From contig JADIIX010000101.1 in assembly GCA_027604505.1 (NCBI GenBank), positions 1 to 64,000 on the forward strand: a DNA stretch of 64,000 nt. The letters run 5' to 3'. Below the pieces are notes generated by a model. That model made no database searches, had not been told where the DNA came from, and worked only from the letters and a program-made list of their open reading frames with translations. Below, piece by piece: positions 1-64,000 of the stretch (position 1 is the stretch's first letter; every line of letters starts with the position of its first letter). A program made the translations under genes and the position numbers. This DNA comes from Gonapodya sp. JEL0774. Its lineage: Eukaryota.

Positions 1-920
1 TCGTCCCCTAGCTCATTCCTTGAGTGGAACTCATAATTTTCATTCCAATCCCATTCGCCAAATCTTTCAATGTCTTCATACGCATCGTCTGGGAACTTTG
101 TGGTGACTTTGAGCGACGTCACAGAAGGCAGTCTCCCACCATTCCGAACTGTCCATATCAACAAATCCCGTCCTGTCATAACAAGTTCCCGCGGGCGGAG
201 CGAACGGCAGAAGTTCCCGAACCGGCTGATGGCAAGCGCAGTTGGTGCCAATTGATCTGGATGCACAAAGCTTGTTGGTTCACCTCTTCCTTCAAAGAGA
301 AGCTGTCTGAATTTCCTCATCCCCTTGCCTGACTTTGAATAAAATGGCTCCTGAAGGCAGACAGTGATGTCGTCCACGCATGTGATGCCTCGGGTTCTCA
401 GACCATCCGTTTGCCTCTCGATTGCTTCTTCGCCATTCCGCAACCGACGTCGTTTCTCTATTTTCCAATGTGCGATAGCTCGATGTATGGAAGAAAGGTC
501 CACTTCTTCGGCGTCTGATAATCGAAAGTAATCTTGGTTCACCCGAACGCACAAAGTTCCGGCAATCCACGGGGGAGCTTCGACATCGCCTTCGCGTTTC
601 CTTTGAAAAATCCGATACGAATCGTAGAATTCCACTTTGCAGTCGTACACCAGCTGTCGGTCCTCAACCTGCCTAAGAAGAAGTAAGTGGCCGGCGGCCC
701 GAATCACCAGATTCAAATAGAACTTCCCATCGATTGAGTCTAAGTGGATCGCAGCTTGGCGCCACTGCCTATTGACGCGGGTGATCCTGGAATGGACGGT
801 TTTCGGGGGCAGCATACGGAAGATTTGGGAGAGGGTCTCAGGCGGAAGGGACGGGATGTTCATGGAGGGTAGCACACTACCATCAGTGTCGAGCGCAGCT
901 GCCAAGGTGTTCTGCGACAT
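1..920 (-). CDS. F-box protein (partial, 3' end runs off the window)
   Basis: Reading frame from ATG at 920 stays open to position 1 (absent from the ORF track because there is no stop). N-terminus IPSLPPETLSQIFRMLPPKTVHSRITRVNRQWRQAA fits the F-box consensus. Confidence 0.75.
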   Translation of the reverse strand, partial: MSQNTLAAALDTDGSVLPSMNIPSLPPETLSQIFRMLPPKTVHSRITRVNRQWRQAAIHLDSIDGKFYLNLVIRAAGHLLLLRQVEDRQLVYDCKVEFYDSYRIFQRKREGDVEAPPWIAGTLCVRVNQDYFRLSDAEEVDLSSIHRAIAHWKIEKRRRLRNGEEAIERQTDGLRTRGITCVDDITVCLQEPFYSKSGKGMRKFRQLLFEGRGEPTSFVHPDQLAPTALAISRFGNFCRSLRPRELVMTGRDLLIWTVRNGGRLPSVTSLKVTTKFPDDAYEDIERFGEWDWNENYEFHSRNELGD

Positions 921-1423
921 CCTCGAACAGCAGTGGTTACTAGTTTGTCACGGCGAGGCTGTAACAGCTGTGGGGTGCAGGAGCCAGCGCGGTCAAGTCC
1001 ATACAATTCGCTTGCGGTCAAGTACAATTCGCTTCTGCACAAAGAAGACACCTTGTTTCCATAACATAGACGAAACTCACCTCAAAAACGGATGGGGAGT
1101 TCCAGAGTACGGTACAAACTGATGCAGAGAAGAGAGCAAGAACTACTGGCTTTCGGTCATTCTTGTTCTGTATCACATAAATGCCCATGAAGTACCAGCT
1201 GCATGCTGCAGGCAGGCTTTCTTCGTCAAACGTATATTACCCACCCGATCCGAATTAAAGAAATTCATGCGAGAACTCGTTTGTCACGTACAATAAAAAA
1301 GAACAATACGAATGTTCCGACCGAAACAGGTACACGGATGAAGAGCCGCCGGCGGTCCGTGATCGCCCGTTTTTATAATGTTGAACCTGCCCCGGTGATC
1401 AGACGCGAATCCATCCCGGAAAC

Positions 1424-1678
1424 ATGCCCAACGCTTCTCAGTGGCCATCATTCAAGCTCAGTACTGGAGCTGAGATCCCTGCTGTCGGACTCGGAACCTG
1501 TGAGGTTTATCGAGCGGTTCGCGCTTGGCGATCATCGACCGTGGCTGGCTGCTCAACGTTCCAACCCGCACTTTTACGCCAGTTTTGGGTGATGACCCTC
1601 TTCCTCAGGAGCAAATCAATGGACTAGTCGAAGCGGCTGTGCGGGCTGGATATCGCCACTTCGATGGCGCTCTCATCT
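1424..1678 (+). CDS. Aldo-keto reductase, first two exons only (remainder missing, probably lost at an assembly join)
   Basis: FKLSTGAEIPAVGLGT|FLGDD...VEAAVRAGYRHFDGALI is a typical AKR N-terminus. GT-AG intron about 1500-1582 and donor GTAAGT at 1679. No downstream AKR exons were found. Confidence 0.8.
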
Positions 1679-1878
1679 GTAAGTATTTTCCGTTCTTGGC
1701 GACCACCCTCCTGTGGGAGCCACGCACGGACTCTACTGCGCGCCGCCCGGCGCCCCCCCCCGCGCCCGCCGCCGCGGGGCGCCGGCGGGGGGGCCGGCCC
1801 CCCGGCGGGGGGGGGGCCCGGTAAGGGGCAAGGGAAAGGCTGACTGTTTGTGCGTTGGGATTTGATGTTTGTTGGCAG

Positions 1879-2813
1879 CACCCCTGGCGTCCCATTTAGC
1901 TTCGCAAGGCGTCGAGTTCATCCAGTTCGCGTTCCGGTGGGTCAATTGCTTGTTGATGAGGGAGTTGCCGCTGAGGTTGGTCGTGAGGATGTGGGATACG
2001 TATTTGGTGGGTTGAATGGAGTCGGTGGGGGGCCGGGGAAGGGGAACGATGCCACAATCTTACGCACACAAACACCACACCATCGCCCACCCATCACCCA
2101 CCCACACACCTCCATCTCCAACACCTCCACACCCCCACACACAAAAAACCGTAGTCCGAACCCGCGGGCTTCTCCGAGTTCCACCTGTACGTGTGCGCGG
2201 CCTTTTTGGTCAAGTGGTCGGAAAAGTTGCGCAGGTTGGATTTTGCGGTGGGTCTTTTGGGGGTGGTGGGGCGTGGGTTTGGGGGCGGTTGATGGTGGGC
2301 GGATCTATGCGGTTGGGTGTAGAGGTTGGGGGGAAAGAATGAGAGTCATGGCGCGTGGAATGTGCGAGTGTTTTGTGGACGTGGATGTAATATGCTGATC
2401 GGTCTCATATACCTACCCCTCCTACCCACCCGCTCACGCACCGTCTCGTGTGGATCTTGATACCCCCCCCTCCCCCCCCCTTTGCTCGGCACAACTCTCC
2501 CAATCCCAATCCCCAAACCCCAATTCATTCAATCCCAACGCCCCAAACCACCAAACATCACCATCACGTGGGCACCTCTCTCTCTGCTCCTCCTCCGCCT
2601 CTGTGTGCCTTTTGTTTTTCCATTCGATTTCTTTTTGTATTTTTGCATGAGTAGGAAATCATGCTGTTCTTGCAGTCCCCGCCGACGTCGACGTGGGACG
2701 AGCGGGACATGGAGCTGTTGTTGAGTGAGGCGTACATGTGGAAGACGGTGTTCCAGGACGCGCAGAGCCATTTGGTGCCGGCGCCGACGGGGACGGGGGG
2801 GCAGGGGAGTTGA
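1879..2813 (+). CDS. GYP1: Rab-GAP TBC protein Gyp1/TBC1D22 family, last three exons only
   Basis: Exons 1879-2006, 2155-2247 and 2655-2813 give QGVEFIQFAFRWVNCLLMRELPLRLVVRMWDTYL|SEPAGFSEFHLYVCAAFLVKWSEKLRRLDFA|EIMLFLQSPPTSTWDERDMELLLSEAYMWK, the characteristic Gyp1/TBC1D22 C-terminus. Confidence 0.88.
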
Positions 2814-2839
2814 GATGGGTGGTGGGTGGGGAAGGGGGG

Positions 2840-2849
2840 NNNNNNNNNN
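2840..2849. other. Assembly gap (N run) flanked by low-complexity G/C sequence
   Basis: 10 Ns with nearly pure G/C flanks. Confidence 0.95.
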
Positions 2850-3400
2850 CGGCCGCCCCGGCCGGGGCGGGGGCGGGGGGGCGGGCGCGTGGGGTGGGGG
2901 GCGGCCCCGGGGGGGGGATACCCGGGGTTTGATCGCCATCGGGGGGGGGCCGGGGGACGAGGGGGGTGCCGGGGGGAGGACCGTGGGCGGGGACAAGGGA
3001 ACAAGGGCAATGACGGACGGCATTCCAGGACAGTTTCAAGTTGGGGTCATGGAACAATTATGTATTAGAATTGGAAGGATGACGTAATTTCGTCGAAGTG
3101 TTTGATGTTTTGGAATTTGTGGAGCGCAGGGGAAGTGGACTGTGCACAGCACAAGACCTATGGCACACATGGCGCACGGGCCAAACGCTGTCCGACTCCA
3201 CTCCCACCCAACTTGATCCGAGTTTGCCTGTGGCGCTGTGGATCTCCAATCACGCGCACTCCACGTTCGAATCCAACTCAGATCAATCCCGAGTTTTTCT
3301 TCTTTTGTGCGGTCCATCCCCCCCATCCCCCACACTCCAACTCCACCTACACCCACACCTTTCCCCATATCCCCATATCCCATCCCCCCGTTCCCCCGCA

Positions 3401-4180
3401 ATGTCCGCACTCGACGCTCCAAATCTCAAAGACGCACGCGAAACCTTTGAAATCCTGCTCGAAATCTCCCGCATCCTCAACACCGGTCTCGACAGATCCC
3501 AACTCGCAGCCTGTGTCCAGCTCTGCGAACTCGGCGTCAACCCTGAAGCACTCGCTGCTGTCGTCAAGGAGGTCAGAAGAGAGCGAGGGTCCGTGTCCGC
3601 GTCCGCGATCGGGAACGGGACCGGCACCGGCACCGGCATTGCTCCATCGGCTTCTTCGTCTCAGTCCGTGTTCGCCGCAATGGCACCTACGACTCTTTCC
3701 GCCTCTGGCCCCCTTCCCACTCCCCCAACTCTGGCACCCACCGCACTCCGGTCCTCCCTCTCCTCCGCATATCCACTCGCCTCCTACCCTCCCTCCACCA
3801 CCACCCCGCCCACATGGACCAGCGCATCTCACCCCCGCTCCGCACCACCACCCTCCTCCTCCTCATCCCACCCATCCCGCCCTTCCTCCGCCTCCGAACT
3901 CATCAACCCACCTCCAGTCGGACCCGCACCCGCTCCCTCTGTCCAACCCTCGTACCGCTCCACCGCCACCGCCCAGTACCTCTCCCAATACACCTCCACC
4001 TCCACCTCCCACTCTCACCACAGCTACTCATCCTACCCCGCCCCAGCCTCCCTTGCAAGCAGTACCGCCTCAACAACATCGGGTCTCCCTGGTAGTCTGA
4101 CCGGCCGAGTGGCTGGCGCCGGTGGTATTGGTGGTATTGGTGGTGGCGGCACCGGTACTGGTTCTGGTGTGGGCTTCTGA
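3401..4180 (+). CDS. MZT1: Mitotic-spindle organizing protein 1 (MOZART1) with long S/P/T-rich C-terminal extension
   Basis: ARETFEILLEISRILNTGLDRSQLAACVQLCELGVNPEALAAVVKEVRRE matches the MOZART1 signature. Single ORF of 259 aa. Confidence 0.9.
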   Translation: MSALDAPNLKDARETFEILLEISRILNTGLDRSQLAACVQLCELGVNPEALAAVVKEVRRERGSVSASAIGNGTGTGTGIAPSASSSQSVFAAMAPTTLSASGPLPTPPTLAPTALRSSLSSAYPLASYPPSTTTPPTWTSASHPRSAPPPSSSSSHPSRPSSASELINPPPVGPAPAPSVQPSYRSTATAQYLSQYTSTSTSHSHHSYSSYPAPASLASSTASTTSGLPGSLTGRVAGAGGIGGIGGGGTGTGSGVGF

Positions 4181-5877
4181 TGTGCTCGGCGTGACTCGGG
4201 GGGAGCCAGGCCGGCTGGGGGGCATGGCGAGCAGGGCGGCAGATATGGCGAGCCAGCGGTGTACTTGGTATGGTGTGTTGAATTGTGTGACCCGGTTGCG
4301 TCTTATAGAGACCGTTGCATGCATGGAAGACGGAGATGCGAGACGAGATCCAATATATTCCAGGACAGACAACGATATATATGTAGTTTTGGTCCCCGAG
4401 CTCGTTGGACGTTGGACGTGCGCGACGAAGGTTACATTGATGTGTATACTTGCTTCATACTTGATCCTCACCGCGCCCAGTACGTCTGGGGCCCACGTAG
4501 GTATGTACTGCCCACTCCACGAAACCGCCCCCCCCGTCCCCCGCGCCCCCCCCCTGCCCGTGTACATACAAACCAATTTCCAAAATACAAAATGTAAAAA
4601 CGCGAATGGTTCTTATATTTTCTCACCCCACTTTTTCCGCGTGGGTGTGGGTGATGCTGCAGCCGTATATCCCTGTCTCCCACGTACCCCGGCCCCTGAA
4701 TCCGGGAGCGGCCCGCCGCCGACGCGAGTCGGTCCGGTGTGATCTGAGTGTTGCCTGGTGTGGCCCGGTATGGTAATATTGGGAGACGGCCGGCTGTTTC
4801 ACGCAACATTCAAGTAATATGGAGCGAGAGAATGAAGATACCAACGTTCGGGTGGCACCCACCGGGCACCAAACGGTTCTCGGGCGCGTCCAGCAGCTCG
4901 CTCGCTCGCGCCGATATGTACGTCGCGGGTGCAGGACCACATCGGGGTCGGAATGACAAGGTAGAGGCAGGGCCACACACAGGGCACAAGCGACGAAACA
5001 GGATATTTTGCCATACTGATTACAAGTTTTTACAGTGATTTCATCCCGTCGATGTGTTTTCCCCCACCGGTTCGTTCGTGTGTGCTTGGTGAGTCTTGAT
5101 CAACCTTGACATCAGATCACGAACCAACACAAGACACAAGACGGATTCTCCGACATCCTCACACGCGCACCAAGAAACTCTTATGGCGCAAAGGGCTTCG
5201 CCGGAGCGACACGCGGCTGGAACCACTGGAAGGGTAGATAATTATTATCCCGCATTTCAAAAATTATTCATGACCCATGAATCACACCTTGTAAAAACCG
5301 GTGACGATAACACTGGCGGATCAGATCAGATTCGAGCCGATTGATCGAAGCCACCAAAGATGAGGAACGGGGGTGACTCGAATTGTGTTTGGTGGTCGGC
5401 GAAACAAACAACGATCCCGCGCCGGCGCCACCCCGCCTGTCTCTCGTTTTTCTTTCTTTTTTTAAAACGTTTACCCCCCCCCCCCCCCCCTGGTATGTAT
5501 AAATGTTTTCAACCAATGCAGTTCATTCGCACTGGCTGCCTTCGCCGAGATCCAACGCCAATCCATAACCCCGCGCGTTACAATATGCGTCGCTCAGAAG
5601 CTTCAGCTTAAAAGCAACACATCGGGCAATCTCTCCTCACCGCCCAAAGAGAAGTAAAAAATTGAACTGTATTCAGGACCTTCTTATCTCACCGCCTCAA
5701 TTTGTGCGGGCCGTGCTTGATGGGGGTCTGGGCCACTAGGAAAAAGGATATGTCTCCATCAAAGGGTCCGGATCAACGCAGAAGATTACCGATTTCGCTC
5801 TCAACGTGTGCCGACAATTCAGTGCCCCACTTCTTGCTTGTTGTTTTGACATCGGCACAAAGCGACGATAGAGGATC

Positions 5878-8829
5878 ATGGTTTGGTGGAAAACCCTGCT
5901 CGGGGTCTCGGTGCGTCAACCCCTGTCATGCTGCTTTGGCGGTGGTAGAATGACTCGCGGGGATTCCCTCCCACCTACCGATTCATTCTACCACCTCGCT
6001 CGCTTCGATACTAAACCAAAAATCCTCCTTGGGCCTCCATTCTCTTCCTCCATGTTTCCTACTGCCTCTCGGTGGCAACTATATGTGCTGATAGGAGAAG
6101 CAATCGTCGCTTGAGGATGAACGTGAGGATGAGGCTGAAGTGAACGTATAACCTCGGGCCGTGGACCAGTTCTCACTCTTTTCTGTTTCTGATTCGATCC
6201 GGTCGGCATTTCACATCTCACTGTACTGTCTTGACATCAGTCGTGAGTCTCTGATGCAACACAACGCTCTGGGTGGGGGCACCACAAGTCGAAATTGATG
6301 GGTTTTACATCACACTGCTGTCGTGCCACGCACCTAGGTTCTCGCAAAACTCGGGTACAAGCAAGAAACCAAGCGGCCATTCAACAAGCTGAGTGAGTAG
6401 AGCGGTAGTCACCCTTTTTTCGTCGGAGGCCTGGTTTGTCAACTCAGCGTCGGTCGAACTAACGCATGGTTTCACCTTGGTGCGCAATGAACATTTGCCT
6501 CCCCGCCGCTGAAACCCAACAGCAACATGGGCCCTCAACTACACCAACGTGTGTGTCCTACTCAACGTTCCGTTGATGTCTTACGCGCTCTCAACGGGTG
6601 GACCGGTGAGTGATACATTTGTCGAGCACATCTGAAGGATGTCGCTCGTGGCGGCGGAAATTCACCGAAACCAACCCATTTCACCTCCCCACACTCTTCC
6701 CTCACCAGCCCATGGTCATGTGGTCTTTCTGGCCCGTCACACTCCTGGTCTGCACCGTCGCTCTCTCCATGGCTGAGCTGTGCTCGGCCATGCCCACCAT
6801 GGGTGGATTGTACAACTTTGCTGCACGGCTTGGAGGGCCGAAATGGGGACCGTACGCGGCGTGGTATGTACTCGTGAGGGAGGAACTTGATCGAGCGGTG
6901 CCGGTGCCGAAGATGATCCTTTCTCACCAAAGTTTTTGTACTTTCGACCACAACTTAGGAACACCGCGTGGTTCAACTACATCTCCAACGTGGCAGGTCT
7001 CGCCAACGCCGCTCAAGGCTCTGCGTACCTCCTCGTTGTCATTCGTCAGCTGAACTCGGACTGGGTCCCCGAGATTGAGGAGATGCGCCACGTCGAGTAC
7101 GGATTGTACTTTGGAGTGGTGTCCGTTGTGGCGCTCATCAATATTTTTGGAGAGGATTACTTGTGAGTTGGATCTGCACGCAATTGGAGTTGTCATGATA
7201 TCACGCGGTACCAAATTTTCGCGTCGTCGTCGTCTCTGCACCCAGACCCTCTGTCGCCCAATTTGCCTCCTACATCATCTTCCTCGGTACCATGGTCATC
7301 GCCATCTACCCGCTCGCCTATCAAGGTTCCGCCAACCTCGCCTCTGGCGAATTCGTTTTCATCACGTGGCAGAATGGCACAGGTGCCGACTCAAACGTGT
7401 TGGTGGCGTTGATCGGGTTGTTGCCTGCCGCTTGGAACATTGTCGGATTCGGTGGGTTCTGAGCTGGTACTTCGGGTGATGAAAGGGCCTTTTTCAGTAC
7501 GGGTTCTTCCTGCTGATCCTTGCAACGACCTTTCAATCAACGCAGATGCCTCTTCTCACATTGCCGAAGAAACATCGGACAGTACCACATCCGCTTCGAC
7601 GAGTTTGGTCTTCACGGTCATTGCCGGTGCCGTCGGTGGATTCTTCCGTGAGTGGCTCGTTGAACAAGAGGCCCCCGCATTCTACGTCAATGGAAGAGCT
7701 TTGTCTCATTGATCACTCCAGTCTGGGTCTGCCAGTTCTTCCTCATCACCGATCTCGATGCCGTCTTGAACGGCGACTATGACCCCTACGTGCAGTACGT
7801 TTCCGCTTGCTCAACCTTGTTCCGAACACGATCTCGATCATGACCCGTCGTCGTCGCTCCATCTTTTTGACAGGATCTGGATGAACACTGTTGGCCCTGG
7901 TCCGACTACAGCATTCCTGACCATCATGTGTTTCAGCTTCATAATGACTGCGTCTGCGAGTGTCGTTGTTACCTCGAGAAGTAAGTTTTATTTCCCCTGG
8001 TGTTTTGGCTTTCTGATTCGTATATGGTTTCCCTAACGTGGTTCAATCCGCCGTACTCAGTGTTTTTCTCACTGGTTCGCGACAAGGCATTGCCTTTCAG
8101 CGACTTCTGGTACTACATCAGTGAGCCTTTTACCCTACAGATTGAATGAATATTGGGGAGGATCGACTCATTTCAATTCAAATGTCAGGCCCCACCCTCC
8201 ACTCCCCCGTCCGCGCAATTTCGTTGACCGCGTTCCTCACTTACGTTCTCGGCTTGCCCATTCTTTTCTCTGACGTGGTGTTCCCCGCGTTGACCTCTGT
8301 CTCCACCATTTGCTTCTACGTCTCGGTAAGTTGGAAGTACTGCTACCGATCGCAACCCACCTTTAAATAGTACTACCATTGGTGGGGGATCGATAGACTG
8401 TCATCCCGACATTGCTCCGCATCACCGTGGCCAAGGACACTTTCAAGAGGGGACCCTGGCATTTGGGCGAGTGGACCTACGCCTCAGGCTGGACGGCTGT
8501 TATTTTCGTCGCGTTCATGACTGTGGCGTTTGTGTTGCCGGTGGGTCTAACGTCCCTCTGCGGAGCACCCTCGTGCGGGTTCGGATTTCTGACGATCTTG
8601 GACACTTCACAATCAGACCGAATACCCAGTCGAGCCGGATCTCTCCAACTTTAACTTCTCCCCCCTCATCTTTGGTATTCTCCTCGTTTTCATCAACGTG
8701 TGGTGGGTGTTGTTCACCCGACACACTTATCACGGCCCTGTGCGCAACATCTCGGACGAAGAACTCGCCAAGCTTGAGGACAAGCTCACAACTTCGCAGA
8801 CGTCTGCTAATATCGGTGTTGCTGCGTGA
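5878..8829 (+). CDS. APC-superfamily amino acid/GABA/choline-type permease (multi-exon), copy A
   Basis: EDELVLAKLGYKQETKRPF; STGGP; SMAELCSAMPTMGGLY; SHIAEETSD; FKRGPWHLG; many hydrophobic segments. First exons 5878-5910, 6095-6122, 6241-6242, 6338-6392. Stop TGA at 8827-8829. Confidence 0.92.
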
Positions 8830-9084
8830 TTGATGATCTGCAGCTCACAAAATTGTGGGAGGGATTGGAGTGGATTGGGGTATTTTTTTTGGCGCAGGAG
8901 CAGGATCATATTTTTTTCCCGCAACTACGTCATCAGATTATTATCGGTCTAATATTAACATCCAACAGTTCTTCTGGCAGCGGTTGTGAATTATGCAATA
9001 ATGTTGCCCTGTATGGTTTAACTTTGTGTTTCATTTATGTAGTTGTTGCAAACGCAACAGTTTGCGCTGCAACACCACGTCCGC

Positions 9085-9292
9085 GCCAGATCTCTTGTAC
9101 TTCAACTTCTCAGCCCCCATCTTCGGATTTCTTCTCATTTTCGTCAACGTGTGTTGGTTGTTGTTTACCCGGCATACGCCTCTGTGCACAACATCTTTTG
9201 AGGACAAGCTCTGAAGTGCGCAGGCGAAAAACATTGGTCTCACTGTGTAACTAGCGTTCCTAAGGTTTTGCGAGGAATTGGAGTGGGCTGGA
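9085..9292 (+). pseudogene. Degenerate duplicate of the last exon and 3' flank of permease copy A
   Basis: PDLLYFNFSAPIFGFLLIFVNVCWLLFTRH...EDKL aligns with copy A PDLSNFNFSPLIFGILLVFINVWWVLFTRH...EDKL. It has deletions, no upstream exons, and a similar downstream GGAnTTGGAGTGG motif. Confidence 0.8.
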
Positions 9293-9662
9293 AGGTTGAG
9301 TTCTTGGTGCATGCGTGCGACCGGCTCTTATGGGAGAGTTTTTGAAACGAGTGATCATTGTAAAACGCAAAAACTCTCCTTCTCGATCCACTGAGTCATC
9401 GGCACCCCGAAGACTGTGCACTTCTTCATCCCTTAATGGATGCATACATCACCCCGCTTGTTTGGTTGTACTCATGTGAAAACAGATGCGTACGGAAGTT
9501 AAATATTCACCCTACCACTTTGAACTAATTTCCAAACAGTATAATAAGCACTGCAGAATAGAACAAAATAATGCTCAAAAACTCCTTGCTTAATGATTAT
9601 CCTGCAGTGCGCATCCAGGATCTGTTGACATTGTTACTCATCTCTCCCCGTATCCGGCCCAC

Positions 9663-12347
9663 TCAAACGGCATCCGTTGCCCCAATCTGAGCAGTTCCTT
9701 CCTTGTTCCCTTTCAACATCAGTTCTTCTTCGAGCTTGGCAACCTGCTCTTCCGAAATGTTACGGACGGGTCCCTTGAAAGTGTGACGGGCGATTAAGAA
9801 CCACCAAAGATTAATAAATATGAGCACGATGGCGAACACAATGGGAGCGAAGTTCAAGTTGGAGAGGTCAGGCGCCACGGGATATTCGGTCTGAGTGGGG
9901 AGGGTGGGGCAGAAGAACGAATGCAGAACATAATGACATCACCGCGTTCCCTGATCCGAGGACGCATGCGTTTCTCAACATACTGGTAGCATGAAAATGA
10001 CCGTCATGAAGGCGACAAAGATTACTGCAATCCAACCTGAAGGGAACGCCCATTTACCCAAATGCCACGGACCGGGCTTGAAGTTCTCCCGACCGACGGT
10101 GATGCGAAGAAGGGTCGGAATCACGGTCTTCGGATGAAAAAAAAAATATTGAGACGTGGCGCTTCATATCAGAAAGGTGACGACCAATCAAGTTCTCACC
10201 GATATAAAGAAGCACACTGTCGAAACGGAGGTCAACGCCGGGAACACGACATCGGAGAAGAGTGTGGGGAGACCGAGAACCCAGGTGAGGAACATGGTGA
10301 GAAGGATGGCTCGGATCGGTGAGTGGAAAGTTGGGTCTGGAACATATACAACGGCAGGTGAACTGCAAAGAAAGGAACAGTACAAAGAGCTGGGCAATTA
10401 GTTACTCACTGATGTAGTACCAGAAATCACTGAAGGGCAGCGCCTTGTCACGGACCAAGGAGAAGAACACTATGACCAGCAAACAGATCAGTTTCGCTCG
10501 ATGCAGGGATGTATGGGGTACTAACTGCGAGATGTAACTACCACGCTGGCGCATGAGGTCATGACAAAGCTGAAAAACATAATGGCGAGGAACACTGTTG
10601 TCGCTGTCGGACCAACCGTGCCGAGCCAGATTCTGAGTAACATAGCGACGGGAAGAAGCGATTACCAAACTGTCGAAACCATACAAATTCTTGCACGGTC
10701 TACCGACTCAACATATGGGTCATAGTCACTGGATAAAACGGCGTCAATGTCCGTGACGAGGTAGAACTGGCAGGTCCATACTGATTGTTGATGTCACACC
10801 CTTATGTTTAGCGCTCATGGATCGGGCTTGTAAAACTTGCTCTACTTACGAATAAAGCCACCGATGGCACCTGCAATGACAGTGAAAACCAAACTGGTCG
10901 AAGCCGAAGTCGTACTCTCTGAGGTTTCCTCAGCAATGTGTGACGATGCATCTGGGAACGAAGTTGAACAGCTTAGTGAATTGGCAGGAATAGTTCAGAT
11001 CAAGCAGCTGCAGATATGCACCGAATCCCACAATGTTCCAGGCTGCTGGAAGCAGACCGATAAGAGCAACAAGCACATTCGATTCTGACCCCGTGTAGTT
11101 TTGCCATGTTATAAATACGAACTCCGCACTCGCAAGGTTCGAAGACCCCACGTAGGCGAGGGGGTAAATTGCGATGACCCAAGAACCGATAAAGATGACA
11201 TATGACGCGAACTGCGCAACAGTTGGGCTGGAAGTCGCGAGAAGGATATGATTTATCGTGAACACAGAGCAAGCCACTACGGTACACGAACAGGTAGTCC
11301 TCTCCAAAAATGTTGATGACCGCGACGAGGGCGACAATCACAAGGTAGAACACATATTCTATGTTGCGGAGCTCTTGGTCTTCTGGCATCCAGTCGCTGT
11401 TAAGCTGGCGGATGACCGTGAGCAGGTAGGCGGAAGCTTGAGCAGCATTCGCCAGTCCCGCTACGTTAGAGATGTAATTGAACCATGCAGTGTTCCTAAT
11501 CCATGCGAATATTGATCGGAGATCAACACAACATAATGGTGGCACGGGACACTGGTCGAAACATACCACGCGGCATAGGGTCCCCATTTCGGACCCCCCA
11601 GACGGGCAGCAAAATTGTACAAACCACCCATTGTCGGCATGGATGAGCACAACTCAGCCATTGAAAGCGCCACACAGCAGACAAGTAGCGTGACCGGCCA
11701 GAAAGACCAAAGGACCATAGGCTAGCATCCAGTGAGAGAATGTAAGAGGGGATCAAACCCGGAAAATTTTCAGGGCGGTGCAATTGAGGCTCACGGGTCC
11801 ACCTGTGGAAAGAGCGTAGCTCATGAGAGGGACATTCAGAAGGAGGCAGACGTTGGTGTAGTTGAGAGCCCATGTTGCTGCATAGCAATAATAATCGCAA
11901 GGCGCATGTGTGGAGTTATTGAGCTTATATTTCTCGGCGATGAGAAGTGCGCGCGGGACCTACTGAGCTTGTTGAAGGGTCGTTTTGTTTCCTGCTTGTA
12001 GCCAAGCTTTGCGAGGACCTGGAATTGAAGTTCCAAACCGGTTGAAGCGCGCCGATCGCTGGCGCCGCCGTCGATATCAACTCACCACTGTTGATTCGAT
12101 AATAAGTTCGACGGGAGACAAAAGTTCACGCTTTCAATGGCACACACGCTTCAGTTCCAGTAAACGATAGACGCGCACCTTCGTCTTCCAAGTACGTTTT
12201 CGTTTCCTATGTGTTGTGGGCAGCGTTTCAGATAAAATGTGATCGCAAGGTGGGTCTCGGCATGAGCTGAATCATCCCCCAGCTGGACTCTTCATATGCC
12301 CCAGAGGAACTCACCGGAAGGCCGAGAAGCTTTCTTGTCCAAGACAT
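9663..12347 (-). CDS. APC-superfamily amino acid/GABA/choline-type permease, copy B (convergent paralog of copy A)
   Basis: Same motifs and intron positions as copy A. First exons 12347-12315, 12206-12179, 12087-12086, then from 12018: MSWTRKLLGLP|ETKTYLEDEV|VLAKLGYKQE. Confidence 0.92.
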
Positions 12348-12706
12348 TGTTTTGGACGTCACAGATACAGACGAAGGGAACTGTCAAATGGACGCGTTTG
12401 CCAAGACAAGGTCCCGGGGTTTATCGGTTGCTTCGCCACCGGCACAAGTGGCAAAACCCTCCCGCTCAGGCAAGGAAGCTAGATATTTTTCTCGTAAAGT
12501 CAAAGCGAATAATTTTCAGCTACCTCAACATAGTAACAAATAGTTGCTCACATCCAGATTGAAGGAATATGTGGTCGAATGGTTGCAATCACCCATTCCC
12601 CACTCGAGAAGGTACCCATTTGAGGGAGCGCCGCGGACGATCACTTTGAGGGGGAAGGCGACAATTCATCATTCTAGTAGATTCAAGGAAATCAACAGCT
12701 ATAGGC

Positions 12707-14241
12707 CTAGTGCTTTAAAGAGCCCAACTTTCGCACCTCACTCTCAAACTCCATTACCAGATCGTCTATTCTAGCGCCTTCTTCAATGATATCCTTAAAC
12801 ACTCCTCCCCGGCGTCCCTCTTTCAATCGATCAAGAAGCTTCCTTTTGACACTTCCACACTCTTTGGCAAAGGTTGCCTTGTCTCCTGTTAAGATATCGT
12901 TATCCGAGAGGACCCGTGCCGTGACGCGATTGAGACGAATGTTGAGCTGGTGGAGGAAGGAGGTGGCAGTCTGCAATCGGGAGAGAGACTTTCGAGAGTG
13001 ATATCAGATCATTATTGAGACCGTCGATAGGTCTTGATCTGACAGGATTCTTCTCACAAGATCAGAACTCACAGTTTCAGCCTCGCGAGCTTCTAATCCC
13101 CGCATGAAACCGACATAGTGACTCCATCGAAGGTATATGGCATCGATGAGGCTAGCAAGCGGTTTGCTGTTGGAATGCACGTGAATGGTGAGAAATTATG
13201 TGGTGATTCATATTTCAGGGTCGATGCCAACCTTGGTGTATGATCCATATCCTCGTCTGCATTGATCCATTCTAGCTCCAGTACACCACTCCAAGAATAA
13301 GAATGATTGGAAGTGCGTTCTACAGTCCCCTTGACGTCAGGGTATCTGAGGTATTGCAGAAGGAGGCTCGGGCCGGGTCTCACCAGATTGCAGCCGAGCT
13401 GCTATTCGCGAAATCACGTCACTTGGTACCATTCTGCTTCCTCGTTGCGCATTTCGAGACAGGCAGATGTGTAAGGGTGTAGCGACGTGAAGCGACAGAA
13501 ACGAGACCCGGTCTGCGAATTGCATCGACGTCTATCAATGTGCACTCCGGTATGCGAGGTCATATCGTGACAATCAACAGCACAAACTTTTGCGACACAT
13601 TTGGAAAATGCCATGCATCATGCTTCGGTAGAACGTGTTGTCATCAAGAAGAAGGATGTGTCGTACATTGGGGTCAACTCTATTCAACAGAAAGTGAGGA
13701 TCTTACCCCACATGTAGACTTCGACTAACTCAACTCACGATGATTTCTTTCCCCCGCAAAGACATTCGCACACCTCAACGTTCCGGTCGATGCAACTGCT
13801 GTTACCCGTTGCTATTGAAGACGTGCGCAGGGCCCGGATAATTCGTTCAGCTTCCTCGAGCACTCTCAATCGAGCAGATTTGTATCCCTGCTTGGACTCC
13901 TCTGATGTCCCAGGGATCTCTTCCCCAAAAGATTTTGAATCTTTGAAACCATCCTCGAGAGTTGGAGTATGCCAATTGCTCATAAGTTTGTCGTACTCCA
14001 GATGGATACAGTGGACGATTTCAAGACCTGCTGGCGCTGTTCGATTCTCTCCTTGGAGGATCACCGAAGGCGCCTTCCGTTCCGATTGATGGAGGAGTTC
14101 GAGGGGAGGGGTGTTTTCCTCGTGGAATTTCTTGATGCGGCGACAGAGGAAGGATTTGCCCGCACCTGGGAGACCAGAAAGTACCAAAACAAGGATTTGC
14201 AGCTCTTCGGGAAGATGTGCATTGGCCGGTGAGGCGGTCAT
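12707..14241 (-). CDS. PSTK: L-seryl-tRNA(Sec) kinase (O-phosphoseryl-tRNA(Sec) kinase)
   Basis: P-loop VLSGLPGAGKS; HLEYDKLM; ILLLDDNTFYRSM...FQMCRK; TPLHICLSRNAQR; C-terminal SFLHQLNIRLNRV. DDNxxYRSM is the PSTK-type motif, whereas the related Kti12 has DSLNYIKG. Confidence 0.82.
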
Positions 14242-14708
14242 GGGATTGATTTCACTTCTCTAGACGATCCGTTTTTGCAACATGCCGTGCAAAGCAGCAC
14301 CAATGGAACCATCGCCACAAAACATCTGCAACTGCTAGAGTACCATTAAATGGTCGCATGACAGTTCATTTGAATGTTCATGTGGCCATGTGAGCCGAGA
14401 TTCCCCTCTCACATGATCTTCTTCATGTAAAACAGACACAGTATATTTGCTTAAACCATGTTTTTCAAGTTTCTTCTTGACTATTTTAAGTTCATAATAG
14501 TTCTGAAATTTGAACAGCTTCATCTCCAACGGGTTGAAGTTGTGCCGAACTGATTTTCCAACAAAGTTTCCCGAGAGTCGAGATACAATTGTGCTCAGCT
14601 CCTCTACGACGACATCACCAAACTGCAGGGAGCGCAGGGTGGTCACATTGCAGCGGAATCGACGGAAGGTCCCCATCCTGATCAAAAAACGTGACAGCGG
14701 GAGACATA

Positions 14709-16669
14709 ATGCCGACAACAAATGCTTCCGCAGAAGCGTCCGAAACCAACACCGATGACCACATCGGTTCACAGACAACTCTGTCAAATATTGAAGCTGG
14801 CGATGGGGATCTGACTGAAAGGAAGGAAACATCGGATGTCACGGAGGATCAGCAAGCTCGAGACATCAAGGTTCACGAAATCCTCCTATCGGGCGTTGAA
14901 CGAGAATCGCACGCTCTCACGGTGAAAGAAAATGAAGCGAAGGTCGGCTTGCAACCCGAAGAGGAACCGAAACAACGCTACGCGTGGACGGGAGAGGGGG
15001 GATTGGAGGGAGCTCTGGTAATCGTCGCGTCAGCTTTTGGCATGTTTTTTGGGATGGGGTTGATGTTTACATGGGGTAAGCTATTTGTCTCCTGAGGGAT
15101 ATTGAACGGAACATTCCGTGACGGATCTGTAACTGCCCTGGAATATCGTCACACCATACATTCAGGAGTGTACATGCGATTTTACTACTACAACAATATC
15201 TTTCCATCAACGTCGCTATTTCAACTCGCGTTTGTGGGATCTATGAACATGGCGTTCCAGAACATCATTGGGTGAGGACAGGTTGCCATATACCACACTG
15301 TGTGGACTTTTTGATATCGATTAGAACGATCTCCATTCAGACCCTTCATGGGATTCATCCAAGATCGCTTGGGTAATCAGTTGTGTGTGTTGGCAGGGGC
15401 AGCGATGCTCACAGGGAGCTTCATATTGGCTTCGTTCTGCACTCAATTCTGGCAATTGCTGTTGACCCAAGGGGTAATGTGAGCTGAACCTACCACATCT
15501 TGGAAATTTAAATGCACGTAAATTGATGGTGTTCTCAGGTACGGCATTTCCACAGCTTTCATGTATTTCACCTTCGTCTCGGTTCCCATCCAATACTATT
15601 CCCGCAATCGGGCTCTTGCTATCGGTATCGTGGTGTCTGGATCAGGGCTCGGCGGTATGTCCCTTGGCCCACTGACTCAGCGCATGATTGACGCATTGGG
15701 GTACACGTGGGCGCTTAGAATCACCGGATTGATGAGTGGGACGGTGGTTGGTTTGACAAGTATATTCTTGAAGGGAAAAAACCGGAAGGGTACCCAAAGT
15801 AGCAGCTTGCTCGCCTTTGAATTCTTCAAAGATGCCAACTTTAGTCGATTGTTTCTCAGCAGCTTCTTTATGATGTGAGTCTTGCCATCTTTCAGGTATC
15901 TGAACTTCATGTTAAATCTCCTCAGCTAATCGAGTTTTGGTCGCTCTGCTCGTGCATATCAACTTGTGATACTGCTTTCATTAGGTGGGGTTTCTTTATT
16001 CCCTTCGGTTACATACCATCTTTCGCCGTCAACATTGGACTCTCCGCGAGCGATGGTGCATTCATCCTTGGGATGACTAACGGAGCAAGTGCTGCCGGGA
16101 GAGTTATCATAGGTTACTACGCTGACAGGATAGGTAATGTGAATGCGTTGACGGTCTGTCAGGTGAGTCTCACAGAGAGATGATGTATGTTTGAGGATTG
16201 AGAATGCGACAATCATCTGGTACAGGTGGTGTCGGCTGTGTTTTACTTTGGGCTCTGGCCATTCGCCAAGTCTTATGCTCCGTTGCTTGTGTTCGGACTC
16301 GGCTTTGGTTTCTTTTCCGGGGTAGGTCTAGTGTTGTTGGTGCACAATGTGGAGTTTTTGCTCATGCCAACTCCTCAAAAGGGATTCATCTCTCTGTTTC
16401 CCAGTTTTATCGCTCAAGTGTGGGGAGTTGATCGTATTACTCAACGAATGGGTATTCAATTCAGTGGCAGTCTGCCTGGGGCGATCGCTGGGCAATCCGT
16501 CGCGGGGCTTTTCTTGGATCATTACACTACCAAGTTTGCCGATGGATCGATCGTCATTGACTATGTACCTGCGATTTTGTGGGGTGCGAGCATGTTTTCC
16601 GTCACTGCATTGCTGACCATATGGGTGAGAATGGACTTGGCTAAGTGGAAGTTGTGGAAAAAAATCTAG
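14709..16669 (+). CDS. MFS transporter, monocarboxylate porter (MCT/Mch) family
   Basis: QYYSRNRALAIGIVVSGSGLGG, LGYTWALRITG, GFFIPFGYIPSFA, ASAAGRVIIGYYADRIG; multi-exon. Confidence 0.9.
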
Positions 16670-17306
16670 ACGGCACGATAGCAAACGCGCTAGCAAAATT
16701 GGAGCTCAGCTCTCCGCGCACTGCAATTAATTTCATTGTAATTGAAGACAGTCGCCGCAGTTTGTCCTCGTGTGACCACAGCTAGCCTTCCCAAATTTAT
16801 CAATTGTGATGAGCTCAGTCTACTGAACACCATCAGGAACGTGCCGAGCAGAACCATCACATAGCAACACCGGTGAGCTGCACATCCAAAACGTGAGTCG
16901 CGTATGTCTCAGGTGGCGATGGACCCACGAGAGTTGGCGATGGCGCGTGAAAATCAGGACAGATCCAATTGTGATTGCTCGCAATACAGAGTCATGCGAG
17001 GAGATGGAGACAACTTCGCTATTCAGCTGCACTCGCTTGTTGGAAGAAGATTGTCAACATTCTCGCATTTGTTCGGGAGCTCTGGATATGTATAACTTTG
17101 CAGGGAGTGATTGTGACGGCGGAGTGTGTTCCCATCAATACGAGGATTTCGAATGGCGCTACCATGCCACTTTGCCAGTAATCTGAGTATAAAATTAACT
17201 ATTGCCTTTTATATCATCGTCTTCTGCGTGTCACTTCTGTCGCACCTTCGGTTCTTGTACTTTCAATCTTCCAATCAGTGCGTGGTTCACAATATAACAT
17301 CGATTG

Positions 17307-20167
17307 ATGCAGCGCTTCTGGCGCTCAAGAACGACAGACGACTTAACCCAAGGCAGACAGGCATCCCTCAAATCCTCCACAGTGTCGACCATCATGAAAG
17401 TCTTCGACCGGGCGTCTGTGTCACGACCATTGTCACTTATAGTTGACACTAGCCACGCCACCAGGTCAGAAAATTGGCCACGGAATGCCCAGCTCACTCG
17501 ATTAGATTCTTCGCAACATCTGGTCTCAGGTGGTCTCGATGAACGCAGCAAGTCCCACGACGTTCTTCCGACTACTTCAGCCACTCCGCGCCCACTTCGT
17601 AGGAGCCACACATCTCTAAAATCGATTCCGTTGCCTTCACAAAAGACTCCCATGCAACGATCGACGCCTCCCTTCCTTCCAATCCTAGCCACATCTGTGC
17701 TCACCCTCTCCGCAGACACGCCAGTTACAGATCTATTCGAAGACTTCACAGTGCCCGCAAATATCTACTACAAATCAGACGAAAATATTTCATTCGAGGA
17801 AGATGAATGGCTCAACTCAGCAGCCTTGGATATTGACGAGGCAATGAATCTTGCGCCGGAGTCCTGTGCGGTGAGGGAAGCATCAGTAGTGAACACAGAC
17901 ATGTCGAAACTCCCGCCACGACCTCACTCATCCCGGTGCGCGTCTCGTTTCGCCAAGTCTGATGCTTCTCTTCCCACATCTGCCAATCAATTTGACACCA
18001 ATGCGAGAATCGAGTCCGTCCCCGCAGTTCCACGTCTCCGAGCGTCTCCAAAACCGGGATTAAACTTGAATCGAAATTCGTGTCCAGTGTTTAGCACACC
18101 GCATATTCACTCCGAAACTCCTCGTGCCCTCGATAGGGGTTCCATTGATCTAGAGAGCCCAGCATCACCAAATTGTACGGGGCAGGCAAACTCGCCGAGC
18201 ACCGAAATGGGGATACCCGTCGCTCAAGAAAGGCTTGTAGCAGTTACGAAACATAAGCTTGACATGGGACGGGTAGTGTCTCTTACCTCGTCACCACTGC
18301 CGAGCGAAAGCAACAGAGCGACAAGCAATCCAGTGTTGGGGACCGTCGCTTCTCGGCCACCACTCCCAACCACCACCGAGCATATAATTTCGGCTCCTCC
18401 TCCACTCCCATTAGTCTCTTCTCCGCTTACTTCCTACAGAGCGTGCTCACCTGTGGCCACGGACGAGGCCATTGCCCCCACGTCGCAAACGAGCTCCTCT
18501 GCCGCGCCTCATGCTCCAAGCATAAGGCCTACTGCTCACTTGATCGCACTCGCAATTCGTACTACCGCTCCGTCCAAGAACCTCTTTGGACGACCCCGAG
18601 CACAGCACGGTACAGCGTCCGCAACTCCAATATCACGACTCGGGTCCAATCCCGCGGGAATGTTTCGACTCGGGAAAAATAAAAGGGAAGGCGGCAAAGG
18701 AGCAAAGGTACCGGGTGTGAATGAAGATGAGCTAGTGGGGTTGTTCTGGCACGCTGGTGAGTTTGAGCCGCAAATCGCGAAATGGGGTTACAAAGCAATC
18801 CCAAAAACTTACCTAAACCATTACCTCTTGCACGAAAGATGAGCAACTTCTTAACGCCGTTCACCGTCTAAGGGAAGTGCCCCCCTACACATATCATTCG
18901 AGTCGCCTCGCCCAACGTACTGAGACAGTGCACAAACGTCAGAAAGTGCTCCTCGACACGTTATACCTCCTTGCAGAGCAGGTGGATAGAGTTGACAGCA
19001 TGAAGGATGAATCAGCAATCTTCGCGGATCGATCATATCGGCGGACATTACCGTTGGACGATCAGAGGGAACTCGAATTCGGGTACAGTGAAAACATCAT
19101 GTTCGCTGCCCAGGCTCTAAGTACAGGGTTTCGGATTCGGTGAGCCTTGGTTTATTTCCTCTTGGCAGGGCCCCAAATTTCATTTTATGTGTCTGCTCGA
19201 ACTAGTGGTGTGGAAGCTCATTCCCCGATCCTCACGCCTCCCGCTCAGCAGCTCACGGCTTCTTTCGAAGCCTTGCGATGGGTCATACGTGGTCGTGCAG
19301 TGAGAAGCCCCCGGCCCCCGTATGACGACGAAGCTATCCGGACAGTGCTTCGAGACTTCGACAGAGCATGGTGCACTTTTGAGGAGGTCATTTGCGAGAA
19401 ATACTTCAGCGCAATGTATATGGGAAGAAGTGGTCAGCATGATGTCGACATGTTTTCGGTAGGTCCAGTCTCCAACCAAGCATATCATTTTGGCTATGAA
19501 ATATCTACTTTGGCATCGGAAAATTGGGCTTCTGCAGATCCTCATGTCTGAAACTCTTCTTCGAGCAATCTCTCACAACTACATGACTCTCAGTCAGATA
19601 CTCGAGTACGATCCTGTCATCTTTCTCGCTCTACCCCGACTCACCGTGGTGGGCGGTCTGCTCCACTTCCCTGGAATGGTAGATCTCGTGAATCCCGAGA
19701 CGTGCATACGTTGGTTTAGACACAAATGCACCAATATGAGAGAGTTGCGGTGGGAGCTAGAGGCACTGGAAGCGAGGGAGCTCGCGGAATTGGAACGGAT
19801 GCTTTGTGGGGGAACTGAATCGGACACCGACAACGTGGACACTAAAAGTACTACAGTTGTCAATCAACGCATTCAACGCGTATTTATGGAGGTTTGCGGA
19901 GTTGCGGATGATCTGCAAACCGGACCGAAGGCTAGGGAGTTTGTGCAAGTTCTCAACAGCGTGTTGTCGATGTACAAAGAAAGTGAGCCCGAGAAGGGAA
20001 AGTCCGGAGGCGGTAGAGGTGCAGAAGCTGGAAGTAGACGTCAAATCGCACAGGGAAGTGATCGCAAAAAACGGTGGTCTTGGTTTTGGAGCAGCATCGG
20101 AGACACGAGTCATTCTGGAGGTGGTGGGGGAACAACGACTGAGTCAGTACAAGCATCGCCTCGTTAA
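17307..20167 (+). CDS. LST2/ZFYVE28-like protein (LST2 helical domain, no FYVE) with long disordered N-terminus
   Basis: LFWHA|DEQL, ENIMFAAQALSTG, LRDFDRAWCTFE, SETLLRAI..YDPVIFLALPRL, LEARELAELERMLC, RVFMEVCGVADDLQT are colinear with animal LST2 blocks as I recall them. Confidence 0.8.
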
Positions 20168-20467
20168 TCACAGAAGCGTGAAGTTTTCGGTCCAAGCGTC
20201 ATCGTAACTTGCTTCCAAGGGAAAATAGGAAATTCAGTGTTGAAGCATCGTAAATCAATTAGTGTATCACTGAATTACAAAGAATAATGGGGTGGGGTGC
20301 AAATCCCCGAGTAACTTGAGATACAAGAGATGGTGTTTATACAGTGTGTGAACGTCCCGTAAATAAATCAGTTGTAGTACTTCATCCAACGAGGGGAAAA
20401 CTGTAACGATAGTCCGTGTCAATGGATGCACGACATGTCCAATGTCATATTACGCGCACGCGGAAAG

Positions 20468-23222
20468 TCAGACATGCAAATCGAGATCCGCAAGCAAGTC
20501 CGCAACATCCCGCACTTTCATGCGCTCGAAGGAGTGCTGAGTCGAGCTTGCCTTGGATGAAGAGCCTGTTTTCAAATCGGTCGGTCTTGTTGGCCCTTTG
20601 CGCTTGCTCAATATAGCTGGTTGGAGAGAAACCAACGAGAGGGCAGTGCCGGGTTGTTTTATAGCTAAATATTTATATCTTGAACCTTTGCTGAAAATGG
20701 AAACACAGGCAAGCAACCAACCCTGTGTCGCATTGATCAATACGCGAATCCACTCTGTCATTTCCAACTGGTTGGGCGCTGCCAGAACAAAACTCTCCGA
20801 TGCATTATGGATCAGCCTAAAGCGATAGGGAGTTACAAAGGTGCTCGAGAGTTCCAAGATATTCGATGTAGACGTTCCGACAAAACTTTCATCCGAATCT
20901 GGGGCAAGGCGATAACCCGCGAGACAAAAAGCTTTGAAGAGAGTTCGATTCTTGACAGAGAACCTCATATGAATGGAAATACGCATCATTTGTTGGACTT
21001 CTGGTGCAAACTCACTCCATTTTCTCGGTGAAGGTAAAGCCAGTCATCCCGGAGCTCCACCCATCTTCGCTTCCAGCCAACCGCCACTGATCCCAACGAA
21101 GATTTCACCAATGGCTTTATTCCCAGGTGTCCATATCTGTCAACTGAACTGTCGGCCGGCTCAATCGTGAAAGTTGGTCCGTCAGAGTTGCTAACTACTG
21201 CAGGTTGATCCACGAAAAGATCTCGCTGGAAGACAGTGGTGGGTGAGCGCACTGTACTGATGGTGGGATTGGTTATCGCTTTGATAGATGCGAAAGACGA
21301 CCTGGGCGTAATACTGCGGAAGTCGCTATCGGAAAGTGACGAGGTGTCATTGGAACCACGACGAGGACGAGGGTGAACGAGCTTCTTCACAAAGGTTGCA
21401 ACGGTACTCCATGTTCTGAAGGGGTGCAGCTATTAGCTACATCAGCTTCACATGGCATCGTAAACTGTGCAACCTACTTGGAGACACTATGAGCTGTTGG
21501 TGCTTCTTTCTCCTCCTTCATTTGTCCATGATAATCCCATCGAGAGACTAAAGTTTCCATTGAAACAGTCTGCGTCTTCTGGTGTTCGGGGCGGAGATCA
21601 GTTAGAAAGTACTGTGATTCATCGCACCGAGGAGCCAACGACAAATCTGGCACGGGACTGAGGTGTACTGTCTCCATTAAAGAGTTGACGTTGAAGCTGT
21701 CGTTACTTAATTTCGAAAGATCGCTCGTGGAACCCCTAGCATTTGAACTGTCTGTTGAAGTACGAGCTCGGCCAACCACCGGAATTGTTGGAAGTACTGC
21801 TCGATCAGCACCATCCGTGTTGCTGTGCTCCGGGAGAAAAGTCGCTTCTAAAGTGTTTATGGCAGTCTCGGTGGTGAATCCGCGAGAAATGATGTTGTCA
21901 TGTGGCTTGTGAGTGGACAGTTCATTCCCAATCCAAAGGGAGAAGGGTTTATCACTGGGATGTGATGAGACATCAATAAATCGCTTTGAAAAAGGTGAGC
22001 TCCTTATGAGCTCGTTTTGCGGGATGCCAATATATAGACCTCCAGCGATGGATTGTGATACTTTTGATCCACGGCGGCCATCACTTGGTCTCCACGCGGA
22101 GTTTCCTGGAGTCTTCACTTCTTCCAAGATAGGTTGAAGATTGGACTCTTTCATTCGTGGTCCTCTTTTGTCCACAAGTGCCCAAAGCTCATACAAAATG
22201 AAGACGCGGTGCTGAATGGACGCCACTCCCAGATCGCGAAGCGATCCAAGCGTTTGGGAAACCAGGAGACGACCATTTATATTATGTGCTGCAATCACGA
22301 ATAGCAGATCTCTGAATTGAAACACAGTTGCTGCGTTAAGGGACAAGACCTACAACGGAACATCACCAGATACTGTTCCATCCCGATTGCAACCAACCAA
22401 GTCACTGCATCATCGACGGACCATTCGTCTACCACTGTGTTGAGTGATTCAAGAGCAGTAGAATCCAGGATCATGCTCCGATACGAGACACTCTTGGCAC
22501 GGAGAGTATCAGTTTCCTGTTGGTCCTCCGGATCGATCACTGGAAGGTTGGCTCGCGGAAGAGTCAGTGGTCTCATTCGTTTTGGAATTGTGCCTGATGA
22601 ATCGTTTCTTCTACGACCTCTCTGGGACATTAAGGTGCCATAACGACTGACAAGGGACTGCATGTCGCTCTCTGTAAAACTGATGATATCCTCCTCGTCG
22701 ACATAGAAGTCGTTAGCAGAAAGGCGGCTCATTGACGTTTGGTCGTCAGACAATGCTTCGGCCTCCCGCTTGAGCTCCTCGACGAGAGCAGAGAAGCGAG
22801 CCATGCGGGAGGTGTCGACATTCCGGAAGTTCACGGTTGTGACTTGCGAATTGTGGAACAAACCCAATTGCCCGCTGAAGGTCCGTCCCTTTATATTTTG
22901 TAACACCGTTAGAGCGATTTGAACGAGAACAGTTGTCGAACCTGAAGGGAACTATTGAAACATACCAGCCACCATCCATCGTGATACTCTTCGTCGTCTT
23001 CCACCACACAGAGGGGGGTTCCAGCTGACACCGTGATCTCATCTTCTTCTACCTTTATTTGCAGAGATGACGATGTCGTCAGATGCATATTTTGAGACGA
23101 TTGCGGGTGGACGCCAGCCGCTGCAAATGGGCAGACACGAGACAACTCACCCCAACGATGTCTTCACATGCAAACACAATCAGCTGCGGTGTTTTCGTAT
23201 CACGGTTGCCGGAACCCTTCAT
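20468..23222 (-). CDS. SH3-SAM-PH polarity scaffold (Boi1/Boi2/Pob1-like)
   Basis: SH3 (EEDEITV...DEEYHDGWWL|GRTFSGQLGLF), SAM (WSVDDAVTWL...HNINGRLL...LRDLGV), PH (GWKRRWVELRDDWLY...EMTEWIRVLINAT). Confidence 0.85.
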
Positions 23223-23343
23223 GCGACCAAGAGGAAGATAGCGCTAGAATTGTTGGCGATGTTGAAACGCTGACCGGCATCAGCTGGCTCACATATGACA
23301 CCAACCCTTGCTCCCCGCACACGCCGAATTGAACACATCCCGT

Positions 23344-34182: not shown

Positions 34183-37100
34183 ATGGTTGGCGGATCTTCC
34201 AGCAGTACGACAGGAGAAGTGCCCGCGTGGCACAAGTTCGTCGGCTTAGGACTTGCGCTCTTGTCCACGACATTTATTGGAACGTCGTTTATCCTGAAGA
34301 AGAAAGGGTTGCTGGAGAGTAGGTACTACGTCACACCTCTGTCATTTAGCATCGACTGATCGCTCAAAGCATCTCGTGATACTTGCAAACGTCCTTGTAC
34401 TCCTTGAACGATCGTATGCACAACTGCATACTGTCTTTGCAATGCTGATTTGCCGAATCAGGTCACGAGTTGGAGAAACAGCGAGGGAACGAATCGAAAG
34501 CGGGCGAGGGTCACGCCTACCTTAGTAATTGGAAATGGTGGACAGGAATGATAATGATGCTCGCTGGTGAAAGTGAGTATCGCCAGGCGTCACATGGCTG
34601 GGACACTGTCTTGTGTGGTGGAGTCCCCAAGAGTGTTTTCAAACATCCGTGTTCCCTCCCTTCAGTTTTGAATTTTGTGGCGTACGCGTTCGCCCCAGCG
34701 ATTCTTGTGACGCCGCTGGGCGCGCTCTCGGTGGTAATCTCTGCCGCGCTGTCTGGTTGGCTGCTCAACGAGAGGTTATCCTTGGCAGGCAAAGTTGGTT
34801 GCCTACAATGTGAGAACCCAAAACTCCTACGAACAGTTCCTTCTAATCTACTCAATATTGACTATGAGTTGTCGTCGCTCTTCCACTGCTTTAGGTATTC
34901 TTGGAGCCATCATCATTGTACTCTATTCACCCGAAACCAGCTCGACATCAACAATACCCCAATTCTTTTATGGCTACGTATTCCAGCCAGGTATCGTATA
35001 TCCCGATACTCGTTTTGATATTTATGTGAACGATTTGCCCTATATCTTGTTGATATCAAACCTCCTCCAGGTTTCCTAGTGTATTTTTTCCTGATTGCGG
35101 GTCTTCTCCTCGTTTTCATATTTTACCTTTGTCCGCGTTATGGCCACCTGAATCCACTTGTACATATAACTGTTTGCTCGTTGGGTGGTGGATTTCTCGT
35201 CCTCGCCACCCAAGGTGAGATCACGGGACGGGGGTGCTGAGTTGACATTGATGTCAGAATTGCATCTGAACTAACGGCACGATTCTAAGGGCTCGGGTCG
35301 TCGATCGTGTGGTCATTCTCTCACTGGGAAGATGATAACCAATTCAAAGAGTGGTTATTCTACCCGCTTCTCCTCTTTGTAGTATCCTGCGCCATTTTTC
35401 AGATCAACTTCCTGAATAAGGTAGGAGAATTTCAGTTCTGTGCGACCACAGTTTTACTCAAATCTCCCATGTCTTGGTTGCGATAAAAGGCATTGAATAT
35501 CTTTTCGACCGCTATCGTGACTCCTGTTTACTATGTCTTCTTCACAACGGCAACAATTATTTCCTCCTTTGTCCTTTTCCGCGGTACGTCTGGTGCAGGC
35601 CCCGACGCCATTCAGATCATCACGTTGCTCGTAGGCTTCTTCACTATTGTCGGCGGCGTGGGCCTGTTGTATGAAGATTCGACAAGGTAAGTCAAGTCAA
35701 TTTTCAACCGTCTCCCCGAGCCATTTCAGGCATTCACTGGGCATCATGTTGGTAAACATAATAGACGCCTAATCCCTGTTGTCGTGGAGAGCGCACAAGC
35801 AATTGAGCACGCCGTTGCTACGACACTTCGGCGCGGCAGCAATCAACCATTTGGGAACCCGAAAGCATCCAAGTCCGCGTACAAAGTCTCAGATTCCAAC
35901 CTTGCCCTGACAGACACTATGTACTCCGAAAACGTGGGAGGAATTCTGGCAGAGGACGGAAATACGAAAGTGTCAGAGGACGGTATGCCAATTGCTACTG
36001 AATTCACGGACTACCGACAACCAGAATCCATCCAGCCACGGTACGAGCTGAATAATAGCTATCCTTCGAATAGCAATCTGCGGTCTCGAGAGCCTCATGT
36101 TGCTGGAACCCTGGATAGCGTTTCTTTCTCGGTGACCGCGAACGGCAGCGACGGAAAATCCCCCCAATTGACTTCAGCAACGCTTGCCCGTCACGATGCA
36201 GGTACTGGCTATCACAATCTTCCAAGGATACCCAGTGAAGACGGTCAAGTATCTCGAGGACCTCGACAGACTCACACACTGGGGAGTACTCTTCACCATC
36301 ACCGCACCCTCACTCCCGCGAGTCACGGATACAGCAACTCTCAGTATCCGGAACTGGCGACGGGTGTGTCACCTTCAATGCGGTGGGCGCGCTCGATCAC
36401 TCCCACTTCTCGCACTTCTTCGCATGCATCGGTGCTCCGTTTCCCTGGTGATTCGCCGCTACCGGATGAAAGACCGGGTCCTCCTCCGAGTTTGGCTGAT
36501 TCAATGTACGAAGATATGCCGCTCGCGAGCTTGGGTTTGTTTGGATCATTACTTTCGCTGCGACGAAAGAACTCTCTTTCGAGGGCGGACACTGGTGAGA
36601 AAGTGACCACTTCTTTGCATTAGTTTGCTTTCTCTCAATACTTCCAACGCCTCTGGTAGAATTGTCCGCCATGATGCACCCGTCCTCGAGCAATGTGGAC
36701 GACCCAGAGTTGATGGGTGGCGGCACACGAACTGTGACAGTCTCCCTCGGCCGTCAGCTGGGGAACGGATCTCTTCGTCGCGATTTTACTGCTCCAGCGT
36801 CAATGTTGACTGCGCGGCCGTTGTCACTTGGTATGCGAGGACAGAGTCCGAACGGACTTCCGCCTGCTGTAGCACCACATGACCACCATCCCTCGCCACT
36901 GGGTCGCGGAACTCTCCCTCCAGTGAGTCTTCTTAAGCACCATAACATAGTCGGAGCACCGCCCAGCGAGACTCCAGGCGATCCTGTCACATTTGCGAGC
37001 ATGTACAAGTCGAACCTCGCTCCCGCCACGACAGCAACTCCCCGCGCAAACGGTACGCGAGAGATGGGCAACGACCCACCTTTGAATGAGCGCGGACTAG

Positions 37101-37297
37101 ATGAAAGTGACAATACCGCATCTCCTTCTCCAGGGGAAGCTGAACCTTTGGTGGGGCCACCAGTCTCAGGTGAAGTCGCCGTAAAGGACTTGACATTGGC
37201 GCAACCAAACGCGAGCCCTCGCGAACCCGAACGGTTGGATGATCCAAATGAAGAAAGTCAAGTAGATTTTGGTCGTTCGTTAGATCAAATTCGGTAG
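34183..37297 (+). CDS. NIPA-type Mg2+ transporter (DUF803) with long disordered C-terminal tail
   Basis: [92 protein letters not shown]. Confidence 0.9.
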
Positions 37298-38348
37298 CTC
37301 TTTATTTTCCGTGTAAATCTCGTAGAAGTGCGTTGTTTGCACTTGATCAGTCGAGGACTGTGCAGAGTGCTAACGCCCCGATTTTCATTTGGTGGCAATA
37401 GAGTGATTGCATGATATTTGTTGCCTCCAAAGAACCCTACACACTTACACAGAGAACATGACGTGGCAGGAAGGTGTCTTTGGTAAAATCAGAAAGACAC
37501 GTGATTAGGTATGAAGTATGTAGTGGTCCGTCACTCTGATCATTTGACCAAATATCACGGGATGTCTGAAATTAGAATGTGGACTGGCACCGGATAGGAG
37601 CAGAGTCCAGCTCCAGTGGTGATGGCCGAGGGGTTTCACCAAGAACATCAAAAAACGAAGGCATAAGACATGCACCAGAGAGTACGGGGCTGGGAGTGGC
37701 AGCAGGAAGTGTGAGACAGAGAGTCAGGGAGGGGGGTGACGTCATGCGCCAGTACGTGAGCACTATCAAACAGCCAAAGACACAAGAATAAAAGGTAGTT
37801 GCAGAACGTCCAAACGGCATGAGTGCGGAAAAGAGGCTCTAGGGTACATTTGTGAGCAATGGGTCTGTGGGCTCTCCCAAAAAGGAAAGGACAGAAGCGG
37901 TGCGGAGCGGTTCAATGATCAGCTACGATAAAGAGGGAAACGTGGGTGTAGTGGACGAAAGCGGATTCGGGGAGGGGCACTCAGAAACAAGACGAGAGAT
38001 GCGTTGGAGTCAGGGAGCCCCTCCTTTTTCAGAATTCAAATACATCGTAATCCATGAAGATACTTGGAGCAGGACCAGCGACGGTGGGGTGTGCGAGGTG
38101 GGGCCCGCTGCCAAAAAAAAAAGATCGACGGGCGATGTATGCGAAAATTGGACCGAGAGCGGACCAAGCAGAGTGTGGTGTTGGTGTGTACTGCACAGAG
38201 AGAGTATGGCTTTGGTCGGTAGGCACACCGCACCAAATATTGCGTTCACAGTTGCACATGGCATGGCGCGGTGTGTTCACATAACACACACCGGTGGACA
38301 CACCGCATCCGAGTCCGTCTGCATTCACATTCACGGGAGCCGACGGGG

Positions 38349-40217
38349 ATGAGAGCAGTGACAGCTGTGGTGATGGGAGGCCTGTGCAGACGGGCGGGCG
38401 TTGCTCTGTGTGGGCGTGGTGCAGTCCTGCGAGTGGGACGACTGGGACAAGAGCGACTGCACGCACTGCAGACACATCCACACCCACTCCCACACTTTAA
38501 CCCAGTACACGCACTCCACCCCCTCCAGCTGTCTCCCTTCTCCACCTCCCCTCTTCCTTCCCATCCAACACCACAATCCCCTTCCCATCAATCCGTCTCC
38601 CCTCATTCCCCTCTCCCCCCCCCTCCCAACCCAACTCCCCTCAACTCCCGCTTATGGGTACTCGCAAACATCGCTGCTGCTGCTCTCCTCTATGCCGTTA
38701 TCGACCACTTTAGGCAGCCTTATCAACCCCTTGAATCCCACACCGCCAATACCAGCACCACGAATGCCAAAGACGACAGTGACCGCGAACATGGTAAGTC
38801 ACCCGCAGTGAGAGCCCAGTGAGCGAAGCGAACGGAGTGAGGGCAATGGGGGAGCGTCACCGAAATGGTGCGGACTTGACCTTCCAAGAGAGAGCCGCGA
38901 CGTGCCAAAAATGGGATGGAGAGTACGTGTAGGCAGGCTTGACCCGCCGAGAGAGGCTCCCCGACGTTCCAAATGGACTGGTAGACCCTTTATGTGTAAT
39001 TGGTTTCAATGGAAGAGCGTGTGTGCGCGCGACGCGCCTCCTACGGCCATCCACTTCGCTTTTCTGATCTGTCGGACCTGCACTTTCAACCCCTGGATGT
39101 TGCACCTCTCTCTCATCATCCCCGTTCCCCCACTTCCACGTTCCCTCTCCCTCCCCTTACTCGTATCGTTCGGCCACCTCCACTCCGTCCGCCACACTCT
39201 CCCTCCCTCCCTCCCTCCCACTGCCCCCTCCAGCCCCCCCCACCCCGCCCCCCTCCATCCTCTTCGTCCTCGGCGGCCCAGGCGCCGGCAAAGGCACCCA
39301 ATGCACCAACCTGGTCCGCGACCACGGCTTCGTCCACCTGTCCGCCGGCGACCTCCTCCGCGACGAGCAAAAGCGCCCCGGATCCCCTTACGGACAGCTC
39401 ATCGACACCTACATCAAGGAGGGCCAGGTGGTCCCCATGGAGATCACCATCGGCTTGTTGAGACGGGCCATGGCTGAATCTGTCGCGTCCGCGTCCGCAT
39501 CCGCCTCTACAGGCACATCCACGCCCACGCCCCGATTCCTCATCGACGGCTTCCCCCGCGCCCAAGACCAAGCCGACGCGTTCGAGGCCGGTGTCGCGCC
39601 GTGTCGCGCCGTGTTGTATTTCCAGTGTACCGAGGCCGAGATGGCCACCAGGTTGCTGGAGAGGGGGAGGACAAGTGGCAGGGCGGATGATAAGGGAGAG
39701 GTGCTGGGCAAGAGGTAGGTTGGGGAACGGGGGGGGGGAGGTGGGAAACAAGAGGACCGGAGGACCGGGGATCATGCTTTGTTGCATGTGGCATTGTGGC
39801 TTGAGGTCATCCCGATGTCCCCTGCCTGCCCCTGCCGATCCGAAAATAACGACGACATATATCCCTGCACGATCTGTGCACCCCAATCCGTCATCCGTCA
39901 CCGACACCGCCTTACGCAAGCTCTTTCATCTTATCCCTCGGTTTTTTGTTTCTGTTTTGTCCGCTTACTCACTCACTCACTCGCCCCCATTGGTCCCTTC
40001 CACCCCCGGTCCCCGCCTTTTTACCTCGCCCTCTGCCCTCTGCCCTCTGCCCTCCCACCGTACCCTTACCTTGGTTCCTCGGGCATGGCCCACGCCGCAT
40101 ACACCGCACACACCGCACCCACCGACCACCCAACACACTCACGTCCCACACACGTCCCACGTCCCACGTTCGGCCCCGCGCGCCCAAAATAAATCAACCG
40201 CCCACATGGAACAAACC

Positions 40218-40249
<32 letters not shown>

Positions 40250-40778
40250 AAACGACAAAATAGGTTCGCCACGTTCACCAAAACGTCGTACCCCGTGATC
40301 GAGAACTATGCGAAGAAGGGGAAGGTGATCACGGTGAGTTTGAGGTCGGGGACCGGGGTGGCTGGTAGTGGGGGTATGAAGTAGGGAGTGGGAAGGGGGA
40401 AGGCGAGCAACGCACAGACGGACCCGGATTACGGGGGTGCCTCTCACCATACCCCCTTCTGCCCTCACAACCCCAAACCCCCCCCCCCCCCCCCCCCCCA
40501 CACACACACACCAAAAGGTCTCCTGCCTCGGCACCCAGGACTCGGTCTACCACCGTACCCAACTCGCGCTTGCCGAGGCTGGGATCATCGAGTACAGTGG
40601 AGACACTGGGAACTTGGCCACCACCACCAATACCGACTCGGCGGCGGCGGGGCAGACGGCCCGCGGCGGGGGGGTGGAGGGAAAGGGGGACGCAGAGGAG
40701 GGGGCCAAGAGTTTGCTTTTGCCTGTGGCGGCAGGGGTGTTGTGGGGGGTGGGGTGGGTTGTGGCTGGGAGGAGGTGA
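38349..40778 (+). CDS. URA6: UMP-CMP (uridylate) kinase with N- and C-terminal extensions
   Basis: ILFVLGGPGAGKGTQC, FVHLSAGDLLRDEQ, IKEGQVVPMEIT, FLIDGFPR, LLERGRTSGRADD, KRFATF...SYPVI. Exons about 38349-38793, 39234-39714, 40264-40333, 40518-40778. Confidence 0.88.
40217..40249 (+). repeat. (CAA)n microsatellite, about 11 units, in an intron of the uridylate kinase gene
   Basis: caacaacaac... read directly, lying just upstream of the 3' splice site. Confidence 0.95.
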
Positions 40779-41376
40779 AGGGGGTAAGGGGGCGCGACGG
40801 GACGGGTGTGGAATGCCCGGCAGTGGTGGTTTGAGTAAAGCAGGGAGGGAGAGGGGAGAGGCGGCGATGTTACGAGCCACGAGGTTGGGGGGATACAAGG
40901 TGTATTACTGCGGGTAACGGGTAGGGAACGGGAGGAAATGGGAAAAATGATAGATGCGATTGGTGTAAAAGCACGTGAGCTGGTCTTGTGTCGTGAGCAT
41001 GGGAGTGCACGGCCGGGGGGGCGGGGCGGGGTGTTCACCACCGGTTGAACGCGGTTCACCACCAAATGAAGTACACTTCACCGCCGTTTACCAATCCCAA
41101 GTAACGGCTGCACACTATTCCGGTCACATCCACCCACTCCGACCCTCGTACCGGTTGCATCTCCGCACGATTTCCCATCGAATGACAACCTAATTTCCTT
41201 TGGACTTTGTCCGTTTCAGTTTTTTGACGTTTAAAGTTTTCCAATTTTAGATGGCACGATTGAGCCAAGGTGGGCCTCTATCTGATGAGTCTGGGAGTCG
41301 GTGACGGTGCCAAGGATCCCGAACAGGTTAGGTTTTTGGTGCACAAACCACACATTCGACGAAGCCTCATCCACGT

Positions 41377-42524
41377 ATGCTCCTCCAGAAAACCGCCATT
41401 GCCCTGATCCATCCCAGACACGCCATCCGCTCTCTGTCCTCTGCCGCGGGGCCGCCAACCTCCGCTTGGGTGGCCCTCCCCGGTCGAAAACCCATCGACA
41501 TCGCGGTGACCCCACATACCTCAGTCTCTCGTATCCTCCAGCGCGCTCGCAACCTCTTTCCAGAGAATTCGGGCTTAGGCAGGGTCGACATTGACAGACT
41601 CGACTTACGTGCCGGCCCAGACGCGCCCCCGCTGCCCCGAGACATGCCCGCGTCCGAGGCCGTCACGCAGCTCCCTGGAGGCAACTCGGCGTCGAACCCG
41701 CTCTTGGTCACCGTCGAGACCAAGACGATTCTTGTCCTGGATCTCGACGACAACCTTCGCCCCACTGGGACATACACTGCGGTCAAGATTGCGTCGGACG
41801 TGGACCTCAGGAAAATGGGTGAGTGCGGGCGCTTTGAATTTGGTATGGGACATTGGTAGATTCCGAGTCCAAGGTTCGTCAAAGGCCGCGGGCTCAAAAG
41901 TTTGGACGACCCTGCAACCAACATCAATTCTGTCGACCAGTTGGTGGACGGCGGCCAATACATGATTGACGCGCCCATTTTGGATTGGTCGTCGAAGGGC
42001 AGGTCATGGGTTGTCGCGGAAAACGCTGGGAGGGAAGCCGAGATAAGGAGGGCGCTTGAACAAGGACTGGAGGAGGCGTTTGGAACCAAGCCCAAGGTGC
42101 TACCGCGGCTCTTCTCAGACTCCAAACGGGACATCGAGGAATGGGATGGCTGCTTCGCGGTGGACTCGGTGAGGAAGCTCTTTGTTCTGGAGGTGAAGCA
42201 TGCACCTGACAAGGTATTGTGCTTGTTCACAATAGCAAGATGCGTAGCCACTGTGAGCCAACCACTTATTTTTCTCAGGACGGTTTGGACATCATTAGTT
42301 GGAGGGCGTTCATGTTCATCAAGACCGTTTGCTCGTCATTGCAGCGGGCCGACTACGAGCCGTACCTGGACTATGAGGTTGTTCCTGTGGTGGGGGGTGT
42401 GTATTTTCCCGAGGAAATTGCTGAAAGGGCCGAGAAAAACGGGATGGTGAGGTTGTTCCCATCAGGAAGCGGGTTTGCGATTGTTGGAGTGAAGGGAACG
42501 GAGGGGTCAAAAGGAGGAGGTTGA
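41377..42524 (+). CDS. Crinkler-like protein: ubiquitin-like N-terminal domain + PD-(D/E)xK restriction-endonuclease fold, about 338 aa
   Basis: Exons 41377-41818, 41885-42213, 42279-42524. N-terminal domain AWVALPG...SVSRIL...VDIDRLDL...GNSASNPLLV; nuclease motif E...EWDG...LFVLEVKH; C-terminal VVGGVYF...LFPSGSGF. Confidence 0.7.
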
Positions 42525-44543
42525 TCGAATTTGATGTGTTGCAGATTTTGTGGTACTGCATCAATGCAAAATGAAACTGGATCGATGATGGACGGTTGGT
42601 TTCTGCTCTCGCACTGCCATACACTGGCGATGACTCGGCCACCGGTAGCCCTTTCGATCGATTGGCCAGCAGCCTCCATCGCTCCGTCGCCCCCCAAAAT
42701 CGTCCCTGCTGTTGACATTCTGCACACCGGAACCAAACCTGCTTTGAAAATGGCCACGCCTACCACGCCCACCACGCCTCTACCATCCTTGGGTTGTGTT
42801 TTAGACGCGTGTGGCGCGAGACGTGCTCAGGGTAGGGTTGTTGTGGCAGTTTGAAGGATCTAACCCTCGACCCGAACGGAGATGGCCTCTTGCGCCAGGC
42901 TCCACGCGTTGGTACAAGTGCCACGGACTGCGACCTTGTGAATAAGAAGGCGGGGCTGGTGCGGTGAGAGGAGCTTCTTCATGATGACATGGACCTCATG
43001 GACTCGGACTGCGTCCCTGGACCGCAACAACTTCATCTTCGAGTGCATTGTGAGTCCGCATTGAGGTATACACGTTCACACGACATAATCTCCACTCGCT
43101 TTCTGTACTACGTTTCCCATCCCTTTTGATCTCCCTTTTCGCCAGTACGGCGGGCGGCGGGCGGCAAGATCCCTCTCCCGAAGGTATGAACTCGAACAGC
43201 TGTCACGAGGATCCGCCGTCTCCCTTGGACAGCGGGACTGGCTGTTCGTGCACTTGGGATGGAACCTACCTGCGATGGGCCAGACACGATGGAACAAGAC
43301 ATGGGTACTCAGTACTCACAGGATACAAAAGTACCAAATCACGACCTCTCTTTCGACGTACCGTGCTTCAGATCTCGAGTTTGACTTTCGCCAAGAAAAC
43401 GCTGACCACCACCACCACCACCACCTCGCACCCCACGATGGCAGACGGTTTTCATGGGGTCACAAGTCTGATCTTGGAAGCTGTGATGATCGGTCATGGT
43501 GAACGAAGGTCTGGTTGACCACCTGGCCGCAGGCTCTGAACCATTCCTTATTTGATGTATTTCATACGGGGTTCTGGGATTGACACTCACTACCGTGCCC
43601 TTGGGAGGTCGTTGGGCGTAGTAGTGATGTCACCGCATCCACCGTCCGAACCACACTCGCCCATGCGGCCCGCGTAGTCTTGGACGTGTAATTCTCGACT
43701 CACGTTCACCACGTGGCTTGAATTTGTTTCTTTCTTTCTTTTCTCGCTTTTTTTTGAAACCGCTTCTGTACCTTGATCACCCAACTCGTTTGAGGTGGGG
43801 TCATTTGGATCGGCTCCAGACGTGTTTCACCATGGTCAAATGTCAATGTGTTTGTGAAACACAATCACCTACACTTGGCGTGTCTTTGGCCACACCAGCC
43901 CACAAGCTCTCTCATCTGTGATCCGTGGCCGCATCAATAGAAGTTTATACCACTGTGACTATCAAACAAACAAAGACAAAATCCAGAGCAAACTAAAAAG
44001 ACAATCCACACGAGAGCAATTATGACGCAACCTTCACATACATGGATGATTACGACTATCCACCCAAATCAAAATACCACCACATTGCTACAACGTTGGT
44101 GGGAGCGTCAGCACAGCCAGACTCCCAATTCCAACGAGATGTAAGACCAGCTCCCGCGGTGCACTGGCTCCCGTCCTCAGCCACACCACTTCACACAAGT
44201 AATGGTGGAACATTGACTGGTGCTGGGGAGGCAGGATTGTTGCATCAAGTAAGAGTTGCGCGATACACATGATTCTGGTTCATGAAGGAAAAATGGAAGA
44301 GAGTTCCTCGACGAAAATGGGGTTCTCTGCTTGGCATCGAGTGCACTATTTATGTGGCAGCTCTGCAGGGACCACCAGCTTCGTGCTGGGACAGAAAAAC
44401 AGCTTGCCCGTTCCACCCGTCGAACGCATTCGCCCACCTCTGAAGCTAGATTCGATTTGCCAGACGACACGGGATAAAACGAATAAACTTGATTTGGTTT
44501 GCCGCTACATTCTTCTCTCTACTGCTAATCGGGATCCCAAACG

Positions 44544-46718
44544 ATGGCGAACACAAACGACGACTTGAGCTCCAAGATTCTCAAGCAAGTTGAATTCTAC
44601 TTCTCGGACTCAAACTTAGTCAAGGATAAGTTCTTAATTGGGGAGATTCAAAAGGATGCGGAGGGATGTGAGTAGATGGAGGGAAGGACGGGGGATGTTT
44701 GGGAACGGAAGGAGAAAGGGAGGAGAACGTGCAAAGACAGTTATGCCGAGGAACTGGAACAAGCCTGATTTAGACGTGGTTTCGTTCACGACTGCGGATT
44801 GTCAGTATCGTGACTTGAATCGGTGTTGCTCGTTCCCAGACCCACGATGATTATCCTCGCCCATTGTTGCCTCTTCAATTCCACAGGGGTCCCCATCTCC
44901 GTCCTCCTCACATTCAACCGCCTCCGTCAGCTATCGAACGACTCGAGCGTCGTCGCTCAGGCTCTGAAACAGTCAAAATCCATGCTGGAAGTCAGAGATG
45001 AAGGACCCGCTGTGAGGAGGATCACTCAGGTTGCTGTGCACCCGAAGTACAACTCTAGGTCCATTTTTGTGGTAAGTGGACGAGAATTTATCCTTTGCAA
45101 CGGCGCTTATGAGGCTTAGCAAGGTGGCTGCGACTATTTGCGGTACTCTGATTTGACAAATGTTCCACCTTGCATCTTCCTTGATTGTCCATCACCACGA
45201 TCCTGATCACTCCAGTCCAACTTTCCCACCGATCTCGTCTCCCCCATCGACACTATCATGACCCACTACGAATCGTGTGAGCCCAGGAATGTCCACCCGC
45301 AGAGAGAAAAGGTGTTCCAGGGGGGCGAGAAGAGCTGGAAATTCAATGTGGGTTCAATGAATCACAACATGAGGAGCAAGTGCCAAAAGTTTAAGTGTTG
45401 TCGATCGAGCGGCAGGGAAATGTTCGGAGGAGCATGTCGATTTGCATATGTGCCTTGTGGGGCATTGGGGATCTCGAATGGGCAGGATCTTTATTGAGAA
45501 TGACGACTGGCAGTGGGAGTCATTTCAACAGTGTCGATTGCGCCTGATGGAGTTTTTGAACTCCGCGCTGTGCAAGACGTGTTCATATCGTCATCCATCT
45601 GTTCAACTACCGTCACCACCAACACATCATGTTCTTTTTCAAAAGGGCACTGCATTCGTCGAATTTCCCACCGTTGCGCTCGCCGCTGCGGCTCTTGAAC
45701 TCAAGACCTTCAAAACCCCAGAAGGCAACGAGGTAACCTTGTCGGCACAACTCCGCAAAGAATGGCTCGAGACTCACGGCAAAGCTCGTCATTCACGGAA
45801 GGAGGGTGAAGATGGGGCGAGCAACGGTGGCCAAGAGCCCAAGAAAGATGAGGAGGAGACAGCCGACGACAATTCGACAATAATCAACCCACTCACGCGT
45901 GGACTCTTCACGCTGCACTATCTTCCTGGCGGAGCCATGCACAACTTGGAGACCGAGGACCGTAAGGGGCGGAAGCAGACTCCGAAGAAGGAGGCCAAGA
46001 ACAAGGACGAGGATGAGGAACAAGAAGAGGAGGAGGAGAAAGTTCAGGTGGAGCCGGTTCCAAGAGTTGCTGGGGGCTTGCTGCGTGCAGAAGGGTTCAG
46101 GTGCGTTCGTGGAATGTTCTATCACTCTATTTACTCAAATGTCACTGTGTTTACGATGAACCGCCTTCGCATTTCCCTCAGTGATCTCGCAACCCGGGAC
46201 GACCTCAAACTCCACTTTCTCTCATTCGGAGGCATCCGATGGACTGACTACGACCGGAACACACACGTTGGTTATGTCTTGTATGACGACGAGAACCGTG
46301 GTAAAGAGGTGATTGAGGCCTGGGCAAAGGCCAAGGATGGAGAGGAGGTAGAAGTTGCGGGAAAGAAGATAGTGAAGGTACTGCATGGGAAGGAGATCGC
46401 GGTAAGGGAAGCAACGGGTGCGTCCTTTTTTTTTTTGGTTGACACGCTTTGCAACAAGGATTAACCCCTCCTGCACTCTGGGATTCGACAGACGAAGAGA
46501 CCGAATCGTTCTACACAGGCTACGCGGAACGTCGCGCCGCTCTCAGATCTGGTGGGTCCCGCGGCCGCGGTGACCGCGGTGGTCGGGGCGGTCGCGGCGG
46601 GCGTGGCGGTCGCGGAGGTGGTGGTCGTGGAGGACGAGGAGGCTGGGGCGGAGGAAGGGGCGGCAAGAGGAAGGGCGAAGACTTGGGTGAAGGCGGTGGG
46701 AAGAGGCAGAGGAACTGA
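44544..46718 (+). CDS. LHP1: La protein (La motif + RRM1 + RRM2 + RGG tail)
   Basis: KILKQVEFYFSDSNLVKDKFL, WVPISVLLTFNRLRQL, KGTAFVEF, second RRM TRDDLKLHF..FGGIRWTDY...GYV, RGG repeats and a basic C-terminus. Confidence 0.9.
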
Positions 46719-47457
46719 ACGGCAGAATGATGAATATCAGAAAAAGACCTACTTACTAGCACAAAAATCATGCGAAGTCTTGAGAGGTTTTTCTATTTTA
46801 GATGCAACTTGCAAGTCTGCAGAAGTTTGTTGCCATGTGGATAATGCTGATAATTGAGGATCGCCCCCAGACTCGCGTTCTTTCCAAGGAGAAACAATTA
46901 TTCCACAACGTAAGAAGTCATCATCTTTTCGACGGTTCGCGTCCTCGCCAGCAGTAAGGTATGGTCTTTATTGTACCTCTCTAGTTGTTAGTCCGTATTT
47001 GTACTTGGTATACATGCATCTCTGTCGTGACATCAACTTCAATCTTACTGCGGCCCGCCAGGGATAGCTACTAAAATAGTGCGCAGTAAATGCACTTATG
47101 TTTGACTTGGTTGCTTTTGTTTTCGGATCTCGAGAGGCATGTGGCCATGTAGTATTAGAAAACCAGGTGAAGAGATTACATAGCATCAGCTTGTGCTCTT
47201 CCCAATCGTTTCTGCTGTTTGTTGCACCTTTATCGTCGAAAATATTGCTGTCGCATGGGTATAAATCCTTTTCCACTATCACAAGAACACGAAGATCCGA
47301 TAAAAGCAAGAGTCTTACCTAGCAGTAAATGAGAATGCAATCGTATAATATAGTAGTGGAGTGTCTCTCGGCGCTTCCTTGCAGTGTCTTTGCTCATCAT
47401 CTTATCATGCTGTCTGAGTGTGGCACATCCTTTTGCGGGGTTTTGGTTCTCCTGCAG

Positions 47458-48762
47458 TCAGGGATTGTGGGTTTCTCAACTCTTCTGCGCGGTCTGGCAT
47501 TTATTCGCTCTTACGCTCAAGCAGATGCGCATCGAATACACGTACAATTTGTTGTTTTCGGAAGAGGAAGCGGCGGCGGATGCGGGAAAAGGTAATTGGC
47601 CCTCACAAGGGACCTTGCTTTTCCACAAACATCTGTTAAGTTGAACCAACGTGTCGGATTATACTCCCTCTCTAGATGCTGCTCCCGCTCTCTTGACGAT
47701 TACGCCCGTTGAAGCCGTTGGGAAAGCGACCGGGATCAACCAAGCAGTCGAGTTACCTCCAAACGAACCACAAACTGATGCAGGTACTTTATCCGCTGTC
47801 ACCCACCGAACTTAGTGTTTGCTTGTCGTGTTAATACGAAGCGATCACGCAATTCGTGGTATGTAATGATAGTACCCGCTGGAGAGTCCGTCGTGGTGGA
47901 GGCAAAGACAATCGACCCCGAACCTTCTGCAGCATTTGAAAAGGAAGGACTAGTTGCAGCAGCTCCTCCTGCTGAAGCCAAGGAAGCTGAGACCATCGCC
48001 CTCAAGGAACTTGTTCGAGAACAGGAAGGGCTCACGGACGCTGATGAAGGAAAAATCTCCAAGGGTGCAGAGAAAGCAGCAGTGCAGGGCAAATTTATCT
48101 CAGTCGTCGAGGAAGAGCTCGTTACAGCGACTTCAGGCTCGGAGGTTGTTGCAGTCGATACGGTCTCCGCGGTCGAGGCGGGAGGCGCATCGACGACTGA
48201 GGAACCCACCCTCCAAGCTTCGGAATATTCCGCGACGGGGATACCAGTTCCGGTGGAGACTGTGACTGGGCCTATCGTTCCGGTTGAAAAGGAGGCTGAG
48301 TTGTTGCCGCACGAAACGCAATCGGCAACTCTTTTAGTGAAGGCATCTGAAGTTCCAGTCGAATTGGAGAAGGGTCAGTCGGAGCTGCAAAATTACGGTG
48401 ATTTCCTCGCATAAACATTTCCTGACACACCACAGCGGACACTCTCTTGGGGAAAGAATCGAAAGAATCCGAACATAATACACCACCCACCGCACAATCT
48501 CCAGGCTTGTCGGACAGCATATCGTCGGCGACCACAAAGCGGAAGAGTTTTGTTGGTAGTATTTTGGCTAAAGCGCATGTTCAGACCAAGAGCGTCGCAA
48601 ACGAAGTCAATGGTAAATTCAACGCGATGCTGATGTGCATGGTGGCGAGTGACGTTAACTATTAAGAGTGTGTTGGCAGCTCCATCTACCAAACCTCGAT
48701 CAATCAAGCAGACGGAAGAGAAGGCCAACAAGAGGAAGAGCGGCCGCTGCGCTCCACAGTGA
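47458..48762 (+). CDS. Hypothetical acidic low-complexity protein ending in a polybasic stretch + CaaX-like motif (5' end uncertain)
   Basis: E/A/V/T-rich exons joined by GT-AG introns. Predicted end KANKRKSGRCAPQ* if the CAG acceptor near 48679 is used. Confidence 0.45.
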
Positions 48763-49176
48763 GGTTCATTGGTGACAGAATATGCGAGCTTTGCAATCGC
48801 GTTCCGGTTGAGTTTCACCGAGAGATATACAACAAGATTGTAATACTTGGGTTACATCAGTATTGAGGGGAGGTGCCTTCTTTTAAATGATTAATTTTAT
48901 TCCTCCTAATTCTGTAATCGCTTGCGCGTTATGTAATCGGGGAAAGCGTTCTACCATGTGTTATCTTGGTTCACTGTTTGTGTGACACGGAAACGCTAAG
49001 CTCAGTTGGTGGATTTGTGGCCAGTGTTGTGGTATGGTAGGGTCAACATCACCGAACCACAAGCATTCATCTCATCTACAATACCACGTGAGGCCCAGGG
49101 AAGACCTGCAAGTTCTACATTGAAGCCAAGCAAATATGACTCTCATAAGGAATCAACCGCCATCACTGCCCATGTC

Positions 49177-50776
49177 CTATTTCACGAAACCTACTGCTGG
49201 GATTTTATGGATCCGAGGCCTCCCTCTGGGCTTGCTCTCCGCATCCCGGCAATGGACTCCACGGGCAGCGCAGCGCCGACAAGGACGGGCGAGTTCACAC
49301 GAGAGGTGAGCCTGGTGGCCAAAACAGTGCGGGTTGAGGAGTGCTCTTAGATGTCAACACCAAGAAATGCGAAAGTGGATGAATACTCACCTCTTTACAA
49401 AAAGTACACGCCCGTGAGACGTTGTTTGTGGTGCGTTGGCGGCCCTTGGGCTTTTTGTACCCCATCTCCTGGGAGTACGTGGACTCCTTCGTTTGGGGAT
49501 TGAAAACTCGCGGTGCGGTTTCGGCAAGGAATGACGATCTGGTTGGATGTATCGGAGTATTCTGCACTGGTAGTAGCATCGCAGAAGAATTACGGTTGGT
49601 GATCTGCGTGCCATAGAACGGAGAAGTCTCCGAGGACGTGAATGAGGATTGAGACGCATTCTCGCTCGAGGTCGAGAAACGAGAAGACGGTGAGAAATCA
49701 GTAGCAAGATCGGGCAGTGGAGAGTGGAATGAGTGTGCGCGCTTTTTGTCCCACAGGCGAAATTACCCCCAACGTCGTCACCATAATTGAAACCTGCTGG
49801 ATTGGCGCGTTATGACTCACGCTTTCTGATAAATGCAAATTGTCCGAGCTTGAAGCGGTGTCGACTTTGACATATTTTTTTTGTGGACGAGGATTCATTG
49901 AAGAATCCCGCTTCCGATTCACTTTTACAGGAGAAGCAGGAGAACCATTTAAAGCTGCCAGCGACCCTAGATTGAAGGCTGCTGTAGCAAATTTAACCAC
50001 TTGTGAATGGTCGTCCTCAATCAGTTAGATTATCATTCAAAGCACACACCTGTATGGACCCTGGATTCCTTCCACGTCATCATCGAGTGTTCGAGAGAGT
50101 CAGCCACCGGTGCCTTTCTGGAAACGGGCTCGTCCAGAATACCGCTTCCGCAACGGTGAGAATTTGAGAAGTTGCCAGGTCCTTGCATGTGCGCAACAAG
50201 TTCATTTCCATTGAAACTGATGTCCGAGCCAGATAAAGCAGAATAACCGAACTGTTCGCGTTCGAAATCACTGCTACCAATTGTGTGCTCAGGACACTCA
50301 TTGTTGGAGGGATCAATGTGCAGATTGGTGAAGCCATCCAGCGTACAAAAGAAGGAGAGCATTCTCTCCGTGTCGATCACTGGATGAGAAGCGAGAAATG
50401 GTGGGGCAGAGTGGATGCTGTATAGCAAGTCCGCGGCGGTTGTGTCAGGTTCATGGAAATGGAGACCTCCGTCCTCCCCAATTCCAGAACCACTGAGAAG
50501 AGGTATTCCAGATTCTGGTTGAGTACGTTGTGGCACGAAGACGCTGGAACCGCAATAGTTCGAGAATTGGTGAATCTCCAGCCCAACTGTCTCCACTGAC
50601 GCGTTTATTGACGGATTGTGGGGCAGCTCGGACGTGATGGTTTCATTTGTCGCTGTTTCCGATGTGGAGAGTCCTTGTGCAAAGGAGCTGTAATCGGAGG
50701 ACGTCCAAGCAGCGAAGAAGTCTCTATGGAACGACTTATGCGGTATATGTGTGTCCGACGAGCGACTTTGTGACAT
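49177..50776 (-). CDS. Zn(II)2Cys6 transcription factor with the Zn cluster near the C-terminus
   Basis: VSRACTFCKE|AHLSCELARPCRRCAARGVHCRDAESKPRGRPR gives six Cys in Gal4-type spacing after splicing. Upstream exons are S/T/P-rich. The 3' end may include further exons. Confidence 0.75.
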
Positions 50777-50938
50777 TTCAACCAGATCTGATTCGGTTGG
50801 TTGAAATGTTTGCGACACGATGGAGATGAATTCTGTATGGACGTGGGTGGGCGAAGTGGCGCCCCCCACAGCTCAAGTGGCTCCCTTGAAACCAAAGAAA
50901 GCCTCCCAGCAAAAGAATCGCGAAATAAGCGCTGGCAA

Positions 50939-52999
50939 ATGGCACATCCAGTTCTCGTCTCGGCCCCTGGAAAGGCCATCATATTTGGGGAGCATGCTGT
51001 GGTCTACGGAAAGGTGAATCAAACGATTTCAGACAATTCCAGCACGCTGTTCTTGCTAAACAAGTTACACGGCTACTGCAATCGCTTTTGCAAGACGGCT
51101 ATTGCTGCATCTGTTGGGCTCCGCACTTATACTCTGCTGAATCCCACGGACAAGAAGTCAGTCAAGCTGGTCTTCAGCGATATTGGGTTCGAGCAATCAT
51201 GGGACCTGGAACAACTGGCACCGATACGAGAAGCATTCGTAGCAGAAGGAGGATGTAAGTATGCCCGCGGTGATACGGTTTTCAGTGCGTAATGGAGTCA
51301 CGGCAGTTCCCTTTCTGTTCAACAATGGAAGCCTTCTCTCATCCCACACCCATATCCGACACTGTACGAAGCCATCTTTCTCCTCTTCTGAGTGTTGACC
51401 CTGCATCCTCGAAGGGCCGTGCGGCGGTGGCTTTTCTCTACCTTTTCTTGGGAATTTGTGACTCGTGAGCGATGCCCACAAGTTTTCCATCGCATGGATT
51501 CCGGTTTTTTGCGTACCTTGCACCTGCAGATTGCTTTCAATAGAGGTTACTGTTCGCTCGCTTCTTCCCGTCGGAGCAGGACTCGGCTCCTCTGCCTCTT
51601 TCTCAGCCTGTCTCGCGTCTGGGCTCCTCGTCTTCTTCAACCGCGTCCCCGTTCCGAACGTCACCTCCAAAGATGCCAGTGCGCCAGGCCCCTGTGACCC
51701 ATTTCAATCGTTATCTTCAGGTAATCGTTGGTCCTCGAGCGATATGGAACTTACGAACCAATGGGCGTTCATGGCGGAAAAGGTGATCCACGGGAACCCT
51801 TCTGGCATCGACAACTCCGTGTGCGTGCATGGCGGAGCCATCCTCTACACGCGAGGAAAGCCTCTTGAGCAGCTCGTGGGGTGAGTATGGTACTTCGAAC
51901 AGTGACTTTTCCGCCACTCTCTGATCGTACCGAATCCTAATAACTCGCATGCCCAGCTTCACTTCCCTTCGTTTTCTTGTAACAAACACTCTCGTTCCCA
52001 AGGACACTTTGGTGCAGGTGGCCAATGTTGCGAAACGGCGCGAACGATATCCGGACATATTTAACCACATCATAGAGGCAGTTCAAGGTGTAAGTAGAGC
52101 ATGCGTGGACGCTGTGGAGAAATACGGTAAGCTCAAATTACATGAGTTCGCTTTTGGCGGGAATCCGGTGAATAACTGACCGCAACGCATCTGGGCCACC
52201 AGAATCAAGTGGGAAGCAACATTCCGACAAGGCAGCTCTATACGATGCTATTGAGGTTTGTGGTATTGCGAAAACTGCATTATGATAACTTTAATGTCCC
52301 GCTGTCCACCTTGTTACAGTTCTTGATCGACACAAACCAGACCCTCCTCGTGTCATTGGGTGTGTCACATTCTTCCCTGGAAAATGTTCGATCTATTGCA
52401 GCTCGCCACGGCTTGTTTACTAAACTGACGGGGGGTGGCGGAGGTGGTTGTGCGGTTACTGTGGTACGAGATGGTGTGTGGCAGGACTCGCAATCTCTCT
52501 CATCGTTCCCTGCACATGGTTGGGGGGGGGGGGGGGGGGGGGGCGGAGGGACGGCGGGAGGGGGGGGCGTAGGGGGGGTCGACAGTTTGAGGCAGGCGGA
52601 GGGAGGGACACTGGGTNNNNNNNNNNGGCTTGGCTTTTTTAATACCATTTCGGGGGGGTGGGGATGTTTTTTTGTGGTTCCTGGGGTAGTTGTTGGTGTG
52701 TGTCCGGCTTCGCTATCTAGATAAAGTTTTCCCTCACATAATTAACCCCCCCCCCCCCCCCCCCCATATATGATACGGTAGATTTCCCTGAATCCAGCCT
52801 TAATACCGTTCTTGGTGATCTTCAGACTGCGGGCTATGAGAGCTTTGTCACTTCGGTGGGCTGCGCCGGCGTGGCGTGTCACGACATCCTTCAGACTGCG
52901 GAGTTGCTTCGGGGTGACGACAAAGCGGTTTCTTCAGATAGATTTCTGCGCGCAGATTTGATTACTCTTCGAAATTGCTTCCAAGATGAAATTATGTAA
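50939..52999 (+). CDS. ERG12: Mevalonate kinase
   Basis: SAPGKAIIFGEHAVVYGK, LPVGAGLGSSA, EKVIHGNPSGIDNSV, LGVSHSSL, KLTGGGGGGC (GHMP kinase motifs). Confidence 0.95.
52617..52626. other. Assembly gap inside the last ERG12 intron, flanked by G/C homopolymer runs
   Basis: 10 Ns; poly-G upstream and poly-C near 52746-52765. Confidence 0.95.
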
Positions 53000-53323
53000 A
53001 TTATTTCAACTGTCGTTTCGGCTGGTCCAACTGGCGCATGGGACAACGGAAAGCATTTCACATGCTATCTAAAGACTACAAGAAACTCTGCGTAATGAGA
53101 AGAGCATGCCAATGCTGCTAATAAGACTACGAGGGTAGGCGCTGAGAAATGGTGATGTACAACATATAGCCTTAGTTTTCTCTAACTTCGTTGCTTTGAG
53201 GCTTTCCGCTCCCTCCCAGTGTGGGAAATCAGAAGCATGCATTGATTCGACTTTTTCGATATTTTTCAGTGATGAGAAAGTGCGGACGACGGTCTTGGTC
53301 AGGCGTAGACCATCTTTGCATAA

Positions 53324-55610
53324 TTAAACTTGCGCCGCTTTGGTTTCTTCTCTCGACTGTCGCAAGAACGGAAGAATGTTTGTTCCTCCTAAGTAAATGA
53401 GTACATATGTTTCCAATGAGCGTGTGATTGTCCAGTCATTGGACTGCAGGACTTTGAGAACTCAGACTCACCGGTCCCCTTGCTTTCCCCGGCGACGCTA
53501 CCAACTCCCGCCCCTCCAGCTTCTACCACGCCATCCTCCGCTCTTCTCTTCTTCCCTTGAACCAAAATGTACACGCTCACCATCTGAACGTGCTTGTCTC
53601 TAAATTTCTTCATCCCGTCAACACACTTGTTAAAGATTTCGGCCATCTCCACGACATCAGCGCCATCAGGATTGGATTCTTTCGCGGCGGTGACGAAGGC
53701 ACGGATAGCTGGTGCGCGAGACAATGCCAGGAGAAAAGATCGATGAGGACCTGGAAGGTATGCGCGCATTTCGTGGATGAAGTTTTTAGGAACGGTTGAT
53801 TCGAACGTGTGCGGGGAGCGGTGTGAGGGGTCGGCCGAGGTGCTGGGTGTACGGGAAAGCGATATCGCGTTTGAGGTAGATGAGGCGAAACCGGCCTGTT
53901 GCTGTTCTTCCGCAACGACCCCGCTACCCCTCCGTTTCAACGCAGCGAACTGCGGTTTGTGCTGCACTCCCAGGGCAATATCGAGCGCCTGAATTATGGG
54001 ACTTTGTGCAGCGCTACCGCCAGCAAATTTACGGCGGACACCGGGGCGTGGAGGTGGAAACGGTCGGATATTGGATGGTCTTTCGTGACTTGACGTGGTG
54101 GACTGTCGGATTCCAGGGCCTTGTCGCACCTCACTCGCGGCATCTCCTGCAAACCCAACATTTATCTCTTCGTCTTCCCATTTGCAAGCCCCGGCCGAAA
54201 TGCTCCAATCCAACTCTTCTCTTTGGAGCCGAAACTCTCTTGAGAATCCCTCCAAGTCCTTTTCGACTGATCCATCGATCTCGTACTCTGGCACGTCTGA
54301 TTCATCCACGCCTTGATATAGGAGGCCATCCGGCAATAAGGGGTTGCCGGCCCAGGCTGCAACGAACTTTCGAACTCGGAAATAGAAGATGTGGGGGTCA
54401 CAGCCGTCATACATGCGGAGGAGGACAGCAGTAATGGTTTGAACAACGTCAAGAATGATTTTGAGATTCCGGGTCACCGCCGATATGTCGCCTCGCGATA
54501 CTGCGTGCATGCAGTCGACAATCGCCGGAAGAGACGGTGCACCGGCCGCCTCGATGGCGCAAGACACGAGGTAAAACCATGCCTCATCCATGCATCCTGT
54601 GAAGAGTTGGACAGAAGCTAGATTGGAGAGATCCAGAGGTTGAGAGAGTGCGAGAGGTCGGTAGTTCCAAAGAACAACGGCAGGGTAGCTGCAAACGGGG
54701 TGCAGACGCAGGCGGCGGGAAACGGAAGTCCACGGAATCGCAACAGATGCAGGAAGAGCCTACAAGGAGACGATACAACGAGAATTGATGTGTGTGCGCG
54801 TGTTCTCACTGTGGTGTTACACCACACGGAGAACTCACATCACACGGACTCTCATTGTGCCCCCATACATAGGCGTGAGCAATAAAAGAAAGGCAAACAA
54901 AGGCTCTTCGGAACTCGGCGACAGTTTGGAGTCGCTGGACATCCAAGATCGGCATCTGCGCGGATTCAAAAGTGCAGTCAGTGACAAGTGGACCAATACT
55001 GCTGCCACGTCCAGCGCAGCTCCCGCCTTATCTGATGCATGGGCTTTCAGTTCCAGACATGCAGAAGCACCATCGCTCTTGGGGGAATGAGCTGTTCAAG
55101 GTAGTCCGGCGACTCACCTCGTTGACAAATTTCCTCACCCTGCCTGTGAGCAGAAAGCTCGGCAGTCCAGCGACTAAGTCCTCCCAGGGACGATAATACT
55201 CGTCGGTAAGTCGGTGGACAAGATTCTGCGGCTCAGGAAGGAATCCCGTTCTTGGGGAAACTTTTCATTGCACCAACATTGCACCAAATCGAACAGGAAC
55301 CCATCAGAGCCCATTGTAAAGCGACAAGGCCCGCAAAGCCGCGGAGCATGCATGAAGAGGTATGAAACGTACTGTCAAAGTCCTCGAGTCTGGGAATGGG
55401 CGTTCCGATCTCTCCCGACAATATTCCCTCTGGGGTTCCTGGTGGTGACAAATCCATTCTGGGTGATGTTGGCGTTTGCGATTGAGAGACCGCAAGGGGT
55501 AAAGACGCGGTCATCGCGGTCAATGGAGCTTCGCAGTCTCCGGGTGGGTTTCGGGTTTCGAGATGGTGGAACCGGCTGTGCCTCGTTTCGTGCAACTGGT
55601 CAGCAGGCAT
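53324..55610 (-). CDS. BNA2: Indoleamine 2,3-dioxygenase
   Basis: VSPRTGFLP, DEAWFYLVSCAIE, CDPHIFYFRVRKF, FAGGSAAQSPIIQALDIALGVQH, EMRAYLPGPHRSFL, FRDKHVQMVSVYI, KGTGGTNILPFL. Confidence 0.92.
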
Positions 55611-56509
55611 TCATTGCCGACAGATGACGCTGTACGTACAAGGAATCAAGAAAGTTATCAATGCCGGGTCACTGCATATACTCTGGACAATCTTCTTTCG
55701 TGCGGACATGGCCAATCCACCTGCCGGTGATTTGCTCGAAGTGCACTTCGGCTTAGCACAAAATGGTAACACAAGATTACGCATAAACGAATCACCAAAC
55801 TTGACCTTTTTTTTTTCTGTTGTGGTTTGCGTCTGTCCGCTGGGGAGCCTTGGGGGTTTTTTTTTTTTGGAAACACAAGCTGCAGTGGGGGTCGGGCTGA
55901 TAAATCCTGACTACCCCTCTGCTCGGCAGCTTGGGGATGGAACAATTCTCGGACTTATTGATACGGTCTGGAACTTCTTGTAACTATCTATTCGCAACGA
56001 ATAGGGGCAGATTTATCCGCACATGTGTACTCCTTTCCACACGCACATCTAAATACATAATCACACCCCACGGCCCTGTGCGTCATAGGGCATGAAAATA
56101 TAACCCAAAGGATAGTCTGAGAACCAGACTGGTACGGAGTTTTGAGTGCCCAGTTGCACCGTGCACCTGACCCGAAACTCGCGCTGTTCCTGCCAGTTTT
56201 GAAAGTGTGCAGGGTGCAGGTTAGTCCCTGCCTACCCAAAGGAAGGATTTCGCTGGTATGTCAGCCTGGATGATGCACGGCCAAGGTCACGGCACAACAT
56301 TCTGATCAAATGCAATTTATTGAATTGTTCACTATAAATGTATTTTGTCGTGATGATCCATTGTGTTTCAGATGTCGTCATAACACATAATTACGCCATC
56401 TGATGAACCTGACCCGCCGGATTATTCCAACACCGAAAATGTACATACCTTAAAAACCTTCAATCTTAACCTTCAATCATAGCGGTTTCATCGAATATCT
56501 CTCCTCAAA

Positions 56510-57893
56510 ATGTCTGTGCAACCAGCCAACATCGCGTCCCTTCCTGCAGTTACCTCTCGGTCCGACTCTGCGCCAAAGTCAACGCGCAAGGACGTTTCTT
56601 TCGCAGTCCCGAACGGTTTGAAGGTCGCACCCAAGAAGTACTCTGGCTCTCTCGACAGATTCCAGTCGTTCAAAGTCACACCCCACATTGGTCTGGAGTT
56701 CCGGGACCTTGATCTAAGCAAGCTAAGCGATCGCGAGGTGAGCATTCTCGGTTTTCTTTACTGGCACTGTAAACTGTCACCAACGACCGTCGTTTTGCGT
56801 GCAGATCGAGGACCTTTCCATTTTGGTGTCGCAGCATGGAGTAGTGTTCCTTCGGAACCAGAGTGTCATTGATCCAAAAGTACAGCTAGAGTTCGGGAGG
56901 AAGATCGGTAGGTTTATCTTGAGAGAGTGGTGATCGCAAGATTGACAGTTTAATATGCTTTCTATAATTCCGAACTCGTAGCTATCGAACAAGGAGGCCG
57001 GGGAACTCTGCATATTCACCCGCTTACTCCTCCACAGGAGTTGAACGAAATCTTGGTGATCACAAACGAGAGCAAGGTGTAAGTATAGTGCTTTGTGTTT
57101 GCATTAGCGCAGACGTTGTACCTAACCTACTTGCTGCTCGATTCTTTTCACCTGCCATGTTATTGCTTAGTGCAAGCCAGTACACCGATACTCCCGCAAG
57201 CGACGGCTGGCACAGCGACTTCACATTCGAAAAGACGCCATCGAACTATGCTGCATTGCAACTTGATGCGCTGCCGGAGAGCGGAGGCGACACTCTCTGG
57301 AGTTCCGGCTACGCGGCCTACGAGCGCCTCTCCCCTGCCCTCCGCGCCTTCCTTGAAACCCTTCACGCGGAGCACGACGGTAGTCAGTTCCACCTCATTG
57401 GAAAGGCTGCGGGCATCGACATTCGAACCGATCGCGGCGCGGACAACGTCGGCACCGATCTGCGAGCGATTCACCCTGTCATTCGCACCAACCCCGTTAC
57501 CGGCTGGAAGTCGCTTTTCGTCAACAAAGTATTCACCAAGAAGATCGTGGAGCTGTCCAAGTCTGAGTCAGATGCGCTGCTCGGATTCTTGTTTGAACAC
57601 ATCGCCACTGGCTTCGATTTCCAAGTCCGATTCAAATGGAACAGGGGTGACATTGCCATCTGGGACAACCGGTTGGTATTCGTAGAGCTGAATCTGAATA
57701 ACTGTTTGCTAACGTACGTGTTCCTTGATGCAGATCTGTGTTCCACTCTGCGACTCGTGACTTCGACAATTCCATTTTGCGGAGAGGCAACCGTGTTGCA
57801 CCGCTGGGTGAGAAGCCGTATTTTGACCCGGCATCGGTTGGTAGGAGTCAAGCGGAAGCAGCAGCGAAGGCCGATGAGTCTTCGAGACTCTAG
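56510..57893 (+). CDS. TauD/TfdA alpha-ketoglutarate-dependent (sulfonate/sulfate-ester) dioxygenase, Jlp1-like
   Basis: TPHIGLEF, QHGVVFLRNQ, WHSDFTFE, GGDTLWSSGY, HPVIRTNPVTGWKSLFVN, FQVRFKW...IWDNR|SVFHSA, RRGNRV. Confidence 0.93.
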
Positions 57894-58950
57894 TTGAAAA
57901 CGCACCGTTGTAAACTGGTTTCATTGGAATTAATATAGAAGTTCTGAACGAAAAGAAATCAGTACTCATCTACCGAAAACGGTGAACTCGTCTATTCAGG
58001 AGTCCATTCAATTGTTGCGGGTTACCTCCTGCCCGAAACTCATTAGGTACCCTCACAAGGGTCAATTCAGATCGTCGCAAACACCGCAGAGACGAGTTCT
58101 ATCAGTTGCCTTCACTTCACAACCTTCCAGATCATGCATGGGTCGTGTTGAGACAGCGTATCAGGACGAACCACAGATCTGCGGATCAAGCCACCGGGAT
58201 TCTATTGATGATCTTATCTTCTGCGACAAAGTTGCGCACACGTGTCTTCAATATTGAACAGGACCCAGTCTGTACTCTTGGCAGGTGGCGTACTTGGAGC
58301 TAACTTCATTCAAGGAATTGCCTTTCGCAGTCGCCCAGGGGACTTCTATATTCCCTATTCATTGCGGTATGGAATGCAGATGGACGACCTCTCAATCTTG
58401 TTCGCACACCAAAAGGTGGGGTTTTTTTCACAATCTCAACATCATCTCGAGCCAGCATCATCTCGAGTTTGGTAGAACGATCGGGGAGAATCTTGCCAGC
58501 ATGAACTCAAGAGAGACGCCTTCCTACATCCACACGAGAATTACAGTTAAGCGAAGACTCCAATCTGTACATTATGATGCCGCTTGGGCCTTCAGGGACA
58601 TTCGCCGCTCTTTGGCAATCCGTGTTCGACGGTGGGATGGCTGAATCTAAGACAGAGAGAGCGTGTGGAAATTCTACAGAGTCCGATCACTTGGCATGAG
58701 CCACCAGTCAATTTAGTCCGTCTATGTAAATACAGAGTGCCAGTGATTCGAGTTAATACATGTTACGTAATTGTCAGTGGGGATTCGTTCAAGTAGACGG
58801 GGGAGACCCATGTATCGACAGGTGATCCGTGATTCTCACTGGAGAATACATAGCTCAATACCGAGATGTACGAACGGTGTGACGGAGGAGGGTATGAGAA
58901 ACCAAGTTCAACTCGAGTTCTTTGATTTCGGGTATGCTGGAGGCAGTGAT

Positions 58951-59439
58951 TCAATAGCAGCCCGAGATCTGGATAGAAGGTGTATGTTTAGGAATGGTTT
59001 TTAGCGATCCCGTTGACATGCTGACGTATGATTCTCGATCGGGAACTGGAAGAGCTTCACGACTTTGCACCCGAGAAGAAGAGAGGGAGGAGGACATATG
59101 TAGTAGCTCTGCGCTGCTTGCTTTAGCGAGAACAGGAAGCTGGTGGGCGTCAGGCATGAAAGGTGCAATAATCGATCCCGAGTTTGCGGTCGTGTGTCCG
59201 AGAGAAAGACGAATCCCAGCTCCATCCAAGGGGACACGTTCGTTTACCGTTGTCCCTTCTCTCCAAGGAGTTCCAGAGGTCACACCAAGGGTCAGATCCT
59301 CTATGCTACCGACATTACTGGGCAGCTTTGCGACCGGAGCGTCACGGAACCTGTCTCCGATCGGAATCTGAAGGAACGAGACCAGACGGGAAGCGAAGGA
59401 CGGACGGCGCTGAAGAAGAGGTGGTGGCGTGGATGCCAT
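58951..59439 (-). CDS. Hypothetical S/P-rich protein
   Basis: Intronless ATG-initiated ORF MASTPPPLLQRRPSF...; no recognisable domain. Confidence 0.4.
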   Translation of the reverse strand: MASTPPPLLQRRPSFASRLVSFLQIPIGDRFRDAPVAKLPSNVGSIEDLTLGVTSGTPWREGTTVNERVPLDGAGIRLSLGHTTANSGSIIAPFMPDAHQLPVLAKASSAELLHMSSSLSSSRVQSREALPVPDRESYVSMSTGSLKTIPKHTPSIQISGCY

Positions 59440-59877
59440 CGCAGACCAGCACTTGCTCAGAGTGCTGATCGGACGAGTTTGACAGGCCTCCAATATTATG
59501 AAAGGGGTGACAGTTCGTTCCATCAAGCACCGACGCGATCACACCCAACAAAACCACACACTACGATAGCCATGCAAACATTTGATTTTGAGCAGTAATT
59601 CTACCGTTCAAAATGATGGACGAGCTGCGCTATATTTCGAATTGCTTATTGTTGGTCACTAGCAGTGACGAAGCATTGTTGTGACCATTCGGAATTCCTT
59701 GTACTTGCTGAACCGACGTTGCGTTCTTGTGGGCGAGGACGGTAATGAGTAAACAGCTGATGGGCGTGTCCACCCAAGTTTACAGCATGCGTATGGTGCG
59801 TGCAAAGACTGGGGTGACCAACCGGGAAGTGAGCCGGAAACTTCAACACCCGTCAGCAGCCGCCCACTTCGGAATCA

Positions 59878-60373
59878 ATGAGCTCAGCTTCAATCCACCC
59901 ATCATCAAATATTCATTACAGGAAGTCTCATCACCGAGTCTCTCTCCTACTAGGGCATTTGCGAAGTCCGGAAACGTCGCATTCGGATCGGGACAATCGG
60001 CATTCAGCTGCGTCCACGCGTTGTCTTCTCCCTCAACCACCTCGAATCGTTGGACGGGTCGGGTGAGTTTTGGGCCGTGTTAGGGGAGCATGCGACAAGT
60101 GTTCAGCTGTCATATGTGATCGTATTTCAATCACACGCCCCTTCACACTTACGTATCCTCATGTATTCGTTGCTTGACTGCACACTCCTCCCATATCCCA
60201 TGTCCAACAGTTCCAAGTACCTGGATGAATGGGGAGACTTCGCGGACGAATTTTTCGTTCAAAGCTATGCCCCAGTCGGAGCTCCTCACACGTCTGGACA
60301 AGAACCGTCGTGGAGGGAAGTGCTCGTGCGCCTGACGTTCGATGAACGGGAAATTGGCAGGAATGTGGCGTAG
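59878..60373 (+). CDS. Hypothetical small two-exon protein
   Basis: Intron GTGAGT(60063)...AACAG(60210) joins MSSAS...IVGRVG to SKYLDEWGDFADEFF...RNVA* in frame; no recognisable domain. Confidence 0.35.
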
Positions 60374-60739
60374 GGCAGAGATATTCAGCGTGGTCTGTGG
60401 ATGTTGTTTGTAATGACATTGAACAGCCGGACGAGCTTCCTTCCAGTAATGTTGACGCTTTTACAGCGTCATTTATCTGGACAGTGTACATCTCCTTTTC
60501 GAAATTATCGGGGTGGTTAGTGTTTGTGTGTACATTGTATAGTCTGTTGTTGAAGTGTACCGGTGCACAGAGAGGGAATCACTGAGATGATATTGGGCAC
60601 CCGTGATCCGTATACTCTTCCACCGTCGCTAATCAAACCCGAAAATACAGAAAGTAACACTACACATGCTCATTCAGTCAGCCGCTCCGTTCCAAGAAGC
60701 TGTTCATGTCGTTTCATCTCATTCCTCCTTTGCGTCAGG

Positions 60740-63700
60740 CTACTTTTCCCCACTCCCAGACCCTGGTCCCCTCAACAGGCCCAATAAGTCTCCCGAAATA
60801 GTTTGAGCCTTCCTCGTATCCTCACTTGCTGTCTGTGTGTACCCTCCCTCTAAGCCACTCGGGCTGCTCGGGCTGTTAAACTTCCCGAACCCGTTCCCAC
60901 TCTTACTACCCACGGCACCTCCACTCAGCAGATCCTGGAGTAGCGTAGCGCCGGCATCGGTGGAGGTCTGCGCAGATCCAATGGCTGGGGTAGCACCTGT
61001 GGCGGCTCGCTCCAATACCTCGCTGCGCGACTGTCTGTTTCCAATACCAGACGCACCGGACCCAAACAATGCTAGGACGTTTGGAGAATGCGTTCTCGGG
61101 GTCGCGCCAACCCCAAAAGAAGTCTGAGCTGTCCCCGCGGCACCTAACCCGAACATACCCTCCAGAGCTCCAGGCTTTGGCGCCGTCCCCCTTCCCAGAA
61201 CCGGAAAACCTGCAGATACCGATCCGGTTCCGATTGAAACTCCCCCTGTTTTGGAGTTGGACGCGTCCTTCTTGGAAAAAAGGTCCAACAAGGCGGCCCC
61301 GCCAGTTGCGGGCCTGGTCAGACGCTGTTGAGACTGAATCGGCTGCGGTTGCTCTGACAATGGTCCCACGAACGGTGGTGAAGTTAGATCAGCTGTGGGA
61401 GTAGGTGTGGGGTGGCGCGAACCGAGCAGTGCAAGTGGTGACATTGGTGGATTTGGTGGGAGATGTGGTTGCACCGTTGGCGTGGTCCCCACGTCCGGAC
61501 TTCTGCTCTTCTTCTGTGCATTTAATAGCATTGCCATGAGTGGGGTCGGAGAGGGTGCGGGTGCCAGTTCTGGTGTATGTTTCAATGTTTGCAATGTTTG
61601 GGACATCGAGGTGGCATGTGGCGACCCCATCGAAATCATGGGCTGCGAGGACAATGCCGTTGCTACTTGTGTCGTTGTGACTGGACTCGCGTTCGGAGAT
61701 GGACGTTGATCCGTTGTCTTCACATCTTGTTCGGGTTCACCGACATCACTCGATCGCTGGATTAACGGCGAGGACACTGGGCCCCCGGTTGCCTCGGACT
61801 CAACTGTATGCCTCACATCTTTTTGCTCATCCAATGCATCGATCACCACTTCCCCATAATCAGTCATAGTAGTGTCGGTTTCCACGCGCTGTTCCTCATT
61901 TATTTCCTGTCCCTCAGCATTCACGTTTTCAACCTCAAGAGTCGCTTCGTCTGCTCGATGTCCATCATGCGCAGATTCCGTCAATACCACTGATGCCTGA
62001 TCCGTGCCATCATCTGGTCCAGCTACTGCAAAGCGATCCAACAACACCACATGGTCAGCATCAATTTCTACGGCAAGGGAGCTGGCAACCACGCTGGCAT
62101 CATCGGGAAACCGCATGGCCTCTCCTTCTCTTTCCGCTTCTGCTTCATCCGCAGTAGCGTCACTACCTTGCTGTATCTCATCGTCTTCCACACCGGCAAC
62201 CAACTTTTCCACTTCCGTCATTCCATCAACTGCACTCGTTGCCGCGTGCGCAGTTTCCCCCGCATCCAAGTCAGCCTCCACTGGTTGTACTAACTCCCCT
62301 GCAAACATGATCAAAGGCTCTCCGTCGTCCTGGGCACCAATTTCTTCAGTTGTTTCCTTTTGGAGAGTATGCTCAACAACATCCTCAGCAGGCCATAACG
62401 GTTCGGGCATCACTACGTCACCGTCATAACTCCCTTTGACCAGCGGGGTAAGTGAGTTTGAAGCAACAGGCACTTCTTCGGCATCCGCAAAGTTGTCCTC
62501 GACGGGCTGAGATTCAGTCGCGGGGTTCATCTCACTACTGGGTCCCCGCATCAACAAACCCAACAGATCCTGTCTCATACCATCTCGTTCCTCCCCCACC
62601 GCTTTCAACACAGCCCGTCCCTTCCCCTTGCCAGTACTGGTACCACCGCTGCCGAAAGCGGATAGAAACGGTACAAGCGGGGGAGCGGGTGGTGCGGTGA
62701 TCGCGGCGCGAGGACCTAGGAGGGCCGTCAAAACAGACTCGGCAGCAGCGGAAGTGGGATGCCGAGGTTTGTGCTTGACTGCTGGAGCGGTTGGTGGGGC
62801 CTTGGTGACAGGGTTGGACGGTGCTAGAGAGTCACTGTTAAGTTTTTGGCCCGCAGATGCTATGGCTGGTGACGGTTGGTGCTCGACAAAATCATAAGGC
62901 ACAAGTGCGCGACGAAGGTGTGGGTGACGTGCTGCACGGGGTTGGAGTGGCATCTTTCGGACATCGGTGGCAGGTGACAATCGCACAGGACGAGCGGGAC
63001 TAGTCGCGTACGAGAAATCATCCGGGGTTTTCACCTCCCTCGAGCTACGTTCATCAGTCGTCCCGACATTCTCATTTTGTGTTGGTCGCAATGCTGAGCT
63101 AGATTCGACCTCAACCTTCGCAGCCGCTCGGAGCATCGCCAATAGATCTTTGGCTCTGTCGCGTTCTCCGTGGTCGGCACCTTTGGGCTCTGAAGGCCGC
63201 TCTTGTGCTGCAGCCGATGACTTTGAATTTGTACCGTTTCCGAGCCCCAACATTGCCATTAAGCGCTTTCCCGCGGCATCGGCATCAACAGCCGTGGCTG
63301 TCGGTGTGGCGTAGGAGGGCTGAATGATATTCGATTGACCGCCCGATGCCACATTTGAAACATGTGTTGTGTGCATATGCTTAGGAGCTGTCGGTTGTGG
63401 TAGATTTGAAGATCCGGTGCTGATACCAAGTCTTGCTTTAAGTGCTGCCAGTGAGTCAATAGGAATCAGGGAGGGAACGGGAACTGGAGCGTTGGACGCA
63501 TCGCCGAAAACAGTCGACGATGAGTGGTGCTGAGCCAAAACTCCCTGGACAGATACATCTACCGGCTCCTCGGCAGGCACTGATGACGGGCGCTTGATCT
63601 TCTCGCGTGTTGCGCTTGCGCTTGTCCTCGACTTGCCGTCGTGCAAATCTCTCGCTGCTGCCACTTTGCCCTTGCTGGGCTTTCCCTCGGCCGACCCCCT

Positions 63701-64000
63701 GCTGACTGCACCGCTCGATCTGGCTGGTGATACAGATGCTTTCCGGGCTGCAACAGCAGCAGCGATTCTGTTGGCCACGGGAGCTCTCGGAAGGTCAGAA
63801 TCGTCCTCTGAGGGTTGGGTAGAAGCGACTGGGGCGACGTTACGGCGTGCGGGACGACGCCGGGTGGTGGCATTGGGAGCAACACTGCCTCGCTCTGTTC
63901 TCTCGTCATCACTGGCTGATCCTGGGGTCTCTGCGCCCGGTGCAGCTGGATGTCGGTATGCCGGCGGTTGTAAGTGTGAATGAACGTGCCGGGTTGGGCT
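60740..64000 (-). CDS. Large disordered protein tail with repeated helical leucine motifs, possibly the Dcp2 C-terminus (5' part outside the window)
   Basis: Frame open for more than 1000 codons to the window edge. About 10 short motifs such as RLMAMLG, DLLAMLR, VLTALLG, DLLGLLM, ALLDLFS, LLQDLLS and terminal DLLGLLRG. Confidence 0.6.
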   Translation of the reverse strand, partial: SPTRHVHSHLQPPAYRHPAAPGAETPGSASDDERTERGSVAPNATTRRRPARRNVAPVASTQPSEDDSDLPRAPVANRIAAAVAARKASVSPARSSGAVSRGSAEGKPSKGKVAAARDLHDGKSRTSASATREKIKRPSSVPAEEPVDVSVQGVLAQHHSSSTVFGDASNAPVPVPSLIPIDSLAALKARLGISTGSSNLPQPTAPKHMHTTHVSNVASGGQSNIIQPSYATPTATAVDADAAGKRLMAMLGLGNGTNSKSSAAAQERPSEPKGADHGERDRAKDLLAMLRAAAKVEVESSSALRPTQNENVGTTDERSSREVKTPDDFSYATSPARPVRLSPATDVRKMPLQPRAARHPHLRRALVPYDFVEHQPSPAIASAGQKLNSDSLAPSNPVTKAPPTAPAVKHKPRHPTSAAAESVLTALLGPRAAITAPPAPPLVPFLSAFGSGGTSTGKGKGRAVLKAVGEERDGMRQDLLGLLMRGPSSEMNPATESQPVEDNFADAEEVPVASNSLTPLVKGSYDGDVVMPEPLWPAEDVVEHTLQKETTEEIGAQDDGEPLIMFAGELVQPVEADLDAGETAHAATSAVDGMTEVEKLVAGVEDDEIQQGSDATADEAEAEREGEAMRFPDDASVVASSLAVEIDADHVVLLDRFAVAGPDDGTDQASVVLTESAHDGHRADEATLEVENVNAEGQEINEEQRVETDTTMTDYGEVVIDALDEQKDVRHTVESEATGGPVSSPLIQRSSDVGEPEQDVKTTDQRPSPNASPVTTTQVATALSSQPMISMGSPHATSMSQTLQTLKHTPELAPAPSPTPLMAMLLNAQKKSRSPDVGTTPTVQPHLPPNPPMSPLALLGSRHPTPTPTADLTSPPFVGPLSEQPQPIQSQQRLTRPATGGAALLDLFSKKDASNSKTGGVSIGTGSVSAGFPVLGRGTAPKPGALEGMFGLGAAGTAQTSFGVGATPRTHSPNVLALFGSGASGIGNRQSRSEVLERAATGATPAIGSAQTSTDAGATLLQDLLSGGAVGSKSGNGFGKFNSPSSPSGLEGGYTQTASEDTRKAQTISGDLLGLLRGPGSGSGEK

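What the first reader, a model, noticed from the sequence alone, without database searches (positions are those of the whole stretch)
6241..6242. Two-nucleotide micro-exon conserved in both permease paralogs
Seen: copy A has ...GAT GAA C|gtgagg..catcag|TC|gtgagt..cctag|GTT CTC GCA; copy B has ...GAC GAA G|gtgcgc..caacag|TG|gtgagt..ccag|GTC CTC GCA (12087-12086). In both, a 33-nt ATG exon and a 28-nt exon precede it, and only inclusion of the 2 nt restores the frame (LEDE-L/V-VLAKLGYKQE). The flanking introns have diverged but the cag|NN|gtgagt arrangement is kept. Exons this small are extremely rare, invisible to most gene finders and aligners, and imply sequential or intron-definition splicing.
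Basis: seen in the sequence. Interest (0 to 1): 0.78.

Follow-up and report, generated by a model that had tools for sequence, protein, structure and literature searches.

The report
Two-base exon in twin fungal permeases
Two neighbouring amino-acid transporter genes of an early-branching aquatic fungus each carry two bases flanked by standard splice signals that are likely spliced in as a tiny exon; this is a known though uncommon gene feature, and the public gene models miss it.

Summary
Observation confirmed; interpretation mostly supported; known kind. Both amino-acid permease paralogs (NCBI names them as Gonapodya sp. JEL0774 proteins) have CAG|NN|GTGAGT at the same place (6241-6242; 12087-12086, minus strand), although their introns and silent sites have fully diverged. 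A shuffled spacer gives the strict motif in 13 and 2 of 20,000 trials. The best evidence is the Hyaloraphidium orthologue. It has exactly 10 residues between the exon-1 and exon-4 peptides, which is 28+2 nt, and 129 of 180 homologue contexts put Asp where this path puts it. Joining exon 1 straight to exon 4 is also in frame, and the flawed G. prolifera model does exactly that. The upstream donors score weakly, and copy B has a same-length GC-donor alternative. No RNA could be examined. Such exons are known: Coprinopsis has 57 two-base exons, and Fusarium and plants have one-base exons. This scan has noted a one-base fungal exon on other DNA. The value is corrected gene models and a case from an early-diverging fungus.

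The parts
5878..8829 (+). Copy A: amino-acid permease gene, 15 exons, 533 aa model. The NCBI model P0001 (KAJ3337950.1) starts only at residue 58
5878..5910 (+). Copy A exon 1 (33 nt, ATG, phase 0)
   Evidence: peptide conserved in copy B, P0002 and P0122
6095..6122 (+). Copy A exon 2 (28 nt, ends in phase 1); carries the acidic Glu-Asp-Glu patch
   Evidence: 5 of 9 residues identical to copy B, 4 of them through different codons
6123..6240 (+). Copy A intron 2 (118 nt, GTGAGG..CAG); donor scores weakly
6241..6242 (+). Copy A 2-nt micro-exon (TC), completing a Leu codon
6243..6337 (+). Copy A intron 3 (95 nt, GTGAGT..TAG); best-scoring donor in the spacer
6338..6392 (+). Copy A exon 4 (55 nt), LGYKQE family motif
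9663..12347 (-). Copy B: paralog, 15 exons, 538 aa model, 79% identical to A, convergent with A. The NCBI model P0003 (KAJ3337951.1) starts only at residue 98
12315..12347 (-). Copy B exon 1 (33 nt)
12179..12206 (-). Copy B exon 2 (28 nt)
12088..12178 (-). Copy B intron 2 (91 nt, GTGCGC..CAG); a GC dinucleotide 2 nt into it could serve as a rival donor
12086..12087 (-). Copy B 2-nt micro-exon (TG), completing a Val codon
12019..12085 (-). Copy B intron 3 (67 nt, GTGAGT..CAG)
11964..12018 (-). Copy B exon 4 (55 nt)

Best explanation
Each paralog has two bases between a complete upstream and a complete downstream GT-AG intron, and these are likely spliced in as a constitutive 2-nt coding exon that finishes the codon begun by the last base of exon 2. 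Shown in the sequence: the splice signals, their conserved position, the open frame, and a gap-free match to the orthologue across the junction. Inferred: the ordinary (U2-type) spliceosome defines each short intron by itself and removes the two one after the other, because the factors that read the acceptor AG and the donor only 2 nt away cannot sit there at once (established splicing knowledge, recalled). The downstream intron, with the commonest donor GTGAGT, probably goes first and fuses the 2 nt to exon 4; this order is only about 55-60% likely. Skipping the 2 nt alone would shift the frame and stop after 88 codons, so selection keeps both sites. The exon was present before the duplication.
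For: Orthologue P0122 (Hyaloraphidium curvatum, KAI9004975.1; 339 of 531 and 347 of 536 aligned residues identical) has exactly 10 residues between the exon-1 and exon-4 peptides. It aligns without a gap there and has Met where A has Leu and B has Val. Of 32 (A) and 86 (B) in-frame paths, 3 and 6 give 10 residues. The micro-exon path ranks first in both (BLOSUM62 24 and 15) and is the only listed 10-residue path using only GT donors in A. Among 352 homologues, 283 had the LGY anchor, giving 180 distinct contexts. Asp stands at position -7 in 129 of 180 and Glu at -6 in 85, which is where this path puts them. A profile scores the micro-exon paths 7.7 and 8.7, against -8.4 and -10.7 for skipping exons 2 and 3. 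Exon 2 evolves like coding DNA. Chance rates are low and introns are saturated. The micro-exon donors are the best-scoring in their spacers (7.8 and 9.4) and the acceptors (4.1 and 3.5) lie inside the training range of 1.5-10.3. Downstream starts lose the N-terminal part of the family profile: the NCBI models begin at TIGR00907 positions 37 and 78, against 1 for P0122. In plants, downstream-first removal predominates and 1-nt exons keep GTRAGT donors (PMC8831610).
Against: No transcript was examined. The exon-2 donors score -2.7 (A) and -0.4 (B) on a matrix from the other 24 introns, below every training site (4.8-12.5, scored in-sample), and neither hexamer occurs among those 24. In A an in-frame donor at 6140 scores higher (0.7) and still fits the family profile fairly well (5.5). 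In B a GC donor at 12176 scores about the same (-0.9), gives the same length and scores 6.0 on the profile. The G. prolifera model P0002 lacks exactly these 10 residues. All three Gonapodya public models omit the exon. A simple U1-pairing count shows no donor difference between introns 2 and 3 in A (5.5 and 5.5), which weakens the order argument. P0122 is itself a gene model whose support I could not see. The DNA of P0002 and P0122 was not available, so conservation of the micro-exon beyond these two copies is untested.
Confidence: 0.88

Rival explanations
1. Exon 1 is spliced directly to exon 4 (both phase 0), dropping the 28-nt and 2-nt exons together, either as the main form or as a regulated 10-residue-shorter isoform lacking the acidic patch.
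For: In frame and stop-free in both copies. The G. prolifera model P0002 has exactly this 10-residue gap. Exon-2 donors are weak.
Against: P0122 has the 10 residues. Exon 2 is conserved at the protein level with silent changes. The family profile scores this path -8.4 and -10.7. It needs a single intron spanning about 430 nt (A) or 300 nt (B), where the other 24 introns are 56-184 nt. P0002 has other apparent model errors, such as 8- and 5-residue insertions with a non-homologous stretch and a 19-residue deletion, and a gene finder unable to place 2 nt would produce this very gap.
Confidence: 0.05
2. One intron separates exon 2 and exon 4, using a different donor in each copy: the in-frame GT at 6140 in A and the GC at 12176 in B. 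The internal CAG-NN-GTGAGT is then unused.
For: These donors score as well as or better than the proposed exon-2 donors. The B path gives 10 residues and keeps the register.
Against: The A path adds 5 residues relative to P0122. The two donors are not at homologous positions, whereas all 14 proposed intron positions are shared. It leaves the conserved internal motif to chance (joint rate about 2e-5 with the loose donor set, 7e-3 with bare GT). A same-length single intron in A would need a GA donor.
Confidence: 0.04
3. Translation starts downstream, as in the NCBI models, and the 5' exons are non-coding or dead.
For: Both public models start downstream, at model residues 58 and 98.
Against: The two starts differ. 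Both lose the LGYKQE motif and the start of the family profile. The lost stretch is strongly conserved between A, B, P0002 and P0122.
Confidence: 0.015
4. Stwintron-like nesting: removing intron 2 creates a new donor that includes the 2 nt, so they are not exonic.
For: In B, removing intron 2 would create a GT three bases upstream of the GTGAGT donor (seen in the sequence).
Against: In A the same joint reads CT, not a donor. In B the product is one residue short of P0122 and scores -1.7 on the family profile.
Confidence: 0.015

Closest known systems
1-3 nt internal exons of Coprinopsis cinerea (PMC12230235; passages read)
   Same: Internal 2-nt coding exons in an intron-rich fungus whose omission breaks the frame. 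The paper counts 57 two-nt exons in 50 genes, and 89 genes with an exon of 3 nt or less.
   Different: Those come from a long-read-based annotation, whereas this one is inferred from sequence. This host is an early-diverging (monoblepharid) fungus and the gene is a permease.
One-nucleotide exon of Fusarium CYP621A (PMC12940212; abstract, Introduction and Discussion read)
   Same: Inferred the same way: a phase mismatch, conserved flanking splice sites, and motif spacing in homologues. Missed by annotation.
   Different: 1 nt, inside an invariant motif, with SRA support and 20 orthologues. Here the 2 nt code a variable hydrophobic residue in the N-terminal tail and were seen in two paralogs only.
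Plant micro-exons of 15 nt or less, including the 1-nt exons of APC11 and VPS55 (PMC8831610; passages and section 7 read)
   Same: Near the N-terminus; omission gives truncated annotations, which in VPS55 lack a membrane helix; GTRAGT donor directly after the exon; consecutive intron removal.
   Different: Plant genes with RNA evidence and a measured order of splicing.
Trichoderma virens Xlr2 micro-exon switch (PMC11121469; abstract only)
   Same: A fungal micro-exon whose presence differs between transcripts.
   Different: That exon is regulated by glucose. Nothing here shows regulation.
Amino acid/choline transporter-type APC permeases (TIGR00907, PF13520; plant BAT1-like and fungal GABA-permease-like hits)
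   Same: Host gene family: Pfam AA_permease_2 above cut-off and best NCBIfam hit TIGR00907.
   Different: Scores (260-308 bits) are below the TIGR00907 cut-off of 598. The substrate is untested.

Membership tests
Internal coding micro-exon (3 nt or less) | Flanked by a canonical acceptor and donor, each belonging to a full-size intron | tested here: met
   CAG before and GTGAGT after in both copies; introns of 118/95 and 91/67 nt, within the 56-184 nt range of the other 24
Internal coding micro-exon (3 nt or less) | Inclusion gives an open frame matching homologues; omission alone breaks it | tested here: met
   Gap-free against P0122 across the junction; skipping the 2 nt stops after 88 codons
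Internal coding micro-exon (3 nt or less) | Conserved splice signals despite neutral divergence | tested here: met
   Two paralogs with saturated silent sites and unalignable introns; other species' DNA not available
Internal coding micro-exon (3 nt or less) | Present in mature mRNA | not testable with these tools
   No run could be laid on this stretch
Regulated (switch-like) micro-exon | Inclusion changes with condition and gives two products | not testable with these tools
   Needs RNA; the only hint is the P0002 model's 10-residue gap
Stwintron | Removing the inner intron creates the outer intron's donor, branch site or acceptor | tested here: not met
   The second donor GTGAGT is intact in the genome; in A the joint gives no new donor; in B the alternative is one residue short
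APC superfamily amino-acid permease | Pfam PF13520 above the gathering score | tested here: met
   154.6 and 136 bits against a cut-off of 27
TIGR00907 (2.A.3.4) subfamily | Score above the curated cut-off | tested here: not met
   298, 260.6 (truncated models) and 308.5 (P0122) against 598.3; it is still the best hit

The most novel reading that the evidence does not exclude
Exons 2 and 3 form a compound 30-nt cassette gated by a 2-nt exon. Full inclusion gives the permease with its acidic N-terminal patch, joint skipping gives an in-frame isoform without it (the form in the G. prolifera model), and skipping the 2 nt alone switches the gene off by frameshift. This would be a conserved three-way splicing switch on a nutrient transporter in an early-diverging fungus.
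Probability: 0.07. Interest if true: 0.6.

Novelty: new member of a known kind. Interest (0 to 1): 0.32.

Why it matters
If confirmed, it adds a 2-nt exon from a monoblepharid fungus to a class reported from mushrooms, Fusarium and plants. My search for 'micro-exon' with 'chytrid' returned no paper. It explains why three public Gonapodya models are wrong at the N-terminus: two are truncated by 57 and 97 residues and one lacks exactly 10. The paralog pair, with fully diverged introns, is a tidy natural comparison for which signals a 2-nt exon needs. It does not change what is known about splicing.

Tried and rejected
No whole genome is held for this window, so no genome-wide scan was possible. 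Sequencing-run search on 5850-12400: no RNA holder listed; this is no evidence either way, and no reads were laid. A degenerate exon-4 pattern in metagenome contigs gave 2 loci (L001, L002); both are the same unrelated AT-rich, intron-free reading frame and were dropped. Window scan for YAG-N(1-9)-GTRAGT: no overall excess over shuffles. Four of the other hits (27798, 62444, 49825 minus, 36278 minus) were read in three frames and none could be assigned as a micro-exon. RNA folding of the four flanking introns: z 1.51, -1.08, 2.09 and -0.19, so no special structure. Branch-point-like motifs are found in only some introns and do not discriminate. Intron length is a weak argument against one fused intron (215 and 160 nt), since intron 1 of A is 184 nt. 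No solved structure matched P0122 by sequence. In the register count, 69 of 352 homologues lacked the anchor and were left out. A second count excluding plant-type contexts (129 of 145) is biased by its own definition and is not relied on. An off-by-one in copy B exon 4 was corrected. Paper searches showed no listing that describes this exon; only listings were seen for most hits. Supplements were not read; those of PMC12230235 might list permease micro-exons.

Full report
Observation. The described arrangement is present at the stated coordinates on both strands. Copy A has a 33-nt ATG exon (5878-5910), a 28-nt exon (6095-6122), a 118-nt intron, TC at 6241-6242, a 95-nt intron and exon 4 from 6338. 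Copy B, on the minus strand, has 12347-12315, 12206-12179, a 91-nt intron, TG at 12087-12086, a 67-nt intron and exon 4 from 12018. I mapped the two NCBI proteins back to the DNA and added the 5' exons. This gave two stop-free 15-exon models of 533 and 538 aa, whose first 14 exons have equal lengths and phases. They share 420 of 533 aligned residues.

Identity. An exon-6 search returned exact matches named as Gonapodya sp. JEL0774 HDU93_000274 and _000275, and an orthologue from G. prolifera. The proteins are APC-superfamily amino-acid permeases (PF13520; best NCBIfam hit TIGR00907, below its cut-off). A tree places A and B together (support 81/83, not strong) next to G. prolifera (98/99), with Hyaloraphidium outside.

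Chance. The bare motif YAG-NN-GTRAGT is expected 1.38 times in this window and is seen twice, so the motif alone means little. Position is what counts. Shuffling each exon2-exon4 spacer while keeping dinucleotides gave the strict motif, with both sub-introns of at least 50 nt, in 13 (A) and 2 (B) of 20,000 trials. A looser donor set gave 124 and 58, and bare GT gave 2774 and 1040. None of these patterns lies in any of the other 24 introns. The copies are old enough to count as near-independent: 60 of 209 four-fold sites are identical, and none of the 14 intron pairs aligns above z 1.6.

Is the 2 nt needed? Not for frame alone. With the exon-1 donor and exon-4 acceptor fixed, GT or GC donors, and introns of at least 45 nt, there are 32 (A) and 86 (B) stop-free in-frame paths. 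One joins exon 1 to exon 4 directly, and the G. prolifera model P0002 has exactly that 10-residue gap. Homologues decide between the paths. The Hyaloraphidium curvatum orthologue P0122 has 10 residues between the exon-1 and exon-4 peptides and aligns to both models without a gap there. Only 3 of 32 and 6 of 86 paths give 10 residues, and the micro-exon path is the best match in both copies. Among 352 homologues, 283 carry the LGY anchor in 180 distinct contexts. Asp stands seven residues before it in 129 and Glu six before it in 85, as the micro-exon path gives. Exon 2 shows coding-type change: 5 of 9 residues are identical, 4 of them by different codons. Skipping only the 2 nt shifts the frame to a stop after 88 codons, and retaining either flanking intron stops within 37 codons. 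The NCBI models start at residues 58 and 98, at profile positions 37 and 78 of TIGR00907, and so look like gene-finder truncations.

Against. No RNA could be examined. The exon-2 donors (GTGAGG, GTGCGC) score -2.7 and -0.4 on a small matrix from the other 24 introns, below all training sites. A has a better-scoring in-frame donor at 6140, which would add five residues. B has a GC donor at 12176 that gives the same length with Gly. These rivals are not homologous to each other and leave the shared internal motif unexplained. P0122 is a gene model whose evidence I did not see. P0002 disagrees, but it has other apparent errors. I could not read the DNA of either orthologue.

Mechanism. Shown: two complete canonical introns 2 nt apart. 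Inferred from general splicing knowledge (recalled): short fungal introns are recognised across the intron, and the acceptor and the donor 2 nt away cannot be occupied together, so removal is consecutive. The donor after the micro-exon is GTGAGT in both copies, the commonest hexamer (6 of 24) and the top score in the spacer. This suggests that the downstream intron leaves first and fuses the 2 nt to exon 4, the order that predominates in Arabidopsis micro-exons (PMC8831610, section 7). A simple U1-pairing count supports this only in B, and the introns show no special fold. A stwintron reading fails in A and loses a residue in B.

Known kinds. Coprinopsis cinerea has 57 two-nt exons in 50 genes (PMC12230235, passages). 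One-nt exons are documented in Fusarium CYP621A (PMC12940212; abstract, Introduction and Discussion) and in plant APC11 and VPS55 (PMC8831610, passages). A regulated fungal micro-exon is reported in Trichoderma Xlr2 (PMC11121469, abstract). Seven paper searches listed nothing on this gene, and none held both 'micro-exon' and 'chytrid'. Supplements were not read.

Verdict. A likely real, constitutive 2-nt exon (confidence 0.88) and a new member of a known kind; interest 0.32. The boldest reading not excluded is a regulated 28+2-nt cassette (probability 0.07).

Noticed in passing
window 9082-9196 (+): Degenerate partial duplicate of copy A's last exon (75% identical over 122 aligned nt to 8631-8752), lying between the two convergent paralogs.
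   Followed up: partly
window 5878-5910 and 12347-12315: Exon 1 codes a short basic and hydrophobic peptide ending Leu/Phe-Gly, conserved in A, B, G. prolifera and Hyaloraphidium but not evident in the three other fungal homologues aligned. It may be an amphipathic targeting or anchoring helix (untested).
   Followed up: no
P0002 (KXS17265.1): The G. prolifera model appears mis-built at several places, with insertions of 8 and 5 residues around a non-homologous stretch and gaps of 10, 19 and 2 residues. It may instead be a decaying gene.
   Followed up: partly
window 27798 (+), 62444 (+), 49825 (-), 36278 (-): Other YAG-N(3-9)-GTRAGT sites. Their number is at chance level and none could be assigned. 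The 9-nt one at 27798, followed by an intron-like stretch, is the most exon-like.
   Followed up: partly
window 10127-10199 (-), copy B intron 13: Ends in AAG rather than YAG, the only one among 28 introns.
   Followed up: no
window 2840-2849 and 52617-52626: Two runs of 10 N (scaffold gaps), away from the finding.
   Followed up: no
L001:249-277 (-), L002:777-805 (+): Pattern hits in an unrelated AT-rich reading frame with a WCPHC, thioredoxin-like motif (label recalled).
   Followed up: no
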